From: an uncultured Thermoplasmata archaeon
Lineage (GTDB): Archaea > Thermoplasmatota > Thermoplasmata > RBG-16-68-12
Direction of reading: 5' to 3'
Assembly: GCA_963768855.1 (NCBI GenBank)
Contig: CAVYJM010000006.1
Span: 800,001-864,000, forward strand
DNA length: 64,000 nucleotides
The notes under the pieces: model-generated
Seen by the model: the letters and a program-made list of their open reading frames with translations, nothing else
What the model was told of the DNA's origin: nothing
Databases searched by the model: none
Shown: in pieces, positions 1 through 64,000 of the stretch
Layout of the letters: each line of letters opens with the position of its first letter
Position numbering within the stretch: the first letter of the stretch is position 1
Position numbers and translations under genes: made by a program

Positions 1-4
1 GGTT

Positions 5-12
5 CCTCCTCC
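5..12 (-). promoter_or_regulatory. Shine-Dalgarno-like GGAGGAGG for a minus-strand gene starting just left of the window
   Basis: cctcctcc at 5-12; a TATA-like gataag (cttatc on minus) lies at 82-87. Confidence 0.45.
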
Positions 13-209
13 CGTCCCGACGTCGCTGGAGCGCTGCTCGCAGGCCCGTCGTCAATCCGTTTTCGGGAAGAGCCGCTCAGGGATAAGCGTTTCGGAGAGC
101 CGAACTTCGTCTTCGATATCGAACGATAGATAAAATCGGCGGCTTGAGAAAAAACGCTATATCCCGGGGACGGCTTCCCCGCGCAGGGCCGGCGTCTAAC
201 ACTCGGCCG

Positions 210-1847
210 ATGACCGATGGAAGCGAGCCTTGGGGAGGAGGACGGGAATTGCAGTCCGGTCAGGCGTACGACGCGATTGTCATCGGCGGAGGGCACAACG
301 GACTCGTAGCGGCGGCGTACCTCGCGCGTGCCGGCAAGAAAGTCCTCGTCCTGGAGCGCCGCCACCTCGTCGGTGGTGCGGCGGTCACGGAGGAGGTCTT
401 CCCCGGATTCAAGTTCACGGTCTGCTCGTACGTTTGCTCCATGTTGCGGCCCGCGGTGATCCGCGAGCTCGAGCTGCCGAGATTCGGCCTGACCGTGATC
501 CCCCAGGAATGCAACTTCATCCCTTCTCGAGACGGCCGGTACCTGTTCTACCGTGGGGACGAGGAGGACACCCACAACGCGGTCCTCGCCTTTTCGAAGC
601 ACGACGCGGAAGCCCTGCCCCGCTACGACGCCCTGATGGTGCGCCTCTGCAAGTTCATCCAGCCGCTCCTCGACATGGCCCCGCCGGATCTCGCCTCGTT
701 CCATCCGAACGAGCTGCGGAAGCTGATGAAGCTCGCCGCGCCCCTCCAGGAGCTGTCCGAGGAGGAGGTCTACGAGTTCGCCCGCGTGATGACGATGAGC
801 GCCGCGGATTACCTCGACGAGTGGTTCGAGGGTGATCTCCTCAAGGCAGCGTTGTGCGCGAGCGGGATCATCGGGACGCTCCTGGGCCCCCGGTCTCCCG
901 GGACGGCCTACGTGCTCCTCCATCACTCCATGGGGGAGATCGACGGAGCGTACCGGTCCTGGGGGTACGTCCGCGGGGGGATGGGCGCGCTGAGTGCGTC
1001 GATCGCGGCGTCCGCAACCCATCTCGGGGCGAACATCCGCACGAACGCGGAGGTGCGTCAGGTCCTCGTCCAGAACGGACGCGCGGTGGGTGTGGAGCTC
1101 GCCACGGGCGAGAGGCTTCATTCGCGGGTCGTCCTCTCGGACTGCGACCCGAAGCGGACCTTCCTGAAGTTCCTGGACCCTCAGACCCTGCCCGAGGACT
1201 TCGTCCGCGGTATCCGGAACTTCAACATCGAAGGGTCCTCCGGGAAGGTCAACATCGCCCTCGACTCGTTCCCCGACTTCAAAGTCCTCCCGGGCTACGG
1301 CCCCCATCTCCAGGGAGACGTGACGATCGGGGACAGCATGGACTACATGGAGAAGGCCTACGAGGACGCGAAGTACGGTGACTTCTCGCACCGCCCTTAC
1401 ATCGACATGTGCATCCCCTCGACCCTCGATCCCACGATCGCGCCTCCGGGCAAGCACGTCATGTCCAACTTCGTCCAGTACGCGCCGTACCATCTCCGGA
1501 AGGGTACCTGGCCCGATCGCCGGGAAGAGTTCGGAGAGACGGTGATCGACACGATCGAGGAGCACGTCCCGAAGATTCGCGAGATCATGGTGGGCAAGCA
1601 GGTCCTGAGCCCCTGGGACCTGGAGCAGGAGTTCGGGCTCACGGGGGGCAACATCTTCCACGGCGAGTTGACGCCGAACCAGCTCCTGTTCTTCCGACCC
1701 GTGCCCGGGTGGGCCCAGTACCGGACGCCGGTCAAGGCGCTCTACCTGTGCGGCTCCGGGGCCCACCCCGGCGGCGGTGTGATGGGCGCGCCGGGACGGA
1801 ACGCCGTGATCGAGGTCCTGAAGGACATGACCCTGAGGCGGGTGTGA
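210..1847 (+). CDS. Phytoene desaturase-family (PYROXD2-like) FAD oxidoreductase, copy 1
   Basis: YDAIVIGGGHNGLVAAAYLA dinucleotide-binding motif and C-terminal LYLCGSGAHPGGGVMG. Start is ATG 210, or TTG 249 behind GGAGGAGG. Confidence 0.85.
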   Translation: MTDGSEPWGGGRELQSGQAYDAIVIGGGHNGLVAAAYLARAGKKVLVLERRHLVGGAAVTEEVFPGFKFTVCSYVCSMLRPAVIRELELPRFGLTVIPQECNFIPSRDGRYLFYRGDEEDTHNAVLAFSKHDAEALPRYDALMVRLCKFIQPLLDMAPPDLASFHPNELRKLMKLAAPLQELSEEEVYEFARVMTMSAADYLDEWFEGDLLKAALCASGIIGTLLGPRSPGTAYVLLHHSMGEIDGAYRSWGYVRGGMGALSASIAASATHLGANIRTNAEVRQVLVQNGRAVGVELATGERLHSRVVLSDCDPKRTFLKFLDPQTLPEDFVRGIRNFNIEGSSGKVNIALDSFPDFKVLPGYGPHLQGDVTIGDSMDYMEKAYEDAKYGDFSHRPYIDMCIPSTLDPTIAPPGKHVMSNFVQYAPYHLRKGTWPDRREEFGETVIDTIEEHVPKIREIMVGKQVLSPWDLEQEFGLTGGNIFHGELTPNQLLFFRPVPGWAQYRTPVKALYLCGSGAHPGGGVMGAPGRNAVIEVLKDMTLRRV

Positions 1848-1849
1848 CG

Positions 1850-3436
1850 ATGCAGGCCGCCTACGATGTCGTCGTGATCGGTGGGGGCCACAACGGCCTG
1901 GTCGCGGCGTCCTACCTCGCCCGCGCGGGTCGACGCGTGCTCGTCCTCGAGCAGCGAGCCTCCGTCGGCGGCGCGGTCACCACGGAAGAGATCCGCCCCG
2001 GGTTCCGGGCGCCGACCGGCGCGGCCGTGTGCGGCCTCTTCCGTCACGAGATCATCGATGACCTCGAGCTGATCCGCCACGGGCTTGCGTTCGTCCCGTT
2101 CGACCCCGCCTCCGTCGTGCTCGGGGAGGGAGGGAGGGCGCTGCCCCTCTGGCATGACATACGCAGGGCCCAGCTCGAGATTGCCAAATTCTCCCCCGCA
2201 GACGCGGCCGCCTATCCTCGGTTCCGCGCCCTGATGGCCCAAGTGGCCCGCGTGCTCGATCCGTTGATGCTGTCGATCCCGCTCAGCATCGCGGACCCAA
2301 CCATCGCGGACGGGTGGTTCCTGCTCGGCCGCGCCTTGAGGCTCCGCCGCCTCGGACGCGACACGATGTACGAGTTCCTGAGGATGCCGCCGATGTCCCT
2401 CCACGACTACCTCGGGGAATGGTTCGAGGACGAGACGCTCAAGGCCGGTCTCTCCGTCGACTCCCTCTTCGGGATGTTCCGGGGCCCTTGGTCTCCGGGC
2501 ACCGCGTTCGGGTTGATCCACCACTTCCTCGTGGATGCGAACGGCGGGAGGTGGGCCTTCATCCGAGGCGGGAGCGCGACCCTGTCGAACGCGCTGGCCT
2601 CCGCGGCCCAGGCCCACGGCGTCACGATTCGCACGAACGCGGAGGTCCGGCACATCCTCAGCCCGGACGGCCGCGCGACGGGCGTGGAGCTGGCAAACGG
2701 CGAGACGGTCCTCGCGCGGGCGGTCGTCTCCACCGCCGATCCGAAGAAGACCTTCCTGGCCCTGGCCGACCCGCTCATCCTGGGGGCCGATTTCCAGATC
2801 CGCGTGAAGAACTACAACTCGGAGGGCTGCGTCTCGAAGGTGAACATCGCCTTGGACGCGGCGCCCCGGATGCCCGCGGTGGGCGACGGTCTGGTGCCTC
2901 ACTTCCAGATTGCGCCGTCCATGGAGTACATCGAGCATGCGTACGACGACGCGAAGCATGGGGACGTATCCGCGTCTCCCTTCCTCGACGTGGTCGTTCC
3001 CACGGCCGTCGACCCGAGCCTCGCGCCCCCGGGGAAGCACATCCTCTCCATCCTCGTGCAGTACACGCCCTATCATCTGAAGAAGGGGAGCTGGGCGGAC
3101 CGGCGCGGGGATCTCGGCGAACGGGTCCTCGATCTCCTCCAGCCCCACGTGTCGAACGTCCGCTCCGCGCTCGCCGGGATGGAGGTCCTGACGCCGGCGG
3201 ATCTCGAGACGCGCTTCGGCCTGACGGGCGGTCACATCTTCCACGGCGAGATGACGCTCGACCAGCAGTTCGTGCTCCGCCCCGTCCCGGGGTGGGGCCG
3301 GTATCGCACGCCGATCCCCGGACTCTATCTCGCCGGATCGGGAAGCCACCCGGGAGGCGGCGTGACCGGGGCGCCCGGGTACAACGGCGCCCAGGCGGTC
3401 CTCGAGGATTGGGCCTCCATCGTCCGGGGGAGCTGA
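1850..3436 (+). CDS. Phytoene desaturase-family (PYROXD2-like) FAD oxidoreductase, copy 2
   Basis: MQAAYDVVVIGGGHNGLVAA and LYLAGSGSHPGGGVTG; ATG 2 nt after the copy 1 stop. Confidence 0.85.
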   Translation: MQAAYDVVVIGGGHNGLVAASYLARAGRRVLVLEQRASVGGAVTTEEIRPGFRAPTGAAVCGLFRHEIIDDLELIRHGLAFVPFDPASVVLGEGGRALPLWHDIRRAQLEIAKFSPADAAAYPRFRALMAQVARVLDPLMLSIPLSIADPTIADGWFLLGRALRLRRLGRDTMYEFLRMPPMSLHDYLGEWFEDETLKAGLSVDSLFGMFRGPWSPGTAFGLIHHFLVDANGGRWAFIRGGSATLSNALASAAQAHGVTIRTNAEVRHILSPDGRATGVELANGETVLARAVVSTADPKKTFLALADPLILGADFQIRVKNYNSEGCVSKVNIALDAAPRMPAVGDGLVPHFQIAPSMEYIEHAYDDAKHGDVSASPFLDVVVPTAVDPSLAPPGKHILSILVQYTPYHLKKGSWADRRGDLGERVLDLLQPHVSNVRSALAGMEVLTPADLETRFGLTGGHIFHGEMTLDQQFVLRPVPGWGRYRTPIPGLYLAGSGSHPGGGVTGAPGYNGAQAVLEDWASIVRGS

Positions 3437-3438
3437 AC

Positions 3439-4584
3439 CTACTTGGGCCGCTCGATGATTGTCGCGAGGCCCATGCCGAACCCGATGCAGAGCACGGCCA
3501 GGCCGTAGTGGAGATCCTGCCGCTCCATCTCGTGGAGCATTGTCGTGATCAGGCGAGCACCGCTCATCCCGAGCGGGTGTCCGAGGGCGATTGCACCGCC
3601 GTTTACGTTGAGCTTCGCGGCGTCGAAGCCGATCTCGTTCCGGGTGGCGAGGGGCACGCTCGCGAATGCCTCGTTCACCTCCCAGATATCGATGTCGTCT
3701 ACCGTGAGTTCCGCCTTCGCGAGGGCCTTTCGCGCGGCCGGAATCGGCGCGTCGAGCATGATCGTCGGGCTCGTACCCGCGACACCTGTGGCCACGAACC
3801 GCGCGCGGGGCTCGAGCTTGAGCTCCTTCGCCTTCTCCGGGTTCGTGACCAGGATGGCGCACGCGCCGTCGTTAATGCCGCTGGAGTTGGCGGCCGTGAT
3901 GCGACCGTCCTCCTTGAATGCGGGAGGGAGGGACTTGATCTTCTCGAGGGTCGTGTTCCGCCGAGGGTGTTCGTCCGTGTCGAACATTCGCTTGTTCCCG
4001 CTCTCGTCGACCACGGGTACGGGCACGATCTCACGCTTGAAGCGGCCCTCGTCGATCGCGCGGATAGCCTTCATATGCGAGTGGTAGGAGAACTCGTCCA
4101 TCTGGTCGCGCGTGATGTGGTACTTGTCCGCGACGAGGTCAGCGGAGATACCCTGCATGACGATGTCGTACTTGTCGAGGAGCTGCTGACTGAGTTCGCC
4201 CATGTCGGAGCCCAAGGGGACGCGGGACATGGATTCCACACCGCCGCCGATGACGATGTCGTTCTGTCCAGTCATGACCTCCATGCAGGCGTCGTTGAAG
4301 GCCTGCAGTCCGGAGGCGCACATCCGGTTCACGCTGTTGCCCGGGACCGTGTCCGGGAAGCCGGCGATGAGCGGCGCTAGGCGCCCGATGTTTCCACCCT
4401 GGTCGGCGACCTGGGTCACGCAACCCAGGGTGACGTCCTCGATGAGCTTGGGCTCGATCCCCGCGCGGTCTACGACTTCCCGCAGGACATAAGCGGCGAG
4501 GTCGTCGGGCCGCCAGTCTTTCAGGGATCCCCCTCGCTTGCCGATCGCTGTACGGACCGCGCCCACAATCACTGCGTCAGGCAT
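3439..4584 (-). CDS. Acetyl-CoA C-acyltransferase (classical thiolase)
   Basis: VGAVRTAIGK start; intact NRMCASG, NEAFA, GHPLG and CIGFG catalytic motifs. Confidence 0.9.
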   Translation of the reverse strand: MPDAVIVGAVRTAIGKRGGSLKDWRPDDLAAYVLREVVDRAGIEPKLIEDVTLGCVTQVADQGGNIGRLAPLIAGFPDTVPGNSVNRMCASGLQAFNDACMEVMTGQNDIVIGGGVESMSRVPLGSDMGELSQQLLDKYDIVMQGISADLVADKYHITRDQMDEFSYHSHMKAIRAIDEGRFKREIVPVPVVDESGNKRMFDTDEHPRRNTTLEKIKSLPPAFKEDGRITAANSSGINDGACAILVTNPEKAKELKLEPRARFVATGVAGTSPTIMLDAPIPAARKALAKAELTVDDIDIWEVNEAFASVPLATRNEIGFDAAKLNVNGGAIALGHPLGMSGARLITTMLHEMERQDLHYGLAVLCIGFGMGLATIIERPK

Positions 4585-4682
4585 CGACTTCCCTGGGTAT
4601 CTCGATGGGCCGGGCGAGATAAGAAGGTTCGCCAGACCCCCGCGGGGAAGGTTCAAGTCTCGCGGTCGGATTCAGCGGCGAG

Positions 4683-5867
4683 ATGCCCGCGCCCCTCGAA
4701 GGTCTCCTCATCCTGGACTTCACCCGCCTCCTTCCCGGCCCGTTCGCGACGCAGCTCCTGTGCAACCTCGGAGCTGACGTGATCAAGATCGAGGACCCCA
4801 ACCTCGGCGACTACATGCGGACGGTTCCACCCTCCATCCAGGGTATCTCCTACGCCTACCTCATGGTGAACCGCGGGAAGAGATCGCTCTCCATCGACCT
4901 CAAGATGAAGGAGGGCCGGGAGATCCTCTACAAGCTCGTTCCGAAGGCGGACATCGTGATGGAGCAGTTCCGGGCCGGTGTCATGAAGAAGCTGGGCGCT
5001 GATTACGCGACGCTCTCGAAGCTGAACCGGAAGCTCATCTACTGTGCCTTCTCGGGTTACGGGCAGACCGGGCCCGCGAAGGACGTACCCGGGCACGACA
5101 TCACCTTCGACGCCCATGCAGGCATTCTCGGGGTGAGCGGCGACCACCGTGGCCGCCCTGCCATTCCGGGCGTGCCGATGGCCGACCTGGCCAGCGGCTT
5201 CAATGCCGCTATGTCGGTCCTGGTGGCCCTACGGACCCGCGACAAGACCGGAAAGGGCGAGTTCATCGACGTCTCTATCTTCGACACAGCGGTCAGCCTC
5301 ATGGTCCTGAACCTGGCGCGGTTCCTCGCCACCGGAGAGGAACCCGTCGCGGGAGAGACCCTGCTCACAGGCTCGTTCCCCTTCTACAATCTCTATGAGG
5401 CCTCGGATGGCGGTTGGCTCGCGGTGGCCGTCGTTGAACCCAAGTTCTGGCAGAAGATGTGCGAGCTCCTCGGAGCGCCCGAACTGAAAGAGGCGCAATT
5501 CGCCGATGAGCGGGAGAAGACGCGGGTCCTGACGACCCTGCGATCTCGGTTCCGCTCGAAGACGAGAGCAGAGTGGGAGGCCCTGTTCACGGAGGCGAAC
5601 CTGCCCATCGTCGGCGTCAAGACCGTCGCTGAACTCGTGAGGGATCCGCAGGTGAAAGCGCGCGAGCTGCTGCCAGTCGTCGACGTGCCAGGTCTCTGGA
5701 AGATGCCGGTGATCGGGCATCCGGCGAAGCACACGGTTTCCTCGACGCGGAACCCGGCCCGCGCGCCCGCGAAGGGCGAGGACACGGAGGAGATCCTCCG
5801 CTCCCTGGGGTACACGCCGAAGCAGATTGCCTCTCTCGCAAAGAAGGGCGTCATCGCGTTGGGATAG
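4683..5867 (+). CDS. Family III CoA-transferase (CaiB/BaiF)
   Basis: LDFTRLLPGP, ADVIKIEDP, NRGKRSL, GHDITF, and catalytic Asp in PMADLASG. Confidence 0.9.
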   Translation: MPAPLEGLLILDFTRLLPGPFATQLLCNLGADVIKIEDPNLGDYMRTVPPSIQGISYAYLMVNRGKRSLSIDLKMKEGREILYKLVPKADIVMEQFRAGVMKKLGADYATLSKLNRKLIYCAFSGYGQTGPAKDVPGHDITFDAHAGILGVSGDHRGRPAIPGVPMADLASGFNAAMSVLVALRTRDKTGKGEFIDVSIFDTAVSLMVLNLARFLATGEEPVAGETLLTGSFPFYNLYEASDGGWLAVAVVEPKFWQKMCELLGAPELKEAQFADEREKTRVLTTLRSRFRSKTRAEWEALFTEANLPIVGVKTVAELVRDPQVKARELLPVVDVPGLWKMPVIGHPAKHTVSSTRNPARAPAKGEDTEEILRSLGYTPKQIASLAKKGVIALG

Positions 5868-5936
5868 GGAGGAGATTTGCGGCCGCGGTGCGTGTCGCGG
5901 GCACGCGAATCCCCGTGACCTGCGCGAGGCGCCGTT

Positions 5937-7895
5937 TCACTCGCCCTTGAATGCGGGCGGCCGCTTCTCCATGAAGGCTTGGATGCCTTCGTAGACATCG
6001 TCCGTCGACATCACAAGCCCGAACGCCATCGCCTCCATCTCGAGCGCCGCATCGATGGGGATATCGCCGCTGCGGTTCAGCATCACTTTGATGAGGCGCA
6101 TGGCCACCGGGGGTCCCTTCGCGAGCTTCTCGGCGAACGCCTTCGCCTCGGATTCGAACGCTTCGTTGTCCACGGCTTTCGTAACAAGGCCGATTGCCGC
6201 GGCCTCGTCGGCCATGATGCGGTCGCCGATCATTGCGAGTTCCTTCGCCTTCGCGAACCCGACGATGCGGACGAGTCGCTGACTCCCTCCCGCGCCTGGC
6301 ACGAGTCCCCGCGCAACCTCGGTCTGCCCGATCTTGGCCCGTTTCGCCGCAATGCGGAAGTCGCAGGCCAGGGCGAGCTCGAGACCTCCGCCCACCGCGG
6401 AACTATTGAGCGCGGCGAGAGTGGGCTTCGGGAAGTTCGCCACGATGTGGAAGACCTCCTCCGATCGCCGGGAAACCTTCCAGAATTGGTGCGCTTTCGA
6501 CGCGTCACCGAACGCGGTGAGGTCCGCGCCGGCACTGAAGGCGCGATCGCCCGAGCCGGTGAACACGACGCAGCGGACGGCGTCGTCCTTGCCGAGTTCC
6601 GCGAGCGCGCGTTCGACCTCCTCGAACATCTCGGGTGTGAATGTGTTCAGCCGATCCGGGCGGTTCAGCATGATCGTCGCGACCCCGGTCGCGCTGTCCT
6701 TCGTCACGAGGACCGTCTCGAACTTCGCGGGCGCGCCCTGCGCCTCTGCCGCGCGATGCTCGTAGAATCCCTTGCCGGATGCGACGCCGAGCTCACCCCT
6801 CGCGGCCATGTCCTGCAGTAGCTTCGCCGGCTTCGACCGGGGGTGGTTCTGCAACGCCGCGAGCACCTTGTCGATGCCCAAGTCGTCCGCGAGGGCCAGC
6901 GGACCTTTGGGGAACGCCGTCCCGAGGCGCATCGCCTCGTCGATCTCCGCGGGGCTCGCGACGTCCATGGCCACGAGTTCCGCGGCTTCGTTGATGATCG
7001 GCGCCAGGATTCGCATCGGATCGAAGGAGCCCGCCATGTCAGGCGTCAGCTTGGGTCGTCCCTCTTTGTACGAGTAGAAGCCCTCCCCGCTCTTCTTCCC
7101 GAACTTGCGCGCGGCGTACTTCTCCTGGAACGGGGGCGGGACGGGGATGCTCGCCTTCTCCTGGGCCGTGAAGAGCAGGTCGATGCCGACCTGGTCCGCG
7201 AGCTCGAAGGGCCCCATGGGGAAGCCGACGCGGAAGCGCATCGCCGCATCGATTGTCTCGATCGGGATGCCCTCCTTGTAGTGGATCCACGCCGCCTCGT
7301 TCATGTAGGGGGCCAGGACGCGGGTCGTGATGAAGCCGGGAACGTCCTTCCGCACGACGATTGCGGTCTTCCCAAGGGACTTCGCGAGATCGACCGCAGC
7401 TTGCAGGGTCGAGTCCGAGGTCTTCTCCGTTCGGATGACTTCGATCAGCGGCATGAGCATGGGCGGATTGAAGAAGTGCATGCCCACGACCTTCGTGGGT
7501 CGGCGGGTGGCGAAGGCCATGTTCGTGATCGGGATCGCGCTCGTGTTGGACGCGAGGACGGCTTTGTCGGGCGCGACCTCGTCGAGCTCGTGGAAGACTT
7601 TCTTCTTCAGCTCGACGTCCTCGAAGACCGCCTCGATGATGAAGTCGGCGTCCCGACACGCTTCCCCGAGGTCGAGCGTCGTCTGAATCCGGGCGAGCGC
7701 CTCGTCTGCCTGCGGCCGCGTGACCTGCGCCTTCTCGACGAGCTTGTCCAGGGACCATCGGAGCCGCTCCATCCCGCGGTCGAGGTATTCCTGCTTGATG
7801 TCGCGCATCGAGACCGCGTAGCCGTGGAGGGCCAGCAGCTCCGCGATGCCGTGTCCCATCTCGCCCGCACCAATGACGGTAACCTTCTGCGTCAT
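5937..7895 (-). CDS. 3-hydroxyacyl-CoA dehydrogenase / enoyl-CoA hydratase fusion (archaeal domain order)
   Basis: N-terminal GAGEMGHG, ASNTS, GMHFFNP; C-terminal FSAGADL, GGGLELALAC, GQTEV. Confidence 0.9.
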   Translation of the reverse strand: MTQKVTVIGAGEMGHGIAELLALHGYAVSMRDIKQEYLDRGMERLRWSLDKLVEKAQVTRPQADEALARIQTTLDLGEACRDADFIIEAVFEDVELKKKVFHELDEVAPDKAVLASNTSAIPITNMAFATRRPTKVVGMHFFNPPMLMPLIEVIRTEKTSDSTLQAAVDLAKSLGKTAIVVRKDVPGFITTRVLAPYMNEAAWIHYKEGIPIETIDAAMRFRVGFPMGPFELADQVGIDLLFTAQEKASIPVPPPFQEKYAARKFGKKSGEGFYSYKEGRPKLTPDMAGSFDPMRILAPIINEAAELVAMDVASPAEIDEAMRLGTAFPKGPLALADDLGIDKVLAALQNHPRSKPAKLLQDMAARGELGVASGKGFYEHRAAEAQGAPAKFETVLVTKDSATGVATIMLNRPDRLNTFTPEMFEEVERALAELGKDDAVRCVVFTGSGDRAFSAGADLTAFGDASKAHQFWKVSRRSEEVFHIVANFPKPTLAALNSSAVGGGLELALACDFRIAAKRAKIGQTEVARGLVPGAGGSQRLVRIVGFAKAKELAMIGDRIMADEAAAIGLVTKAVDNEAFESEAKAFAEKLAKGPPVAMRLIKVMLNRSGDIPIDAALEMEAMAFGLVMSTDDVYEGIQAFMEKRPPAFKGE

Positions 7896-8004
7896 GTGAC
7901 TCCGCCCCAGGACGCGAAACGACGAAGCGGGATTAAAGGTCTGCCCATCCCCGTCCGCCGTGGCCGCAACCTTCATCCTTCGGGCTTCCCTGCGTCACGC
8001 GTCG

Positions 8005-8283
8005 ATGGTCGACCTCCTCGTGATCGCCCTCGTCTTCATTGCGATCCTCTTCCCCTTCGTCGTCGTCCCGGAGGTCCTGGAGCGATGGGGATACGATCCG
8101 AAGGGACGTTTCGTGCGGCTGGTGGTCTGGGCCACCTTTCTGATCCTGGTCCTCTTGCCCGCCGCGCTGTCGGGCTTCCTCTCCACGGTCACGAGCCCGG
8201 GGGACTGGCTCATCCTGGCCGGAGCCCTGGCAATCGCGATGCTCTGGGAGTATTACCGCCTGCACCCGCGGACGTTCCCGTGA
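8005..8283 (+). CDS. Small three-TM membrane protein of unknown function
   Basis: Three hydrophobic segments; fills the gap between flanking genes. Confidence 0.6.
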   Translation: MVDLLVIALVFIAILFPFVVVPEVLERWGYDPKGRFVRLVVWATFLILVLLPAALSGFLSTVTSPGDWLILAGALAIAMLWEYYRLHPRTFP

Positions 8284-8302
8284 GGAACGCGGGAGCCGAC
8301 CG

Positions 8303-9625
8303 TCAGATGAGCTTCCAGTCCTTCAGGACGTCCTCGAGGTTCGGGTGGCCGATTTCGTCGAGCTCGTACCGCACATGGACGATCGGCTTGTTCGCCTTCA
8401 GGACCCGGCTCAGGTCGATGGGCGTTCCGCTCAGCACGATGTCGCACGGGGTCGCGTCGATCGTCTCTTCAAGCTCCTTGATCTGCTTCTCGCCGTAGCC
8501 CATCGCGGGCAGGACCTTGCGGGAGTTCGCGTACTTCTTGTACGTCTCCTTGATCGAGCCGACCGCGTACGGCACGGCGCTCACGATTTCAGCAGCCCCG
8601 AAACGCTGGGCCGCGATGTAGGCTGCGCCGTACTCCATGCCGCCATGGGTGAGCGTGGGCCCGTCCTCGATCGCCAGGACCTTCTTCCCGCGGATCTCCA
8701 CGCCGTCGTCCGGGGTGATCGGCGACGCCGCCTCGACGACGACCGCGTCGGGGTTCAGGATGCGCACGTTCTGCTTGACCGTCTCGATGTTCTCCGGCTT
8801 CGCGGTGTCCACCTTGTTGATGATGACGACGTCCGCCATGCGGATGTTCGTCTCGCCCGGATAGTAGCTCATCTCGTGCCCGGGCCGATGGGGGTCCGCG
8901 ACGACGAGGAGGAGATCGGGCTTGTAGAACGACGTGTCGTTGTTTCCGCCGTCCCAGAGGACGATGTCCGCCTCCTTCTCCGCCTGCCGCAGGATCGCCT
9001 CGTAGTCGACGCCTGCGTAGACGACCGTCCCCTTGTCGATGTGGGGCTCGTACTCCTCGCGCTCCTCGATTGTGCACTCCTGCTTGTCCAGGTCCGCGTA
9101 ATTCGCGAAGCGCTGGACGGCCTGCTTGGCCAGGTCGCCGTAGGGCATCGGGTGGCGCACGACCACCACCTTCTTGCCGTGGTCGCGGAGGATTTGGGCG
9201 ACCCGCCGGGTGGTCTGGCTCTTCCCGCTCCCGGTTCGGACCGCGCAGATCGCCACGACGGGGACCTTGGACTTGATCATCGTCGATTCGACGTTGATCA
9301 GCATGAAGTCCGCGCCGTTCGCGTTCGAGAGGGCCGCGCGGTGCCCGATGTACGGATAGTCGACGTCGCTGTAGGCGAACACGACGAGGTTGGCGCTGAA
9401 TTTCTTGATGAGTTGGGGCAGCTCGTCCTCGGGCATGATCGGGATTCCGTTTGGGTACATCTTCCCGGCGAGGACGGCCGGATACTTGCGCCCCGCGATC
9501 CCCGGGATCTGGGTGGCCGTGAAGCAGACCACGCGGTACTCTGGGTTGTTCCGGAAGTACGTGTTGAAATTGTGGAAGTCCCGCCCCGCGGCTCCGAGGA
9601 TGATGACCTTCTTCGGCTCGCCCAT
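8303..9625 (-). CDS. cDPG-synthetase-like P-loop NTPase (arginine synthetase ArcE-like)
   Basis: GAAGRDFHNFN, FTATQIP, P-loop AVRTGSGKSQT, WDGGNND, EDGPTLTHGGM. Confidence 0.8.
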   Translation of the reverse strand: MGEPKKVIILGAAGRDFHNFNTYFRNNPEYRVVCFTATQIPGIAGRKYPAVLAGKMYPNGIPIMPEDELPQLIKKFSANLVVFAYSDVDYPYIGHRAALSNANGADFMLINVESTMIKSKVPVVAICAVRTGSGKSQTTRRVAQILRDHGKKVVVVRHPMPYGDLAKQAVQRFANYADLDKQECTIEEREEYEPHIDKGTVVYAGVDYEAILRQAEKEADIVLWDGGNNDTSFYKPDLLLVVADPHRPGHEMSYYPGETNIRMADVVIINKVDTAKPENIETVKQNVRILNPDAVVVEAASPITPDDGVEIRGKKVLAIEDGPTLTHGGMEYGAAYIAAQRFGAAEIVSAVPYAVGSIKETYKKYANSRKVLPAMGYGEKQIKELEETIDATPCDIVLSGTPIDLSRVLKANKPIVHVRYELDEIGHPNLEDVLKDWKLI

Positions 9626-9670
9626 GGGGGCGGGCAAGCCACCGGGGATATAATCCCTTTTGGACGAAGA

Positions 9671-10423
9671 CTATAGACCTCTCCTCGTCTCCCTCTTTGT
9701 ACGAGTTCGGGGAGCCGCGTCGGGCGGGGTGCCTTCCAGGAATCCGCGAGCCCGCCGGAAGATGCCATCGAACATCTCCTCCGTGAGCAGGCCGGTCTGC
9801 GTGTTGCGCTGGCTTGGGTGGTAGGACACGAGGAGCGTGACCGGTCCGAGGTCCGCGACATGCCCGTGGCCGAATGAGGGTCTCGGCCTGGGGATCTCCC
9901 GACCTGTGGCCCCCCATGCGCGGAGGAAGTGGTCCATCGCGACCTGGCCCAGGACGACGACCACCTTGAGTCCCCTCAGCAACTCGATTTCCGCCTCGAG
10001 GTACGGTCGGCACCGGGCGAACTCGATCGGGGAAGGGCGGTTCCCCGGTGGGGCGCATCGCACGGCGGCTGCGACGTACGCGTCGGTCAGCCGAAGGCCG
10101 TCGTCGACCGAGACGGAGGTCGCCTGGTTCGCGAAGCCGGCCCGGTGAAGGGCGCGGTACAGCCAGTCGCCGCTCCGATCCCCGGTGAAGACCCGGCCCG
10201 TCCGGTTCCCGCCGTGGGCCGCCGGCGCGAGCCCGACGATCAGCATACGGGCCGCCGGGTCGCCGAAACCGGGGACCGGCCGGCCCCAGTAGGTCCAGTC
10301 GCGGAACCGGGCCACCCTCTCCCGTGCAACCTGCTCGCGGTACCGGACGAGGCGGGGACACTTCCGGCACGCGACGATGTGGTCCTTCAGCGTCCCGAGG
10401 TCGCGCGCGTGGGCCCCGTGCAC
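9671..10423 (-). CDS. udgB: Uracil-DNA glycosylase, family 5 (UDGb type, 4Fe-4S)
   Basis: CRKCPRL, GLAPAAHGGNRTG, VRCAPP, SYHPSQRN. Confidence 0.85.
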   Translation of the reverse strand: MHGAHARDLGTLKDHIVACRKCPRLVRYREQVARERVARFRDWTYWGRPVPGFGDPAARMLIVGLAPAAHGGNRTGRVFTGDRSGDWLYRALHRAGFANQATSVSVDDGLRLTDAYVAAAVRCAPPGNRPSPIEFARCRPYLEAEIELLRGLKVVVVLGQVAMDHFLRAWGATGREIPRPRPSFGHGHVADLGPVTLLVSYHPSQRNTQTGLLTEEMFDGIFRRARGFLEGTPPDAAPRTRTKRETRRGL

Positions 10424-10512
10424 GCGCCAGCGACGCGTCCCGACGTCATAATCATTGCCGCGTGTGCACGGGGATGCGGAGGGTCAAACCGCGGGGCCGC
10501 CCTCCAGGTTCC

Positions 10513-11196
10513 ATGGCCGCGAAGACCCGCGAGGTGCGGTTCCGCCGCCTCGTGGACCTTTCTCAGGAGATCTCGCCGGACACGCCGATGTTCCCCGCCT
10601 ATCCTGCGCCCGCGTTCACGCCGTGGACCACGCGCGAGGTCCACGGATTCCTCGCCGAGACCCTGTTCTTTGTGAGCCACACGGGCACCCACGTGGACGC
10701 GCCGTTCCACTTCGAGCCGACCGGGAAGAAGGTTGACGAACTCCCGCTCGACCAGTTCCTCGCTCCCGGACACGTCTTGAACCTTCCCGGCCCGGCCCCC
10801 CGCGCGTCGGTGGAAGCCCCTGACCTCCGGACGGCCCGAAAGGCGGCGGGGCGTCCCATCCATCCAGGAGACGCCGCGCTCATCCGAACGGGATGGGAGC
10901 GGACCCGGGGCACGCCGGGCTATCTCCACGAGAACCCGGGACTCGGAAGGGCCGCCGCGAAAGAGCTCGTGGACTGGGGCGTCTCCCTCGTGGGGATCGA
11001 CTCCCCCAACCTCGACGCGGCCGGAGCGGTCGACTACCCGGCCCACCACACGCTCCTGGGTGCGGGCATCCCGGTCGTGGAGAACGTCGCCAACATGGCC
11101 GAGCTGGGGACCGGGCCGTTCACCCTCGTGGCGTTCCCGCTCCGCCTCCGCGGCACGACCGGATCGCCCATCCGGCTCGTCGCCCTGGTGGAGTGA
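10513..11196 (+). CDS. Cyclase family metal-dependent hydrolase (kynurenine formamidase-like)
   Basis: VDLSQ, HTGTHVDAPFH, GIDSP, VENV, GSPIR. Confidence 0.85.
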   Translation: MAAKTREVRFRRLVDLSQEISPDTPMFPAYPAPAFTPWTTREVHGFLAETLFFVSHTGTHVDAPFHFEPTGKKVDELPLDQFLAPGHVLNLPGPAPRASVEAPDLRTARKAAGRPIHPGDAALIRTGWERTRGTPGYLHENPGLGRAAAKELVDWGVSLVGIDSPNLDAAGAVDYPAHHTLLGAGIPVVENVANMAELGTGPFTLVAFPLRLRGTTGSPIRLVALVE

Positions 11197-11265
11197 TCCT
11201 CGCCCTGGGCCCCGACGCGGTCCCCTGGGAAACCTTAGTATGGGGCCGGGTGTTTCCCGCGGACA

Positions 11266-11658
11266 ATGCCGGAGTACCGCATCCCGAGCGACGAGCGCGT
11301 GAAGGAGTCGCTCACTCGGGTGTTCGCGACCCGGCACGAAGTGAACAGCCAGCACCGGCTGAAGCAGCTCGTCGAGAAGGACCTGAAGGCCGAAGAGCGC
11401 TTCCGCGTCGGAGAGCCGCGGCTGCGTCAGATCGCGATCGACTCGGGGCTCGTCGACCTCGAGATCCATTGCCGCGAGACGGATCAACGGAAGAGCCTAT
11501 ACAAGTGCCCGGTCTGCGGCGAGCGCCTCCAGCGCGTGCGCAACATGACCGTCTACGGGGGAACGGTCACCCTGGGCTACCGCTGCGAGCGGTGCAAGTA
11601 CTGGACGGGCCTCAAGCGCCGCATCCCAATCCGCTACGTGTTCACGAGGCGCCCCTGA
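11266..11658 (+). CDS. Zn-ribbon protein with basic helical N-terminal domain
   Basis: CPVC...CERC pairs; TGATG coupling to the next gene. Confidence 0.7.
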   Translation: MPEYRIPSDERVKESLTRVFATRHEVNSQHRLKQLVEKDLKAEERFRVGEPRLRQIAIDSGLVDLEIHCRETDQRKSLYKCPVCGERLQRVRNMTVYGGTVTLGYRCERCKYWTGLKRRIPIRYVFTRRP

Positions 11659-12617
11659 TGCAGGTCGTCTACCGCGGAGGCATTCTCCTCCAGGATGGCC
11701 TCTGCCACATCATCCTCGACCCGGCCCGGAAGACCCCCGGGTCCGTCGTGAGCCACGGCCACATGGACCACCTGACGTCGGGCGGCGTGATGACGCCGGA
11801 GACCCTCGAGGTCCTCCGGGTGCGCCGCGGGTCCGGAACGGGGACCGAGCTTCCCTACGAGAAGGAGATCGAGCTCAACGGGTTCCGCGTCACGCTGAAA
11901 GATGCCGGCCATGTCTTTGGCTCCGCGATGGTGCGGGCGGACGACCTTCTCTACACGGGGGACTTCAACCCGGAGGGCGGCGCCACCTGCGGCAAGGCGG
12001 TCCCCGAGAAGGTCCACAGCCTCGTCGTCGACGCGACGTACGGGAAGCCCGGCCTAAGCTTCCCGGACAAGAGCATGGTCGAGGCGGACCTGCTCAACTG
12101 GCTCGAGATGGAGCTGGCCGAAGGCCCCGTGGCCCTCGGCGGCTACGTGTTCGGAAAGAGTCAGGAGCTCATCGCCTTGGTGAACCGCCTCAAGGTCGAG
12201 GTCGCGGTCGCAGATGGCATCGCCGACCTCGCGGACATCTACGTGCGGCACGGCGTGAAGTTGCACTACCGCAGGATCTCGAGCCTCGCGGAATCGGAAC
12301 GGCGGGATCCGCGGGTCTACATCTTGCCGCCGGGCTGGCTCCGACCCCCGCTTGACGAGAGCGTTTCGTGGCTCGGCGCGCTGCGCCTCCGGTCCGCGTA
12401 CGTCTCCGGGTGGGCCGCGTTCTTCGACTTCACGCGCCGGTATGGGCTCGACGCGCAGTTCCCCCTGAGCGATCACGCGGACTTCGATGACTTGATGGCC
12501 TTCATCGAGGCCTGCGAGCCACGGGTCGTCTACCCGGTCTTCAGCCATGCCACCGACCTGGCCCGCGCGGTGGAGCGCAAGCTGCGCATCAAGGCGGTGC
12601 CCCTCCTGGAGAAGTGA
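11658..12617 (+). CDS. Compact MBL-fold/beta-CASP nuclease
   Basis: SHGHMDH, AGHVFGS, YTGD, DATYG, LSDHAD. Confidence 0.8.
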   Translation: MQVVYRGGILLQDGLCHIILDPARKTPGSVVSHGHMDHLTSGGVMTPETLEVLRVRRGSGTGTELPYEKEIELNGFRVTLKDAGHVFGSAMVRADDLLYTGDFNPEGGATCGKAVPEKVHSLVVDATYGKPGLSFPDKSMVEADLLNWLEMELAEGPVALGGYVFGKSQELIALVNRLKVEVAVADGIADLADIYVRHGVKLHYRRISSLAESERRDPRVYILPPGWLRPPLDESVSWLGALRLRSAYVSGWAAFFDFTRRYGLDAQFPLSDHADFDDLMAFIEACEPRVVYPVFSHATDLARAVERKLRIKAVPLLEK

Positions 12618-12621
12618 TTCG

Positions 12622-13041
12622 GTGCAGAGCGCAGAGGAAGGCAACCGGGTGATGGTGAAGCTCTCCGACGGCGAGGAACTGTTCGCGAGCCTGGAAGCCG
12701 CGGCCCGGAAGCACCAGATCGAAAGTGGCGCGGTGCTCTGGGGCATCGGGATGCTTCAGGATTTCGAGATCGGATTCTTCTCCCCGACCAGCTACGAGAA
12801 GAAGGCGTACGCGGACCGCCACGAGCTCATCGCGCTCCACGGCAGCATCGCGATGCGCGCGGAGCCGAAGTTCCACCTTCATGTCGCGGTGGCGGGGCGG
12901 GACCACGGTGTCGTCGGCGGTCATCTGTTTCGGGCCAAGGCCTGCGTCGTCAACGAGATCGGCCTCGAGCGGTTCCGGGACATCCGCTTGAACCGCAAGG
13001 CCAATCCGAGGACGACGCTGAACGAGCTCGAGATCGAATGA
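12622..13041 (+). CDS. PPC-domain (DUF296) protein
   Basis: GIGML, ELIALHGSI, FHLHVAV, GGHL; GTG start inferred 4 nt after the upstream stop. Confidence 0.8.
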   Translation: MQSAEEGNRVMVKLSDGEELFASLEAAARKHQIESGAVLWGIGMLQDFEIGFFSPTSYEKKAYADRHELIALHGSIAMRAEPKFHLHVAVAGRDHGVVGGHLFRAKACVVNEIGLERFRDIRLNRKANPRTTLNELEIE

Positions 13042-13061
13042 GCGCGCGGCGGGACGGCCCT

Positions 13062-14180
13062 TCATGGAATCGTGGGACGCCCCGGAGACGGGAGGTCAGG
13101 GTGCCGCAAGGCGGCCAGGTAGACCGCCAGCGCTACGAGGGCCATGGCCGCCGCTAGTTCGAACGTCAGCGCATAGCTCACCGCAGCCACGAACCCACCG
13201 AGGATCGGCCCGACGATCGAGGAGAGGCTCGTCACGCTGTTGAACCATCCTCCCGCGGTTCCCGTCTCCACATTCTCCTCGGTGATGAACTTCAGAGATC
13301 CCACGTAGAGGGTTGCCCACGCGAACCCGAGAACAATCTGGATGGCGAGCATCGACCAGAAGTCCCATGAGACCAGGAAGAGCACGAAGGTGGCGAAGGA
13401 GCCGAGAAGGCCGACGACGATCAGGGTGCGGCTCCCATAGCGGTCGATCCCCTGCATCACCACGAACTGGACGAACGGGTTGAAGGCGTTGATGACCCCG
13501 ATCTCGAGGAGGTCGAGGTGGAGGACCTCGGCGAGGTAGATCGGAAAGATGCCCCAGATCATGTTCGCACCCGTGTGGCGGATGAACATCATTGCGTAGA
13601 CCGGGACGTTCCGTCGAAGGACCTTCCTCGGGAAGAGGGGCACGCGGATCCCGCCGGCAGCCTCCGCCGGGGCGGCGGTGGCCAGGAAGAAGGCGAGGAA
13701 CCAGGCAGCGGAGGCGAGGGCGAACACCTGCCAGTACACGCCCGGATCGATTTGCGCGGCGACTCCCGCGAGCGCGTTCCCGAGGGCCCACCCCAGCGAT
13801 CCCCATGAGGAGAACTTGCCCATCAGGGAATCCGCAGTCTTCGCATACGCCAGGAGGGCCGCGGGGTACATGCCCACGCAGAAGCCCAGGAGCGTGCGGC
13901 TGGCGAGGAGGAGCCATGGGTTCACCGCGAACGGCTGGAGCAGACACGTCACCGCGGAGAGGAGCAGGCCCGCCCGCAGGATCCGCCGCACTCCCTGAAC
14001 GTCCGCCGCGCGTCCGAGGAAGATCGAAGCGAAGACGATGGCCGCGTTGTACGCCGCGACGATGAAGCCGACTTCCTCGAGCGAGGCGCCGTATTGGACG
14101 GCGTAGAGGGGGATGAAGAGTCCCGCCGCGGAGGCCGCCGCATTGGTCAGGAAGTTGATGTGGCGGGGACGGGGCCGCAC
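13062..14180 (-). CDS. MFS transporter
   Basis: About 12 hydrophobic segments; motif-A-like GRAADVQGVRR and IDRYGSR. Confidence 0.85.
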   Translation of the reverse strand: MRPRPRHINFLTNAAASAAGLFIPLYAVQYGASLEEVGFIVAAYNAAIVFASIFLGRAADVQGVRRILRAGLLLSAVTCLLQPFAVNPWLLLASRTLLGFCVGMYPAALLAYAKTADSLMGKFSSWGSLGWALGNALAGVAAQIDPGVYWQVFALASAAWFLAFFLATAAPAEAAGGIRVPLFPRKVLRRNVPVYAMMFIRHTGANMIWGIFPIYLAEVLHLDLLEIGVINAFNPFVQFVVMQGIDRYGSRTLIVVGLLGSFATFVLFLVSWDFWSMLAIQIVLGFAWATLYVGSLKFITEENVETGTAGGWFNSVTSLSSIVGPILGGFVAAVSYALTFELAAAMALVALAVYLAALRHPDLPSPGRPTIP

Positions 14181-14210
14181 GGGGTCACGACGCGACGGAG
14201 CGGGGGCGGC

Positions 14211-14414
14211 TCACCAGCCGAGGCGCTCGAGTTCCCGGTCCTTCTTGGTCGCCTTGCGGAACGCGCGGTAGTGCTCCCGGCACAGGTGGACCCGGCGGAA
14301 GTCCGCGGTCAGGGTCTTTCCCGCCAGGATCTCCTTCGCCTTGTCCAGGGCCACGGACCGCACGGCGTCCTGTCCGCACCCGGACACCCCGCAGACCTCC
14401 TTCTTGGCGGGCAT
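14211..14414 (-). CDS. Small basic Zn-finger protein (CxxxxC...CxxH)
   Basis: MPAKKEVCGVSGC...HLCREHY; own TATA (cttata on minus, 14438-14443). Confidence 0.7.
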   Translation of the reverse strand: MPAKKEVCGVSGCGQDAVRSVALDKAKEILAGKTLTADFRRVHLCREHYRAFRKATKKDRELERLGW

Positions 14415-14454
14415 CGCTCGGGCGATGACGCCTCGCGTATAAGAAATTCGCCGC

Positions 14455-15696
14455 TCAGTCGGGTCGGCGTCGGAACATGACGGCTGCGGAGACGGCGACG
14501 AGGAACACGGCCGCAACGATGGCCATCTGGGTGGGCCCGTCGAGGCCGGGCTGCGGGAGCGCGACGCTCTCGACCTCCAAACTCGCCGAACTCAGGTCGG
14601 GCACGTACACGACGAGCACGGTGGCGTTCATGGAGAGCCGCGCGTACGTCGCGTGATCCGTCGACCCCGGAAGTGCAAACAGGGACGCGAGCGGATCGGC
14701 GGCCTCCGGGATCTCGACCCCGTTGGCCATCACGTTCAGGCGATGCTGAGAGTCCGCCGGCATCGTGTCGGGGTCGAACGCGAGGAGCACGAGGCCGTCT
14801 TGGGGCCCGGCCGTCTCGAGTTTGAGGACGGCCCGGTTGAACTGGACCTCATTGCTTTCCAACACGAGGTCGTCCAGGTATCTTGCCGAGTTCTCCAGCC
14901 AGCCCCCACTGGACACCGCGACGAGAGCGAACTCGGCCGCCAGCCGGCCCGAGCCGAACGCATCGAGGAGAGCGGTGCGCTGCATCGCGTGCTCGCTGGA
15001 CCCGGGCACGGCCCGCAGGGCGAGGTAGTCGTTGGCCGCAAGGGAAGCGGTCACCGTCGTTCCATTGAGAGCCAGGCCCCCTCGACCGACGATCAGCCGG
15101 CCGTTGTTGCCCCCGCTCGTGAAAGCGAGGCTCGCGGCCGGCCAGGAGTCAGACTGGGAGACTTGGAGGTCCGTCGTGGCCGCGGGGAATGTCAAGATGA
15201 CGCTGCGCGGCTGACTTAGGGTGCGGATTTCCAGGAGGGCCGTTGGCTCGTCGTGCGCGATGATCGTCGTGTCGTTGTCGGCCGTGATGAAGGTCGCACC
15301 GGCGACGACCGGCGGTGCGTTCGGGGAGAAGCCCGCGACGGAGATGGAATCGACGAGGACGGACGTCTGGCTCCCGTTGACCAGGAAGTACGCGGCGATC
15401 GGGCCGCTCCCGTCAACGTAGTCGAATTGGACGAACGGGCCGGACGCCACGCTGCCATCCCAGGAGAACGGTGCGAACAGCCCGCTCGCCAGGCCCCGCT
15501 GGAACGCCTCCGCCACGGGCACGTTGGTGTCTTGCGACCGCATCGTGGCCGGCTCTGGCGCGGCGGTCCACCCCAGCACCGCGGCCATCGGACCGTGCAC
15601 GGTGGCGACCATTACGCCCACGGGGAGCAGCGTCAGCGCGAGCAGGGCGGACGTCGCCCGATGGAGACGACGGCACGCGTCCCCGCCCTTTCTCAT
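14455..15696 (-). CDS. Secreted surface protein with C-terminal membrane anchor
   Basis: N-terminal signal-like hydrophobic stretch; beta-rich S/T/A body with N-x-S/T sequons; C-terminal TM followed by RRR. Confidence 0.7.
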   Translation of the reverse strand: MRKGGDACRRLHRATSALLALTLLPVGVMVATVHGPMAAVLGWTAAPEPATMRSQDTNVPVAEAFQRGLASGLFAPFSWDGSVASGPFVQFDYVDGSGPIAAYFLVNGSQTSVLVDSISVAGFSPNAPPVVAGATFITADNDTTIIAHDEPTALLEIRTLSQPRSVILTFPAATTDLQVSQSDSWPAASLAFTSGGNNGRLIVGRGGLALNGTTVTASLAANDYLALRAVPGSSEHAMQRTALLDAFGSGRLAAEFALVAVSSGGWLENSARYLDDLVLESNEVQFNRAVLKLETAGPQDGLVLLAFDPDTMPADSQHRLNVMANGVEIPEAADPLASLFALPGSTDHATYARLSMNATVLVVYVPDLSSASLEVESVALPQPGLDGPTQMAIVAAVFLVAVSAAVMFRRRPD

Positions 15697-15863
15697 CGGT
15701 TCCTTACCGTCCCACCGCCGCTAAATGCGTTTTGGTGCGCGTTCCGGAGGTGTTAGGACGATGTTCGAACCAGATGTGCGCCTCCTTGCGAAGCCCGGTT
15801 CGCCTCATCTTCGACGGCTGTACGGAAAGACCTTTTAGCCCACGTGACTATTGCTCGGAGGTA

Positions 15864-16121
15864 ATGGGACCTCTCGACGCGTTTGTCCGGGTAGCGTTCG
15901 TTGGCTTCGCGGCAATCCTGGCGGCGGTGTCCCTGAAATCCTACGCGCGTCACCGAGAGAGGCGGTTCCTCCTTCTGAGCGCGGCCTTCGGGCTGTTTCT
16001 CGTGGAGGGCGCGTGGCTCGTCGTGGAGATGGCGTTGTCTTGGTCTTCGTCCGTCGGGACGGAGTGGGTCACGCTGAACCTCGCCGTCCTCGTCTCCCTG
16101 TATTTGGCCCTGCTGAGGTGA
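15864..16121 (+). CDS. Small three-TM membrane protein
   Basis: GGAGGT SD at the right spacing; three hydrophobic helices; 4 nt before the wHTH gene. Confidence 0.7.
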   Translation: MGPLDAFVRVAFVGFAAILAAVSLKSYARHRERRFLLLSAAFGLFLVEGAWLVVEMALSWSSSVGTEWVTLNLAVLVSLYLALLR

Positions 16122-16125
16122 CAAC

Positions 16126-16650
16126 ATGTCAGAAGGTCTTGAGTTGGAGAGTCGCCGCCGCATTTACGATTACCTTCTCGCGAACCCGGGTGTGCACCTG
16201 CGCCGGATCGGCCAGGCCCTCGGGATGTCGACGGGCATGCTGTCCTACCATCTCATGTACCTCGAGCGGGAGGGCATGCTGAAATCCGAGACGGATGGCC
16301 ACCGGAAGCGATACTTCATCGCCCGCGCCTTCATGGAGGCGCAGAGGCGGATCCTCGGAGTCCTGCGGCAGGGCGTGCCCCGCAAGATCGTGGTCGAGAT
16401 CCTCCTGCACGGGGAGCGGACCTTCGCCGAGCTCCGTGAGGCAACCGGCGTGTCGAAGTCGACTCTCTCCTACCATCTCCAGCACATGATGGAGCGGGAC
16501 CTCCTCATCCGCTATCGGAGGGAAAGGGAGAGCGTCTTCGCGATCAAAGATATGAACGAGGTGTCGAACCTCCTCGTGTCGAACCGGCAGAGCTTCCACG
16601 ACGACGCGGTCGATCGGTTCGCCGACCTCTGGACACGGCTCCAGCAGTGA
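16126..16650 (+). CDS. Tandem winged-HTH (ArsR-like) transcription regulator
   Basis: RRRIYDYLLANPGVHLRRIGQAL..LSYHL and a second TFAELREATGVSKSTLSYHL repeat. Confidence 0.85.
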   Translation: MSEGLELESRRRIYDYLLANPGVHLRRIGQALGMSTGMLSYHLMYLEREGMLKSETDGHRKRYFIARAFMEAQRRILGVLRQGVPRKIVVEILLHGERTFAELREATGVSKSTLSYHLQHMMERDLLIRYRRERESVFAIKDMNEVSNLLVSNRQSFHDDAVDRFADLWTRLQQ

Positions 16651-16662
16651 GCGCCCGCGGGC

Positions 16663-17934
16663 TCAGCCGTTCTTCATGTACTCCCGCAAGAGGCAGGTCG
16701 CGTACGCCCCGCGGGTGAGCTCGACCGACACTTCCAGCCTTCCCTCCGCCACGCGGGCATCGATCGACCGAATCGGCGCGAGGATCTCCCGTCGCGTCCC
16801 CCGCGAGGAGATGCGCGGGATCTCGGGGATGATGAAATCCTCCGGCCGCACGCCCTCTGCGGCGACGACGGCCCTCTCGATCTCCCCCATCTCGCCGTCG
16901 GCGAAGGCCGTCTCGGACCCGTAGAGGACCGCGCTCACCCAGGCCTTCCCCGCCCGGCACCGCTCCGCGACCCGCTCCCAGTTGTCCGCGGTGACCTCGA
17001 TCGTCCGCTCCCGGTCCGGGAGCCCGCGTCGGTCCGCGGGCAGGACGAGGTCCCCCTCGATAGGTTCGTGGATTGGGAGGCCGCGCCGCATGCGCTCGCT
17101 CAGGATGAGGTTGTAGAGGAACGACTGGTACGCATGGACGAACATGATCAGCAGGTTCAGCGGGAGGACCTGGAGCGCGCCGACCGCGTCGTCCGGATGG
17201 ACCGCCAGATGGCTCAGGATCGCCTTCTCAAACGTGTAGGCACGCGGATAGTTGTGAAGGGCTTCCTTCACGTCGCCGCTCTCGGCGAGCGCGGAGCGGA
17301 CCTCGAACGACTCCGCGTCCTCCCCCTCGATCGGGTTCGCGACGTAGGTCTCCACCGCCTTCCTGAATTCTCCCCGTACGATCTGCCGGCCGACCTGGTG
17401 GGTCACGGGCCGGACGGAGCCGAACCGCTGGACGCCGAAGAAGTTGGGGAATCCCCGGAACGCCTCGAGCTGGCGGGTCGTCTCGGCGACGACCCGGGTC
17501 GCCTCATCCGAGGGCAGCCGCAGGTCGCGGACGACGATCCGGAATCCGTTGCCCACGAGATCGCCGATCTCGAGCGGCCGCGAGGACGTGTACGCCTCGA
17601 GGACGTCGACATCCTTGAGGCGCAAATCCCGCACCGTCTCGGGCGAGATGCGCTCGAAGGAAAACAGCTGGGTCGTCCACGCGCGTTTGTCCTTGGTCCC
17701 CGCGAAGCCGATGCGCCGTCGAGAGATGCGGAGGCTCCGGGCGAGCTGCCGGACGAGCCGGTTCGTCTCCCACTCGCGGACGCGCAGCCGCGCGATCGTG
17801 TACACGCCATCCGGGTCAGGGACGCGGTCTTCCGACACCTCTTCGACAACGAAGTCCTCCGCGGTGGCTTTGAGGACCCCACCCACGCCGGGCGTGGTGG
17901 TCAGGAAGCCATCGATCCCGAGGTCCCGCTCCAT
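16663..17934 (-). CDS. truD: tRNA pseudouridine(13) synthase TruD
   Basis: EDFVVEE, FAGTKDKRA with catalytic Asp, FPNFFGVQRFG, GAYAT. Confidence 0.92.
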   Translation of the reverse strand: MERDLGIDGFLTTTPGVGGVLKATAEDFVVEEVSEDRVPDPDGVYTIARLRVREWETNRLVRQLARSLRISRRRIGFAGTKDKRAWTTQLFSFERISPETVRDLRLKDVDVLEAYTSSRPLEIGDLVGNGFRIVVRDLRLPSDEATRVVAETTRQLEAFRGFPNFFGVQRFGSVRPVTHQVGRQIVRGEFRKAVETYVANPIEGEDAESFEVRSALAESGDVKEALHNYPRAYTFEKAILSHLAVHPDDAVGALQVLPLNLLIMFVHAYQSFLYNLILSERMRRGLPIHEPIEGDLVLPADRRGLPDRERTIEVTADNWERVAERCRAGKAWVSAVLYGSETAFADGEMGEIERAVVAAEGVRPEDFIIPEIPRISSRGTRREILAPIRSIDARVAEGRLEVSVELTRGAYATCLLREYMKNG

Positions 17935-17938
17935 ACGT

Positions 17939-18214
17939 CTACGCGATCTCCTTCTCCAGGAGTTTCTTCGCGCCTGCGTAGTCGTCCGCAAGACCCTTCG
18001 CCGCGCGCTTGAGGGCCGCCTCGGGCGCCCCCTTCTTCGTACGGATCGTGAGCACGGGCTTGTCGAGCTGCGGGTGACCGCTGTAGTAGAGGGCGTCCGC
18101 CACGTCGCCATCCTTGAGGAGCGCGGTGATTAGAGGCTGAATGAGCGTCTCGTCAGGGTTCGTGACCTCGACGCGGAGGGAGTCCTTCTGTTTCTCTAGG
18201 AGGCGCAGCTGCAT
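17939..18214 (-). CDS. rpo11: DNA-directed RNA polymerase subunit L (Rpo11)
   Basis: 91 aa; ETLIQPL..AL, YYSGHPQLDKPVL.IRT; TATA at 18241-18246; truD follows. Confidence 0.8.
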   Translation of the reverse strand: MQLRLLEKQKDSLRVEVTNPDETLIQPLITALLKDGDVADALYYSGHPQLDKPVLTIRTKKGAPEAALKRAAKGLADDYAGAKKLLEKEIA

Positions 18215-18421
18215 CGACGGCGGCTCAGGGGGAGCCGCCATTTAAGGCTTTGCGGGCCCCGGCGCCTCGACGGCCCTCGGAGCGGGCGCCGGCTGCGCAG
18301 GTCCAGGTGACCGCCGGCGCAGAAGGGGGTCCGCCCTATCTCCATCGCCATGAGGTCCTGTCGCACGTCCGCGGCGCGACGGCCTCCCTGGCTCGGAACC
18401 TAAATATCGAAGAGCCCATTC

Positions 18422-19615
18422 GTGGTGGCGATGACCCCTCCGGACGGCTCGGAGGCGGGTTCGTTCGAGCAGGACGCACCCGCGCTGCTCGAAGAGATCG
18501 GCCGGATGCGGAGGAAGTTCGCTGACCTGCCCGGCGCGCTGAGCGGAGAGCTCGACCGGTTCCGGGACCGGATGGACAAGCTCATCCGAGAATCAGAGGT
18601 CGACAACTACCGTCAGATCCGCATCTTCCTCCGGGACGTGGACGCGCTCGCGGCGGACCTCCGGAAAGCCGCCGCCGAGAAGCGCCTCATTCCCCGGCAC
18701 GTGGCCATCCTGGACGCAAGCCTGCGCAAGGCGCGGAAGCGCGACTTCTACGGTGCGCGCAAGGTGTGGCACAAGCTCGACAAGATCGTCGAGCAGTCCT
18801 CCGGGCTGCGAGAACTCCAGGACGACTACCGCGATCGGTACCGGGCGGTGGAGGCCCGCATGCGAGACCTGCGCCGGCGTGTGGAGCATCTGGGGCGGGT
18901 GCCGAAGCCGCCCGCATCACCGAGAGAGAGTGACGGATTCGTCCGCGAGATCGAGTCGTTCAATCGGGCCGCGGAGGCGGCCTACCTCGACTTCCTCGCG
19001 CGGGCTCACGCAGATGTCTCGATTCCCTTGCTCCTCGACACCTGTCAGCACCGTGGGGTGGGGATCCCCGCTCCGCCGCAGGGTTCTGACCCGGACCCGC
19101 TGATCCGCCTGCTCTCCGGCGCTGGACCCGGCCACGACGAGGTTCGCGCCCGCTCCTTCTACGGGCTGCTCGAACTCCCCGGCTATTCCGACGCGAAGCT
19201 CACGCACCTCTACGGCGACTCCCGCCTCATCCGGACCGCGTTGGATGCCGCTTGGCCTTGGCTTAAGGCGGTGCGAGACGACGAGAAGCGGTCGCTCCTG
19301 ATCCTCTGGAGCGAGGACGCCCTCGGTCTGGAGCGGCGTGTGGCCGCTCTGGTCGATTTCCTCGAGCACCTGAACCCTTCGAACGACGCGCTCGATCGGG
19401 GCAAAGCGCTTCTAGAGGAGCTGACGAGCGGGAGGTTCTCCACGCTCCAGTCCGCATCGCGTCTGTACGCCACCCACGGCAAGGACGCCGAGGCAAAGTT
19501 CGACGGTCGGGCCGAGAAGGAGATCGAGACCGCGAGGCGGGAGATCGCCCGCCTCACCGCGGTCCTCAAGAAGTTCCCTGACCCTGCGAAGGTGGAAGCG
19601 GGAGACTTGGGCTGA
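18422..19615 (+). CDS. Hypothetical all-helical/coiled-coil protein
   Basis: 397-codon ORF with genome-typical codon usage; charged amphipathic helices; start could be ATG 18431. Confidence 0.7.
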   Translation: MVAMTPPDGSEAGSFEQDAPALLEEIGRMRRKFADLPGALSGELDRFRDRMDKLIRESEVDNYRQIRIFLRDVDALAADLRKAAAEKRLIPRHVAILDASLRKARKRDFYGARKVWHKLDKIVEQSSGLRELQDDYRDRYRAVEARMRDLRRRVEHLGRVPKPPASPRESDGFVREIESFNRAAEAAYLDFLARAHADVSIPLLLDTCQHRGVGIPAPPQGSDPDPLIRLLSGAGPGHDEVRARSFYGLLELPGYSDAKLTHLYGDSRLIRTALDAAWPWLKAVRDDEKRSLLILWSEDALGLERRVAALVDFLEHLNPSNDALDRGKALLEELTSGRFSTLQSASRLYATHGKDAEAKFDGRAEKEIETARREIARLTAVLKKFPDPAKVEAGDLG

Positions 19616-19616
19616 C

Positions 19617-19632
19617 GCGGGCGTTCGCCCGC
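19617..19632 (+). terminator. Short GC hairpin just after the stop
   Basis: gcgggc-gttc-gcccgc. Confidence 0.3.
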
Positions 19633-19900
19633 TGTCTGCGGTTCGCGCCACAAACTCGATTGCTGAGGTAGCGCCACGAAGAACGTAATTTCGACGGTGG
19701 CGAAGACCGCGATGAAGTCACGTGGTAGGGGGCACGTGCCGTCGAACCGTCTTGGGATATCACGCTGCATCGCGATGCATCTCGGCACGCTACTGACGTC
19801 AATCGAGACTCCGCCGAGCCGGTGGAGCGGGGCGCGGGCTCCGTGCGGGTCGTCTGCTCCTTACGATACGGTTAAGAGTCTCCTGCCCCGTCGTTCCCCC

Positions 19901-20665
19901 GTGCCTGTGTCCGATCCTGCCGGCGACTCCGAGGCGGTGGAGCTCCCGCGCGACCCGGCCCCCCGCATTTCGGTCATCATCCCTTCCTGGAACGAGGCGA
20001 GTACCCTTCCAGGGTTGCTCGAGACCCTGCGGCATCAGACCGTCTCGGATTTCGAGATCATCCTGGCAGATTCGGGAAGCACGGACGCGACCGCCGAGGT
20101 GGCCGCTTCGTTCGGAATACGGGTTTCCCCGGGCAGACGGATGGGTCCGGCGGAGGGCCGCAACCGCGGGGCGCGGTTGGCCCGTTCAGACATTCTCGTG
20201 TTCATGGATGCGGACTGCCTCGTGCCTCCCGTTCTGCTCGAGCAGGTCGTGAAGGCGCTTGGCGACCTCAAGGTAATCGGGGGCGCAACGCTCTTCCGAC
20301 CCCTGGAGGGCACGGCCCCCGAGCGGCTCCTCTTCTTCCTGGCGAACGCGTACCAGCGAGCCACGATCGCATGGGGCTGGCCGCACAACGCCGGTTTCTG
20401 CTTCTTCTTCCGTCGCAGTGCCTTCGATCAGCTCGGGGGGATGCGGGAAGACATGCTCCTTAACGAGACGCACGATGTCGCCCTGCGCTCGAGAGGCCTT
20501 GGCCGGTTCGTGAGCCTCCCTGTTGCGGTCGACACCTCCGTGCGCCGGTTCCGCAGGAACGGGTTCATGAAGACGGTCCTCCACGAGTACCTTGGGTCGA
20601 CGATTCTCTACTACTTGACGAAGCAGAGTCCTGCGACGGTCTTCCGGCCCGAGCCCGTTCGTTGA
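19901..20665 (+). CDS. Glycosyltransferase family 2
   Basis: ISVIIPSWNE, ADSGSTD, FMDAD, TSVRRF; start uncertain (GTG 19901, 19907 or 19937). Confidence 0.85.
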   Translation: MPVSDPAGDSEAVELPRDPAPRISVIIPSWNEASTLPGLLETLRHQTVSDFEIILADSGSTDATAEVAASFGIRVSPGRRMGPAEGRNRGARLARSDILVFMDADCLVPPVLLEQVVKALGDLKVIGGATLFRPLEGTAPERLLFFLANAYQRATIAWGWPHNAGFCFFFRRSAFDQLGGMREDMLLNETHDVALRSRGLGRFVSLPVAVDTSVRRFRRNGFMKTVLHEYLGSTILYYLTKQSPATVFRPEPVR

Positions 20666-20741
20666 ACGCCTGCGGGCGTCCGTGGATGCCGGGGCCACCG
20701 CCATCCTCATAGCCCATTTGCGCCTCCCTCGCGCGGGGGCC

Positions 20742-21608
20742 ATGGGGACCTACGATTGGTTCGGACTCTCCCTCGCCACGGTCGTCATCTGGGGATTCGG
20801 GACCCTCGTCTCGAAACCGGCGACGATGCGGCTCGGCACGCGCAAGATGCTCGCGTTCGTCGGATTCGCGGAGGGCTCAGCCTACTTCGTCCTCTTCCTG
20901 CTGGTCCGGACGCCTCTCGGTCCGACGTCCGGGGACGCGCTCCTTGCGGCGTTCCTGGCCTCCCTCACGGGCACTTTGGGTTACATCTTCTACTACGAAG
21001 GGATCCTGATCGGCACCGTCGGCCTGATGGGGACGGTGACCGCGGCTTACCCGGCGCCGACGATTCTCCTTTCGATCTGGCTCCTGGGGGATTCCATCAG
21101 CGCGCTCCAGGCCGCCGGGATTGCCTTGGTCCTGCTCTGCGTGCTCGTCCTGAGCCGTCCGCCGGAAACCGGTCGCTCCGGAGGCCGCGCCGCCGTGTTC
21201 TTCGCCCTGCTCGCCTTCGTCTCCTGGGGACTGTGGGGCTACTTCGCGAAAGTGGCCGTCGACGGCGTCGGGGAGGGGAACCTCTTCGGATTCTATGCCC
21301 TGTCTAATCTCCTGGTCATCGGATTGTTCCTCGGGCTGACTCGGAAGCGCCCCCTCGAGGCGCCCCACGCCGGGCGTGGGCGCGGCATCACCCTCGGGAT
21401 CGTGGATGTGGTCCTCGGAGCCAGCGGAGTGATCGTCCTGACCTATGCCTACGGATTGGCCCCCGCCTCGCTTGTGTCAGCCGTGACGGGGTCCTACCCG
21501 CTGGTCTCCATGCTCGCCGCACATTTCCTCCTCAAGGAGCGGTTCGGTTGGAAGGATGCCGTCGCGCTTGCCCTGTTCATCCCGGGAATAGTTCTCATCG
21601 CCTTCTGA
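20742..21608 (+). CDS. EamA/DMT family transporter
   Basis: About 10 TM in two repeats; WGFG..SKP, AAYP and WGLWGYFAK, SYP. Confidence 0.85.
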   Translation: MGTYDWFGLSLATVVIWGFGTLVSKPATMRLGTRKMLAFVGFAEGSAYFVLFLLVRTPLGPTSGDALLAAFLASLTGTLGYIFYYEGILIGTVGLMGTVTAAYPAPTILLSIWLLGDSISALQAAGIALVLLCVLVLSRPPETGRSGGRAAVFFALLAFVSWGLWGYFAKVAVDGVGEGNLFGFYALSNLLVIGLFLGLTRKRPLEAPHAGRGRGITLGIVDVVLGASGVIVLTYAYGLAPASLVSAVTGSYPLVSMLAAHFLLKERFGWKDAVALALFIPGIVLIAF

Positions 21609-21820
21609 CGCGGGACAGTTCGGGAGTCCGAAACCGAGGAATCCTCGGTTCCGTTCGTCGGCCTGTCCGTGTCGGCGCCCCTCGACGCGAAGGCCGTCGA
21701 GACGGACACCCCTCCGAGCTGTGGTCCGGTCTCGGAACCGATCGCGCGGAACGCGGGTCCATGCAGTAATTACCCACACTTCTAAGAGGGCAGGGAGGCT
21801 TTCGCGCCAGCGGTGAGCGG

Positions 21821-22444
21821 ATGAATTGCCCGAGTTGCGGCGTGGAAAATGGCAGTGAGGCCCGGTTCTGCAAGTCCTGCGCCACCCCCCTTCCGGAGGC
21901 TGCTCCCAGCCCACCCACCGTTCCGGCCATGGCTGCACCCCCTGTGCCGCCGCCCCCTCCGGCGCGGCATCGCCAGCCTCATGAAGAGTTCGTCGGGCTT
22001 CTCGGGTTCGCGTTCTTCCTGATCGCCCTCGCGGTCGTCTTCGGCCTGAACCCGAACCTGATCTCGGACCTGCGCGCCTGGTCCCAGTTGGCCTCCGACA
22101 ACCACACGATCTTCGTCCGGCCCCCCGATGCGGTCATCACGAGCGCCGCGTGGTTCTTCGGACTCATGGGGGTGCTCGAGTTCGTGGCCGCGGCGATCCG
22201 ATGGGCGCTGGGCTGGACGCCGCTCCGCTCGGCGGCGCGCGCCCTCTCGGGCGTCGCGGACCTGATGTTCTCCGCCCTGCTCTTCCTGTACGTGGCCCGC
22301 TCGCTCTCCGGCACGTTCCTCGTGAGCGTCCTCGTGGGCGTCTTCGCGATCCTCCTGATCATCTACGTCACGCTGGGCGTCTACTGGTCGACGCCGCGGG
22401 CTGGCCCCCGCCACGAGTTCGGGCAGCCTCGGATCCAGGGCTAG
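21821..22444 (+). CDS. Zinc-ribbon membrane protein
   Basis: CPSCG..N...ARFCKSCA, Pro-rich linker, four TM segments. Confidence 0.75.
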   Translation: MNCPSCGVENGSEARFCKSCATPLPEAAPSPPTVPAMAAPPVPPPPPARHRQPHEEFVGLLGFAFFLIALAVVFGLNPNLISDLRAWSQLASDNHTIFVRPPDAVITSAAWFFGLMGVLEFVAAAIRWALGWTPLRSAARALSGVADLMFSALLFLYVARSLSGTFLVSVLVGVFAILLIIYVTLGVYWSTPRAGPRHEFGQPRIQG

Positions 22445-22495
22445 ACCGAGCGAACCCTTATCCCGCGCACGGGCGTTTCGGGTCCGGGGATCACG

Positions 22496-22801
22496 ATGCA
22501 GCAGACACCACCTCCTCAGGGACCGCCATGGGGCGGCCCACCTCCGACCGGACCTCCCTGGGGAATGCCGGGATGGGCGCGCCGCGGGATGCGTTGGCGG
22601 ACGAGTCTCACGATTCTACTCGGGACGGGATGGCTCGTCTTCATCCTGTTGTACGCCGCGTTCTGGTCCGGGGGATTCAGCCTATTCCAGAACCTCGTGA
22701 TCTTCTTCGCCTCCATCATCGTCGTGATGGGCGGCCTGGCCGCGATCTGGGCTTCGTGGGGGATGCGGTTCGCTGGCGGCAATTGGGAGCACTGGCGGTA
22801 G
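22496..22801 (+). CDS. Small two-TM membrane protein with Pro/Gly/Trp-rich N-terminus
   Basis: GPPWG repeated twice, then two TM helices. Confidence 0.65.
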   Translation: MQQTPPPQGPPWGGPPPTGPPWGMPGWARRGMRWRTSLTILLGTGWLVFILLYAAFWSGGFSLFQNLVIFFASIIVVMGGLAAIWASWGMRFAGGNWEHWR

Positions 22802-22854
22802 CCGGCCGACGCCATCCTCATGTGCCCGAGCGCCATCGGGTCCCGAGGAGTCCC

Positions 22855-23952
22855 ATGGCCACCGTGGAGAAGCTCGCGCGATCCATCGTCCGTGAAAGTC
22901 TGAGGCCCAGAGAGTACGAGCCCGTTATCATCAGCACCTTCCCGCACACGCTGGACCTCGCGGAGCACGTCGACCTCGAATGCCAGAAGGTCGGGGCGGA
23001 TCCGTTCATCGTCGTCGACACGGACCGGGTCTTCTACGGCCAGTTCAAGAACTACTCCGACGAGAACCTGAAGAAGGTCTCCGCGCACTGCATCGGGATC
23101 GCGGAGTACGCACGTTCGTATGTCTGGCTCGGCGGCCCGAGGGACCCCGGTCCCATGGCCCGGGTGCCGCGTGCGAAGTTCGCGGCGATGTTCGAGGGGG
23201 AGCAAGCTCACTACGACAAGAACCGGGTCACGAAACCCAAGAACGTCGTCGTGGCGGTGGGCATGGTCACGCGGGAACGGTCCCGGGTGTACGGCTTGAA
23301 CTTCCCGAAGTGGAAGGGCATGGTCGAGGACGCCATCGCGGTGAACTATGCGAGGCTCCAGGACGCGGGGACGCGCGCGGCGGCCCGCCTGGCCCGGCCG
23401 ACGGATGTGCGGATCACGGCGGAAAACGGGACGGACCTCCGCTTCCGGCTTGCCGGCGAAGCGCGGAAGCCGGACGTCGACGACGGGGTGATCAGCGACG
23501 AGGACATCGCCTCGGACAACACGGACGCCAGCCTTCCCGCGGGAGCCGTCTGGGTCGCGCCCGTGGAGGCGAGCGCCCAGGGCACCTTCGTGTGCGACGT
23601 CGGCGTGCCCCAGGTCGGCCGCGTGATCGAAGGCCTCTCCTGGACCTTCAAGGATGGCCACGCGATCGAGTTCACCGCAAAGCGGAACCTGGTGGCGGCC
23701 CAGACGAACTGGGAGGGGGCGACCGGAGACCGGGACATGTTCGGCGCGTTCGGCCTCGGGCTGAACCCTCGCGCGAAGCCGGGCTTCCTGCAGAACGCGG
23801 TCGTCGCAGGGGCCGCCACGATCGGCATCGGGGAGAACCGGGACGCCGGAGGGACGAACGCGTCGTCCTACGGGTTCGCGGGGACCCTCGTCTCAGGGAC
23901 CGTCGAGATCGGCGGCACGACCGTCATCGACCGCGGGAAGTGGGTCGCGTAG
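22855..23952 (+). CDS. Peptidase M29 (aminopeptidase T)-fold protein lacking metal ligands
   Basis: Fold motifs VRITAENGTDL, LPAGAVWVAP, FGLGLNP, IGIGEN..GGTN; ligand positions substituted. Confidence 0.75.
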   Translation: MATVEKLARSIVRESLRPREYEPVIISTFPHTLDLAEHVDLECQKVGADPFIVVDTDRVFYGQFKNYSDENLKKVSAHCIGIAEYARSYVWLGGPRDPGPMARVPRAKFAAMFEGEQAHYDKNRVTKPKNVVVAVGMVTRERSRVYGLNFPKWKGMVEDAIAVNYARLQDAGTRAAARLARPTDVRITAENGTDLRFRLAGEARKPDVDDGVISDEDIASDNTDASLPAGAVWVAPVEASAQGTFVCDVGVPQVGRVIEGLSWTFKDGHAIEFTAKRNLVAAQTNWEGATGDRDMFGAFGLGLNPRAKPGFLQNAVVAGAATIGIGENRDAGGTNASSYGFAGTLVSGTVEIGGTTVIDRGKWVA

Positions 23953-23969
23953 GCCGGGGTCCGCCCGAC

Positions 23970-24380
23970 TCAGCTGGCCGCCGGGCGGAACTTGTAGCCG
24001 TAGTGGATCACGCCGGCGTCGCCTTCCTGGCCGAGCTTGCGGAAGGTGGCTTGGACCCGCATCCCGATTTTGACGTCCTCGGGCTTGACGTCGATGAGCT
24101 GGCTCGTGAGCCGGACGCCTTCCTCCATCTCGATGATCGCCATCACGTAGGGCTTCTGCATGTCAAACTGGGACGGCGCGTCGTAGATCGTGGTGTACGT
24201 GACGACGGTCCCCTTCCCGCCGAGCTTGTAGGTCTGCATCTTCCCCACGGACTTGCGGCCGCAGTCCGGGCATACGGACCTCGGGGGGAAGTCGACCTTG
24301 CCGCAGTTCCCGCACTTCGTGCCGACCAGGTTGTAGCGGCTCTGGATCTCCCGCCAGAACCGGGGGATGGCCGTGCCCAT
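23970..24380 (-). CDS. DUF35 Zn-ribbon/OB-fold scaffold protein
   Basis: CGNCG..FPPRSVCPDC, GTVVTYT, YGYKF; last gene of the HMGS-thiolase cluster. Confidence 0.9.
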   Translation of the reverse strand: MGTAIPRFWREIQSRYNLVGTKCGNCGKVDFPPRSVCPDCGRKSVGKMQTYKLGGKGTVVTYTTIYDAPSQFDMQKPYVMAIIEMEEGVRLTSQLIDVKPEDVKIGMRVQATFRKLGQEGDAGVIHYGYKFRPAAS

Positions 24381-24381
24381 C

Positions 24382-25551
24382 TCAGTCCCCCCGCTCGAAG
24401 AGATGCACGACGGCCGTGGCGCCGGTGCCTCCGAGGGTGTGCGTGAGACCGTGCATCGCGCCGACGACCTGCCTCTTGCCGGCCTCCCCGCGGAGCTGCT
24501 TCACGATCTCGACCGCCTGGGCGACGCCCGTGGCGCCGACCGGCTGGCCTCGGGCCTTCAGCCCGCCCGAGGTGTTCACGGAGATCTGGCCGTTCAGCGC
24601 GGTCACCCCGTCGACCGTGGCGGGGCCGCCCTTGCCCTTCTCCACGAACCGCAGGTCCTCGATCGCGAGGATCTCGGTGATCGTGAAATTGTCGTGGACC
24701 TCGGCGACCTGGATGTCCTTGGGCTCGAGCTTCGCCTGCTGGAAGGCACGCTTCCCCGCGACGACCGTTGCGTCCATCGTGAGGAGGTCCCTGCGGTCAT
24801 GGAGGGCGAGGAAGTCGCTCGCCTGTCCGGAGCCGCGCAGGAGAATCGGGGTGTCCGTGAACTTCCGTGCCCGGTCCGCGGAGCACAGGACGACGGCCGC
24901 GGCCCCGTCGGACAGGGGCGCGCAATCGAACAGTCCGAGGGGGTCCGCGACGAGCGGGGCGTTCAGGACCGTCTCGAGGGTGATCTCCTTCTGGAACTGG
25001 GCCTCGGGGTTGAGGGAGCCGTTCTTGTGGTTCTTCACCGCGACGGCGGCGAGCTGCTCGCGCTTCGTGCCGTACTCGTACATGTGGCGTCGTGCCATCA
25101 TCGCATAGAGCCCGGCGAAGGTCGCCCCGAAGACGCTCTCCCACTCCTGGTCTGCGGTGCTCGAGAGGATCTCCGCGGCCTGAACATCCCCGACGTCGGT
25201 CATCTTCTCCGCGCCGCCGACCACGACGATGTCGTACATCCCGGAGGCGATCGCGAGGCGTGCCTGCATCAGGGCGATTGCGCCGCAGGCGCCGCCCCCT
25301 TCGACCCGCACGGTCGGGAGGTGGTGCTTCGCCAGGCCCGAGTAGTCCGCGACGAGAGCCGACACATGCTCCTGATCGATGAACTTCCCCGCGGACATGT
25401 TGCCGATGTAGATTGCGTCGATGTCCTCGGACGCGATCTTCGCGTCTTGGATGGCCTTGAGCCCCGCCTCGATTCCGAGGTCGCGGAAGGATCGGTCCCA
25501 GAGCTCCCCGAACTCGGTCTCCCCCACGCCGATGACGGCCACATCGCGCAC
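24382..25551 (-). CDS. Archaeal acetoacetyl-CoA thiolase homologue with altered catalytic motifs
   Basis: [44 protein letters not shown] 25551 has a GGGAGG SD; 25557 is an alternative start. Confidence 0.85.
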
Positions 25552-25553
25552 GT

Positions 25554-26606
25554 TCACTCCTCCCGGAGCAGGATCTTGCCGCGGTACTTCGCGTAGGTCG
25601 CGTAGTCCACGAACGCATGGTCCTCGATCATCTGTTTCACCGTCGGAGTCGCGTTCCGGCGGATCTTCGTGATCTGGTCGGTCACCGTGAGGTCGAAGCC
25701 GTCCGAGCCCGCGCCGGAGCCGTAGCCCACGGCGAAGATCCGGTCGCCCGGGTCCGCCTCGTCCAGGATGGCGCTCAGGCCGACGAGGATCGCTCCGCTG
25801 TACGTGTTGCCGATGTCCCGGACGCAGAGGCCCGCGTCGATCTGGGCGTCCTTGAACCCGAGCTGCTTCGCGGCCCGCACGGGGAACTTCCCGTTGGGCT
25901 GGTGGAAGACGGCGTAGTCGTAGTCCTGGGGCTGGCTCCCCACCTGCTTGAACAGGAGCTGGGCGCAGTTGATCACGTGCTTGAAGTACGCGGGCTCTCC
26001 CGTGAACCGTCCGCCGTGGCTCGGATACCGCTGTCCCTCGCGACGCCAGAAGTCCGGCGTGTCCGTGGTGTAGGAGACCGTGTGGCTGATGTCCGCGATC
26101 GTGTGGTCGGTCCCGATGAGCAGGGCCGCCCCGCCGGCCGAGGCGCTGTACTCGAGCGCGTCCCCCGGGGCTCCCTGGCTCGTGTCCGTGCCGACCGCCA
26201 TCCCGTACTTCATCATCTTGGAGAGCGTGAGGCCCATCGTGGTCTGGACCGCCGCGGTGCCCGCCTTGCAGGCGAACTCGAAGTCCGCCGCGGTCAGGAT
26301 GGGGGTCGAGCCGATGGCCTCCGCGACGATCGTCGCGGTCGGCTTCACGGCATACGGGTGGGACTCGCTCCCGACGTAGATCGCGCCGATGTCCGTGGGG
26401 TTGATGTCCACCTTGGCCATGCACGCCCGCGCGGCCTCGACGCTGATGGTGATCACGTCCTCGTCCGGGCCCGGGACGCTCTTCGCCTTGATGTTCAGGG
26501 ACCGGCCCATGGCCTCGCCGTCGTTGCCCCAGACCGCTCCGATGACCTTCGGCGTGATCCGGTATCTCGGAATGTAGGCTCCGTAGCTCACGATTCCTGC
26601 TTTCAT
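25554..26606 (-). CDS. mvaS: Archaeal HMG-CoA synthase
   Basis: [50 protein letters not shown]; catalytic Glu, Cys and His present. Confidence 0.92.
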
Positions 26607-27280
26607 CCCAATCGCTCCAGTCGTTCGACCAAGTCCTTCGGTTCCAGTTCCGTGCGCGCCAGGAGGATGTTGTCCATCTCCGCGAGCTTGACGGCCAGCT
26701 CGTCGATGTTCTCCGGTTGGATGTACACCACCATGGCCGGCTTGAGCGGGTGCGCCTTCACGGCGATCATGGGCGAGCGCCCGTACTTCACGCCGGTGAA
26801 GAGCAGGGCCCGCTCCGACGTGGTGCCGTAGATCTTGAGATAGTCGTTCGCGTCGAACGTCGTGATGGCCTTGATGGAATCGATGACCGTGTACCCGTTC
26901 ACGAGGCGCCGCGTGTTCATGCCGCTCGTCAGCAGCTTGCCCTCGATCTTGCGAAGGAAGTCCGCGGCCCGCATCCCGACGGGCCAGTCCCGCATGGACG
27001 GGATGACGTCGTTGTACTCTTCGAACCGCCTCGACAGCCGCCGTCCGGACCGCTGGTCGACCTCCAGGAAGGCGTCCACGAGCCGGTGGACCGTCTTGAT
27101 CCCGGGCGAGGTCCGTCGGCCCGCCTCGTAGTCGCTGATCACGCTCGGCGAGACGTGCATGTGGCGGGCGAGTTCGGTCTGGGAGATGTGGAGCTCCTCC
27201 CGCCACTTCCGCATCGTGCGGCCGGGGGACTCGGAGAGGACGATCTCACCCGCGATCTTCTCTCGGAGCGGGAGCTCCAT
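26603..27280 (-). CDS. XRE-type HTH protein typically encoded upstream of archaeal HMGS
   Basis: [47 protein letters not shown]; ATGA overlap with HMGS. Confidence 0.85.
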
Positions 27281-27304
27281 GGGGCGGTCCGAGACCCCGA
27301 GACG

Positions 27305-27312
27305 TATATAAG
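27305..27312 (-). promoter_or_regulatory. Archaeal TATA box for the HTH-HMGS-thiolase-DUF35 operon
   Basis: cttatata on the minus strand about 25 nt upstream of ATG 27280. Confidence 0.65.
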
Positions 27313-27382
27313 CGTGTCGAAGATGTCATCGGCGCCCGACGAAACGACGGGGTCGGTGCGCCCTCCGTCTCCGGGGCCACGC

Positions 27383-28801
27383 TCACGTCGTGCTGGCCTG
27401 GTATCCTTCCGCGATCCGACGTCGAACATCCGGGTTGAGCAGGTTCCCGAGGACCACCTTTCGGCCCGTGCGGTTCGATCCCATCATGCGCACGAAGTCC
27501 TTCAGGCCACCCTTGCTCTTCCATCCCTGGATGTGCGCGGCGTAGGCCGCTTCGGAGAGCTTCCCTAGGAGTTCCTGCGGCAATCCGTTCTCGTGGTACT
27601 CCCAGATCCGATGGTTCCGCTTCCAGTCGTCCGGAGCCACGAGGCCCTCGTCTACGAGGTCGTCCCAGATCGGAGTCCCGACAAGGCAATCGAGGATGTT
27701 CACTTGCACCGCGTGAGGCCGGAGGTCGCGGATGAAATCGATCGTCCGCTGGATGTCCTCGCGCTTCTCCACCGGGGCACCGATGATGAAGGACGTCACG
27801 ACGATCATCCCGGCGCGCTTCGCGTCCGCGACCGCTCGCTGGGCTTGGATCGCACGGATCCCCTTCTTGTAGTAATTCAGGACATGGGGCGTGGGGCTCT
27901 CCACTCCGAAGTACATCACGTCGAATCCGGCGCGCTTCATCGTCCGAAGGAGCTCGTAGGGCGCGTTGTCGACCCGCCCCTCGCAGTACAAGCGCATGCG
28001 GATCCTGCGCTCGCGGATCTGCTCGCAGATCTCCGTGACCCGGCTCTTCTTTAGGGTGAAGTTGTCGTCCACGAAGACCACGTTCTCGTAGCCTTGCTCG
28101 TGCAGGTCCTCGAGCTCGTCCACGACGTTCGTGGCGGTGCGAGCCCGCCACCGGCGCTGGGAGAAGGCAGCGCAGGAGCAGTAGGTGCAGGCGAACGGGC
28201 AGCCGCGGGACGACACGATCGTCGTGAACTTGCCGAACGTGAGCCGGATCTTCTCATGGAAGTAGCCGTACTCGAGGTCCCCGAGCATGCGCCGATCCGG
28301 CGCGGGGAGCGAGTCCAGGTCCTTGATGACGGCCAGCGGCTGGCTCACCAGGTTTCCGTCGCGCAGATAGCTGATGCCCTCGACGTCGGACGGCTCCTTG
28401 TCCTGCTCAAGGCGATCGAGGAGGTCCGGGAACGCGCGCTCGGCCTCCCCCTTGATCACGTATTCGACGAACGGATAGTCCCGCAGGATCTTCTCCGCGG
28501 CGAAGGTCGAGTGGTACCCGCCCATGACGAGCGTGGTCTCGGGCCTCGCCTCGTGGATCTTGCGGAGGGCTTCGATGGCTTCGAGGAAGGTGTGGGTCGA
28601 GCAGTTGATCCCGAAGACGTCCGGCCGCTCGCGTGCGACGTGCGCGGCGAGCTCGTCCCCGCTGAGGTTGCGGCAGAACGCGTCGAGGACCTGCACGTCC
28701 TCGCGTCGGCGGGCGCGGAGGCTCGACGCGATGTAGAGGAGGCCCAGGGGCGGCCACAGTTCGGTCGTCTTCCCCGGAGGGGTGGACAGGAGCACTTTCA
28801 T
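27383..28801 (-). CDS. Cobalamin-binding-domain radical SAM enzyme
   Basis: PPLGLLYIAS, MGGYHST, SSRGCPFACTYC (CxxxCxxC), FVDDNF, FGVES. Confidence 0.88.
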   Translation of the reverse strand: MKVLLSTPPGKTTELWPPLGLLYIASSLRARRREDVQVLDAFCRNLSGDELAAHVARERPDVFGINCSTHTFLEAIEALRKIHEARPETTLVMGGYHSTFAAEKILRDYPFVEYVIKGEAERAFPDLLDRLEQDKEPSDVEGISYLRDGNLVSQPLAVIKDLDSLPAPDRRMLGDLEYGYFHEKIRLTFGKFTTIVSSRGCPFACTYCSCAAFSQRRWRARTATNVVDELEDLHEQGYENVVFVDDNFTLKKSRVTEICEQIRERRIRMRLYCEGRVDNAPYELLRTMKRAGFDVMYFGVESPTPHVLNYYKKGIRAIQAQRAVADAKRAGMIVVTSFIIGAPVEKREDIQRTIDFIRDLRPHAVQVNILDCLVGTPIWDDLVDEGLVAPDDWKRNHRIWEYHENGLPQELLGKLSEAAYAAHIQGWKSKGGLKDFVRMMGSNRTGRKVVLGNLLNPDVRRRIAEGYQASTT

Positions 28802-28956
28802 GATCGGGGTCCGAGGTCGCCGCCGCGGCATCTCTCGCGTCCTTTGACGGAGGCGGGGCAGCCGCTGGTTGGGGCCTCTAGGCGCACAGCCGGAACCGCG
28901 GGTAAGAACACTCCGTACATTCTATGGGTGTAGTCCTGGGCAGGCGCCGCCCGTCC

Positions 28957-29364
28957 CTAGAGGCCCAGGAGGGCGTCGAGGGACCAGGCTCCCGCGCCGA
29001 GGAGGACGAGGGCGAGCGCCCCCGCCAGGTAGAGGAGGTCCATCTCCCAGCCTCCGATCAGCTTCTTGCTCAGCTTCTTCCGGGCGAAGATCGTGGTCGC
29101 GATCATCTCGAGGCCGAAGAGGACGCCCACAACCCGGGTGAGGAGCCCCGCGACCAGGACGATGCCGCCAAGGAACTCGAGGACCGTGAAGACGTAGGCG
29201 AACCCCGTGGCCCATGCCCATCCCGTGCTGGCGACCCAGGAGGCCGTCTGCCTGGGATTCTTGATCTTGGGCCAGCCATGGAGGATCATGAGGCCCCCGA
29301 CGGCGAGCCGCAACACGAGCGAGGCGAGGTCCGTCGATTGCAGGAAGCCGAATGCGCTCATCAT
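28957..29364 (-). CDS. DoxX family membrane protein
   Basis: LVLRLAVG..MILHGWPKI, EFLGG, GWEMDL, GAGAWSLD. Confidence 0.85.
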   Translation of the reverse strand: MMSAFGFLQSTDLASLVLRLAVGGLMILHGWPKIKNPRQTASWVASTGWAWATGFAYVFTVLEFLGGIVLVAGLLTRVVGVLFGLEMIATTIFARKKLSKKLIGGWEMDLLYLAGALALVLLGAGAWSLDALLGL

Positions 29365-29420
29365 TTCGGCGAAGCGTCTGGTCCCTAAATCCTTTGCGTG
29401 TCCGACGGGAACCGCAACAC

Positions 29421-30032
29421 TCAAGTCCTTTTGCGGGCCGCCCTCTCGATGCGCTCGTACTTCTCTAGGTACAGCCGCTCGCAGGAGTGGCAGCAGAAGT
29501 AGTGGTACCGGCCGTCGCGTCGCACCTTCACGGGCTCGTCGTGGATCGGCCCCTTGCACTCGAAGCAGACGAGGCTCGTCGAAAGCCGATTGGACAAGAC
29601 GGCTGCCGGCTCGTCCTTCACGCTCTTCAAGCCCACGTATGGCTGGACGTTGACGACGTCGGGGAGCGAGGAGACCTCGTGGACAATCTGCTCGACCTCT
29701 TCTCGCCGCACGGCCGTCGGGTCGACGAGGATCCATCCCGGACGGCCTGTGAGGACCCGTCGTGCCCAGCCGGATTCCGCGATCCTCGCGGCGACCGCGT
29801 CAGCCGCTTGGCGTCGCGTCTTGACGACCAGGGCCACGGTCGTCTCGTTGAGGCGCTCGGGATCCAGGACCGCCCGGTACCCTCGTACGATGCCGAGATT
29901 CTCCAGGTTCCTAAGGCGGGTACTCACCGTCGGCACGCTCACCCCGACTCGCTTTGCGACGGTCCGCAGGGAGGCTCGGGCGTCCTCCTGAAGACAACGA
30001 AGAATCGCGGCGTCCGTGGCGTCGAGCTTCAA
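29421..30032 (-). CDS. Lrp/AsnC-type regulator with C-terminal TRASH metal-binding domain (CopR-like)
   Basis: LDATD..IL..LQEDAR.S...VAKRVGVS.PTV..RL, then CFEC...YFCCHSC; TTG start inferred about 25 nt below a TATA. Confidence 0.8.
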   Translation of the reverse strand: MKLDATDAAILRCLQEDARASLRTVAKRVGVSVPTVSTRLRNLENLGIVRGYRAVLDPERLNETTVALVVKTRRQAADAVAARIAESGWARRVLTGRPGWILVDPTAVRREEVEQIVHEVSSLPDVVNVQPYVGLKSVKDEPAAVLSNRLSTSLVCFECKGPIHDEPVKVRRDGRYHYFCCHSCERLYLEKYERIERAARKRT

Positions 30033-30134
30033 CGTCGAGGGATGGCTTCGGTGGCCCTTAAAGTTCCTTTGCATCCGAGGCCGCACAATCTTATACCCGT
30101 GGCTCGGGCTTAAGCGGACCCTGCGTGGGGAGCG

Positions 30135-31529
30135 GTGTCGTCGGTGACGATGGTCCAGGAGCTCGCGGAGTTCGTCGTCGCCAGTTCGTTCGACGATCTC
30201 TCGGACGCCGCCGTCGACGCCCTGAAGATCCGGATGCTCGACGGTCTCGGGTGCGCAATCGGGGCCCTCGATGGCCAACCCATCCGCGCCCTGCGCGACC
30301 ATCTCGCCGACTTCGGCGGACGTCCGCTGTGCACGACGATCGGCGGGCCGAAGAACGCGCCAGACCGCGCCGCGCTGATCAACGGAGCGCTCGTCCGGTA
30401 CCTTGACTTCAATGATAGCTACCTCGCGAAGGGGGAGACGTGCCACCCGAGCGACAACCTCGGTGCGATGCTCGCCGCGGCGGAATATGCGAAGGGAAGC
30501 GGGATGGACCTCCTCGTCTCCCTCGCGGTGGCCTACCAGGTCCAGTGCCGCCTGAGCGACGTGGCTCCCGTGCGGGCGAAGGGCTTCGACCACACGACCC
30601 AGGGATCGTACGCCGTCGCCGCTGGCGCGTCGAAGGCCCTCGGGCTTGACGCAGTCCGGACCGCGAACGCGATCGCGATCAGCGGGACCGCATTCAACGC
30701 GCTGCGGGTGACCCGCACCGGCACGCTCTCGAACTGGAAGGGCCTCGCCTACCCGAACACCGGATTCTGCGGCACGCACGCGACGTTCCTCGCCAAGCAC
30801 GGGATCACCGGACCCCTGGAGGTCTTCGAGGGGAACAAGGGGTTCATGGACGCGATCGCCGGGAGGTTCGCCATCGACTGGTCCGCGGAGGATCTCGAGC
30901 GCGTCACGCGCACGATCGTCAAGCGCTTCAACGCGGAGGTCCACTCCCAGTCCGCGACGGAGGGCATCCTCGAGCTCCAGGCGGAAGCGGGCTTCGCGGG
31001 AAGCGACGTCGACCGGATCGAGATTGACATCTTCAACGTGGCCTACGACATCATCGGAGGAGGCGAGGAAGGGTCGAAGTACGGGGTCCGGACGAAGGAG
31101 GAGGCCGACCACAGCCTCCAGTACATCGTCTCCGCCGCGATCCTGGACGGCAACGTCCTGCCTTCTGCGTACGCTCCCGCGCGGATCCTGCGCGAGGACA
31201 TCCAGCAGCTCCACCGCAAGGTCGTCGTCCGCCCGAAGAAGGAGTACAGCGACCGCTTCCCGGGCGAGATGCCGTGCCACCTGACGGTCCACCTGAAGGA
31301 CGGCCGCATCCTGGAGAAGGAGAAGCGGGACTACGAGGGCTTCGTCACGCGCCCGATGACCCGGGCGACGGCAGAGGCGAAGTTCCACGCCCTCGCCTCG
31401 CCCTTCGCCTCGGCGGCCCTCCGGAAGCAGATCACCGAGTCCGTGTCGAATCTGGAGAACCTTCAAGCGTCGGACTTGCTCAAGCTCCTCGCGAAGATAC
31501 CGAAGCGTGGCGGGGGGCGGTCGTCATGA
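30135..31529 (+). CDS. MmgE/PrpD family protein
   Basis: RMLDGLGC, NGALVRYLDFND, CHPSDN, WKG, ADHSLQY. Confidence 0.88.
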   Translation: MSSVTMVQELAEFVVASSFDDLSDAAVDALKIRMLDGLGCAIGALDGQPIRALRDHLADFGGRPLCTTIGGPKNAPDRAALINGALVRYLDFNDSYLAKGETCHPSDNLGAMLAAAEYAKGSGMDLLVSLAVAYQVQCRLSDVAPVRAKGFDHTTQGSYAVAAGASKALGLDAVRTANAIAISGTAFNALRVTRTGTLSNWKGLAYPNTGFCGTHATFLAKHGITGPLEVFEGNKGFMDAIAGRFAIDWSAEDLERVTRTIVKRFNAEVHSQSATEGILELQAEAGFAGSDVDRIEIDIFNVAYDIIGGGEEGSKYGVRTKEEADHSLQYIVSAAILDGNVLPSAYAPARILREDIQQLHRKVVVRPKKEYSDRFPGEMPCHLTVHLKDGRILEKEKRDYEGFVTRPMTRATAEAKFHALASPFASAALRKQITESVSNLENLQASDLLKLLAKIPKRGGGRSS

Positions 31530-32380
31530 GTCCCAAGACAACCTCGAAGGCATGGCAGGAGCAGGAGCGCGCGTTCAGCTGGGTCAAGCGGAACGATCGG
31601 CAGGGGAAACCGCGGACGAAAGGCCTCACGGAGATCCGGGGACCGTACTACTCCGTCATGGGGCCGCGGTACCTCGAGGACGTCCTCGAGACCGCCGGAG
31701 ACTACGTCGACTCGCTGAAGTTCGCTGCAGGTTCGTTCAGCGTGATCCCGAAGAAGTCGCTGCGGCAGCTCCTCGACCTCGCTCACTCTTATGACGTTCA
31801 GGCGTCGACCGGTGGCTGGATCGAGTACGTCCTCACGCAGGGCAAGAAAGCCGTGGACCGCTACATCGAGGAGGTCAAGTCAGTCGGTTTCGACATCCTT
31901 GAGATCTCCGCAGGTTTCATCTCCATCCCGATTGACGACTGGGTCGGGCTCGTGGAGCGGGTGAAAGACGAGGGCCTCAAGCCCAAGCCTGAGGTCGGGA
32001 TCCAGTGGGGCGCCGGCGGCGAGACGAGCGTCGAGGAACTCGAGGAGGCCGGGGTCCGCGATCCGGCACGCGCCATCCACGCCGCGAAGCGATTCCTCGA
32101 GGCGGGGGCCTACCTCATCATGATCGAGTCCGAAGGGATCACCGAGAACGTGAAGGCATGGCGAACCGACGTCGTGTCCCAGATCACGGATGCCCTCGGC
32201 ACGGAGAAGGTCATGTTCGAGGCCGCGGACCCCCAGGTCTTCACGTGGTATGTCCAGAACTACGGGGCGGACGTGAACCTCTTCGTGGACCACAGCCAGA
32301 TCGTCCAGCTCGAGATCGTGCGGCGCGGAATCTGGGGCATGGCGGCAAACTGGGGCCGTATCGTCACGTACAAGCCATGA
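31526..32380 (+). CDS. Phosphosulfolactate synthase (ComA)-family TIM-barrel protein, divergent subfamily
   Basis: GLTEIRGPYY, DSLKFAAGS, TGGWIE, EISAGF, VMFEAAD, YGADVNLFVDH; ATGA overlap. Confidence 0.85.
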   Translation: MSPKTTSKAWQEQERAFSWVKRNDRQGKPRTKGLTEIRGPYYSVMGPRYLEDVLETAGDYVDSLKFAAGSFSVIPKKSLRQLLDLAHSYDVQASTGGWIEYVLTQGKKAVDRYIEEVKSVGFDILEISAGFISIPIDDWVGLVERVKDEGLKPKPEVGIQWGAGGETSVEELEEAGVRDPARAIHAAKRFLEAGAYLIMIESEGITENVKAWRTDVVSQITDALGTEKVMFEAADPQVFTWYVQNYGADVNLFVDHSQIVQLEIVRRGIWGMAANWGRIVTYKP

Positions 32381-32397
32381 GCCCAGGAGACGAGAGC

Positions 32398-33636
32398 ATG
32401 GACCGCGCGAAGTACGTCATCGTGGGCGGGGGCCTTGCGGGCTTCAACGCGATCCCCGCAATCCGCGAGCGGGACCCGGAGGGCCGCATCGTCCTCGTCA
32501 CCGATGAGAAGGAGCGGCCCTACGACCGCGTGCCCCTTTCCAAGAAGTACCTGCAGGGCACTCTCTCCCGCGAAGGCGTGTTCCTCCGTCCGAAGGAGTT
32601 CTTCGACGAGAACCAGGTCGAACTGACAACGAGCCGAAGAGCCACGGCACTCGACGTGCAGGCGAAGACGATTTCACTGGACGACGGCCGGGGACTGCGC
32701 TACGAGAAGCTGCTGCTGGCCACGGGCGGTCAACCGCGTCACCTGCCCCTTCCTGGCTCGGAGCTGCCCGGGATTCGCTACCTCCGGACCCTCGAGGACA
32801 GCGACGTCCTCAAGGAGGATATGGCGGGAGCCAAGCGGCTCGTCGTGGTCGGTGGCGGATTCATCGGATGCGAGGTCGCAGCTGCGGGCGTCGTGAAAGG
32901 CCTCGACGCCACGATTATTGAGGTGGGTCCCTACCTGCTGAACATGGCCTTCGATGAGCCCACCGGCCGCTGGGTGACGGACTACCTCACCGCCAAGGGG
33001 ATGAAGGTCCGATGTGGGGAACGGGCTTCCCGGTTCCTGTCGCGGGACGGCCGCCTGACGGGTGTCGAGACCTCGGGCGGAGCGGCGATTCCCGCGGACC
33101 TCGTCGTCGTCGGCGTGGGCCTCCTGCCGAACACGGATCTCGCAAAGGCTGCCGGACTCCAGGTGGACAACGGGATCGTGGTCAACGAGCGGCTGGAGAC
33201 CAGCGCCCCGGACGTGTATGCCGCGGGTGACGTGGCCCGGTTCTACTCGACCGTCTTCGAGCGGCGGCTGCGAGTCGAGCACTACGACGTCGCGGTGCGG
33301 CACGGGAAAGTCGCGGGCGCGAACATGGCTGGCGCGGGCGTGGCCTTCACGGAGCTTCCCTACTTCTTCTCGGACATGTTCGAGCTCCGGATTCACGTGC
33401 ATGGCACGCTGAGCGACCACGACCGAGTCGTCCTGCGCGGGGAGCGGAAGCTGACGGACCAGGGGGGATTCATCCAGTTCTATCTCAAAGGCCATCGCAT
33501 CATGGCGTACCTCGGCGTCAACCGGAAGCTCAAGGAGGAGCGTGCGGCCCAGAAACTCATCGCGTCGCGCCGCCCTTTCGAAGATACACGTCCTCTGGAG
33601 GATCCGAGCGTCGATCTCGCCGCGCTGGCCGGTTAG
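32398..33636 (+). CDS. FAD/NAD(P) ferredoxin-reductase-like oxidoreductase
   Basis: GGGLAG, PYDRVPLSK, GGGFIGCE, YAAGDVA, PYFFSD; alternative start ATG 32377 overlaps the upstream stop. Confidence 0.88.
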   Translation: MDRAKYVIVGGGLAGFNAIPAIRERDPEGRIVLVTDEKERPYDRVPLSKKYLQGTLSREGVFLRPKEFFDENQVELTTSRRATALDVQAKTISLDDGRGLRYEKLLLATGGQPRHLPLPGSELPGIRYLRTLEDSDVLKEDMAGAKRLVVVGGGFIGCEVAAAGVVKGLDATIIEVGPYLLNMAFDEPTGRWVTDYLTAKGMKVRCGERASRFLSRDGRLTGVETSGGAAIPADLVVVGVGLLPNTDLAKAAGLQVDNGIVVNERLETSAPDVYAAGDVARFYSTVFERRLRVEHYDVAVRHGKVAGANMAGAGVAFTELPYFFSDMFELRIHVHGTLSDHDRVVLRGERKLTDQGGFIQFYLKGHRIMAYLGVNRKLKEERAAQKLIASRRPFEDTRPLEDPSVDLAALAG

Positions 33637-33658
33637 GTCTCGCGCCGGCCTCATAACG

Positions 33659-33664
33659 CTTATA
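33659..33664 (+). promoter_or_regulatory. TATA box of tRNA-Pro
   Basis: cttata about 30 nt upstream of the mature tRNA 5' end. Confidence 0.6.
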
Positions 33665-33694
33665 CGGAAGCCTCCCTTACGCGAAGCCGCCTCC

Positions 33695-33769
33695 GGGTCC
33701 GTGGGGTAGCTTGGTCTATCCTTGGTGGTTCGGGACCACTAGACTCCGGTTCAAATCCGGACGGACCCA
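33695..33769 (+). tRNA. tRNA-Pro (anticodon CGG), intronless, no encoded CCA
   Basis: Acceptor stem GGGTCCG/CGGACCC; D-arm GGGT-AGCTTGGTCT-ATCC; anticodon arm GGTGG-TTCGGGA-CCACT; T-arm TCCGG-TTCAAAT-CCGGA. Confidence 0.95.
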
Positions 33770-33860
33770 TCCCTATCTGCCCGCCCGAGCACGCTGATAT
33801 CGATTTGATGGAATTGGCAAACCGCAATAAAGAAGCGGGCCGTTGTTTTGAATCGATTCA

Positions 33861-34505
33861 ATGAAGATTGGCATCCTCGGCAGTGGCGACGTGGGACAGA
33901 CCCTGGGCCTCGGCTTCGCGAAGCGGGGTCACCAGGTGACGATCGGCTCGCGGACGCCGGGCTCGGGGAAACTGAAGACTTGGACCCGCAAAGCCGGACC
34001 GTCGGCGAACGCGGCGAGCTTCGCAGAGGCCGCGATGGGAGAGGTCCTCGTGCTCGCTTGCCTCGGCAGCGCCGTGGATGACGTGATCAAGGCGGTCGGT
34101 CCGAAGAGCTTCGCGGGGAAGATCCTGATCGACGCGACGAACCCACTGGACTTCTCGAAGGGCATGCCTCCCGGGTTGTCCTTCGGCCTGACGGACTCCC
34201 TGGGGGAGCGGGTGCAGGAGCGCCTGCCTAAGGCGAAGGTCGTGAAGTGCTTCAACACGGTTCCGAGCCTCCTCATGGTGGACCCGAAGCTTCGGAGTGG
34301 GCAAGCCGAGATGCTCATCTGCGGAAACGATGCAGATGCGAAGGCGCGGGTGACCAAGATCCTGAAGGAGCTCGGATGGACGGGTGCCATCGACGTGGGC
34401 AAGATCGATGGATCGCGATGGATGGAAGCCCTCGTCCCGCTGTGGGTCCGCGTCAGCAACAGCCTCGGCACCTGGAACCAATGCTTTCAGATCGCCCGCG
34501 CATGA
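33861..34505 (+). CDS. F420-dependent NADP oxidoreductase family protein
   Basis: MKIGILGSGDVG, IGSR, IDATNPL, VVKCFNT, ICGND. Confidence 0.85.
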   Translation: MKIGILGSGDVGQTLGLGFAKRGHQVTIGSRTPGSGKLKTWTRKAGPSANAASFAEAAMGEVLVLACLGSAVDDVIKAVGPKSFAGKILIDATNPLDFSKGMPPGLSFGLTDSLGERVQERLPKAKVVKCFNTVPSLLMVDPKLRSGQAEMLICGNDADAKARVTKILKELGWTGAIDVGKIDGSRWMEALVPLWVRVSNSLGTWNQCFQIARA

Positions 34506-34594
34506 GAGGGGCGCCTCTCGCTTAGGTCATCGGACCCCGGGGAGACGGCGAGCCTGGCTTCGGCTGACCGAAGGGGGAAGACTCAAAAGGAAGG

Positions 34595-34621
34595 AAGACC
34601 GACCACCGCCTTGGGCGGCCA
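34595..34621 (-). terminator. Candidate terminator (hairpin plus pyrimidine tract) below the 34652-35089 gene
   Basis: Minus strand reads gccgcccaaggcgg followed by cttccttccttttg. Confidence 0.35.
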
Positions 34622-34651
34622 GTCAATGCTCACGGGACGGGGTCGGAACGA

Positions 34652-35089
34652 TCAGTCCGTTTCCGTCTCGTTGTCGTGGTCAATCTCGGGGGTCTGACCC
34701 GACTTCTCCTGGGCCCAGGCGGGCATGTCGCCCGTCCGGAGCGTGATCCACGAGCCTCCGTTGATGGAGACGGACCAGGCTTCCAGGTCGGTCGTGCTGT
34801 TGTCGTCGAAGACGCCCTTGACGCTCGCGGTGTCGTTCACCTTGATCGCCGGGTAGTTGTGCTCGGCCCAGTACCAAGGCGGCGCCAGGTCGACATGGAT
34901 CGTCGACGTCCCGTTCGTCAGGTTGAACCCGACGCTCGCGTTGAAGTGCGGGTTCCAGTCGACGGAACTGACCGTCCCTGAGACCGTCACGAGGCTCGGG
35001 GATGCGTCCATCGTGTGGAGGGCGAACCCCGCGGCGCCCGCGCTCCCGACGAGCGCCAGCGCGACGAGGACCAATGCGGCGTGTGCCAT
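34652..35089 (-). CDS. Secreted OB-fold-like protein (MamS/MamX-domain-like motif pattern)
   Basis: Signal peptide; VDLAPPWYW...VNDTASVKG...LEAWSV...LRTGDMPAWA; six N-x-S/T sequons; AAGGAGG SD. Confidence 0.65.
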   Translation of the reverse strand: MAHAALVLVALALVGSAGAAGFALHTMDASPSLVTVSGTVSSVDWNPHFNASVGFNLTNGTSTIHVDLAPPWYWAEHNYPAIKVNDTASVKGVFDDNSTTDLEAWSVSINGGSWITLRTGDMPAWAQEKSGQTPEIDHDNETETD

Positions 35090-35292
35090 GTTTCGTTCTG
35101 CCTCCTTACGCCGGCCGAGCACGGCCGGGGAGTTAAGGGTTCTTTGACGCTCCTCGAACGGAGAATGACGCCGCGGAACGAGCGAGCGCCTCACGCTCCC
35201 CTTTGGTTCGCTGGCAGAATCGTTATTAGCTCATCCTGCCATGGCCGGGCAGTTCCCCCCAAACGGAACTCGTCTTAGGAGGAGAGGAGAGC

Positions 35293-36954
35293 ATGGCGAC
35301 CCCTGCGTCCGATGTGTCTCCCGAGCCTGCCCGTGCGCCGACACCGCCGCCGGCGCCCCGGCGTCGCCCGTGGAAGTTGATTGCGGTCATCGTGGTGGTG
35401 ATCGTAGCCCTATCCGCCATCGCGGTCTATGTGGTCCTGTACAGCCCCAAGCCCGCAAGTGTGGTGGTCTACGACACGAACTCGGAGATGGTCACGTTGG
35501 ACCCGAGTTCGGAGTTCTCGAACTCGATCCTGATCCTGCCGAACGTGTATGAGACGCTGACCCACTGGAATCCGGCAACGAATTCCGCGGATCCGCTTCT
35601 CGCTTTGAGCTGGAACCATGCCTCAGACGGCATGACGTGGAATTTCACGCTCCGTCAGGGCGTCACCTTCCACGATGGCACCCCGTTCAACGCGACCGCG
35701 GTGAAGTACTCCCTCCTGCGCACGATTGGCTTCGCGCAGGGGGCGGCCTACATCTGGAGCGCACTCGGCGACTTGACGCAGGCTGAACAGAACATCGAAC
35801 TGACGGGGACCTACGCAGTCGAGTTCCACCTGCTCTACCCCGCGGCGATGGACAAGATCGCCTCCTCCGGATACGGAGCGTACATCTTCTCACCGAACAC
35901 GCCGGGCGCGAACTACACGCTCCAGCAAGCCTGGTTCAATGCGGGGCATGACTCGGGATCGGGCCCGTACTCGATCAACACGGCCCAGTACACGAGCACG
36001 TACTCGGTCCTGGACAAGTACGCCAACTACTGGGGCGGCTGGCAGGCCGGTCAGTTTGACCACGCCATCATCAAGCGCGTCGCCGATGCCATCCAACGCG
36101 AAAAGGATGTGACGAGCGGGGCGGCTGACATTACCGAGGACGTGCCCCTGAGCGATCTTCCGACCCTCCAGAACAACTCGGCCGTGAGCGTCCTGGAGAC
36201 CCCGAGCTATCGCGCCCTCTACGCCTTCTTCAACATGCAGAAGGATCCGACAAGCAACCTGTCCTTCCGCTTGGCACTTGCGTACTCGCTTCCGTACGAT
36301 TACGTGGCCGGGACCGTCACCGAAGGCCTGGGAACACAGTCGGTCGGAGTGATCCCCGCCACGATGTGGGGGCATGACAGCACCCTGCCCCACTACAGCT
36401 TCAACATGGCCCAGGCCGCGCAGTACCTCGCCCAGTCCCCCCACCCGACGGGCCACGTCACGCTGACGTACACCTATGTGACCGGAGACCCGTACGAGCA
36501 GAAGATGGCCGAGGCCTGGAAGACGCAGCTCGCGACTCTGAACATCACGCTGAACCTTCAGCCCATGGAATGGACGGCGCAGTGGGCGCTGGCGCAGGGG
36601 CCCCCATCCGCGGCGCAGGACATCTTCGTGATGTACTGGTGGCCCACGTACGTGACCCCGTACGACTTCCTGTTCAACATGTTCAGCTACGCCAGCTACC
36701 AGGTCTACAACCTCGGCTACTACAACAACTCCGCGTTCGACGACTCGATCAACACAGCCTTCACGGAGGAAGCCACGAGTCCGTCGACGGCGCTGCAAGA
36801 CTACCGGACGGCTCAGCTGATGCTGTACACCGACCTGCCGGGGATGGGAGTCGTGGACCTGAAGAACCTCTACCTTGAACGGGCGAACCTGAAGGGCTTC
36901 ACGGACAATCCGGCGTATCCGCTGGTGGTCTTCTTCTACCAGCTGTCGCGCTAG
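35293..36954 (+). CDS. Family 5 (Dpp/Opp/Nik) ABC substrate-binding protein with N-terminal TM anchor
   Basis: LDPS, NVYETL, PLLALSW, FTLRQGVTFHDGTPFNA.AVKYS, GSGPY. Confidence 0.9.
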   Translation: MATPASDVSPEPARAPTPPPAPRRRPWKLIAVIVVVIVALSAIAVYVVLYSPKPASVVVYDTNSEMVTLDPSSEFSNSILILPNVYETLTHWNPATNSADPLLALSWNHASDGMTWNFTLRQGVTFHDGTPFNATAVKYSLLRTIGFAQGAAYIWSALGDLTQAEQNIELTGTYAVEFHLLYPAAMDKIASSGYGAYIFSPNTPGANYTLQQAWFNAGHDSGSGPYSINTAQYTSTYSVLDKYANYWGGWQAGQFDHAIIKRVADAIQREKDVTSGAADITEDVPLSDLPTLQNNSAVSVLETPSYRALYAFFNMQKDPTSNLSFRLALAYSLPYDYVAGTVTEGLGTQSVGVIPATMWGHDSTLPHYSFNMAQAAQYLAQSPHPTGHVTLTYTYVTGDPYEQKMAEAWKTQLATLNITLNLQPMEWTAQWALAQGPPSAAQDIFVMYWWPTYVTPYDFLFNMFSYASYQVYNLGYYNNSAFDDSINTAFTEEATSPSTALQDYRTAQLMLYTDLPGMGVVDLKNLYLERANLKGFTDNPAYPLVVFFYQLSR

Positions 36955-36958
36955 CGGC

Positions 36959-36976
36959 GCGGGCCTTCGGGCCCGC
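36959..36976 (+). promoter_or_regulatory. Seven-bp hairpin with cUUCGg tetraloop between SBP and permease genes
   Basis: gcgggcc-ttcg-ggcccgc, immediately followed by the AGGAGGAGG SD. Confidence 0.6.
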
Positions 36977-36989
36977 CAGGAGGAGGACG

Positions 36990-38063
36990 GTGGTCGAGGG
37001 GGCCCGGACGTCCGGCACCGCAGGGGGAGCGTTCCTCCGGTTCCTGATACGCCGAGCGATCCTCGCCCTCGTGGTGGTCCTCGGGGTCATCGTGATCACC
37101 TTCTTCCTGTCCCGAGTCGTGCCCGCGAACGTCGCAGGTCTTTGGGCCGGAGGCACGCATGCGACGGCCGCGGAGTTGGCCCAAGCCCGCACTGAACTCC
37201 ACCTCGATGACTCCCTTCCGGTCCAGTTCTGGTATTACCTCTCCGGGCTCGTACAAGGCAATCTGGGCACGGACCTGGTCACGAAGCACCCGGTCAGCCA
37301 AGATATCGCCGCCTACCTACCCGCAACGCTGGAGCTCATTTCATCCGCTATCCTCTTAGCCCTCCTCATTGGAATCCCTCTCGGGGTGTTTGCAGGGGTC
37401 AAGCGAGGCCGGTGGCCCGACCACCTGACCCGGTTCCTTGCCGTTGGGGGGGTGGCTCTTCCATCCTTCTGGTTCGCTATCGTGTTACAAGTGATCTTCG
37501 TTGAAGGACTCCACGTCCTTCCGTCGAGCGGTCGGTTCACCGACTCGCTGGCCATTACCTCGCCGATCCGGACCATTACCGGCTTCATGACGATCGATTC
37601 GTTGCTGCAGGCGAACCTGCCGCGCTTTGTCGATGCGATCGGGCACTTGATTCTGCCCTCGCTCACCCTCGCGCTGTATCCCATCGGGCTGGTTGCCCGG
37701 ATGGTCCGCACGATGATGGTCGAGGTGCTCGGCGAGAACTACATCCGGACGGCGAAGGCTTACGGCTTGCCGGCCCGCCTCATCCACTACCGCTACGCGT
37801 TGAAGAACGCGATTTCACCCGCCATCGTGGCCGTGGGCTTGTCGTTCGCCTACGAGCTGACGGGAGCCTTCCTCGTGGAGAACATTTTCTCGTGGAACGG
37901 GATTGGCCAGTATGCGTTCCTTGCCGTGGAGAACTTCGACTATCCCGCGGTCGTGGGTACTGCGATCGTGGTCGCAATCTTCTACGTCATCGTGAACTTG
38001 GTCGTCGACATGATCCAATCGTTCCTGGATCCACGAGTGGTCCTGACGAAGTCGGAGGGCTGA
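36990..38063 (+). CDS. Peptide/nickel ABC permease (DppB-like)
   Basis: FLIRR, LDDSLPVQF, PATLEL, ENYIRTAKAYGL (EAA loop), VENIFSWNGIG. Confidence 0.9.
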   Translation: MVEGARTSGTAGGAFLRFLIRRAILALVVVLGVIVITFFLSRVVPANVAGLWAGGTHATAAELAQARTELHLDDSLPVQFWYYLSGLVQGNLGTDLVTKHPVSQDIAAYLPATLELISSAILLALLIGIPLGVFAGVKRGRWPDHLTRFLAVGGVALPSFWFAIVLQVIFVEGLHVLPSSGRFTDSLAITSPIRTITGFMTIDSLLQANLPRFVDAIGHLILPSLTLALYPIGLVARMVRTMMVEVLGENYIRTAKAYGLPARLIHYRYALKNAISPAIVAVGLSFAYELTGAFLVENIFSWNGIGQYAFLAVENFDYPAVVGTAIVVAIFYVIVNLVVDMIQSFLDPRVVLTKSEG

Positions 38064-38066
38064 GCG

Positions 38067-39023
38067 ATGGCCGCGGAGTCGCCGCTTCATTCAGGTGCCG
38101 ACGCGTTCTCTCCGGCACTCCGTCGAACTGTCGACGCAGCCCTCGCGGGAATCCGCTCCCTGTGGCGGATTGTGAGGAGGGATCCGCTAGCGCTCGTCGG
38201 ACTGGCAATCCTGACGGTTTTCGTGGTGGCCTCACTTCTGGCCGGGTTCCTTCCCTCTCTGATACCTTACTCGGCGCAAGGGCAGGGCGCTGTGAACCTG
38301 AACTCCGCGGACAAGTTGCTTGCCCCAAGTGGGACGCACTGGCTCGGCACAGATGAAGCCGGCAGAGACCTCTTCGCACGACTCTGGTTCGGCGCGGGTC
38401 TCGCCCTTTGGGTGGGGCTCGCCACGGTCCTGATCTCCTTCCCCGTGGGAGTGCTCCTCGGCGTGGTCGCGGGCTATATGCGGGGCGCCGTCGAGGAGGT
38501 GATCATGCGGGTCACCGACATGTTCCTCGCGTTCCCGACGATTCTGCTCGCCATCGTCATCGCCGCGACCCTGAACCGCGGAACGACCGCGGAGATCATC
38601 GCGATGGCCGTCAGCTTCTGGCCCTGGTACACCCGCCTCGTGCATTCGCAGGTCCAACACGTGCGGTCCCAGCCATTCGTCGAATCCGCAGTGGTCCTCG
38701 GGCTCCCGCGCCGCCGGATCATCCTTCGCCATCTCCTCCCGAACTCACTGACGTCGGCCTCGATCCAGGCGACGATGGACATCGGGTCCGCCATCCTGAT
38801 TGCCGCCGCTCTGAGCTGGATTGGACTCGGTCCACAGCCCGGCGCGCCTGACTGGGGCGTCATGCTCCAGTCCGCTTACTCGGAGGGAAGCTTCATCACC
38901 TTCTGGTGGTACTCGACCTTTGTCGGGCTCGCCCTCTTTCTCGTTGTACTCGCGTTCAACCTTTTGGGCGACAGCTTCCGCGACGCGCTCGATCCCAAGC
39001 TCCGCAGGAGGCGCATGTTCTGA
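38067..39023 (+). CDS. Peptide/nickel ABC permease (DppC-like)
   Basis: HWLGTDEAGRD, MRVTDMFLAFP, PFVESA..LG, RHLLPN, FNLLGDSFRDALDP. Confidence 0.9.
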   Translation: MAAESPLHSGADAFSPALRRTVDAALAGIRSLWRIVRRDPLALVGLAILTVFVVASLLAGFLPSLIPYSAQGQGAVNLNSADKLLAPSGTHWLGTDEAGRDLFARLWFGAGLALWVGLATVLISFPVGVLLGVVAGYMRGAVEEVIMRVTDMFLAFPTILLAIVIAATLNRGTTAEIIAMAVSFWPWYTRLVHSQVQHVRSQPFVESAVVLGLPRRRIILRHLLPNSLTSASIQATMDIGSAILIAAALSWIGLGPQPGAPDWGVMLQSAYSEGSFITFWWYSTFVGLALFLVVLAFNLLGDSFRDALDPKLRRRRMF

Positions 39024-39994
39024 ACGCCCTGCTTGACGTGAAGGATCTCAGCTTGGATTTCGAGACGGAGATGGGAACCGCCAAGGTACTCGATCGCGTG
39101 ACCTTCTCCATCGGGGAAGGAGAGGTCTTCGGGCTCGTCGGCGAGACGGGCTGTGGCAAGACGGTCACCGCGCTCACGGTTCTACGACTTCTCCCGTCCA
39201 ATGCCCGGATCCGGACCGGCACGGTGAAGTTCCTGGGAGAGGAGTTGCTCTCCAAGACCGACGCCGAGATGGAGCAACTCCGCGGCTCGAAGATCTCCAT
39301 GGTGTTCCAGGATCCCGCGACGAGTCTCAACCCGGTGTTCAGCGTGGGCGAGCAGGTCACCCGGGTCGTAAGGATTCACGAGGACGTCGAGAAGGACGTC
39401 GCGGAGAAGCGGGCGCTCGGCCTGTTCAAGCGGGTGGGTCTTCCCGACCCTGAAAACGTCCTCCACAGTTACCCGCACGAACTCAGCGGCGGGATGCAGC
39501 AGCGCGTCATGATCTCGATGGCCCTTGCGTGCCGTCCGAAACTATTGATCGCAGATGAGCCGACCACCGCCGTGGACGTGACCATTCAAGCTCAGATCCT
39601 CGACTTGCTGCTCGAGCTTCAACGGGAGTTCCGGCTCTCGGTTCTCTTGATCACCCACAATCTGGGGATAGTCGCAGAGACCTGTCAACGGGTCGGCGTA
39701 ATGTACGCGGGGACGCTCGCGGAGGTCGCCGCGACGAAGGATCTGTTCCGTGAGCCTCTGCATCCATACACCCAGCGGCTCCTCAAGTCGCTCCCGCGGC
39801 CCGATGCCCGAGGCGAGCCCCTCGCCTCAATCCCGGGCACCGTGCCGAGCCTGATCAACCCTCCGTCCGGCTGCCGATACCACCCGCGTTGCGAGTTCGC
39901 GATGAAAAGCTGCTCCGTCCGGAGACCCGCGATCCTCGAGCACCGCCCGAACCATCGCGCTGCCTGTCTCCTGTATGAGGGGGTGAAGGAGTGA
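39020..39994 (+). CDS. Peptide ABC ATPase (DppD-like); probable CTG start
   Basis: [29 protein letters not shown]-terminal GCRYHPRC; AGGAGG lies 8 nt before CTG 39020. Confidence 0.88.
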
Positions 39995-40980
39995 GTCTCG
40001 TGCGCGTCGAAGGCCTTCAGAAGCTCTTCCCTGTGCGGATTGGTTTTGCGGGTCAGGCGCGGGTCCACGCCGTCGACGGGGTCGACCTCGAAATCGAGGA
40101 AGGCGAGACCTTCGGGCTCGTGGGCGAGAGCGGCTCCGGCAAGAGCACCCTGGGGCGCTGCATCCTGCGGCTCGTCAATCCGACCGCCGGACGCATCTGG
40201 TTCGAGGAGCTGGACCTGACCGCGCTGCGCGGAGAATCCCTGAGGAAGACACGCCTCCGGTTGCAGATTGTCTTCCAGAACCCGATGGCCTCCCTCGACC
40301 CGAGGATGCGGGTCGGACAGACGATCGCCGAACCGCTGCGCGTGCATCGTGGGGCGAGTCCCTCTGAGGCGCGGGTGAAGGTCGAGGAGCTCCTTCGTCG
40401 TGTGGGCCTACACTCCGAAGTCGCGGGTAAGTACCCGCACGAGCTGAGCGGGGGCCAGTGCCAGCGCATCGCGGTGGCGCGGGCTCTCGCGCTCGAACCG
40501 AAGTTCATCGTCCTCGACGAACCGACCTCCTCCCTCGATGTCTCCGTGCAAGCCCAGATCGTGAACCTCCTCAAGGAGTTGCAGCGGGACCTCGGGCTGA
40601 CCTACCTCTTCATCACGCATGATCTTGCCCTCGTGGGCTACCTCGCAGACCGCGTGGGTGTGATGTATCTTGGGAAGCTCGTCGAAGTCGGAGGAGCGGT
40701 CGACGTCCTGCAGCACGGGCAGCATCCGTACACCCTCGCCCTGCGGAACGCGGTCCCCCTGCCGGATCCTGAGCGGGAACGGAAGCACATCCCTCTGAAG
40801 GGCGAGATTCCGTCTGCGCTCGAGCCGCCCTCCGGTTGCCGTTTCCGCACCCGGTGTCCGTGGGCCCAGAAACGGTGCGCGGACGAGGAGCCGCCCCTCC
40901 GCGAGGTCGGCCCGACCCGCGTGGCGTGTCACTTCGTTGAAGAGATTCAGACGCAATTGGGGAAGGGGAGTGCGACATGA
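39991..40980 (+). CDS. Peptide ABC ATPase (DppF-like)
   Basis: [36 protein letters not shown]; GTGA overlap. Confidence 0.9.
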   Translation: MSLVRVEGLQKLFPVRIGFAGQARVHAVDGVDLEIEEGETFGLVGESGSGKSTLGRCILRLVNPTAGRIWFEELDLTALRGESLRKTRLRLQIVFQNPMASLDPRMRVGQTIAEPLRVHRGASPSEARVKVEELLRRVGLHSEVAGKYPHELSGGQCQRIAVARALALEPKFIVLDEPTSSLDVSVQAQIVNLLKELQRDLGLTYLFITHDLALVGYLADRVGVMYLGKLVEVGGAVDVLQHGQHPYTLALRNAVPLPDPERERKHIPLKGEIPSALEPPSGCRFRTRCPWAQKRCADEEPPLREVGPTRVACHFVEEIQTQLGKGSAT

Positions 40981-42086
40981 GGACTTTGGACTTGGAGAAC
41001 TTGCAGGACATCTTGGTGGGCGCGGCGTTCCTCGGAACGGGCGGCGGAGGATCGCTGGATAGGGGCATCCAGACCGTGTCGGCGGACCTGAAGGCGGGTC
41101 GCTCGATCCGTCTTGCCGACCCCGACGAACTGGCATCCGAGACCTGGGCGTGCACGCCCTACTACTGCGGGAGCCTCGCTCCGACCGGAAAGACCGCGTT
41201 CAAGACGAAGGACACTCCCTACGACGGGACAGAGTGCCTCCTCGCCGCGAAGGCCCTCGAGCGCCACCTGGGCGTCAGCTTCGGCACGACCGTGGCCACC
41301 GAGCTGGGCGGCGGCAACACCGCGGCCGCGCTCTCCGTCGCCGCGCAACTGGGCCTCCCGGCGCTCGACGCGGACGGAGCGGGACGATCCGTCCCGGACC
41401 TCCAGCACTCCACGTACTTCGTTGCCGGCATTCCGATCGCGCCGATGGGCGTGGCGAACAAGTACGGGGACGAGGTCGTCGTCCAGCATGTCGCGGACGA
41501 CTTCCACGCGGAGGCCCTCGTCCGGGCCATGGCGGTCGCCAGCGGCGGACACGTCGGCGTGGCGGACCATCCGGGACGCGTCGGGGATCTGCGGAAGGGG
41601 CTCGTCCTGCGGTCCATCTCGTTCTCGGAGAAGGTGGGCCACGCGATCCGCCGCAAGGGAGGCGACGCGATCGACGCGATCCTCGCGGCCACGGACGGGT
41701 ACCTCCTGTTCCGGGGCGTCGCCCCCTCGAACTGCAAGTACGAGGATAAGGAGGGCTTCACCTTCGGGACCATCGACGTCCGCGGGACGGACGAGGACCG
41801 CGGCGCGCGATATCGCATCTGGTTCAAGAACGAGAACATCATGGCATGGCGGAACGGAAAGGTGGACGTGACGGCCCCCGACCTCGTGTGCCTCCTGGAC
41901 CTGGATCGGCGCGAGCCGATCCTGAACCCCTGGGTGAAGAAGGGCCAGAGGATCGCCGCCTTTGGGCTGCCCGCGCCCGCGATCTGGCGCACCCCGCGCG
42001 GGGTGGAGGGCTTCGGCCCCGGCTACTTCGGCTACAAGACGAAGTTCGTTCCAATCGAGAAGAAGCACAGGAAAGGACGGCGGTGA
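40977..42086 (+). CDS. DUF917 family protein
   Basis: GAAFLGTGGGG, ELGGGN, DADGAGRSVPDLQ, FKNENI, APDLVCLLD; ATGA overlap. Confidence 0.85.
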   Translation: MRTLDLENLQDILVGAAFLGTGGGGSLDRGIQTVSADLKAGRSIRLADPDELASETWACTPYYCGSLAPTGKTAFKTKDTPYDGTECLLAAKALERHLGVSFGTTVATELGGGNTAAALSVAAQLGLPALDADGAGRSVPDLQHSTYFVAGIPIAPMGVANKYGDEVVVQHVADDFHAEALVRAMAVASGGHVGVADHPGRVGDLRKGLVLRSISFSEKVGHAIRRKGGDAIDAILAATDGYLLFRGVAPSNCKYEDKEGFTFGTIDVRGTDEDRGARYRIWFKNENIMAWRNGKVDVTAPDLVCLLDLDRREPILNPWVKKGQRIAAFGLPAPAIWRTPRGVEGFGPGYFGYKTKFVPIEKKHRKGRR

Positions 42087-43114
42087 AGATGACGGACATC
42101 CGGAGGGCCGCGACGGTCCTCGCGCGGGACATGCTGAAGGTCAAGAAGGGCGAGACGGTCATCGTCTACGGGGACCCCGCCACGGACCCGAGCGTCGTCC
42201 GGGCGACGGTCGACGCGGTCGAGGCCCGCGGCGGCGTGCCCCTCGAGGCGTGGTATCGGATCAAGGGTCCGCCCGGCACGGAGCCCCCCGCCCCGTTCGC
42301 GGAGGCGATGCGGAAGGCGGACGTCCTCGTGGAGTTCGCGCGAACCTACCTCATCACGACGCGAGCGTTCCAGCGTGCGATGGACGCCGGAGCGAGGGCG
42401 ATGTGCCTGACGGGCATGGACGCGGACATGATGGTCCGCTGCATCGGGAACGTCTCCCTGCCCGCCCTGAAGGCGTTCGGCGGGACGCTCCAGAAGATGA
42501 CCCAGCGCGCGAAGAAGGCCCACGTCACATCGCCCGGAGGGACGGACCTGTGTTTCGACCTCGGGAAGCGACCGATCATCCTCGACACGGGGGAGTGCGT
42601 TACGCCCGGGCGGGACTCCTACCTCGGCGGCCAGATTTCCTGGGCCGCGGTCGAGGGGTCGATCGAAGGCAGTCTCGTCCTCGACGGGACCGTCTGGCCT
42701 CCCGATCCGCTCGCTCCCCTGCGGGAGCCGATTCGGCTCGAGCTGGATCGCGGTCGGATCGCGTCGATAGGCGGGGGCGAGGCCGCGAAGATCCTGCGGG
42801 ACTGGATCGAGCACTTCCGCGACCGCAAGATGTACAACGTGGCCCACTTCTGCTTCGGGTTCAATCCGGGCGCGAGCATCTCTGGGAAGATCCTGGAGGA
42901 CGAGCGCGCGTTCGGTGTCTTCGTGACCGGGTTCGGTTCCCAGATGGCGTCCTTCAAGGGTGGGTTCACCCTCGCGAAGAGCCACATCGACGGGGTGACG
43001 AGACGCCCGACGATCACCTTCGACGGGGAGACGATTCAGCGCGATGGTGCGTTCGTGCACCCGAAACTCGTTCCTCTCGAAAAGCGCCTCCTGGCCGAAC
43101 GGCCACCTGACTGA
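42083..43114 (+). CDS. M29-fold protein with NicX-type His/His/Asp metal site
   Basis: VKKGETV, AHVTSPGGTDL, LRDWIEHFRD..MYNVAHFCFG.NP, EDERAFG, SHID; GTGA overlap (ATG 42089 alternative). Confidence 0.75.
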   Translation: MKMTDIRRAATVLARDMLKVKKGETVIVYGDPATDPSVVRATVDAVEARGGVPLEAWYRIKGPPGTEPPAPFAEAMRKADVLVEFARTYLITTRAFQRAMDAGARAMCLTGMDADMMVRCIGNVSLPALKAFGGTLQKMTQRAKKAHVTSPGGTDLCFDLGKRPIILDTGECVTPGRDSYLGGQISWAAVEGSIEGSLVLDGTVWPPDPLAPLREPIRLELDRGRIASIGGGEAAKILRDWIEHFRDRKMYNVAHFCFGFNPGASISGKILEDERAFGVFVTGFGSQMASFKGGFTLAKSHIDGVTRRPTITFDGETIQRDGAFVHPKLVPLEKRLLAERPPD

Positions 43115-43244
43115 GGGGCGCCGCAGGTCTAGAGTCGGTCGTGGTCTTCGCGCGCCGGCAACGGCCGACCTCAAAGATGGCCCCTGGGTAATGGCGTAAG
43201 TTATATCCCCGCGCATCCGGATGGGGAGGCATCCGAGGGGTGCT

Positions 43245-46079
43245 GTGAGCCTACTTCGGTACGCCGGCTCGGGAATCCTGCGAAACCGGAGGCGGACCTT
43301 CTCCTCCATCCTCGGCGTCCTCCTCGCGGTCACGTTCGTCGCGGGCACCTTCATCGCGATTGACTCCTCGACCCGGGCCACGCTAGACGCCTCGCTCCAG
43401 TCCATCCAGGGAGATTTCAGCTACTATGCCTATCCGCTCAGCACGGGACCACAGTACACCCCGGGTCAGAGCAATGGCACGGATCTCCGGGACGCCATGG
43501 CGGCCGTGCCCGGAGTCGAAGACGCGTCCGTCTATCGGCAAGTCAACAGCTACTCAGGAGGTCTGCTCCTCTCGAACCCGACGGACCCGGTGAACACAAC
43601 CGCGTACATCGGTTCGATGCTTGCGGTCGATCCCTACCATCTCCCGTACCAGCTGCGCCAGGCCACGGTCTCCGGGTCCACCCTGCTCCCGAACGGCACG
43701 CTCCTGCTGGACACCCAGACGGCGAACCAGATTCGGGCGAAGCTGGGCGACTCCTTGAACCTGACTTACCAACAGTGGAACGGGACGGGCGTGACGAACA
43801 TCTCGATGCTGTTCACGCTCGGCGGGATCGCCACCCTCTCGTCCACGTACGGATACGGCGGCCCCGTGTACGGACCGTACCCGCCGTACTATGGGAGCCT
43901 GGTTGCCTTCAACCTGCGGGACTTGGACTGGGTCGTCAACCGTCTGAATCTGACCAACGCCTACTCTTCCCAGATCCAGGGCGAGGTGTGGATCGACCGG
44001 GCCCGCTTCGTCGATCCGTATGATCTCTCCGCCACGACGTTCCGGCTGACCCGCCTCGATCGCCAACTGACCCAGGCCATGATCGCGGCTGGATACACAG
44101 GGAGCGTGAACGACAACATCTCCCCCGCGATCCAGACGTTCTCCTCCCTGATCCTGTTCCAGCGCATCGAGTATCTGCTCCTCTCGTTCCCTGTGATTCT
44201 CCTAGGTCTCTATCTGGGGGCCGTGGGCGTCGATCTCGGCCACGCGGAGCGCCGTCGGGAGCTCGGCGTCCTCAAGACGCGGGGCGCGAGCCGACGGCAG
44301 GTCGCCCTGCTTCTCATCCTCGAATCGCTCCTCGGCGGGTTCGTCGCGACGGTCCTCGGACTGCTTTTCGGCGTCGCCTTGAGCCGCGTCCTCATCGGCG
44401 TAGTCACCCCCTTCGGCGCCTCCGCGGCGTACGGCGTCGTGACCCTGACCCCGGACACGATCATCATCGTGGCCATCCTGAGCACGCTCTTCATGGGAAT
44501 CGTCAGCTATCGGTCGGCGAGGCGGACCGCGAGCCTGCCGATCATCGAGACCCTCCGCTACTACGCTCCGGGCGAGACCCGCATCCAGTACTCCCCGACC
44601 CTGGACATCCTCATGATTGGGTACAGCGTGTTCGTTTACATCCTGTACTTCTACATCACCTCCAACGCCTCGAACTTCTTCATCTTCATGATTGGGAGCC
44701 TGTTCCTCATCACCCTCCCGGTCACTCCCATCCTCCTGATCGTCGGGTCCGTACGTCTCATGACTCGGTCCACCGGGCGGGTGTACGAGTGGACGACCCG
44801 GCTCATCCGGCCGTTCGCGAAGAACCTCGAGTACGTGGTCAGCCGCAACCTCTCTCGGAATCCGCGGCGTTCCTCGAACATCGCGATCATCATCGCCCTT
44901 GGGCTGGCCTTCGGCGTCTTCATCATGTCTTCCCTGGGGTCACAGCAGGCGGTGCAACAGGCGAGCCTCCGCGCCAGCATCGGCGCCGACATGTCCGTGA
45001 GCATCCCGTTCACATCCAACGGATCCGCGGACCTGGGCTTCCCGTCCAACCTCAGCAAGGTGTCCGGTGTCGCGGCCATCGCGCACGTCCTCCCCCTGAA
45101 CGTGTTAGTCTCGCCAGGCGTCATGTACGGTTCCGCATCCGTCTTCTCGTTGGATCCGACCACCTACTTCTCCGTGGCGCAGCCGGCGCCCTACTTCTTC
45201 GAGGACCCTGCGAGTGAGGCGGGGGCGCAGGCCGTGCTCGCGACGCCGGGTCAGGTCCTGATCACGGGTCAGTTCGCCAGGGATGCAGCGCTCCAAGTCG
45301 GAGATTCGCTCTACCTGAGCGCGACGACGTATCCGAACGGCACGCCTCAGACCGTATCCCTCACGGCCACGATCGGCGGGATCGTCCGGTTCCTGCCCGG
45401 CACCTACAACGGCTTCTTCTACGGGTCCGCCACCGCGCCCGACGAGGTCTACGGGAGCAACCAGACCTTCGCGAAGCTCATCGCGGCGACCGAGGGCGCA
45501 GGCTTCTACTACTCGAGCTCGGACCGCTTCCTGGTCTCCCTCCAGCCGGGCGCCGACTGGAAGACCGTCAAAGCGGACGTGCTAGCGCTTGGTTCCGCAG
45601 ACGTCCTGGTGTACCAGGAGCAGCTCGACCAGATCAACAACAACGCGTTCACCGGATCCTTCCTCGGTTTCATCCGCATGGAGATCGCGTTCATCGTGGT
45701 CATCCTGACGGCGGGCCTGGGTCTCATCATCTACGCCGCAAGCCTGGAACGGACGGTCGAGTTCGCGGGCATTACCGCACGCGGCTCAAGCGGGTGGCAG
45801 ACCGCGGGTCTTCTGGTCGGCGAGGCCTTCGTCATCATGCTCCTCGGGGTCCTCATGGGGCTCGTCGTCGGTCTGATCACGGGATACCTCTCCGTCTCGA
45901 TTACCACGCCTAGTTTCACTGGGGCCGAACCCATCGTCCCGAACCTGTTCGTGTTCCCGTTGGAAGCCCTCCTCCTCGTCATCCTCGCCCCCGCGGCGAT
46001 GCTCGGGACCACAATCCTGGTCGCGTGGAGGATTGCGAAGATGAATGTCGCACGTGTGCTCAAGATGCGAGGCGGATGA
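43245..46079 (+). CDS. Large FtsX/MacB-type ABC permease (duplicated, about eight TM, large extracellular domains)
   Basis: RNRRRT..SILGV, ERRRELGVLKTRGAS, RNLSRNPRRS, ERTVEFAGITARG; many N-x-S/T sequons. Confidence 0.85.
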   Translation: MSLLRYAGSGILRNRRRTFSSILGVLLAVTFVAGTFIAIDSSTRATLDASLQSIQGDFSYYAYPLSTGPQYTPGQSNGTDLRDAMAAVPGVEDASVYRQVNSYSGGLLLSNPTDPVNTTAYIGSMLAVDPYHLPYQLRQATVSGSTLLPNGTLLLDTQTANQIRAKLGDSLNLTYQQWNGTGVTNISMLFTLGGIATLSSTYGYGGPVYGPYPPYYGSLVAFNLRDLDWVVNRLNLTNAYSSQIQGEVWIDRARFVDPYDLSATTFRLTRLDRQLTQAMIAAGYTGSVNDNISPAIQTFSSLILFQRIEYLLLSFPVILLGLYLGAVGVDLGHAERRRELGVLKTRGASRRQVALLLILESLLGGFVATVLGLLFGVALSRVLIGVVTPFGASAAYGVVTLTPDTIIIVAILSTLFMGIVSYRSARRTASLPIIETLRYYAPGETRIQYSPTLDILMIGYSVFVYILYFYITSNASNFFIFMIGSLFLITLPVTPILLIVGSVRLMTRSTGRVYEWTTRLIRPFAKNLEYVVSRNLSRNPRRSSNIAIIIALGLAFGVFIMSSLGSQQAVQQASLRASIGADMSVSIPFTSNGSADLGFPSNLSKVSGVAAIAHVLPLNVLVSPGVMYGSASVFSLDPTTYFSVAQPAPYFFEDPASEAGAQAVLATPGQVLITGQFARDAALQVGDSLYLSATTYPNGTPQTVSLTATIGGIVRFLPGTYNGFFYGSATAPDEVYGSNQTFAKLIAATEGAGFYYSSSDRFLVSLQPGADWKTVKADVLALGSADVLVYQEQLDQINNNAFTGSFLGFIRMEIAFIVVILTAGLGLIIYAASLERTVEFAGITARGSSGWQTAGLLVGEAFVIMLLGVLMGLVVGLITGYLSVSITTPSFTGAEPIVPNLFVFPLEALLLVILAPAAMLGTTILVAWRIAKMNVARVLKMRGG

Positions 46080-46080
46080 G

Positions 46081-46767
46081 ATGCCCGAAGTCGTGATGAA
46101 GGACTTGATGAAAGTGTACCGTACAGGGAAGTCGGAGGTCATCGCATTGCGCGGCCTCGATATGACCGTCGGCAACGGGGAACTCGTTGCGGTCCAGGGG
46201 CCGAGTGGATGCGGGAAGACCACCTTGCTCAACCTGGTCGGCGGCATCGATCGCCCGACGGCCGGTCGCGTCGAAGTCGACGGGACGAACGTCCCCGACC
46301 TGAGTGACGCGGACCTCGTGAAGTACCGGCGGAACCGGGTGGGCTTCGTGTTCCAGTTCTTCAACCTGGTGCCGACGTTGACCGCCGAGGAGAATATCCA
46401 GCTCCCGATGCGGCTTGCCGGCAAAGCCGCGAAGGATCGCGAGGCACGCACGCACGAACTGCTGAAGCTCATCGACTTGGAGAAGAGGGCAATCCATCGG
46501 CCTGACGAACTGAGCGGCGGCGAACAGCAGCGCATCGCCCTAGCCACGGCGCTCGCGAACGATCCCCCGCTCATCCTGGCGGATGAACCGACCGGCGAGC
46601 TGGACACGAAGACGGGCCATGAGATCCTCGAGCTCTTCGGGCGGCTGAACCAGGAATTCAAGAAGACGATCCTCGTGGTCACCCACGACCAGCGCGTCGC
46701 GAACATCGCCCATCGCGTGCTACAGATCGAGGACGGTAAAATCACCGGTGAGACCACCCGGTCCTGA
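46081..46767 (+). CDS. LolD/MacB-type ABC ATPase
   Basis: GPSGCGKTT, GFVFQFFNL, ELSGGEQQR, ADEPTGELD, VVTHD. Confidence 0.92.
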   Translation: MPEVVMKDLMKVYRTGKSEVIALRGLDMTVGNGELVAVQGPSGCGKTTLLNLVGGIDRPTAGRVEVDGTNVPDLSDADLVKYRRNRVGFVFQFFNLVPTLTAEENIQLPMRLAGKAAKDREARTHELLKLIDLEKRAIHRPDELSGGEQQRIALATALANDPPLILADEPTGELDTKTGHEILELFGRLNQEFKKTILVVTHDQRVANIAHRVLQIEDGKITGETTRS

Positions 46768-46878
46768 CGGCGACCTCGGAACTCGTCGCGCCGGAACCCG
46801 TCACTGGCTCCGAACGGTAACGACGTCGAATCCATCGCCTCGCTCCCCGTTGCCGGAGACGGAGGAAGGGGAGGACCC

Positions 46879-48081
46879 ATGCGTCGGGTCATGACGGTTG
46901 CAGCGGGCTTGCTGGTGGGGATTGTGATTGCCCTCGCGGCATTCCAAGGGGTGAGTGCGAAGTCGCCGAAAGCCTCGTGGACCGTGATGGTCTACCTGGA
47001 CGGTGACAATAACCTCGACCCGGACGCCCATGTCGACATGGGCGAGATGGCTGTGGTGGGCTCCACCTCGGCGGTCAACGTCGTCGTCCTGCTGGACGAG
47101 TTCGACGGCCCCGCGAACCTGCTCAAGGTGACCGCGGGAGGCAGCCAGCTCGTTTCCGGATTCCCGCTGAATGGCATCGAGGCGGACATGGGCGACGGGA
47201 ACACGCTGGCCGTCTTCGTCGACTTCGTCGTGGCCAAGTTCCCAGCGGATCACTATCTCCTGGACCTCTGGGACCATGGGGACGACTTCCGCGGGTTCGC
47301 GTGGGATGACCATCCGAACCTGGACAACTCCCCCGGCGACGACTTCATGACGCACACGGAGATCGTGAACGCCCTCTCGGGCCATCACCTCGACATCCTG
47401 GCGTTCGACGGGTGCGTGATGAGCAACCTCGAGGTGTCGTACGAGTATGCCGCCCGCGGACTCGCGATCGACTACCTCGTGGCCTCCGAGATCTACATCC
47501 CCAACCAGGGCTTCGCCTACGACGGGCTCCTCGCGCCGCTCATCGCGAAACCCTCTATGGACGCGCTCACGCTCTCGAAGACGATCGTGGACTCCTACCT
47601 GGCGTACTACGGCGACGGCGGCTGGCAGGTCGGGCTGTCCGTGCTCAAGATGTCCAGCGTTCCGGGCTTGGTGTCCGCGGTTGGCGACCTCACGAGCGCC
47701 CTCCAGGCGGACATGCCGGTCTACCGCGACTGCATCGGCGACGCCCGAGGCAAGGCGCATCTCGGGTGGTCCATGACGGGCTGGGAGTCTTTCGTCGACT
47801 TCCCGACTTGGGTCACGACCCTGGAGCGGTGTCTCGGTCCGAACGCGGACCTGGCCCCCTTGTTCGCTGGAGTGAACGCCCAGCTGGCCGCGACGCTCCT
47901 GTACGTGCGCAACGCACACGCGCTCGACGTGAAGGGAGCGGGCGGCATGGGCGTCTTCTTCCCCGGTTCCGCCGGCTCGTTCGAGAACAACGCCTTCTGG
48001 CACGGGGAGTACTTCCTGGCGACCCAGTTCGCGTCCCAGGGATGGTACGACTTCCTCTGCGCCTACTGGGGCACCACATAG
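46879..48081 (+). CDS. Secreted clostripain-family (C11) cysteine peptidase
   Basis: Signal peptide; WTVMVYLDGDNNL; catalytic His in LWDHG and Cys in FDGCVM; VASE. Confidence 0.88.
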   Translation: MRRVMTVAAGLLVGIVIALAAFQGVSAKSPKASWTVMVYLDGDNNLDPDAHVDMGEMAVVGSTSAVNVVVLLDEFDGPANLLKVTAGGSQLVSGFPLNGIEADMGDGNTLAVFVDFVVAKFPADHYLLDLWDHGDDFRGFAWDDHPNLDNSPGDDFMTHTEIVNALSGHHLDILAFDGCVMSNLEVSYEYAARGLAIDYLVASEIYIPNQGFAYDGLLAPLIAKPSMDALTLSKTIVDSYLAYYGDGGWQVGLSVLKMSSVPGLVSAVGDLTSALQADMPVYRDCIGDARGKAHLGWSMTGWESFVDFPTWVTTLERCLGPNADLAPLFAGVNAQLAATLLYVRNAHALDVKGAGGMGVFFPGSAGSFENNAFWHGEYFLATQFASQGWYDFLCAYWGTT

Positions 48082-48129
48082 GAGTTCGAGCGTCGCGTGC
48101 CTACGCAGGGAGGCCACAGGCCGACGCGC

Positions 48130-49080
48130 TCAGAGAGCAATCTCCGTCCCGAACCCCTGCTCCCGGGCGCGCTCGTAGACCAGGGAGCCGACCGCCACGT
48201 CTTCGATCGCGAGTCCGAGCGACTTGAAAAGAGTCGTGTCGCCGGCCATCCGGCGTCCTTTCGATTTCCCTGCGACCACCTCGGCCAGCTCGAGGATCTG
48301 GTCCCACCGTAGGAGCCCTCGTGAGATCGGGTCCAGCAGGTCCCCCGCCTCCAGGCGCGCCTGTTCGATGGAGTCCGCCGTGATGAGCGTGCAGCGCTGG
48401 ATGGCCGCGTCGTCCAGCTCCCGCGCATCGATGTGGTTTCCTCCGATCGCGTTCAGGTGGACTCCGGGTTCCAGCCACTCCCCGCGAACGACGGGGTTCT
48501 TCGAGTTGGTCGCGGTAATCACGATCTCCGCTCGCCGCACGGCCGCCTCCGGCGACTCCGCGGCTGCCACGTCGACGCCCAGGGATTTCGTCACTCTTTC
48601 CGCGAACGCCTTGCATTGCGGTCCGTCTCGGCTGTAGCAGCGGACGCCCGTGATGGGGCGGACGGCGCACAGAGCTTCGAGCTGGCTCTCGGCCTGCCAG
48701 CCCGTCCCAAGGAGGGCTGCCTTCGACGCCTTGTCGCGAGCGAGGAACTTCGTCGCGATCCCGCTGGCCGCTCCGGTGCGTTGCTGTCCGAGCCGGTTCG
48801 CCTGCATGACAGCAAGCAGCTCGCCGCTCTTCGCGTCGAACAGGTGGAACCAGAAGTGCACGGACTCGCGGGAGATTGAGTAGTACTTGAAACCATAGTA
48901 GCCGCGGGAGGGCCAGGAGGCCGGCATGACGTTCAGGAGGGCGTGCGGGCCGCGCACCCGTTGCCGGGGTCGGTTCTCCGCCTTCCCTTCCCCTAGGTCC
49001 CGCAGCGCCGCCTCGACCTCGCGCAGCGCGTCTTTCATCGTCAGGAGCTGGGCGACGTCCTCCTCCGTGAGGTGCAGCAT
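48130..49080 (-). CDS. Ornithine cyclodeaminase / mu-crystallin family protein
   Basis: MPASW, GFKYYS, RTGAASG, GTGWQAESQ, GVHLNAIG, FKSLGLAIED. Confidence 0.88.
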   Translation of the reverse strand: MLHLTEEDVAQLLTMKDALREVEAALRDLGEGKAENRPRQRVRGPHALLNVMPASWPSRGYYGFKYYSISRESVHFWFHLFDAKSGELLAVMQANRLGQQRTGAASGIATKFLARDKASKAALLGTGWQAESQLEALCAVRPITGVRCYSRDGPQCKAFAERVTKSLGVDVAAAESPEAAVRRAEIVITATNSKNPVVRGEWLEPGVHLNAIGGNHIDARELDDAAIQRCTLITADSIEQARLEAGDLLDPISRGLLRWDQILELAEVVAGKSKGRRMAGDTTLFKSLGLAIEDVAVGSLVYERAREQGFGTEIAL

Positions 49081-49132
49081 CACGTACCCCGAAGCCACTC
49101 CGCCTCTTGAAGCCGCCGTGCGCGGTCCCAGG

Positions 49133-51157
49133 TCACGTGGCCGCAGGCCGCAGCAATTCCTCAGGCTTCAGCGGTGTCCGCGTGAGCCGGCGGCCGATCT
49201 GGCGCTCGACCGCGCGCATGAGGGCCGGGGGAACCCCGATTGTCGGGCTCTCCCCCACGCCCTTCGCGCCGTGGGGCGTGTTCGAGCGGGTCTTCGCGGT
49301 CTTCACCGTGAACGCGGGCATCTCCGTGGCGGAGAGCAACCCTGCGTCCCCGATCGTTCCGACGAGGGATTGTCCGTCCGCGTCGTAGAAGGCGCCCTCG
49401 GAGAGGACCTGACCGATTCCCTGCGCGGATCCGCCAATCACCTGGCTCTCGAGCATCGGGCGGTTCAGGACCTCGCCCGCGTCGTAATACGCGACGACCT
49501 CTCGCACCCGGACGAGGCCCGTCTCGTCCAGGTCGGCGGACACGAGGTTCGCCCCGAGCGAATTGAAGTTCCCCTCGGGTTTGAAGAACACCTTCACATC
49601 GTAGGTCCCCGCCAGGAGCTTCTTGGCGGAGTACGTCCCCGCCCGCTTCACCCGTGCTTTGAGCTTGCGCGCGGCCTCGATGGCGGCGCCCCCGCCGACG
49701 ATTGCCGTGCGGCTCCCCCAACTGCCGACCCCCTTCGGGACTGCATCCGTGTCGCTCTTCTCGAGGTCGATCAGCTCAGGCGGGACACCGAGTTCCTCGG
49801 AGACGAGCCGGCGCACGAAGACCTCGTGACCCTGGCCGTGCGGGTTTCCGCCGAGCCACACCTGGACGCGGCCGTCCCGCACGGAGATCCGCGCGCCCTC
49901 GCCGCTGTTCGCCGCAGGGAGGAGGATGAACGAGGAGAAGCCCGTCTTTCCGTCCGCCGCGCGGTCGCGGTAACCCGTCTCGCGGATCGCGTCCTCCAGG
50001 AACGCGCGGAACGGCGGAACCTGCATTCCCGTTGGGGACTTCCACGGCCCATCGGCCGCGTTCCGCAGCCGGAGATCCACGGGATCCATGGAAAGCTCAT
50101 CCGCGAGGAAGTCGAGCATGCGCTCGATGAAGAACGCCGCCTCCGGGCGACCCGCGCCCCGATAGGGCCCAAGGGGCACCTTGTTCGTGAAAACCGCCTT
50201 GCCGGTGACGAAGGCCTTCGGAATCGAGTAGGGCCCCGTCATCTGCATCCCGATCCAGCGGGGCGCCCATTCCGCCATCCCCGCGGAGTACGCCCCTCCG
50301 TCGATGAGGACGTCGCCGCGCATTCCCCGAACGAGGCCGTCCCGGTCCGCAGAGAGCGTGACCCGGGCGCGGGCTCCGCGGCCCTGCTCCGTGGCCTGGA
50401 GGTGCTCGTAGCGGGTCTCGATCCACCGCACGGGCCGCTTCTCCTTCATCGCCACATGGGCCGCCACGATGTACTCCGGGTAGATGCCCCCCTTGCTGCC
50501 GAACGCTCCGCCTGTGTCCATCTGGATCACCCGCACGGATCGCTTCGGAAGTCCGAGGCTCTGGCAGAATCCCTCCTGAAAACTCCCAACGGACTGCGTC
50601 GAGGCGTAGACGGTGAGGCGGCCGCCCTCCCACCGCGCGAGGACGCCGCGCGGCTCGAGTGGGTTCGGCACGACGCGCTCGCAGCGCAGGGTCTCCTCAA
50701 GGACCACGGGGGCGTCCGGGTCCGTGAACTTCACTCCGACCTGGCCGGAACCCATGATGTTGGACTTCGTCCCGGGGTGGATGGGCTCGGCGGTGAGGGC
50801 CGCCTCGGGATCCGGGACGGCCTGGAGCGGCTCGTAGTCGATCTCGACCGAGTCGAGGAGATCCTCGGCCTCCGCAGCGGTCCGGCCGACCACCGCGGCC
50901 ACCGGTTGCCCGACGTAGTTCACGCGGTCGCGGGCGAGGACCGGGTACGCGACGGATCCCATGCCTCCCTCCGCGCCCTCCCCGACTGCGCTCATGAGCG
51001 ACTTGACGTCGGCGGATGTGAGTCCGCCGCGAACGGAGCGGATGATCGCGCGGGCGTACCCGCTCCGCGCAATCTTCAGGTGGAGCGTGCCGGGGAGCTC
51101 GAGGTCCGCCACGTAGCTGCCCTTCCCGGTGAGGAAGCGGTCGAAGGTGTCGGTCAT
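49133..51157 (-). CDS. Xanthine-oxidase-family molybdopterin large subunit (CoxL/CutA-like), compact
   Basis: RFLTGKG.YVAD, PNPLEPRG, DTGGAFGSK, GPYRGAGRPEA, PHGQGHE, GSWGSR, KGVGES. Confidence 0.88.
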   Translation of the reverse strand: MTDTFDRFLTGKGSYVADLELPGTLHLKIARSGYARAIIRSVRGGLTSADVKSLMSAVGEGAEGGMGSVAYPVLARDRVNYVGQPVAAVVGRTAAEAEDLLDSVEIDYEPLQAVPDPEAALTAEPIHPGTKSNIMGSGQVGVKFTDPDAPVVLEETLRCERVVPNPLEPRGVLARWEGGRLTVYASTQSVGSFQEGFCQSLGLPKRSVRVIQMDTGGAFGSKGGIYPEYIVAAHVAMKEKRPVRWIETRYEHLQATEQGRGARARVTLSADRDGLVRGMRGDVLIDGGAYSAGMAEWAPRWIGMQMTGPYSIPKAFVTGKAVFTNKVPLGPYRGAGRPEAAFFIERMLDFLADELSMDPVDLRLRNAADGPWKSPTGMQVPPFRAFLEDAIRETGYRDRAADGKTGFSSFILLPAANSGEGARISVRDGRVQVWLGGNPHGQGHEVFVRRLVSEELGVPPELIDLEKSDTDAVPKGVGSWGSRTAIVGGGAAIEAARKLKARVKRAGTYSAKKLLAGTYDVKVFFKPEGNFNSLGANLVSADLDETGLVRVREVVAYYDAGEVLNRPMLESQVIGGSAQGIGQVLSEGAFYDADGQSLVGTIGDAGLLSATEMPAFTVKTAKTRSNTPHGAKGVGESPTIGVPPALMRAVERQIGRRLTRTPLKPEELLRPAAT

Positions 51158-51297
51158 CTGCAGTCCTCCGAGCTCGGTCCGCCCTCGAAAGCCGCCCGCG
51201 CGATAAGCCTTTGCTCTCGTTGGATTCCCTGCGGCCGCGCGCCGCGCTTGCGCGGGAGCCATTCCCTTTTATCCGTCAACGGGATTCCGCGTCTCGG

Positions 51298-51942
51298 ATG
51301 ATTGAGGCTGCCCTCCGCGTGACCCTGCCGTGCAGCTGGGTGACGGAGGTCACGAGTGCGCACGGCGCGACAGTCAACCTGGTCGAGCAGAAGCCCGCCG
51401 GGGGCACGATCCTCCAGAGCCTCGTGGAGATCGACCCCGGAGGGGCCGAGCCTCAGGCCGTGGTCGACACGCTGCGCCGGAACCGTTTCGTCCACAGCGT
51501 CGAGGCGATCGTGCCGCCGAAGGGGAAGATCCTTGCGACTCTCCTCGTGGACAACTGCCACGCCTGCCACGAGCTCGCCCAGTCCGAATGCTTCCTGACG
51601 GACGCCACCGCCACGGAGGGCGGCGGTCTGGAGTGGCACCTCCTCGCGCCCCAGCGCTCGGCCGTCGAGGCCCTGGTCAAGACGCTGAGCGCGCGAGGCA
51701 TCGCGGTCGAGTTGATAGCGATCAAGAATGTCAGAGGGTCCGGGAGCCTCACGGACCGCCAAGAGCGCGTCCTGAGCCTCGCGTTCCAGCTCGGCTACTT
51801 CGAGTTCCCCAAGAAGATCGGCCTCACGGAGCTCGCGAAGAAGCTCGGTGTGTCAAAGGCCGCGCTGTCCGAGACCCTGCGGACCGGCGAGGAGAAGATT
51901 CTCCACTCCTACTTCCAGGGTCTCATGAAGCGGACCCGCTGA
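51298..51942 (+). CDS. Bat-type HTH (HTH_10) transcription regulator with Cys-rich N-terminal domain
   Basis: C-terminal LTDRQ..VL.LA...GYFEFPKKI.L.ELA..LGVSK..LSE.LR.GE; cttttat TATA 26 nt upstream. Confidence 0.85.
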   Translation: MIEAALRVTLPCSWVTEVTSAHGATVNLVEQKPAGGTILQSLVEIDPGGAEPQAVVDTLRRNRFVHSVEAIVPPKGKILATLLVDNCHACHELAQSECFLTDATATEGGGLEWHLLAPQRSAVEALVKTLSARGIAVELIAIKNVRGSGSLTDRQERVLSLAFQLGYFEFPKKIGLTELAKKLGVSKAALSETLRTGEEKILHSYFQGLMKRTR

Positions 51943-52012
51943 ACTCCCGAACAGGTTCGGGGAGACGGCTTACCGTGCGGGGTCCTCGCAGGTCCGTCCG
52001 AGGTGGTGTACG

Positions 52013-53476
52013 ATGACGGACGGGCAACTGGATTCCGTGGAGCGCGAGAATCTCCGACGGCGAACGATGAAAGCCCCGCGGCCGATGGGCCGCGGCCTGT
52101 TGGCGGTGGTGGTCGCGGTGCCCCTCCTGCTGGGGGTCATGGCGGGCGCGATCGGGGGCTACGTCCTGAAGTCGCCCTCCGCTGCCGCGGGCGCGGGGAA
52201 GACGGATTCGTTCAACCTAGACGTGTTCGATTTCTACTTCGAAGGCATGGGAGGGACGATCGACAGCGTGAAGAACCCCACGCTGAACGTGTCGATCGGC
52301 GATCAGGTGGTCATCGGGATCACGGACAAGGTGAGCACGGGGCACAACCTGTACGTCGAGGGCTACGATGCGCAGTCGGCCGACATCATGTCTGTCGGCG
52401 CGACCGCGACGGTTAGCTTCGTCGCGAACCAGGAGGGTACGTTCGCTTACTACTGCGCCATGCCGGGCCACCGGGCGCTCGGGATGGAGGGGAAGCTCGT
52501 CGTCGGCACGGGCGCCGGTGGGCCCGCATCGCTCCCGCCGATCGGCCCTGAGGTCCTGCCGGTGAACGACATCATCCGGAACGCGACGGACCTCCCGCCG
52601 CCGATCACGCGCACGACGCCCGCGACCGTCGACATCTGGCTCAACGCGACCGAGGTGAACGGCGAGATTGAGCCCGGGGTCTCATACACCTTCTGGACGT
52701 ACAATGGGAAGGTGCCGGGGCCGTTCTTCCGCGTCCGGGTGAATGACACGGTCGTCGTGCACTTCCACAACGATGCGTCGAGCATGATGAACCACTCCGT
52801 GGACTTCCATGCGGTTACGGGACCGGGAGGCGGCATGTACGCTTCCATGGCGGGCCCGGGTCAGACGAACGTGTTCACGTTCAAGGCCCTGGTCCCCGGC
52901 CTGTTCCTGTACCACTGCGGGACGCCCGACGTCCCGACCCACATCGCGAACGGGATGTTCGGGGAGATCCTGGTGCAGCCCGACATACCCCTGCCCCCTG
53001 TGGACAAGGAGTTCTACGTGGGACAGAGCGAGCTCTACACGAAGTGGCCCATCCACACGCTCGGCAACCAGGTGTTCGACGGGCAGAAGCTCTGGGACGA
53101 GCAGCCCACATACTTCGTGTTCAACGGAGCGTTCAAGGCCCTGACGGGGGCGCACGAGCTGACCGCCCAGGTGAACCAGACAATCCGCATCTACTTCGCC
53201 GACGGCGGCCCGGACTTCATCTCCTCGTTCCACGTCATCGGGGAGATCTTCACCCGCGTCTGGCAGTACGGCGACCTGATTGACCCGCCGCTCCACGGGG
53301 TGCAGACCGTCCTCGTCCCGCCCGGCGCCTGCGTGGTCGTGGACCTAACGCTCGAGTATCCGGGAAACTACACCCTCGTGGACCATGCGCTCCTGCACGC
53401 GGTGGACATGGGGGCCGTCGGCGTCCTCGACGTCACGGGTGCCGCCAACTCGACGATCTTCAACCCCGGCATGTGA
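52013..53476 (+). CDS. nirK: Copper nitrite reductase with extra N-terminal cupredoxin domain and TM anchor
   Basis: HSVDFHA, YHCG...HIANGM, SSFHVIGEIF, LVDH; extra type-1 Cu site GHNL...YYCAMPGHRALGM. Confidence 0.85.
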   Translation: MTDGQLDSVERENLRRRTMKAPRPMGRGLLAVVVAVPLLLGVMAGAIGGYVLKSPSAAAGAGKTDSFNLDVFDFYFEGMGGTIDSVKNPTLNVSIGDQVVIGITDKVSTGHNLYVEGYDAQSADIMSVGATATVSFVANQEGTFAYYCAMPGHRALGMEGKLVVGTGAGGPASLPPIGPEVLPVNDIIRNATDLPPPITRTTPATVDIWLNATEVNGEIEPGVSYTFWTYNGKVPGPFFRVRVNDTVVVHFHNDASSMMNHSVDFHAVTGPGGGMYASMAGPGQTNVFTFKALVPGLFLYHCGTPDVPTHIANGMFGEILVQPDIPLPPVDKEFYVGQSELYTKWPIHTLGNQVFDGQKLWDEQPTYFVFNGAFKALTGAHELTAQVNQTIRIYFADGGPDFISSFHVIGEIFTRVWQYGDLIDPPLHGVQTVLVPPGACVVVDLTLEYPGNYTLVDHALLHAVDMGAVGVLDVTGAANSTIFNPGM

Positions 53477-53561
53477 TCCGAATGCCCGGGATCGCGGATG
53501 TCCCGCCTCCGAGGCACCTCCTTGTGGCGGGACGATCCCCCTTTTTCGGGGAGGGATGCAC

Positions 53562-54074
53562 ATGACGACGAGACGATCCCGCGGCCTCGAGCCGCCGCCC
53601 GCGGAGCTCGCCCCCACGGGCTTTTCCCACTCGGATCCGTTCCAGATTCTCTCCGCAGAGCACGCGCTCCTCCGGCGGGATCTGGCCCGTATTCTCGAGG
53701 GCCCGCGCGACTCCGAGGCAGGTACTGTTGCCGGAGAGCGTTTGGCCTCCCTTTCCGAGCGGCTCCAGCGACATCTGATGAGCGAGGAGCGGGTGCTTTA
53801 CCCGGTGTGCGAGCGGCTCTTCGGACGGAAGGACGGTCCTGCGCCTGTCCTTCGGGGAGACCACCAGGCGATCCGCGAACGGCTCGTCGCGTTGGTGGAC
53901 GAGGCGGATCGCCTCGAACGGATTCCCCGCGGCCGATTGGACCTGCTGCGCCTCGAGCTGGACGACCATTTCGGGAGGGAGGAGCAAGTCCTCTTTCCCC
54001 TGACTCGTGCTCTCCTTACGGGGACCGAGAGCGGCTCCCTCGCCCGCAGGTTGCGCGCGCCACCCGTGCGGTGA
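53562..54074 (+). CDS. Hemerythrin-like (HHE) di-iron protein
   Basis: AEH, RHLMSEE.VLYP, GDH, DHFGREE.VLFP; GGGGAGGG SD. Confidence 0.8.
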   Translation: MTTRRSRGLEPPPAELAPTGFSHSDPFQILSAEHALLRRDLARILEGPRDSEAGTVAGERLASLSERLQRHLMSEERVLYPVCERLFGRKDGPAPVLRGDHQAIRERLVALVDEADRLERIPRGRLDLLRLELDDHFGREEQVLFPLTRALLTGTESGSLARRLRAPPVR

Positions 54075-54121
54075 AGCGAGCCTCTAAGCCGAGAGGGACC
54101 TATCCAAGGCCGGGGAACGCC

Positions 54122-55492
54122 GTGCCGGCAACGCGCCTCACGTTCTACGGGGGCATCAACGAGATCGGGGGGAACAAGTTCCTCCTCGAGGACGGAAGCG
54201 CCCGCGTCTTCCTCGACTTCGGCAAGAACTTCGGCCGGGAGAAGCAGTACTTTGACGAACCCTGGATCCGCCCGCAGAAGGAGGAGCACCTGGTCGCCCT
54301 CGGCATCCTGCCGAACCTGCCGGGGATGTACAAGAAGGACTCCAAGGCGGAACGGAATCTCGACGCGGTCCTGCTCACCCACCCGCACACGGACCACTAC
54401 GATGCGATCCGCTGGCTCCGGGACGACATCCCCTCCTATGCGACTGCGACGACGAACGCGGTGATTCTCGCTCGCGAGTACGCGGGGCGCATGGGCCCGT
54501 CGAAGGACTACTACATCGCGAACTGGACGAAGGACGGCGGGAAGGAGGACTTCCGCACGCTGGAGACGATTGAGCCTGGGAAGCCCCGCGACGTCGCCGG
54601 GCTGCCCACGACCGCGTTCGGGGTGGACCACTCCGTCCTGGGCAGCGTCGGCTACGTAGTCGAGACTGCCGCGGGGAACGTGGCGTACACGGGGGACTTC
54701 CGCCTCCATGGCGCGCGCGCCGCACAGAGCCGCGCGTTCCTCGAGAAGGCGAAGGCCCACGAGCCGGTGGCCCTCCTGATCGAAGGCACCCATGTGGGCG
54801 AATCGAAGATCGAGTCCGAGGACGAGGTAGAGCAGAAGCTGACGACCGTGGTCGATCAGACCAACGGGCTCGTGCTCGCGGGGTTCGCGCCCGCGGACGT
54901 CGATCGGCTCAACACGTTCCACAAGGTCGCCAAGGCCACGAACCGCACGCTCATCGTCACCGCGAAGCAAGCCTTCCTCTTGGATCAGCTGAATGAGAAG
55001 GGTCTCTTCGACGAATTCGACCTTACCTCGACGAACGTGCGCATCTTCCGGAAGGAGAAGAAGACCACGGTCGAGTTCGAGAAGCATCTCGAGGAGAAGT
55101 TCGGGGACCGGATCGTGGACGCGGAGCACGTCAAGGCGATGCAGTCCGAGGCGATCCTCGTGGCCTCGCTCACGGACATGCTCGCCCTCCCGACGATCGA
55201 GCCGGTGGCGGGCAGCGTCTACATCCTGTCGAGCAGCGAGCCGTTCAACGAGGAGATGGAGATCTCGTTCGACAAGCTGATGGGCTGGCTCACCCGGTAC
55301 GGCCTGCCCCTCTTCCAGGTGCACGCGTCGGGCCACGCGACCGCCCACGACCTTCGCGCGGCCGTGGAGACGATCCGGCCGAAGAAGGTTTACCTCGTGC
55401 ACACGGAGAACCCGGCCCTGTACGCCCGGTTCCTGGGGAAGCTGGGTTTCGAGACGGTCCAGCCCATCGAGGGCCAGCCGTATGAGCTGTGA
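54122..55492 (+). CDS. RNase J-like MBL/beta-CASP hydrolase
   Basis: LTFYGGINEIGGNK, THPHTDH, VDHS, YTGDFR, IEGT, HASGHA, VHTE. Confidence 0.82.
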   Translation: MPATRLTFYGGINEIGGNKFLLEDGSARVFLDFGKNFGREKQYFDEPWIRPQKEEHLVALGILPNLPGMYKKDSKAERNLDAVLLTHPHTDHYDAIRWLRDDIPSYATATTNAVILAREYAGRMGPSKDYYIANWTKDGGKEDFRTLETIEPGKPRDVAGLPTTAFGVDHSVLGSVGYVVETAAGNVAYTGDFRLHGARAAQSRAFLEKAKAHEPVALLIEGTHVGESKIESEDEVEQKLTTVVDQTNGLVLAGFAPADVDRLNTFHKVAKATNRTLIVTAKQAFLLDQLNEKGLFDEFDLTSTNVRIFRKEKKTTVEFEKHLEEKFGDRIVDAEHVKAMQSEAILVASLTDMLALPTIEPVAGSVYILSSSEPFNEEMEISFDKLMGWLTRYGLPLFQVHASGHATAHDLRAAVETIRPKKVYLVHTENPALYARFLGKLGFETVQPIEGQPYEL

Positions 55493-55518
55493 TGCCTGCG
55501 GCCCATGGCCAGTTCGAA

Positions 55519-56295
55519 TCAGCCCGGGGTGATTTCCAGCCGAGCACGACCTTCGAGGTCTTCGGTCCGCGCGACCAGGACATAATTCCCCGGTCGGATG
55601 TCGCTCGGCAGGGTGAGCCGTGTCTCGAGGGAATCCTCGCCGGTTAGGTCTACCTCGTGCAAGTCGCGTTCCTGGTCATTCGGGCCCGCGAGTAGGAGCC
55701 GGACGTGCCGTCCCCCCGGAGCAGCCAGCTCTGCGTGGACGGTGATGGCGTCCCCCGGCCGCACCTCAGCCGGGGTGGCCGCGACGATGATCCCGGGCCG
55801 CCGCGCGATCTTCTCTCCGAGGCGGTGGGAGCCGTGGTGGAGGATCAGGGGCCGCTTCCCCGCATCCACGGAGAACGCGAGGACCTCTCCGATGAATGCG
55901 GTGTGGTCCCCGAGCGGGAAGTGCTGGACGAGGCGGCACTCCGCGTTTAGGAGCGCGCCACGGATCATCGGGGCCTTGATGCGCCCGGCCGCGTATGTCT
56001 CGAAGACTTCGCTCGACAGCTTGTCCGTCTCGGCCTTGGAGAAGTGACCCGCGAAGCGGATCTGCGCTCCCTGATTCTCGGACACCAGGTTGACACCGAA
56101 CTCGCCCGCGGCGAGGATCTCGTCGTGAGTCACGTTGGCCTTGTCCACGTGGACCGCGATGAGGAAGGGATGGTACGACACATTGAAGGTCCACTCCGCG
56201 GCCATGATGTTCGGTCCGCGGGGTCCATTCACCGTGATAAGCGCGCACGTCGTCGTGAACGCACGAAACGCGTCGCGCAGCGACTCGGGAGACAT
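55519..56295 (-). CDS. Flavin-reductase-like (split barrel) domain fused to a C-terminal beta-sandwich
   Basis: PNIMAAEW...VSYHP, EFGVN, AECR, GDHTAFIGEV; about 90 aa C-terminal extension VRPGDAITV...PGNYVLVA. Confidence 0.8.
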   Translation of the reverse strand: MSPESLRDAFRAFTTTCALITVNGPRGPNIMAAEWTFNVSYHPFLIAVHVDKANVTHDEILAAGEFGVNLVSENQGAQIRFAGHFSKAETDKLSSEVFETYAAGRIKAPMIRGALLNAECRLVQHFPLGDHTAFIGEVLAFSVDAGKRPLILHHGSHRLGEKIARRPGIIVAATPAEVRPGDAITVHAELAAPGGRHVRLLLAGPNDQERDLHEVDLTGEDSLETRLTLPSDIRPGNYVLVARTEDLEGRARLEITPG

Positions 56296-56414
56296 GGGAT
56301 GCACCTTGGCGTCTTTCAGAGGTCGGTCGATTATAGTGATTGGGGTTTACGAATTCGCGTAACGGCCCGCCCCACGGGGAACGTTATATGGTTTTCGTGC
56401 GTCCCGATTCCAGC

Positions 56415-57752
56415 ATGGTGGAGGAGCGCGACGTGGTCATCATCGGCGCGGGCATGGCCGGGCTCGCCTGCGCCCAGCGTCTCCAGGAGACGGGGGTCGA
56501 CTTCCTCGTCCTCGAGGCCGCAGACCGGATCGGCGGCCGGGTCCAGACGAACTACACCCTCGGTGGCGGACGCCCGTTCGAGATTGGCGCGCTGATGATC
56601 CACGGGAAGCGCGTCATCACGCACTCCTGGCTGCGCGAGTTCGGAATGCACGCCCGACCTCTGCCGACCGTGAGGCGTGCGCGGTTCTGGTGGAACGGCC
56701 GCGTGGAGCGGCTCCCGCTTCCGGGGAACCTCCTCCATCGGACGATCGGCATCCGCGCGTTCTACCAGGGGGCCTTCACCCTCCCGAAGCGGCTCGTTGC
56801 ATACGACGGCCCGGACCTCTCTCTCGCCGAATGGCTCGAGCGCCAGACCGCGCTCCCGGGAGCGAAGCTCCTCGTCAACCTGCTCTACGCCCACGCCTCG
56901 GCCGCAGACGTCGATGCGCTGGGCGTGCGGGGACCGGCCGAGGAATCCGCCTTGGCCGACGAGGAGTTCGGGTACACGAACTTTCAGGTGGTCGAGGGAT
57001 ACGACGCCCTCGTCTCCCGTAGGGCGGCGTCCCTCTTGGACCGCATCCGCCTGAAGACCCGCGTGACGGCAATCCGGAGCTCTGGCCGCGGCGCGCGCAT
57101 CGAGACGATGGACGACCAGGGGCAGGAGGGGGAGGTGCGCGCGAAGTGCGTGGTCGTCACGCTCCCCCTGGGGGTGCTCCAGTCGGACGCGGTGACCTTC
57201 GACCCGCCCCTGCCTGAACGCAAGCGCGCCGCGATTCGTGCGATTGCCTTCGGGGACGCGATGATCATCCTCCTGCGCCTGCGGCACAGCGACCTCGCCC
57301 GCCGCCTCGGCGACTTTGGCCTCCTGTGGGGCGAGGGTCCCACGAGCTTCCATCGCCCCTATGTCGCGACCCGTGACCCGCCGGACATCCTCGACGGGTT
57401 TCTCGTCGGCCGCGAGGCCCGCAGGCGAGCGGCGCTCCCCGATGAGGAGGTCCTCGAGCTCACGATGGAGGACCTGCGGGCCATCCTGCCTCCCTCTGTC
57501 CACCCGGGCGAGGTCGAGGCGTTCACCTGCAGCCGCTGGCCCGTCCACCCGTTCACGCGCGGCGGCTACTCCTTCCTCCCTCCCGGCGGCACCGTGCAGC
57601 ACCGGAGGGACCTGGCCGCGCCCGTGGACGGCGTGCTGTTCTTCGCGGGCGAGGCGACCCACACGCATGGGGAACCCGCCACGATCCACGGCGCCATCGA
57701 GACGGGGTACCGCGCGGCCGCGGAAGTGATGCACAGCCTCCGGTCTGGATGA
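56415..57752 (+). CDS. Flavin monoamine oxidase family protein
   Basis: GAGMAGL, LEAADRIGGR, VVTLPLGVL, W..HPFTRGGYS, FFAGEAT, TIHGAIETG; ttata TATA at 56384. Confidence 0.88.
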   Translation: MVEERDVVIIGAGMAGLACAQRLQETGVDFLVLEAADRIGGRVQTNYTLGGGRPFEIGALMIHGKRVITHSWLREFGMHARPLPTVRRARFWWNGRVERLPLPGNLLHRTIGIRAFYQGAFTLPKRLVAYDGPDLSLAEWLERQTALPGAKLLVNLLYAHASAADVDALGVRGPAEESALADEEFGYTNFQVVEGYDALVSRRAASLLDRIRLKTRVTAIRSSGRGARIETMDDQGQEGEVRAKCVVVTLPLGVLQSDAVTFDPPLPERKRAAIRAIAFGDAMIILLRLRHSDLARRLGDFGLLWGEGPTSFHRPYVATRDPPDILDGFLVGREARRRAALPDEEVLELTMEDLRAILPPSVHPGEVEAFTCSRWPVHPFTRGGYSFLPPGGTVQHRRDLAAPVDGVLFFAGEATHTHGEPATIHGAIETGYRAAAEVMHSLRSG

Positions 57753-57762
57753 GCCGCCGAGC

Positions 57763-58095
57763 TTACTTGCCTTTGGACAGGTAGCGCGTCGTCTCGAGCT
57801 GGATGGTCTCCTTCCGCGCGCGGTCCACTTCGGAAATTAGGTCCACGGCATGGCGCAGGTTGCGGTGGCTCGAGGAGATTCCCCAGAGGCCGATGAGGAC
57901 GAGGGCCACGGAGGCCGCGACGAGGACCGTCTTCCAGGCGGTGGTCGACACGGACGCCTGCTGCACGAGGCTCGCCAGGTCCGGGACGAGAAGGAGGACC
58001 GCGAGGGCGAGGCCCACGACGAAGATGACCGTCCAGAGGACGGTGAGCAGGATGCGCCGGCCCACGTGCGCCTGGGAACTGGCGGAGGAGGCCAT
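57763..58095 (-). CDS. Two-TM membrane protein of unknown function
   Basis: Two hydrophobic helices plus a helical C-tail; TATA-like tttaag about 30 nt upstream. Confidence 0.6.
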   Translation of the reverse strand: MASSASSQAHVGRRILLTVLWTVIFVVGLALAVLLLVPDLASLVQQASVSTTAWKTVLVAASVALVLIGLWGISSSHRNLRHAVDLISEVDRARKETIQLETTRYLSKGK

Positions 58096-58225
58096 CGGAC
58101 CGACCAGAACGAGCTTCGTGATTCTACTTAAATCATTCCACCTCATAGTCGCGGCGGACATTCAGCCCTCCGGACCCCGTGGGAATGGGGCAAACGTTGA
58201 AAGGCCGCGAGTCCGTCGGCACAAC

Positions 58226-59779
58226 GTGGCCTCGAGGCTCGGCGGGATCGGGGCGCGCCTCCGCGGTCTACCGTGGAACCGGTTCTTTGCGGGGATTGCC
58301 GCCGGAGGAGCCGCGCTCCTCGTGACGCTCATCATGCGGGTCCTGGGCCTCGGCGTGTTCCTGCCCGAGGCGGCCCTCGAGTTCGTGATCACGCGCATCC
58401 CCGGACCGATCGAATCGTTCTTCATCGGCTCCCTGGGCGAGGGCGCGAAAGGGCTCGGGTTCGTCAGCGCGTTGGTCGCGGTGGAGGTCGCGTACGGGCT
58501 CGGTGCGCTCGCCTTCCGCCGGCTCGAGTCGTTCGTGCACGCGCGCGCGGCCCTGATCGCGGTCTACACGATCGGGAGCGCAGCGATCGTCCTGTTCGTC
58601 GCCCTCCCGCTCCTCGGCGCGGGCGTCGCGGGTTCCGAGACGGATGCCGGAGCGACCTTCGCTATCCTCAGCCAGCTGATCGGCGGGTGGATCTACGGCG
58701 CCTTCCTGGACTACTTCCTCATCGAGGTCGCAAGCCGTCACCCCGAGGGATTCAGCCCTTCCAGGAGGCAGTTCGTCATGGGGGCCGCGGCGGGCCTCGG
58801 GGCCCTCGCGTTCGCCTACGTCGCATTCAGCGAGGCGGTCGTGCAACCGGCGCGGCTGGCCTTCGCCTCCCTTGCGGAGCTGATCGCGAAGGAGGTCACC
58901 CCGACCTCCGACTTCTACGTCGTCACAAAGAACCTGATCGATCCGGTCGTCGACCCCGCGACCTGGAACCTGACCGTGGACGGACTGGTTTCGTCCCCGC
59001 TCGCCCTCGACTACGCATCCTTGCAGTCGAAGATCCAGACCGGGGCCCTCCCTGCCACGGAGGAGTACGCTACAATGGAGTGCGTGAGCAACGAGGTCGG
59101 GGGGAACCTGATCGGGACCGCGAAGTGGAGCGGCGTCCGCCTCGCGGACCTGCTCCAGATGGCGGGACTCGATACGGCGGCGGACTGGATCGAGTTCACC
59201 TGCGCCGACGGGTACACCGTGGCGATCTCGCTCGCCCAGGCGTCCGACCCGGCGACCCTGTTCGTCCTCCATATGAACGGCGCTGACCTGGAGGCGCGGC
59301 ACGGTGGGCCGGCCCGCATCCTCGTTCCCGGGAAGTACGGCATGTTTTCCGCGAAGTGGGTCAACCGGATCACGGCGATCCAAGGGGAGTATCTCGGGTT
59401 CTGGCAGCAGAAAGGGTGGACGAACGACGGACACATTGCGACGGAGGCCCTGATCGCGACGCCGGGCGATGGCACGGTCTTCTCCGGATCCGTGACGATC
59501 GGCGGTTTCGCCATCTCCGCCGCCGAAGGCATCTCCAAGGTCGAGGTCAGCACGGACGGCGGGTCCACCTGGTCCGTTGCCCAGCTCCGGACCCCCAAGG
59601 ACCCCAAACTGACTTGGGTCCTCTGGACGTTCCCATGGGCTCCCCCTTCGGGAGGAGCCTACCGGATCGTCGCACGCGCGTACGACGGGAATGGCGTCGT
59701 CCAGAGTGGGTCAGTCGCCCCGCCCTTCCCAAACGGCGCCTCCGGCTACGACAGCGTGACGCTCCTCGCGTCCGCGTGA
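58226..59779 (+). CDS. Sulfite-oxidase-family molybdoenzyme with polytopic N-terminal membrane domain
   Basis: TPTSDFYVV, Mo-ligand Cys in TMECVSN, AKWSGVRL, MNG..L...HGGPAR.LVPG.YG..SAKW, W.LW; start inferred. Confidence 0.85.
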   Translation: MASRLGGIGARLRGLPWNRFFAGIAAGGAALLVTLIMRVLGLGVFLPEAALEFVITRIPGPIESFFIGSLGEGAKGLGFVSALVAVEVAYGLGALAFRRLESFVHARAALIAVYTIGSAAIVLFVALPLLGAGVAGSETDAGATFAILSQLIGGWIYGAFLDYFLIEVASRHPEGFSPSRRQFVMGAAAGLGALAFAYVAFSEAVVQPARLAFASLAELIAKEVTPTSDFYVVTKNLIDPVVDPATWNLTVDGLVSSPLALDYASLQSKIQTGALPATEEYATMECVSNEVGGNLIGTAKWSGVRLADLLQMAGLDTAADWIEFTCADGYTVAISLAQASDPATLFVLHMNGADLEARHGGPARILVPGKYGMFSAKWVNRITAIQGEYLGFWQQKGWTNDGHIATEALIATPGDGTVFSGSVTIGGFAISAAEGISKVEVSTDGGSTWSVAQLRTPKDPKLTWVLWTFPWAPPSGGAYRIVARAYDGNGVVQSGSVAPPFPNGASGYDSVTLLASA

Positions 59780-59786
59780 CCGGGGA

Positions 59787-59987
59787 TCAGGCGGCTTTCT
59801 TCGCGCCGGGCGAGCGCGCGCCCGTGACGAGCAGACCGAGGCCGACGACGAGGAGGACGACTCCGACGGCGAGCCAGAAGGAGCTCCCGGACATCACGGA
59901 ACCCATGATCACATCCGCGCCCTGGAGGGTCCAGACCAGACCGACGAGGAGCGCGATCACACCGATGCCGACGAACAGGGTTCGCAT
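59787..59987 (-). CDS. Small two-TM membrane protein
   Basis: GLVWTLQG...GSVMSGSSFW pattern; 66 aa. Confidence 0.65.
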   Translation of the reverse strand: MRTLFVGIGVIALLVGLVWTLQGADVIMGSVMSGSSFWLAVGVVLLVVGLGLLVTGARSPGAKKAA

Positions 59988-60043
59988 GCGCGCGACGAGC
60001 CGCGATTCACGCTTAAGGCTTCACCCAACTCCCCGCGCCGCGG

Positions 60044-60670
60044 TCACCGGAGCCGGGTCGATTCCAGCGTCGTCTCCAGGCCCCAATCATACAGCAGGTA
60101 GAAGTGCTCCCTCCCAGAGGGTGCGGCGACCACGCCGATGAGCCACGGGTCCGCCATGCCGACCGCCTGCCACACCTCGAGGCGTTCGAAGTGCTGCAAC
60201 ATGTGCCTCGCGCGATGCACGGCCTCCGCGGGGAGGGCCCTCGCCCGGCTCAGGGGATGGCGCTTGAAGTTCCATACGCTCCAGTCCGCCCATAGCACGG
60301 ACTTCTTCGGGATCGCCGAGGCGAGCTCCGGGGAGAGGAGGGTCAGGTACTCTTTCCTCACGGAAGCGAACAGGTGGTCCTTGGAGACCACCGGGATCTC
60401 AATCAGGCCGCGGAGGTTGTCCCGGGCCCAGGCCTCGAACGCGATCTCCGCGCGGCGGCTCAGGATCCGCTGGGGGAGGCTCTGAAGCACGGTCTCCGTG
60501 TGCTCCAAGTCCGCCTCGAAGGTGCGTGCCATCTCCGAGTCGGAGCGATAGAGCCCGATCTTCTCCTGGGCCTCGCGCAGCTCGTCCTGCCACAGGCGGA
60601 CCAGGTTGTCGTCGCTTTCCACTTCGTCGGACACACGTATCTGTGCAGCCGCCTCGACGAGCTGCTCCAT
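60044..60670 (-). CDS. Hypothetical protein
   Basis: Coiled N-terminal half and Trp-rich C-terminal domain (FERLEVW...DPWLIG...FYLLYDWG); typical codon usage. Confidence 0.65.
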   Translation of the reverse strand: MEQLVEAAAQIRVSDEVESDDNLVRLWQDELREAQEKIGLYRSDSEMARTFEADLEHTETVLQSLPQRILSRRAEIAFEAWARDNLRGLIEIPVVSKDHLFASVRKEYLTLLSPELASAIPKKSVLWADWSVWNFKRHPLSRARALPAEAVHRARHMLQHFERLEVWQAVGMADPWLIGVVAAPSGREHFYLLYDWGLETTLESTRLR

Positions 60671-60944
60671 CAACCGTGCGCTCAAGATCTCGCCCCCGAG
60701 AATGGCTCAGGGGCTCCGGTGCGGGGAACGGCCTTCGGTGCGCTTCCCCTTCCAGACGTGAGTCTCGCTTCCCCCTGAGGTATCGACCTCGGCCAAAGGA
60801 TTAGAACCATAGTATCCGAGGAGGGGGTTTAAAACTTGAGGTTGCCCGAACGACCCCGGGGCGGCGTCCCTCCGGAGAAGGATTCCTCCTCCGCCCTCAG
60901 GTATCTGTACGCGGGCGACCATGCCCAGGCCGGGTGTGACGACC

Positions 60945-61145
60945 ATGGTGCAGAAGGTCAGCGAGATCGTGGGCGTGTCCGCGCAGAGCTTCGCGAAGGC
61001 CGCGGAGGATGCGATCAAGGAAGCGGGCAAGACCGTGAGGGGGATGAAGTGGGCGCGGGTCTCCGAGTTCGAGATGGAGCTCGACGGGTCCAAGATCAAG
61101 TCGTATCGGGCCACGGTCCGGATTTACTTCGAGGTCGAGCGCTGA
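60945..61145 (+). CDS. Dodecin family flavin-binding protein
   Basis: KVSEIVGVS..SF..A...AI..AGKTVRGMKWARV......Y......F. Confidence 0.85.
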   Translation: MVQKVSEIVGVSAQSFAKAAEDAIKEAGKTVRGMKWARVSEFEMELDGSKIKSYRATVRIYFEVER

Positions 61146-61190
61146 CCCTCTCGGATAGGACGTTCCGCGGAAGGAGCCGCCGATCCGCGT

Positions 61191-61586
61191 TCAGCCGCCC
61201 GTTGTGACGAACTCTTCCTCCCGCCAGTGCCGGTACAGCTCCTCGATCTCGTACGGCGGAGCGTGGCAGGACAGGTACACGAGCTTCGTCCGGCCCGTGT
61301 TCCGGATCCCATGGACGCTCCCCGCCGGGAAGTACACCGCGGTATGGGCCCCGACGGCCTTCCCTCGGCCGCTTTTTCCGGAGGGGACCTCTCCGCGCCC
61401 CTCGAGGATGAAATACATCGATTCGACCGTGCGGTGCTCGTGGGGCGGCGTGCTGCCTCCGGGGCGGACCTCGACGAGGGTGATCATGAAGCGCCTCGAC
61501 CCGACGTTGTCAGGGTTGATGAGTTGGTACGACCGGCTCTTGTCTCCCTTTAGCGCCTTGGCCTTCCTCAGCTCGACGACCTTCAC
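61191..61586 (-). CDS. Cupin-domain protein
   Basis: PGGSTPPHEH..VESMYFILEGRG and FPAGSVHGIRNTG. Confidence 0.85.
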   Translation of the reverse strand: MKVVELRKAKALKGDKSRSYQLINPDNVGSRRFMITLVEVRPGGSTPPHEHRTVESMYFILEGRGEVPSGKSGRGKAVGAHTAVYFPAGSVHGIRNTGRTKLVYLSCHAPPYEIEELYRHWREEEFVTTGG

Positions 61587-61687
61587 GCAGCCACCGCCGA
61601 CGACAACCCGGAGGAGCCATTTTGAACTTTCTGTATTGTCGCGTCGTCCCGGAACCATTATATCGCCTCCGAATCGTGGTCGCGCGG

Positions 61688-62653
61688 ATGGCACGGGTCG
61701 AGGTCATCGCCTATTCTCCGACGGATTTCCTCGAGGAGACCGACGTAACGGTCGGTCACTGCCGCGAGCTCGTGGAGCGGTTCCCCGTCACCTGGGTCAA
61801 CATCGTCGACCCGGACGGTCGAACCCTCGCCGAGCTCGAGACCCTCTTCGGCTTCCATCCGCTGGCCCTCGAGGATTCCTCGAACACGGACCTCCCGCCC
61901 AAGGTCGAGACGTACGACGACGTGGTCTTCATCGTGGCCCGGACGATCGTCTGGGCGGAGGAGATCGAGACCGACCAGCTCTCCCTGTTCGTCGGGCCGC
62001 GGTTCGTCGTCACGATCCACGACAAGGCCTTCCCGCAGCTCGAGGACGTCCGCATCCGCCTCCGGAAGAAGAACCCCCGCCTCATCAAGGCGGCCGCCGA
62101 TTTCCTCGCGTACACGATTCTCGACGTGGTCGTCGACTCGTACTTCCCCCACCTCGACCGGTTCCAGGACATCCTGGACCGGCTGGAGGACCAGATCATC
62201 AAGAGCCCGAACGCCACCGCCATCGGCAAGATCCACGACATCCGCGTCGACCTGACCCTGATCCGCAACGCGCTGCGGCCGCAACGTGACATGTACGGGA
62301 CCCTGTACCGGACCGAGACGCCAACGTTCAAACGGGAGACGCGGAACTACCTCCGCGACGTCCAGGACCATATGATCCGCGTGCTGGACACCCTCGACAC
62401 GTACCGCGAGGTGTCGACGAGCCTCATGGAAGTCGGGGCGACCCTGCAGGCGAACCAGATGAACCAGGTGATCAAGGTCCTCACGGTCCTCTTCACGATC
62501 ACGATCCCGCTCACGATCGTCACGAGCGCGTTTGGCATGAACGTCGGGTTCCCGGGGTTCAACGCCCCGGAGGGGCTGTACTTCGCCCTCGGGCTCATGT
62601 TCGTCCCGACGATCGTCCTCACGTACTGGATGTGGCACAAGCGCTGGCTCTGA
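61688..62653 (+). CDS. corA: CorA family Mg/Co transporter
   Basis: TWVNI, FGFHPLALED, PKVE, YLRDVQDH, NQVIKVLT, FGMN; ttatat TATA at 61658. Confidence 0.92.
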   Translation: MARVEVIAYSPTDFLEETDVTVGHCRELVERFPVTWVNIVDPDGRTLAELETLFGFHPLALEDSSNTDLPPKVETYDDVVFIVARTIVWAEEIETDQLSLFVGPRFVVTIHDKAFPQLEDVRIRLRKKNPRLIKAAADFLAYTILDVVVDSYFPHLDRFQDILDRLEDQIIKSPNATAIGKIHDIRVDLTLIRNALRPQRDMYGTLYRTETPTFKRETRNYLRDVQDHMIRVLDTLDTYREVSTSLMEVGATLQANQMNQVIKVLTVLFTITIPLTIVTSAFGMNVGFPGFNAPEGLYFALGLMFVPTIVLTYWMWHKRWL

Positions 62654-62690
62654 ATTTCGGTAAGCCGAAATACTGCCGACTCGTTGTCCC

Positions 62691-63542
62691 GTGCGAGGGG
62701 ATCCGACGCCCTGGAAGTACACGGACGACTACTACCGTGAGTACACGCGGACGACCTGGAACGAGACCGCGGAACAGTGGACCCGCGTCATGCGGTTCCT
62801 CGAGCCGTACAGCTTCGACCTGATGAACAAGGCGGACGCCAAGGTCCGCGAGCGGATCCTGGATCTGGCCACGGGACCCGGAGAACCTGCGATGTCCCTC
62901 GCCCGCCTGGTCGGACCCGACGGGCACGTCACGGGCGTGGATCTCTCGGAAAAGATGATCGAGCTGGCCACACAGGTCGCGCGGGAGCGCCGTCTCGACA
63001 ACGCCGAGTTCCGCGTGATGGACGCGGAACATCTCGCGTTCCCGGATGAGAGCTTCGATGCGGTCGTGAGCCGGTTCGGATTCCAGATCTTCACGCAGCC
63101 CGAGGCCGTGGCGAAGGAGGCCTACCGGGTGCTGAAGCCGAACGGTCGGATCGCCCTGGCGGTGTGGAGCACGGCAGAGAGGGCCCCCGCCCTCCACGCC
63201 CTCATCGGCCCGATGCTCGAGCATGCCGAGCCGGACGAGACAGGCTACATCCCCACGCCCTACGAGCTGGGCGGCCCGGGAGAGATGGTTACGATGTTGA
63301 CCTCCGTCGGATTCCACGACCTCAAGGAGGAGCGCCGAAATCACCAGTGGGTCCTGGCGGACGAGAAGGAGTACCTGGACGCGATGCTGCACGGGACGCC
63401 GATGGGGCACTCGATCCGCGAGGAGGACCCGGCCACCCAGGAGAAGATCATCGCGAAGACCGTGCGGAACCTCCAGCCATGGCGCACGCGGCGAGGCTTC
63501 GAGATCCCCTGCGAGTGCGTCCTCGTGACGGGCCGGAAGTGA
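62691..63542 (+). CDS. Class I SAM-dependent methyltransferase (UbiE-like)
   Basis: ILDLATGPG, VTGVDLSEKMI, VMDAEHL.FPDESFDAV, RVLKPNG. Confidence 0.88.
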   Translation: MRGDPTPWKYTDDYYREYTRTTWNETAEQWTRVMRFLEPYSFDLMNKADAKVRERILDLATGPGEPAMSLARLVGPDGHVTGVDLSEKMIELATQVARERRLDNAEFRVMDAEHLAFPDESFDAVVSRFGFQIFTQPEAVAKEAYRVLKPNGRIALAVWSTAERAPALHALIGPMLEHAEPDETGYIPTPYELGGPGEMVTMLTSVGFHDLKEERRNHQWVLADEKEYLDAMLHGTPMGHSIREEDPATQEKIIAKTVRNLQPWRTRRGFEIPCECVLVTGRK

Positions 63543-63551
63543 ACGACGGCC

Positions 63552-64000
63552 CTACTGGGCGACGACCAGGTTCGGGACGCCCTCCGAGGACCAGCCGCGG
63601 TACCGGTAGAACTCATCCCGCAGGTGGTGCCACGTGTCCCAGCCGACCTGGACCTGCTTCCCGTTCACGGTGACCTCCTCCTCGATCAGGCGGACCGGGA
63701 GGGTGTCCTTCTCCTTCGTGTGCCCGCGCTCGATGTCAAGCCAGCGCTCGAGGTCCGTGATGCCGCGCCCGATGCGACGCATTTCTTCCTCGGTGATTTC
63801 CTTCTCGAGGACCGCCTTGTACGCCGCCGGGGATTCCGTGAACACCATCGGCGTCACAAGGGTGCAGATGCCCGTCGAGTCGATGACCGCCGTCTCGTCG
63901 ATGAGGTCGGAGACCATCTTCGCCTTCCCCTGGGGGCCGACTCGCGCCTCGAGGCTCATCCCCAGTTCGACGTACACGGTCCAGCCCTTGTTGTGGCATC
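63552..64000 (-). CDS. Aldehyde:ferredoxin oxidoreductase (tungstopterin) family, C-terminal part (runs off the window)
   Basis: ...CHNKG, DSTGICTL, IG.GI..LER, DTLP.RL, FY..RGW..EGVP. Confidence 0.8.
   Translation of the reverse strand, partial: CHNKGWTVYVELGMSLEARVGPQGKAKMVSDLIDETAVIDSTGICTLVTPMVFTESPAAYKAVLEKEITEEEMRRIGRGITDLERWLDIERGHTKEKDTLPVRLIEEEVTVNGKQVQVGWDTWHHLRDEFYRYRGWSSEGVPNLVVAQ

Follow-up and report, generated by a model that had tools for sequence, protein, structure and literature searches.

A thiolase homologue with altered catalytic motifs as a probable non-catalytic partner of HMG-CoA synthase in Thermoplasmatota

The thiolase gene lying between the HMG-CoA synthase (HMGS) and DUF35 genes of an uncultured Thermoplasmata archaeon encodes a protein without the nucleophilic Cys, and we consider it probable that this protein serves the HMGS/DUF35 complex as a pseudo-enzyme, acetoacetyl-CoA being supplied by classical thiolases. 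The locus was examined in a stretch of 64,000 nucleotides, referred to as the window, and the features discussed are collected in Table 1. An earlier note on this DNA had offered two alternatives, a pseudo-thiolase scaffold with acetoacetyl-CoA coming from outside, or re-wired chemistry: the former is the one we favour, while the latter is disfavoured by the comparisons presented below. On a wider scale, we see roughly equal chances for and against the proposal that, in most Thermoplasmatota, the channeling complex was converted to an HMGS with an obligatory dead thiolase subunit after the arrival of a bacterial-type thiolase.

Table 1. Coordinates of the genes and motifs discussed (window positions unless a contig is given)
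Feature	Position	Strand	Remarks
HTH_3 (XRE-type) DNA-binding protein	26603..27280	(-)	225 aa; Pfam PF01381 + PF13560; first gene of the operon
HMG-CoA synthase (HMGS)	25554..26606	(-)	350 aa; E81/C113/H235/N267 tetrad intact
Cys-less archaeal (SCP2-type) thiolase homologue	24382..25551	(-)	389 aa; GTG start; proposed non-catalytic subunit
Motif 1, EGGGACG	25282..25302	(-)	residues 84-90; 6ESQ has EAACASG
Motif 2, HDNF	24685..24696	(-)	residues 286-289; 6ESQ has HDCF
Motif 3, GQP	24541..24549	(-)	residues 335-337; 6ESQ has GHA
DUF35 protein, zinc ribbon + OB fold	23970..24380	(-)	136 aa; Pfam PF12172 + PF01796
Classical (bacterial-type) thiolase	3439..4656	(-)	CxS, NEAF, GHP, CxG intact; possible acetoacetyl-CoA source
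Family III CoA-transferase	4683-5867		adjoins the classical thiolase 3439-4656
Second trio (live thiolase, HMGS-like protein, DUF35)	L005:7192-9815 (G000:C11:269191-271814)		three adjacent genes

The thiolase homologue carries the Thiolase_N (PF00108, 105.7 bits) and Thiolase_C_1 (PF22691, 151.4 bits) domains, which together span its full length. It matched the subfamily model NF004720 with 560 bits (cut-off 420); with NF053570, the equivalog derived from the methanogen thiolase, it reached 579.7 bits and so fell slightly short of the cut-off of 600. Among solved structures it is most similar to the Methanothermococcus thermolithotrophicus acetoacetyl-CoA thiolase (6ESQ_A, E 8e-115), with which the motifs align gap-free. 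In this alignment Gly87 occupies the position of the nucleophile (Cys85 of 6ESQ_A) and Cys89 that of the Ser in CxS. The acid/base Cys286 of 6ESQ_A is replaced by Asn288, with His286 and Asp287 retained beside it, and the His of GHx by Gln336; of the catalytic motif residues, nothing but this His-Asp pair of HDxF is left. Translation and alignment with 6ESQ_A thus bore out the three altered motifs reported in the earlier note, and its description of intact HMGS Glu, Cys and His residues and of a DUF35 neighbour was equally correct. The nucleophilic Cys is the hallmark of the thiolase superfamily, and in the archaeal complex a mutation confined to the HDxF His is enough to abolish the formation of HMG-CoA (PMC12960953). 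Judged from its sequence, the protein is an archaeal thiolase in fold and descent, but lacks the defining features of a working one. Several homologues are named acetyl-CoA acetyltransferase in the JGI annotation, and such an assignment of this gene in metabolic reconstructions is probably wrong.

The operon is tightly packed on the minus strand in the order HTH_3, HMGS, thiolase homologue and DUF35. The stop codon of the HTH_3 gene and the start codon of the HMGS gene overlap as ATGA, indicating translational coupling, and spacers of only 2 nt and 1 nt separate the HMGS stop from the thiolase GTG and the thiolase stop from the DUF35 start, respectively. The HTH_3 protein may be the regulator of the operon. 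Just upstream of the latter lies a gene for a B12-binding radical SAM protein of 482 aa (27383-28831, minus strand), for which a part in lipid modification is conceivable. HMGS aligned with 6ESQ_I at E 1.8e-136 and scored above both NCBIfam equivalog cut-offs (NF003274, 545.7 bits; TIGR00748, 535 bits). No second catalytic HMGS was found in the genome from which the window is taken, leaving the operon copy as the sole one, and HMG-CoA reductase is likewise present in a single copy. In the DUF35 protein, all four Cys of the zinc ribbon (C23, C26, C37 and C40) are invariant.

A thiolase/HMGS/DUF35 complex is known from M. thermolithotrophicus (PDB 6ESQ/6ET9; Vogeli et al., PNAS 2018, as presented in PMC12960953), and a CoA-binding chamber is common to its two enzymes (PMC12960953). 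The window locus has the same gene trio, a thiolase of the same length, and conserves the HMGS tetrad and the DUF35 zinc ribbon, whereas three residues of the methanogen thiolase are replaced, namely both Cys (the nucleophile and that of HDCF) and the His of GHx. By synteny and best match, we assign the thiolase homologue as orthologous to the thiolase of the archaeal complex. A model of the complex derived from HMGS, DUF35 and thiolase alignments obtained a score of 0.91, to be read against the 0.76 also obtained by a control in which HMGS was replaced.

We then considered whether the substitutions are real. The nucleophilic Cys was absent in all 120 database homologues of 75-95% identity, whose named members are Thermoplasmata or Thermoplasmatota metagenome bins. 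Motif 1 reads EGGGACG in 115 of them and EAAGASG in 3, and the third-motif position is occupied by Q, Y, N, H or M. The same was observed at the 25 syntenic loci from seven families of the window's order: the Cys is missing and the HMGS-thiolase-DUF35 order kept in 25/25, every thiolase having Gly in place of the Cys together with HDN[FY] and RG[QYN]P. Across the order the thiolase homologue is 72-97% identical. Contigs from four wetland metagenome runs, belonging to four studies, also cover the gene and display the same Cys-less state; 34 of the 37 listed variable places are third codon positions, and the differences within motif 1 are all synonymous, again at third codon positions. Assembly error, which the earlier note had named as capable of overturning its observation, is ruled out by these 120 homologues, 25 loci and four metagenomes.

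Selection on the three genes was compared within the order. Median pairwise dN/dS amounted to 0.115 for the thiolase homologue, 0.169 for HMGS and 0.206 for DUF35, values which, with dS near 0.9, are rough in absolute terms and informative in their ranking. The thiolase homologue is under strong purifying selection, with a lower dN/dS than the catalytic HMGS, and from this ranking it follows that the protein has a function, albeit one other than thiolase activity. That the gene is a relic in decay, or a functionless artefact of assembly or binning, is most improbable. The loss of three catalytic residues and the 7.7% contamination estimated for the genome bin could be cited for it, but the frame is open over the full length and, beside the dN/dS value, identity across the order and recovery of the same sequence in metagenomes of four studies speak against decay. 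It is also quite improbable, if somewhat less so, that the protein remains an active acetoacetyl-CoA thiolase using Cys89 of EGGGACG as nucleophile. This residue, two positions past the lost Cys, does occur in the window protein and in most of the order; yet Ser takes its place in families f3 and f5, and Gly in an f7 genome (G029), all of the same order, and the equivalent position is Ser in 45 of the 58 Cys-less thiolases of the phylum. Moreover, neither the acid/base Cys nor the His of GHx remains. The shifted Cys, mentioned in the earlier note as a possible rescue, is thus not conserved even inside the order and is rejected as a general mechanism.

The distribution of the Cys-less state was surveyed with HMGS as an anchor in 150 other Thermoplasmatota genomes. 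Matches were obtained in 114, and 60 loci from different families were fetched. The thiolase and DUF35 genes follow HMGS in 60/60 loci, and the HMGS-adjacent thiolase is devoid of the Cys in 45 of the 60 genomes; with the window's order counted in, the Cys-less state is found in 32 of 44 families. The Cys-less state, which the earlier note took to mean an unusual entry into lipid synthesis, is thus not unusual among the sampled families of this phylum. Cys-less lineages have G, D, E, S or T where the Cys would stand. When representatives at 50% identity were placed in a tree, the clade of the window protein was nested within a larger Cys-less clade, whose named members are Thermoplasmatota bins, and the canonical sequences form the sister group.

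Comparison of alignment columns between the two sets showed relaxed constraint at the lost catalytic positions. These three positions fall at the 71st-79th percentile of column entropy among Cys-less sequences; in the Cys-keeping set, the nucleophile Cys and the HDxF His are invariant and the GHx His is present in 14/15 sequences. The HDCF Cys varies in both sets and is kept in 10/15 Cys-keeping sequences. On the other hand, 56/58 Cys-less sequences retain the HDxF His, and Asp287 is nearly invariant too. Fifty-seven positions are conserved in Cys-less and Cys-keeping groups alike. Ten columns lost constraint, nine of which are residue positions, including the nucleophile and the GHx His, while the column-by-column comparison with the canonical set identified no position conserved in the Cys-less group only. 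This lack of a newly fixed residue argues against a new chemistry common to the Cys-less lineages. One group of families shows a recurrent Asp/Ser/His constellation (EAADASG, HDS[YF] and RGHP), which could be functional rather than inherited. Intermediate states were observed as well. Four loci of families f10, f24 and f29 (L041, L042, L056 and L061) keep the nucleophilic Cys and have lost the HDCF Cys (HDAF or HDAY), and in one locus of f22 (L054) the GHx His is changed to Asn with both Cys kept.

The genome of the window contains three classical thiolases with intact Cys, NEAF, GHP and CxG: the window copy, a copy at C6:413.7 kb and a copy at C10:94513-95673. The last adjoins a 3-hydroxyacyl-CoA dehydrogenase gene (L100:5232-6083), giving a thiolase/Hbd pair. 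It is this C10 copy that the classical thiolase recurring in different families resembles (52-61% identity), identity to the window copy being only about 40%. The possible supplier named in the earlier note, the window copy, is intact, but it is one of three, and the orthologue recurrent in the phylum is that on C10.

At least one classical thiolase was present in all 38 genomes of the genus. In the phylum sample, such an enzyme was detected in 44/45 Cys-less genomes (PF00108, E<=1e-50), the exception being 80% complete. Among Cys-keeping genomes, 9/15 have none, and the families in which no classical thiolase was found (f10, f15, f24, f29 and f37) all keep the Cys. Each of five 99%-complete f8 genomes possesses exactly one SCP2-type thiolase, which is Cys-less, and one classical thiolase. 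The association looks one-directional, the classical thiolase being necessary, yet insufficient, for Cys loss. It is to be taken as descriptive only, for the HMGS tree holds 6 state changes and a single supported independent pair (6 when all branches are included).

A second archaeal-type thiolase, for which the earlier note had advised to search the genome, is indeed present on contig C11, in a second trio with a dead HMGS-like partner. This thiolase has the motifs ENACASG, HDCF and KGHP. The HMGS-like protein is full length, carries T/T/Q/D at the E-C-H-N positions and is closest to MucA/PhlA proteins; it nonetheless passes NF003274 (275 bits, cut-off 244) and is therefore liable to mis-annotation as HMG-CoA synthase. 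The trio matches the arrangement of PfACAT/HMGS-DUF35 of Pseudomonas fluorescens, a complex that cleaves acetoacetyl-CoA and yields no HMG-CoA (PMC12960953). It is followed by the two subunits (A/B) of a CoA-transferase and by a class III aminotransferase, and, given these CoA-transferase neighbours, looks catabolic. Orthologues of 73-92% identity were found in 6 other genomes of the genus, bringing the carriers to 7/38, so that the trio is an accessory module and not a general supplier. Contamination is an unlikely origin, considering its GC content (67.5% versus 67.2% for the window cluster) and the orthologues in six genomes of the genus. Directly upstream of the second trio, a 441-aa ORF (L005:5684-7009) contains a Cas12f1-like TNB domain of TnpB type, which hints at an accessory module near a mobile element. 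The window trio and its mirror image, present in one genome, form a natural pair in which the division of functions within a two-enzyme complex can be studied.

Other systems in which a thiolase fold is partnered by DUF35 were compared with the window trio. PfACAT/HMGS-DUF35, PhlABC and MucABC are likewise three-part assemblies where one of two thiolase-fold subunits is dead yet retained. In these, however, it is the HMGS-like subunit that is dead and the thiolase that keeps its Cys, the opposite of the window. The Friedel-Crafts acyltransferases PhlC and MucB keep Cys and GHx, have lost HDxF and work with an HMGS-like partner without the E-C-H-N tetrad (PMC12960953); each of these features is reversed in the window thiolase and HMGS. 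The steroid side-chain aldolases Ltp2 and Sal also combine an SCP2-thiolase fold without nucleophilic Cys with a bound DUF35 domain, and their catalytic Tyr is located in Y-D-x-F/Y (YDHF or YDCY; PMC12329534). In the window protein this Tyr corresponds to His286 (HDNF), and the partners are HMGS and a stand-alone DUF35 protein instead of a MaoC hydratase. The closest solved Cys-less thiolase-fold chain is PDB 4YZO, a 'putative acyl-CoA acyltransferase' (E 2.4e-75) with VDNTSGSGG, which differs in keeping the GHP His and is less similar to the window protein than the active 6ESQ thiolase.

Decarboxylating homologues of condensing enzymes, of the KS-Q or chain-length-factor type, have Gln at the active-site Cys position. 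This type was rejected: the position is Gly87 in the window, and among related lineages, which have G, D, E, S or T, Gln does not occur there.

These comparisons bear on the proposal that the protein catalyses another reaction on a CoA thioester, as an aldolase, acyltransferase, decarboxylase or hydratase, through His286/Asp287 and other residues. We regard it as unlikely, even if it is the least improbable of the alternatives considered. The near-invariance of His286/Asp287 and the conservation of the pocket loops would fit such an activity, and thiolase folds partnered by DUF35 have repeatedly gained new chemistry (Ltp2, Sal and PhlC/MucB; PMC12329534; PMC12960953). Against it, the residue at the Cys position is variable, no position has gained constraint, and the HMGS partner, the only catalytic one of the genome, is fully intact. 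Nor do the precedents invoked in the earlier note, Ltp2 and PhlABC, apply: neither a YDxF Tyr nor a catalytic Cys is present, HMGS is not PhlA-like, and no residue is newly conserved. Less likely again are mixed assemblies, in which the dead subunit would associate with a live thiolase, either that of C11 or a classical one, and keep channeling, the two half-dead trios making up one system. The occurrence in the same genome of a mirror-image trio with a live thiolase and a dead HMGS-like protein invites this idea. But that trio is restricted to 7/38 genomes of the genus and the f8 genomes are without a second SCP2-type thiolase, so this is not a general solution, and its CoA-transferase neighbourhood points to catabolism.

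We thus return to a pseudo-thiolase subunit as the preferred explanation. The homologue would no longer be capable of forming the acetyl-Cys intermediate or of Claisen condensation. Together with DUF35, it would hold the catalytically intact HMGS as a structural partner and, by analogy with the solved methanogen complex, may complete the CoA-binding chamber common to both enzymes. Acetoacetyl-CoA would be made by classical bacterial-type thiolases, of which this genome has three in addition to the live archaeal-type thiolase of the second trio, and would diffuse to HMGS, as it does in bacteria and eukaryotes. Observed directly are the residue losses and their conservation, the purifying selection, the relaxed catalytic columns and the co-occurrence with classical thiolases; that the complex still forms, that its dead subunit aids CoA binding and which thiolase feeds HMGS are inferences. 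The near-invariant His286/Asp287 and the conserved pocket loops could reflect ligand binding, or residual chemistry.

The thiolase/DUF35/HMGS assembly is described as the archaeal route past the unfavourable first step of isoprenoid-lipid synthesis, nearly universal in archaea, and is treated as a working complex across the domain (e.g. bioRxiv 2024.07.05.601840). One of its two enzymes appears dead in a whole order and in about three quarters of the sampled Thermoplasmatota families, and full-text literature searches found no paper in which an archaeal thiolase partnering HMGS is reported to be Cys-less. Conservation of the dead subunit suggests that archaeal HMGS depends structurally on its partner. 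If the proposed conversion of the complex is true, archaeal HMGS needs the thiolase body for something other than catalysis, for example to complete the CoA-binding site, and archaea can make their lipids without channeling acetoacetyl-CoA. The present analysis contributes the column-wise comparison of loss and gain, the order of the three genes by dN/dS, the association with classical thiolases, which runs in one direction and has the limits given above, the orthologue to which the recurrent classical thiolase corresponds, and a full-length mirror-image trio within one genome.

Finally, two tandem thiolase-fold paralogues with 34-35% identity to the window protein were observed about 133 kb beyond the window (L003/L004, G000:C6:996838-999083). 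Both are without the nucleophilic Cys, reading GGGTGV and SGDGLHG instead.

Follow-up and report, generated by a model that had tools for sequence, protein, structure and literature searches.

A PrpD-like gene and an HSA32-type ComA-fold gene at a Thermoplasmata locus belong to a widespread two-gene module

The window, by which we mean the whole stretch of 64,000 nucleotides that was analyzed, comes from the metagenome-assembled genome (93.6% complete) of a non-methanogenic Thermoplasmata organism, an archaeon and not a bacterium. The sequencing runs that match this genome are wetland and sediment DNA metagenomes only, with shares of at most 0.40, and none is an RNA run. As the preliminary description of this DNA had noted, the locus holds three co-oriented genes with an ATGA overlap; all three are open reading frames on the + strand with Pfam matches. 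The first is a gene of the MmgE/PrpD family (P0001, 459 aa; 30150 to 31529, + strand), for which the ATG at 30150 fits the N-termini of homologues and the first GTG of the long open reading frame, at 30135, is an alternative start. The second encodes an HSA32-type protein with a ComA fold (P0002, 284 aa; 31526 to 32380, + strand), and its start overlaps the stop codon of the PrpD-like gene in the ATGA at 31526-31529. The third encodes an FAD/NAD(P)H protein resembling ferredoxin or rubredoxin reductases (P0003, 412 aa; 32398 to 33636, + strand). Its likely start is the ATG at 32398, which is preceded by GGAG and lies 17 nt past the ComA-like stop; the near-overlap between the second and third genes that had also been described applies to the longest open reading frame, which starts at GTG 32005, and is lost with the likely start. 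The heptamer CTTATAC at 30090 to 30096 (+ strand), 54-60 nt ahead of the PrpD-like start codon, is a candidate archaeal TATA box with a putative promoter role, and it is found again at 33659-33665, 30-36 nt upstream of the tRNA-Pro gene that forms the downstream border of the three-gene group. A scan of the locus for sigma-70 promoters and terminators was uninformative for an archaeal host.

P0001 carries both Pfam domains of 2-methylcitrate dehydratase PrpD (EC 4.2.1.79; 1SZQ, 5MUX), namely MmgE_PrpD_N (PF03972, 234 bits) and MmgE_PrpD_C (PF19305, 135 bits). Its profile matches 5mux and 1szq with E values of 3e-49 to 1e-47, and it has in common with the solved 2-methylcitrate dehydratases the motifs LDFND...HPSDN, GFDH and NAExHSQ as well as K197 and K258. 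The family also includes IDS epimerase and cis-aconitate decarboxylase (CAD), and the dehydratase-type motifs of P0001 appear to be shared with PrpD rather than with the decarboxylase. When P0001 was aligned by HMMER with CAD of human and mouse, the positions of H159 and H277, which we take to be the active-site histidines of the human enzyme, were occupied by D147 and E263, as in PrpD (GFDH, NAExHSQ). Unlike PrpD, P0001 is linked to a ComA-fold gene, lacks a prpB/prpC context and misses all of the NCBIfam PrpD equivalog cut-offs, with 136, 121 and 101-102 bits against 950, 575 and 458. A protein atlas placed it in generic MmgE/PrpD clusters only. It is the only PrpD-family gene of the source genome; the sole PEP-mutase-family gene, about 70 kb away, reaches 94 bits against a prpB cut-off of 354, and the citrate synthase, on another contig, matches only the generic model of the type II (2-methyl)citrate synthase subfamily. 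With PrpD scores below the cut-offs and no partner of prpB or prpC grade, the locus does not fit the methylcitrate cycle, in agreement with the preliminary description.

P0002 belongs to the same Pfam family (ComA, PF02679, 272 bits) and has the same TIM-barrel fold as the phosphosulfolactate synthases ComA/XcbB1/YitD (EC 4.4.1.19; 1QWG, 1U83), and its model (pLDDT 83.6) superposes best on a chain derived from ComA (Z 26.2, rmsd 2.3 A over 234 aligned residues), against a Z of about 15 for the next-best TIM barrels. It scores 95.9 bits against the equivalog TIGR03849, below the cut-off of 280, and is 28-30% identical to canonical ComAs of its class, as against 40% (E 2.7e-53) to a plant HSA32 (Phoenix), its closest named relative. 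In the tree a 100/100 branch sets the canonical ComAs apart as a clade of their own, and plant HSA32, on a long branch that leaves its exact place unsure, groups with or inside the PrpD-paired clade. When P0002 was aligned with 1qwg and six canonical ComAs of its class, and invariance was assessed over 30 orthologues, the canonical EVGKK was found changed to PEVGIQ and E(S/G)RE to ESEGITE, so that I159/Q160 and E203 occupy the positions of the canonical Lys-Lys and Arg. I159, E203 and the remaining residues of ESEGITE are invariant and Q160 is nearly so, and ESEGITE and FVDHSQ constitute new invariant motifs of P0002 and these orthologues. The residues K65, E100, E126, S128, E156, E201, E232 and N251 are common to P0002 and the canonical enzymes. 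Wise and colleagues in 2003 reportedly described catalytic roles for the ComA Lys and Arg that are replaced here. On these sequence comparisons the ComA-like member is shown not to be a canonical phosphosulfolactate synthase, and ComA-style addition of sulfite to PEP is doubtful because the protein is HSA32-type, without the canonical Lys-Lys and Arg; the original ComA assignment thus holds for family and fold and not for this chemistry. ComB (PF04029), ComD (TIGR03845) and McrA were not found anywhere in the 93.6% complete genome, which has one unlinked Ldh_2-family (ComC-family) gene, and the earlier statement that the locus does not fit canonical CoM synthesis is borne out.

The pairing of the first two genes is systematic and not sporadic. 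In our neighborhood survey the ComA-like gene was immediately preceded, in the same orientation, by a PrpD gene at about 70 of 80 loci distributed over more than 10 phyla, these PrpD-like orthologues showing 57-87% identity, and starting from the PrpD side a ComA gene followed immediately downstream at 64 of 74 testable loci; adjacency at so many independent loci is far beyond chance. The pair is adjacent in all four ComA-positive genomes of the window's own family, and in Terriglobia SMAG_U8880 and Manganitrophaceae GW715_bin.13 the genes are non-adjacent, yet both are in the genome. The pairwise identity matrices of the two proteins correlate (Mantel r 0.59, with none of 2000 permutations as high). 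The distribution is patchy: 9 of 401 sampled Actinomycetota have the pair, and within the Thermoplasmata it was found only in the window's own family, apart from one distant homologue. Beyond the pair itself, no gene family is conserved in the neighborhoods of the sampled loci. What is shown to be conserved, and inherited jointly across phyla, is limited to the first two genes; the locus carries one copy of this widespread, translationally coupled two-gene module, which is horizontally mobile. Open frames of 780 aa in two Actinomycetota, considered as a PrpD-ComA fusion, proved to be shadow frames, the two genes being separate. The predicted complex of the PrpD-like and ComA-like proteins (30-row alignments) scored 0.00, which gives no answer either way on binding.

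The reductase does not belong to this unit, contrary to the earlier suggestion of an NAD(P)H-coupled route. P0003 (Pyr_redox_2, 220 bits; Reductase_C, 50 bits) resembles the putidaredoxin, rubredoxin and ferredoxin-NAD(P)+ reductases, with an E value of 1e-76 to putidaredoxin reductase 1q1r and full-length matches to 1Q1R, 3FG2 and 3EF6 at 1e-76 to 1e-63; unlike in those systems, neither a gene for a redox partner nor one for an oxygenase was recognized next to P0003. A reductase of this type adjoins the pair only in the nearest relatives (G128, L010 and L011) and is missing there in G100, G135 and G170. Unrelated flavin reductase or flavoprotein subtypes adjoin about 10-15% of loci (10/64), and an FCSD-like flavoprotein lies next to the pair in G170. 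P0003 is a lineage-specific accessory, a local add-on acquired in the last ancestor shared by a few close species. Other neighbors vary as well: DUF488 occurs within 8 kb of the pair at 19 of 80 loci, GTP cyclohydrolase I with HPPK at 5-10 loci and HAD phosphatases at 4-5 loci, CMD/AhpD-like genes recur, a DoxX gene lies in the window, and no single accessory is found in more than about one quarter of the loci. The HAD phosphatases would fit a phosphorylated, PEP-derived intermediate instead of the bypass considered below. Among the sampled loci, genes for sulfonate transport or sulfite generation do not recur beside the pair, and neither do exporter, importer or receptor genes.

A literature search found no paper on the PrpD-ComA pairing as such. 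An arrangement like it has nevertheless been published in Corynebacterium glutamicum, where cg2796 (MmgE/PrpD family) is followed by cg2797 (putative phosphosulfolactate synthase) in one operon (PMC2627906, PMC2807442, PMC1382209). The published report that cg2797 is 57% identical to a Rubrobacter 'ComA' can be connected to our data, since a Rubrobacter orthologue sits in the paired clade found here; by published description, that is by annotation and the reported 57% identity only, cg2796-cg2797 would be the same pair. The claim that the pair is undescribed must accordingly be narrowed to its function, as the Corynebacterium operon is on record as DtxR-repressed with no function assigned (PMC1382209, PMC7764795). 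A DtxR box lies 18 bp upstream and expression rises about 1610-fold in a dtxR mutant (PMC1382209); the operon is also induced at acid pH (PMC2627906, PMC2807442) and by indole, although with indole, the single condition assayed, neither deletion nor overexpression strains had a phenotype (PMC7764795). Furthermore, cg2796 goes up 11-fold while the iron enzymes of the RipA regulon (katA, sdhCAB, narGH) drop, and leuC appears in the same RipA table (PMC9491836). An exact search of the genome contigs for the published cg2796 DtxR box gave 4 matches, all unrelated, and a DtxR/IdeR consensus scan upstream of the pair at 10 other Actinomycetota loci gave background only (9-10 of 19 positions mismatched). 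Iron control may thus be specific to Corynebacterium; in contrast to cg2796-cg2797, the archaeal locus includes a reductase gene as well, and DtxR control cannot be carried over as such to an archaeal host.

The two-step addition/elimination route put forward in the preliminary description is still the most economical reading. We tentatively propose, as a possibility short of a probable answer, that the pair acts on one small polyanionic acid in two sequential carbon-heteroatom lyase steps that need no cofactor, possibly as an Fe-S-independent bypass under stress or iron limitation. The PrpD-like enzyme would abstract the proton alpha to a carboxylate and eliminate the beta substituent, as in a dehydration, and the ComA-fold enzyme would catalyze a metal-stabilized conjugate addition to the resulting enoate or the reverse elimination; the net outcome would be an isomerization or substitution of the kind for which an Fe-S dehydratase is normally required. 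A bypass induced by stress or iron limitation is favored over sulfonate or CoM synthesis because the C. glutamicum pair is strongly derepressed without DtxR. The redox and stress genes among the neighbors (flavin reductases at 10/64 loci, CMD/AhpD-like genes, DoxX in the window) point the same way. A more specific version, which we consider quite unlikely as it stands, would make the pair a stand-in for an aconitase-type isomerase (aconitase, isopropylmalate or homoaconitate isomerase) that is induced on Fe-S failure. In that version the PrpD-like enzyme would dehydrate a hydroxy-acid, the HSA32-type barrel would re-add water at the neighboring carbon via a metal-stabilized enolate, and the module would be switched on under iron limitation or under oxidative, acid or heat stress. 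The idea of a missing aconitase was dropped, as aconitase-family genes exist in the source genome, so that nothing is visibly missing there for a bypass to replace.

The alternatives differ in how they read the ComA-like protein. In a sulfonate pathway it would still use sulfite, or some other sulfur nucleophile, in an addition to PEP or an enoate, and the PrpD-like enzyme would process the sulfonated acid, for example in an elimination analogous to that of XcbC of bacterial CoM synthesis, for sulfite detoxification or a sulfolactate-like solute. The strong Pfam match, the ComA fold, the acidic/Lys barrel skeleton (all the residues listed above except S128), the unlinked Ldh_2 gene and sulfur- or thiol-related neighbors in some genomes (DoxX in the window, the FCSD-like protein in G170) speak for such a pathway, which we nevertheless regard as rather unlikely: the substitutions to Ile-Gln and Glu fall in invariant or nearly invariant columns, the ComA equivalog cut-off is missed by far, ComB and ComD were not found, sulfonate transporters and sulfite-generating genes do not recur beside the pair, and alpha-proton abstraction of the PrpD type on phosphosulfolactate would be expected to expel sulfite and not phosphate. 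It is unlikely, too, that the pair draws on PEP or a TCA intermediate to make a small specialized metabolite (for instance a polycarboxylate that binds iron, a compatible solute or a precursor of a cofactor), with variable tailoring by phosphatase, flavin reductase or pterin enzymes. The patchy, cassette-like spread would suit such a product, as would accessories that differ by lineage (HAD phosphatase, flavin reductases, GTP cyclohydrolase I/HPPK, DUF488) and the iron-acquisition genes typical of DtxR regulons (PMC1382209); yet transport and receptor genes do not recur, every accessory is confined to about one quarter of the loci or fewer, and identities of 60-70% between phyla point to a substrate that is common and very constrained.

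Two further explanations carry far less weight. We know of no PrpD partner of HSA32 in plants, where the one known role of HSA32 is non-enzymatic. That role is heat-acclimation memory with HSP101, which HSA32 stabilizes, and the extra loop after strand 5 of plant HSA32 is the same in the HSA32-type protein (bioRxiv 10.1101/2024.10.15.618377). The heat-memory role, together with the grouping of plant HSA32 with the paired prokaryotic clade, could point to a non-catalytic, chaperone-linked protein, as proposed for plant HSA32, with the PrpD-like protein as its partner. We consider this explanation very improbable given that the prokaryotic proteins have an invariant charged barrel cluster (ESEGITE, K65, E100, E126, E232, H256) of the sort that marks an active site. 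In plant HSA32 precisely these motifs, and PEVGIQ, have diverged, and the plant role may therefore be derived. As for an ordinary 2-methylcitrate dehydratase beside an unrelated ComA gene, with prpB and prpC elsewhere, the PrpD-family motifs and the citrate synthase and PEP-mutase-family genes in the genome are compatible with it, but the low PrpD equivalog and prpB scores are not, and a pairing kept in about 90% of loci across phyla effectively refutes it and leaves it a negligible probability.

For the window itself the meaning is modest, one further member of the module with a lineage-specific reductase. For the family, hundreds of species from 10 or more bacterial and archaeal phyla keep two familiar enzyme folds locked together; in C. 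glutamicum, the one organism with data, the pair is among the most strongly iron-regulated operons; and the heat-memory factor HSA32 of plants, with a biochemistry in question since 2006, has its closest prokaryotic relative in the barrel protein of the pair. If the pair did act as an aconitase-type stand-in, the ancestor of plant HSA32 would acquire an enzymatic meaning. The substrate, once found, would correct an annotation widely misapplied to non-methanogens, 'phosphosulfolactate synthase / CoM biosynthesis protein A', may reveal a stress-induced metabolic bypass, and would give research on plant HSA32 a testable enzymatic ancestry.

The locus holds a PrpD-like gene followed by a ComA-like gene, a two-enzyme module that is translationally coupled and inherited together. 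The ORF and Pfam reading places three co-oriented genes at 30135-33636 on the forward strand. P0001 (30150-31529, forward) contains both MmgE/PrpD domains, with a longest-ORF start at the GTG at 30135; P0002 (31526-32380, forward) matches Pfam ComA with 272 bits; and P0003 (32398-33636, forward) is a Pyr_redox_2/Reductase_C flavoprotein. An ATGA is common to the PrpD-like stop and the ComA-like start, so that the three co-oriented genes with an ATGA overlap reported in the preliminary description are borne out by ORF, Pfam and sequence alike. The near-overlap it gave for the third gene stands insofar as P0003 lies close behind P0002, but the likely start at 32398, with GGAG in front, leaves a gap of 17 nt past the ComA-like stop. 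The unit is bounded by the tRNA-Pro(CGG) gene (33695-33769, forward) directly 3' of P0003. The sequence CTTATAC, a candidate archaeal TATA box, is found at 30090-30096, 54-60 nt upstream of the PrpD-like start, and again at 33659-33665, 30-36 nt upstream of the tRNA; both spacings are candidate promoter-like arrangements.

We used a degenerate-peptide scan, with one genome per species, to collect relatives of P0002. At least 584 loci contain close relatives (63-71% identity), distributed among Chloroflexota, Acidobacteriota, Thermodesulfobacteriota, Nitrospirota, Planctomycetota, Chlamydiota, Verrucomicrobiota, Gemmatimonadota, Actinomycetota, Bacillota, Bathyarchaeota and Thermoplasmata. Of the 80 best loci, about 70 carry a PrpD orthologue (57-87% identity) directly upstream on the same strand, and just 5 lack it despite adequate flank. 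The reciprocal scan from the PrpD side placed ComA directly downstream in 64 of 74 testable loci, and the pairing is thus systematic rather than sporadic, the point on which the preliminary description had wanted a neighbourhood check. Among the exceptions, at least two genomes (Terriglobia SMAG_U8880 and Manganitrophaceae GW715_bin.13) have both genes, unlinked. Where one protein diverges the other tends to do so as well: their pairwise identities give a Mantel r of 0.59, a value that 0 of 2000 permutations reached. Chance adjacency of the two genes is effectively excluded. The linkage is looser in more distant branches: Nitrososphaeraceae have the ComA-like gene on its own, one uncultured lineage has it convergent with a PrpD gene, and another distant lineage has it paired with a DHDPS-family gene and an FAD-linked oxidase. 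When the flanking ORFs were all clustered, no further family proved to be conserved beside the pair, and we found no discussion of PrpD and phosphosulfolactate synthase as a module in the literature searched.

P0003 is putidaredoxin-reductase-like (match to 1q1r, E 1e-76). Its orthologue stands behind the pair only in the nearest relatives (genome G128 and the related loci L010 and L011) and three further genomes of the family lack it there. The reductase is accessory and the conserved unit is the pair; the NAD(P)H-linked P0003, which the preliminary description took into its route, lies outside that unit. The commonest likely co-transcribed neighbours are flavin/NAD(P)H oxidoreductases of other subtypes (AIF_C, NDH-2 type; 10 of 64), followed by GTP cyclohydrolase I (5), HAD phosphatase (4), CMD/AhpD-like proteins (3) and IclR (3). 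A DUF488 gene (Pfam 'inactive DUF488-N3 subclade') lies no more than 8 kb away, on either side, in 19 of the 80 loci, which come from at least six phyla, for example at L040:8925-9299, L087:3397-3750 and L020:4943-5302. In seven Chloroflexia loci (L020, L022, L029, L055, L060, L068 and L074) the pair is flanked by an AIF-like flavin reductase and a pterin gene set (GTP cyclohydrolase I, a 242-aa protein and HPPK); GTP cyclohydrolase I is also downstream of the pair in some Acidobacteriota.

The genes flanking the three-gene unit look unrelated to it on both sides. Upstream, on the reverse strand, are a DoxX-like gene, a B12-radical SAM gene, an HTH regulator and an HMG-CoA synthase/thiolase/DUF35 trio. 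The trio (23970-27206, reverse), in which a DUF35/ChsH2-like OB-fold protein, a thiolase and an HMG-CoA-synthase-like gene are consecutive, matches the archaeal acetoacetyl-CoA thiolase/HMGCS/DUF35 set of the mevalonate pathway; the long forward-strand ORFs over it, for which Pfam gives no match, are probably shadow frames. At 27383-29736 (reverse) the B12-binding radical SAM protein, whose top NCBIfam matches (BchE, ApyD, HpnJ) are each under cut-off, adjoins the DoxX-family membrane protein, which has an N-terminal extension of about 130 aa and is divergent from the PrpD-like gene. Downstream are an NpdG-like NADPH-dependent F420 reductase homologue (33861-34505, forward; 84 bits against a cut-off of 150) and, after it, a five-gene Opp/Dpp-type ABC transporter (35293-40980, forward).

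Profile searches with P0001 retrieved 2-methylcitrate dehydratases as the best matches (E 3e-49), then cis-aconitate decarboxylases (CAD) and IDS epimerase. P0001 and PrpD have in common LDFND...HPSDN, GFDH, K197, K258 and NAExHSQ, where CAD differs; P0001 is nevertheless far under all PrpD equivalog cut-offs, and the PrpD member of the module is not an ordinary methylcitrate dehydratase. The host genome (a MAG of 2.87 Mb in 24 contigs, completeness 93.6%, contamination 7.7%) has one PrpD-family and one ComA-family gene. It offers no convincing prpB (best 94 bits against a cut-off of 354) and its citrate synthase matches the generic type II model only. The methylcitrate cycle is effectively excluded, as had been surmised. 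A second citrate synthase gene outside the window (G000:C6:49551-50654) matches Pfam in four consecutive pieces in different frames; it is either a pseudogene with frameshifts or an artefact of the assembly.

The ComA-fold member is not the coenzyme-M enzyme. P0002 reaches 95.9 bits where the ComA equivalog cut-off is 280, and it is 28-30% identical to canonical ComAs of its own class; its identity to a date palm protein named HEAT-STRESS-ASSOCIATED 32 by NCBI is 40% (E 2.7e-53). In a maximum-likelihood tree canonical ComAs form a separate clade (100/100), plant HSA32 falls with or inside the PrpD-paired clade on a long branch, and archaeal paired sequences are nested among bacterial ones. The AlphaFold model (pLDDT 83.6) gives Z 26.2 with a ComA-derived chain and about 15 with all other TIM barrels, which makes the fold that of ComA. 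The ComA-like name holds for the fold and fails on the equivalog score; no McrA, ComB or ComD was found in the 93.6% complete host genome, in line with the earlier view that this is not canonical CoM synthesis. Alignment to 1qwg and six canonical ComAs reveals that EVGKK has become PEVGIQ and E(S/G)RE has become ESEGITE, replacements that show little or no variation among 30 orthologues; K65, E100, E126, S128, E156, E201, E232 and N251 are kept, and FVDHSQ is a new motif of the clade. The replaced Arg is presumably anion-binding in ComA. The Lys now replaced was reportedly proposed as the general acid in ComA by Wise et al. 2003. Canonical ComAs from other genomes of the class (L096-L101; 318-367 aa) have a winged-helix-like C-terminal extension of about 70 aa past the barrel, possibly a ComA-regulator fusion.

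At P0002 156-160 and 199-207, where PEVGIQ and IESEGITE are invariant in the prokaryotic paired clade, the plant HSA32 protein P0159 reads PQFAVKF and IDADDLC. With this divergence the plant protein may differ in function from its prokaryotic relatives, and judging from these motifs the ancestral active site may have been lost or altered in it. The molecular function of plant HSA32 has been stated as unclear (bioRxiv 10.1101/2024.10.15.618377).

In Corynebacterium glutamicum, cg2796 (MmgE/PrpD family) and cg2797 (putative phosphosulfolactate synthase) are reported as an operon (PMC1382209), which by published annotation has the same gene order as the archaeal pair; cg2797 has a published identity of 57% to a Rubrobacter 'ComA'. 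The operon has a DtxR operator 18 bp upstream, and a dtxR mutant expresses it about 1610-fold more strongly (PMC1382209). Its inducers include acid pH (PMC2627906, PMC2807442) and indole (log2 changes of 6.9 and 6.3; PMC7764795), and cg2796 is up 11-fold in a heme-stress dataset where RipA-repressed iron enzymes are down (PMC9491836). Deletion and overexpression gave no indole phenotype, and the proteins were called unknown (PMC7764795). A search of 10 other Actinomycetota loci of the pair turned up no DtxR/IdeR-like box.

We propose that the two enzymes would catalyze sequential lyase steps on a small polyanionic acid, an elimination followed by a conjugate addition or the reverse. A sulfonate route carried out by the pair is a less probable alternative, and biosynthesis of a small metabolite by the pair slightly less probable again. 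Our preferred reading is a bypass: C. glutamicum places the operon under an iron repressor, neighbours with redox and stress functions recur, and plant HSA32 is heat-induced, all of which hint that the pair may serve as a stress-induced, Fe-S-independent bypass.

Follow-up and report, generated by a model that had tools for sequence, protein, structure and literature searches.

The stretch of DNA analysed here (64,000 nucleotides, called the window below) comes from an uncultured Thermoplasmata archaeon and carries seven genes that lie on one strand, with every intergenic gap at or below 35 nt, and that form one co-directional operon (Table 1). Pfam and PDB matches gave the same gene content as the original prediction, made from the sequence alone: a substrate-binding protein (SBP), two permeases, two ATPases, a DUF917 protein, and an M29-fold protein. 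The importer is a Dpp/Opp-class set by Pfam, with SBP_bac_5, two BPD_transp_1 permeases (OppC_N), and two oligo_HPY ATPases, and its genes adjoin those of two cytoplasmic enzymes. The N-terminus of the SBP consists of RRR followed by a hydrophobic membrane anchor, and its best PDB match is 5u4o (E 3e-35), DppA being matched at about 1e-25.

Table 1. Genes and upstream elements of the operon, with positions in the window.
Feature	Position	Strand	Evidence or remark
TTATTA, possible archaeal TATA box	35223..35228	+	about 65 nt 5' of the SBP start; putative, from sequence
Purine-rich AGGAGGAG upstream of the SBP gene	35277-35284	+	read from sequence
Family-5 (Dpp/Opp/Nik class) SBP, 553 aa	35293..36954	+	PF00496, 219 bits
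ABC permease, DppB/OppB type	36990..38063	+	PF00528 + PF19300
ABC permease, DppC/OppC type	38067..39023	+	PF00528 + PF12911 OppC_N
ABC ATPase, DppD/OppD type, start uncertain	39020..39994 (or from 39038)	+	PF00005 + PF08352 (oligo_HPY)
ABC ATPase, DppF/OppF type	39991..40980	+	PF00005 + PF08352 (oligo_HPY)
DUF917 / S-Me-THD-like protein, 369 aa	40977..42086	+	PF06032 135 bits + PF20906 175 bits
NicX-like M29-fold "H-type" protein, 341 aa (343 aa from GTG 42083)	42089..43114	+	

The last five genes had been described as joined by NTGA stop/start overlaps, and the four tetramers are indeed all present (39020, 39991, 40977, and 42083). Two of them, GTGA at the ATPase/ATPase junction (39991) and ATGA at the ATPase/DUF917 junction (40977), are canonical start/stop overlaps, but the other two are open to a different reading. 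At the permease/ATPase junction (39020), the tetramer is CTGA; CTG is a non-standard start codon, and orthologues show GTGA or ATGA at this place, so the DppD-type ATPase may start at GTG 39038. For the NicX-like gene, GTGA 42083 is one of two possible starts, the ATG at 42089, 3 bases past the DUF917 stop, being equally consistent with the 341-aa homologues. A bacterial promoter and terminator scan, whose model is unsuited to an archaeal host, gave counts at chance level. Searching sequencing runs for the operon returned DNA-only matches, from freshwater-sediment and wetland metagenomes and at partial word share, with no RNA run among them.

The two enzymes of the operon

Both domains of the DUF917 protein are present and score far above the Pfam gathering cut-off of 27. 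The protein matches PDB 2o3i in sequence (E 7e-16) and in structure (Z 39), and its AF2 model has a pLDDT of 92.6. In a wide fold search, 2o3i was the only match and no resemblance to classical hydantoinases was seen; the next-ranked folds (T4SS VirB10, CbiG/CobE, and SSB OB-folds) had Z below 5 and were uninformative. The sole enzyme names that NCBIfam offers for the family are those of (S-methyl)thiohydantoin desulfurases, whose reaction is hydrolytic. Our protein reaches 69.8 and 66 bits with the two desulfurase models NF058532 and NF058529, for which the cut-offs are 450 and 440, and the desulfurisation originally attributed to it is thus not borne out. A paralogous DUF917 locus in the host genome has hydantoinase/oxoprolinase genes alongside, in keeping with the link to such genes stated in the original prediction (paralogue loci, in low-GC islands of this genome, were placed by tblastn coordinates). 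A literature search on DUF917/PF06032, thiohydantoin desulfurase, DUF1177, and diketopiperazine hydrolase genes found, in the literature covered, no biochemistry beyond the paper on cyclodipeptide-oxidase (CDO) clusters that is discussed below. The predicted complex of the DUF917 and NicX-like proteins had a score of 0.00, which speaks neither for nor against an interaction.

The terminal protein matches the NicX structure 7cn3 by sequence (E 1.5e-16), and NicX is also the top structural match (TM 0.75) of its AF2 model (pLDDT 95), the M29 peptidases PepS, AmpT, and AmpS being matched by Foldseek at TM 0.62-0.68 (E 1e-16 to 6e-14). Neither Pfam (in a set without PF26233) nor NCBIfam assigned it to a family, and PF02073 was not matched even at E 10; the precomputed PF26233 "NicX" annotation is found on relatives that are 96% identical and on the L001 orthologue. 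Its candidate metal ligands, His253, His299, and Asp301, are invariant in 42 homologues and align with His265, His318, and Asp320 of NicX. In NicX, Ser302 is an essential fourth iron ligand, and Glu177 and His189 bind the substrate (PMC7910607); the corresponding columns hold Gly281 (with Thr280 adjacent), Asp166, and Ser177 in our protein, and the latter two columns are Glu and His in the true NicX of Cupriavidus. As for M29 peptidases, the catalytic and metal residues are E-E-H-Y-H-D (PMC7023490): the first three columns are occupied here by Gln182, His253, and Val279, there is no Tyr, and His299 and Asp301 are retained. The description of a NicX-like M29-fold protein stands for the fold and for the His/His/Asp site replacing the peptidase residues, but not for Ser302, Glu177, and His189, which are absent.

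The terminal protein is a member of a large M29-derived family, the H-type family, and not a NicX orthologue. In the tree, it is nested in the Opp-linked H-type family with 98% support, true NicX lying outside on a branch of length 2.5, and its identity is 27.5% to true NicX versus 38-41% to H-type members from anaerobes. The H-type invariants Glu270, Asp271, Glu272, Arg273, His299, and Asp301 are all retained; in true NicX, the columns of Glu270 and Glu272 hold Met and Ala. Position 279 is Val in our protein, Glu in the wider H-type family, His in M29 peptidases, and Leu in true NicX; the tree makes this loss of Glu279 independent of true NicX, and Val279 is also seen in Tepidimicrobium, a family member from an anaerobe lineage. 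Since both Glu279 and His177, present in most of the H-type family, have been lost, the Thermoplasmata enzyme may act differently from its relatives. In many relatives, the H-type protein is accompanied by a paralogue in which all but one of the six M29 catalytic residues are preserved (E, E, H, H, D). We had considered Glu272 as a hydrolytic base in common with M29, an idea set aside because the M29 literature consulted gives only the EEHYHD residues (PMC7023490).

Recurrence of the module and its hosts

The same seven genes occur in the same order at six other Thermoplasmata loci (L001, L007, L009, L010, L011, and L013), and four short contigs (L005, L006, L008, and L012) hold the 3' part of the set; this recurrence is far above chance. 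The flanks differ in more distant relatives, and the close orthologue is scattered in its distribution, being present in 4 of the 13 genomes from the host genus and, in a genus belonging to another family, in 2 of 17. Outside the clade, 35 NicX-like-anchored loci of at least 12 kb include 26 with an Opp-type ABC transporter, 6 with DUF917, and 9 with a CDO-like nitroreductase, and the frequent neighbours of H-type genes are DUF917, Asp/Glu racemases, and cyclodipeptide-oxidase homologues. With DUF917 as single query, the locus search reached only nine loci. Among 6 long DUF917-anchored loci, an ABC transporter and a NicX-like gene were present together in 4. Three DUF917 homologues at 45-53% identity, including that of Desulforamulus reducens MI-1, all lie in importer clusters composed of PucR, SBP_bac_5, two permeases, two ATPases, the NicX-like gene, and DUF917. 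Related clusters carry PucR or IclR regulators, racemases, and flavin oxidases, and at the related loci L003, L087, and L088, the module is accompanied by the CDO pair.

The importer and DUF917 are tightly coupled: among loci with an SBP at or above 35% identity to ours, 17 of 17 contain this DUF917 subtype, versus 0 of 25 when the SBP is at or below 29%. Given this strict pairing of subtypes, DUF917 should act on the same compound that the SBP binds. The pairing of genes is conserved across phyla, in bacteria as well as archaea, and the combination of DUF917 with an H-type M29 protein, which the original prediction had singled out, does recur in neighbourhoods of both domains. The idea of a new archaeal system is not supported, as the module is also bacterial and shares content with non-CDPS cyclodipeptide-oxidase clusters, which were described in 2024.

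The hosts of the H-type family belong mostly to anaerobe-typical lineages, such as Atribacterota, Bathyarchaeia, Thermotogota, and Desulforamulus reducens. Two Thermoplasmata genomes, G040 (one contig, 98% complete) and G018 (96%), have the same module at 76% identity with the same Val279 and Ser177, and haem-copper (COX1) and cytochrome bd oxidases, when sought in them, were not found. Both oxidases were found in the host genome of the operon, so oxygen chemistry is possible in this organism.

Possible function and alternatives

The operon is a reduced version of a widespread breakdown module and not a new O2-dependent heterocycle pathway, and the imported substrate is likely peptide-derived. 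Our preferred but tentative reading, to which we give slightly less than an even chance, is that of a minimal form of an importer-plus-two-enzyme module through which a cyclic amide or ureide is imported and then cleaved without O2. The membrane-anchored family-5 SBP and the Dpp/Opp-type ABC transporter would take up a small compound of peptide origin that lacks ordinary free termini; a cyclic dipeptide (2,5-diketopiperazine), a hydantoin-like ring, or another cyclic amide or ureide would be the most plausible ligand. DUF917 would act first, water attacking the ring carbonyl or the (thio)ureide carbon, and the M29-derived metalloenzyme would then cleave the product. The second step is expected to be O2-independent because most of the H-type family lives in anaerobes; as the Thermoplasmata site is reduced to His253/His299/Asp301, its metal and exact reaction may differ from those of the family. 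One has to keep in mind that the substrate class is read from gene context only, there being no known activity in the DUF917 subtype or in the H-type M29 family. Counting against a cyclic amide, the operon has neither the CDO pair nor the racemases that are the pointers to cyclic dipeptides or hydantoins elsewhere, and the DUF917 fold is unlike that of classical hydantoinases.

Feeding on linear di- or oligopeptides, perhaps with D-amino acids or blocked termini, would make the M29-fold protein an aminopeptidase or dipeptidase and DUF917 an accessory amidase. We regard this as less likely. In its favour, all transporter components are of the Dpp/Opp class, the terminal enzyme has the M29 fold, its paralogous partner in many relatives keeps most of the M29 catalytic residues, and the host genome has at least eight SBP_bac_5 loci, some of them adjoining other M29-like genes. 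DppA holds the peptide termini through Asp408 (alpha-amino group) and Arg355 (carboxylate), and the presence of Thr and Asp in these columns of our SBP argues against free termini; this argument is weak, because more distant orthologous SBPs (L086, L065, L022, and L056) keep the Asp at the Asp408 position and because the alignments are at only about 25% identity. Also against peptide feeding, the terminal protein retains only the His and Asp of EEHYHD (Q182, H253, V279, H299, D301), the operon is without the M29-type partner, and the strict coupling of DUF917 to the SBP subtype would be left unexplained.

The scheme of the original prediction now appears improbable. In it, DUF917 would desulfurise or hydrolyse an imported N/S-heterocycle (thio-imidazole, thiolated base, or hydroxypyridine), which a NicX-type Fe(II) dioxygenase would then open oxidatively. 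The scheme draws on the alignment of the His/His/Asp ligands with those of NicX, on NicX as best structural match, on Val in place of the Glu279 of the anaerobe family where true NicX has Leu, on the oxidases of the host, and on the desulfurase names of the DUF917 family. On the other side, the protein falls within the H-type family by tree and by identity, its Glu279 loss is independent and shared with Tepidimicrobium, Gly, Asp, and Ser stand at Ser302, Glu177, and His189, nicC/D/F-type genes are absent nearby, DUF917 is far under the desulfurase cut-offs, and oxidative ring opening fits poorly with a family mostly found in anaerobe-typical lineages and with an identical module in G040 and G018, where COX1 and cytochrome bd were not found. 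A related proposal, in which the bare 2-His-1-Asp site that the Thermoplasmata branch acquired through its independent loss of Glu279 and His177 is a second, independent mononuclear Fe(II) ring-cleaving or redox enzyme built on the M29 scaffold and acting on the DUF917 product, has a similarly slim chance; if true, this enzyme would be an evolutionary intermediate from hydrolase to NicX dioxygenases. Nickel, staphylopine, haem, and AI-2 are also among the ligands of family-5 SBPs, and the least probable reading is a non-catabolic module importing a metal chelate, an opine-like compound, or a signal that the two enzymes release or modify, for which the top NCBIfam models of the SBP (nickel/NikA-type, 99 bits, far under their cut-offs) and the presence of NikA, the haem/AI-2 binder HbpA, and AgaA among its PDB matches can be cited, but these scores are all low and family-generic, metal-homeostasis genes are absent nearby, and the PucR/IclR regulators, racemases, and flavin oxidases of related clusters point to carbon/nitrogen catabolism.

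The module is among the more widespread importer-plus-orphan-enzyme sets of subsurface and thermophilic archaea and bacteria. To our knowledge, no catabolic genes have been assigned for cyclic dipeptides, and our literature search found none; should the substrate be a cyclic dipeptide or a related ring, as in our preferred reading, the module would supply these missing genes. The Thermoplasmata version, having only two enzymes, is the simplest form for reconstitution. As for the H-type family, it brackets the origin of NicX dioxygenases from M29 peptidases.

Comparison with known systems

The non-CDPS cyclodipeptide-oxidase clusters, a type to which Andreas & Giessen drew attention (Nat Commun 2024; PMC11055893; bioRxiv 10.1101/2023.09.25.559410), show enrichment for DUF917, AroM, racemases, peptide ABC transporters, and peptidases; that paper did not single out the NicX-like family. 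Our module resembles them in bringing together a Dpp/Opp-type ABC transporter, DUF917, and peptidase-like genes in many bacterial and archaeal phyla, whereas the operon has just one M29-like gene and is without the nitroreductase/DUF6092 (CDOA/CDOB) pair, racemase, AroM, and DUF1177. A search of the whole genome did not find DUF6092, and nitroreductase homologues were found only on contigs C10 and C18.

The terminal protein shares with NicX/Hpo, the 2,5-dihydroxypyridine 5,6-dioxygenase (7cn3), the M29-derived fold, the His/His/Asp metal site, and a hydrophobic residue where M29 peptidases have His348. It differs from it by its separate deep branch and low identity, by the absence of the Ser302 and Glu177/His189 residues, by a Glu-Asp-Glu motif that NicX does not have, and by a context of ABC importer and DUF917 instead of nicC/D/E/F as in the Cupriavidus nic locus; moreover, the module also occurs in genomes where a terminal oxidase was not found. 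With the M29 peptidases (AmpS, AmpT, PepS), it has the overall fold in common, but four of the six EEHYHD residues are replaced, PF02073 is not matched, and the length is about 340 aa versus about 410 aa; an HxD motif and a Glu-Asp-Glu-Arg/Lys segment are common to the terminal protein and the M29-type paralogues of related clusters.

The DUF917 protein has the two-domain architecture (PF06032 + PF20906) of the (S-methyl)thiohydantoin desulfurase of ergothioneine catabolism, but it falls short of the desulfurase models (70/66 bits vs. 450/440), and the genes for ergothionase, thiourocanate hydratase, and hydantoin-propionate hydrolase are absent nearby. Compared to hyu operons, ours has a peptide-class ABC transporter instead of an NCS1 permease, no amidohydrolase-type or HyuA/B hydantoinase, and no M20/CN-hydrolase carbamoylase; what they would have in common is the overall logic, in which uptake by a transporter is followed by ring opening and by a second enzyme, a metalloenzyme that cleaves an amide. 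Clusters related to ours add hydantoin-racemase-family genes.

Operon structure and boundaries

Six of the seven genes of the operon (35293-43114), carried in a 66% GC window of a 2.87 Mb MAG from an uncultured Thermoplasmata archaeon (93.6% complete, 7.7% contamination), were confirmed by Pfam; the seventh gave no family match in Pfam or NCBIfam profile searches, and its relatives are annotated with PF26233 "NicX", a more recent Pfam family. The last five genes had been predicted to be joined by stop/start overlaps, and two of these junctions, GTGA at 39991 and ATGA at 40977, are canonical. The last gene could start with GTG at 42083, but ATG 42089 agrees with the 341-aa homologues, and at 39020 the window reads CTGA. 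In six orthologous loci the first ATPase gene starts at this place (window 39015-39040) with a GTG or ATG that overlaps the stop codon of the permease gene (GTGA/ATGA); the CTG reflects either an assembly error or a substituted start codon, and in the latter case GTG 39038 may be where translation begins.

A TTATTA at 35223, 5' of the operon, and a 106-nt gap before the next gene (43221), which holds a second TATA-like element, probably bound the unit. The upstream neighbours (PrpD, ComA-like and reductase genes) and the downstream ones (FtsX permease, ABC ATPase, C11 peptidase) belong to separate, unrelated operons; the TATA-like element stands immediately 5' of the FtsX-type permease unit and is its own.

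Features of the operon and other genes in the window
Feature	Position	Strand	Basis or remark
Family-5 SBP (substrate-binding protein)	35293-36954	+	Pfam; N-terminal RRR-plus-hydrophobic anchor
Two Dpp/Opp-type permeases	between SBP and ATPase genes		Pfam
Two ATPases	between permeases and DUF917		Pfam; each with oligo_HPY tail
DUF917/S-Me-THD-like protein	40977-42086	+	Pfam; two-domain
NicX-like protein	42089-43114	+	match to solved NicX (7cn3), E 1.5e-16
Downstream unit	43221-48081		
FtsX-type permease			952 aa; in downstream unit
ABC ATPase	46045-46767		in downstream unit
Clostripain-family C11 peptidase	46879-48081		in downstream unit
M29 homologue	22855-23952	+	PF02073, 51.7 bits; predicted to lack metal ligands

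The terminal enzyme and its family

The AF2 model of the terminal protein (pLDDT 95) has NicX as its best fold match (TM 0.75), followed by the M29 aminopeptidases PepS, AmpT and AmpS (TM 0.62-0.68) and the crocagin proteins CgnB/E. We built a table of active-site residues for 96 sequences, numbered as in the operon protein unless NicX is named, which yields three classes: an M29-type class (Glu182, Glu253, His279, His299, Asp301); the majority of the M29-derived family that holds the operon protein, hereafter H-type (Gln182, His253, Glu279, His299, Asp301, plus His177); and a Thermoplasmata clade (His253, Val279, Thr280, His299, Asp301, with Ser/Cys177 and Asp166). True NicX from the Cupriavidus nic locus differs, reading His, Leu, Ser302, His, Asp, plus Glu177 and His189, and it lacks Glu270 and Glu272, both kept by every other member, the operon protein included. 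In the tree, the H-type family (79 rows, 98% support) contains the Thermoplasmata clade (10 rows, 100% support, stem 0.87) as an inner branch and excludes true NicX, whose own branch has a length of 2.5; Glu279 must have been lost through three independent changes. The operon protein is 27.5% identical to true NicX versus 38-41% to H-type members. The original prediction thus read the ligand pattern correctly, but by residue classes, tree placement and identity this is no orthologue of NicX.

The host genome also encodes an M29/NicX-like paralogue (26% identical; Ile182, His253, Asn279, His299, Asp301) at L092 (contig C6, 1059000-1075000), in a 59% GC stretch; it adjoins a further Opp-type ABC system, with a DUF917 paralogue about 20 kb off.

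Conservation and gene context

The seven genes occur in identical order in other Thermoplasmata loci, with protein identities of 60-92%; the set is complete in L001, L007, L009, L010, L011 and L013, and interrupted by contig ends in L005, L006, L008 and L012. The downstream flank is common only to the host and its two closest relatives, and L001 is flanked by a Dyp-like gene and an MFS transporter. A search of 301 genomes of the class detected the close orthologue in 4 of the 13 that belong to the host genus and in 2 of the 17 from a genus of a different family. From this fixed gene order, the differing flanks and the patchy presence, it follows that the module is accessory and forms a cohesive unit. 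At 0.80-0.90 its GC3 is not depressed, in contrast to the low-GC islands that carry paralogues (about 0.65).

Relatives of the terminal enzyme at 33-45% identity are encoded by 70 loci of species-representative genomes, nearly all of them from strictly anaerobic or fermentative lineages (Atribacterota, Bathyarchaeia, Thermotogota, Bipolaricaulota, Caldisericota, Desulfurococcales, Syntrophobacterales and Coprothermobacterota). Outside the Thermoplasmata clade, in the 35 NicX-like-anchored loci that span 12 kb or more, we found an Opp-type ABC system (26/35), a nitroreductase (9/35), often with DUF6092 following it to form the AlbA/AlbB cyclodipeptide-oxidase (CDO) pair, DUF917 (6/35) and Asp/Glu racemases (4/35); many carry paired M29-type and H-type genes. 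The three DUF917 homologues examined at 45-53% identity, one from Desulforamulus reducens MI-1 (L086) and two from metagenomic Firmicutes, lie in clusters combining PucR, SBP_bac_5, two permeases, two ATPases, a NicX-like gene and DUF917, with racemases and a fused CDO in two of the three; the DUF917-anchored loci L084 and L085 are without the partner genes.

Where the SBP shares 35% or more identity with that of the operon, the same DUF917 subtype is present in 17/17 loci (six retrieved via DUF917 itself; 11/11 in the NicX-anchored subset); it is present in 0/25 loci with an SBP of at most 29% identity, two of which carry another DUF917 subtype. This co-variation suggests that DUF917 acts on the compound bound by the SBP.

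On a plasmid of Streptomyces sp. NBC_00184, an H-type homologue (L079, 8941-10005, 40% identity) adjoins an IclR regulator and an OPT/YSL transporter replacing the ABC system, then an alpha/beta hydrolase and a CbiZ-like amidohydrolase. Asp/Glu-racemase-superfamily genes lie near true NicX (L080, Cupriavidus; maleate isomerase NicE) and in the orphan H-type clusters L087, L088 and L003, which may hint that the nic genes were recruited from the supercluster to which these clusters belong.

Substrate and chemistry

Operon, conservation, enzyme families, residue states and distribution are established observations. We tentatively favour, at somewhat under even odds, a pathway in which a small peptide-derived ring compound (cyclic dipeptide or hydantoin-like ureide) would be imported, attacked hydrolytically by DUF917, and the product cleaved without O2 by the M29-derived metalloenzyme. 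The operon DUF917 scores 70 and 66 bits on (S-methyl)thiohydantoin desulfurase models (cut-offs 450 and 440), and its sole structural relative is the uncharacterised 2o3i. Three more DUF917 paralogues are encoded in the host genome. The locus of one, L089 (contig C8, 56000-72000), is a 57% GC island within a 63% GC contig, with Opp-type permease and ATPase genes, an oppositely oriented gene for a 944-aa SBP_bac_5 protein that bears PKD domains, an amidohydrolase, an ornithine cyclodeaminase and a hydantoinase/oxoprolinase A subunit; the anticipated association of DUF917 with hydantoinase/oxoprolinase genes is thus borne out there.

Feeding on linear peptides, plain or unusual, through the Dpp/Opp-type importer and M29-fold enzyme is unlikely, with perhaps one chance in four. 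Aligned to E. coli and Yersinia DppA, the SBP has Thr and Asp at the peptide-terminus-binding Asp408 and Arg355, positions whose identity is confirmed by the swapped-residue entry 8z1z; the Thr at the Asp408 site is kept in the Thermoplasmata and Bathyarchaeia group, and is Asp in more distant orthologues. These residues are faintly suggestive of a ligand without ordinary peptide termini.

Oxidative opening of a heterocycle, as originally predicted, would suit the NicX-like ligand pattern and a host with a haem-copper oxidase (529 bits) and cytochrome bd. The same module is carried by two genomes of the host's class in family f10, G040 (98% complete, in a single contig) and G018 (96% complete); their NicX-like protein is 76% identical to that of the operon and retains Val279 and Ser177. 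A search for COX1 and cytochrome bd found neither in these two genomes, whereas both are present in the host genus. Within one class, the module thus occurs in hosts in which terminal oxidases were detected and in hosts in which they were not, and this, with the distribution of the family in anaerobe-typical lineages, makes an obligatory O2-dependent step unlikely and the oxidative model improbable. Import of a cargo for non-catabolic ends is, by a shade, the least probable of these four readings, and a share of the probability is assigned to none of them.

Among known systems, non-CDPS CDO clusters are reported to be enriched in DUF917 and AroM, in homologues of hydantoin racemase, and in peptide ABC/OPT transporters and peptidases, and have no known function (Andreas & Giessen, PMC11055893). 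The operon is a stripped-down archaeal variant of this known, unsolved cluster type, to which it adds the occurrence of the module in relatives whose genomes yielded no terminal oxidase in the search, a site reduced independently to a NicX-like triad, the coupling of SBP subtype to DUF917 subtype, and a two-enzyme minimal form.
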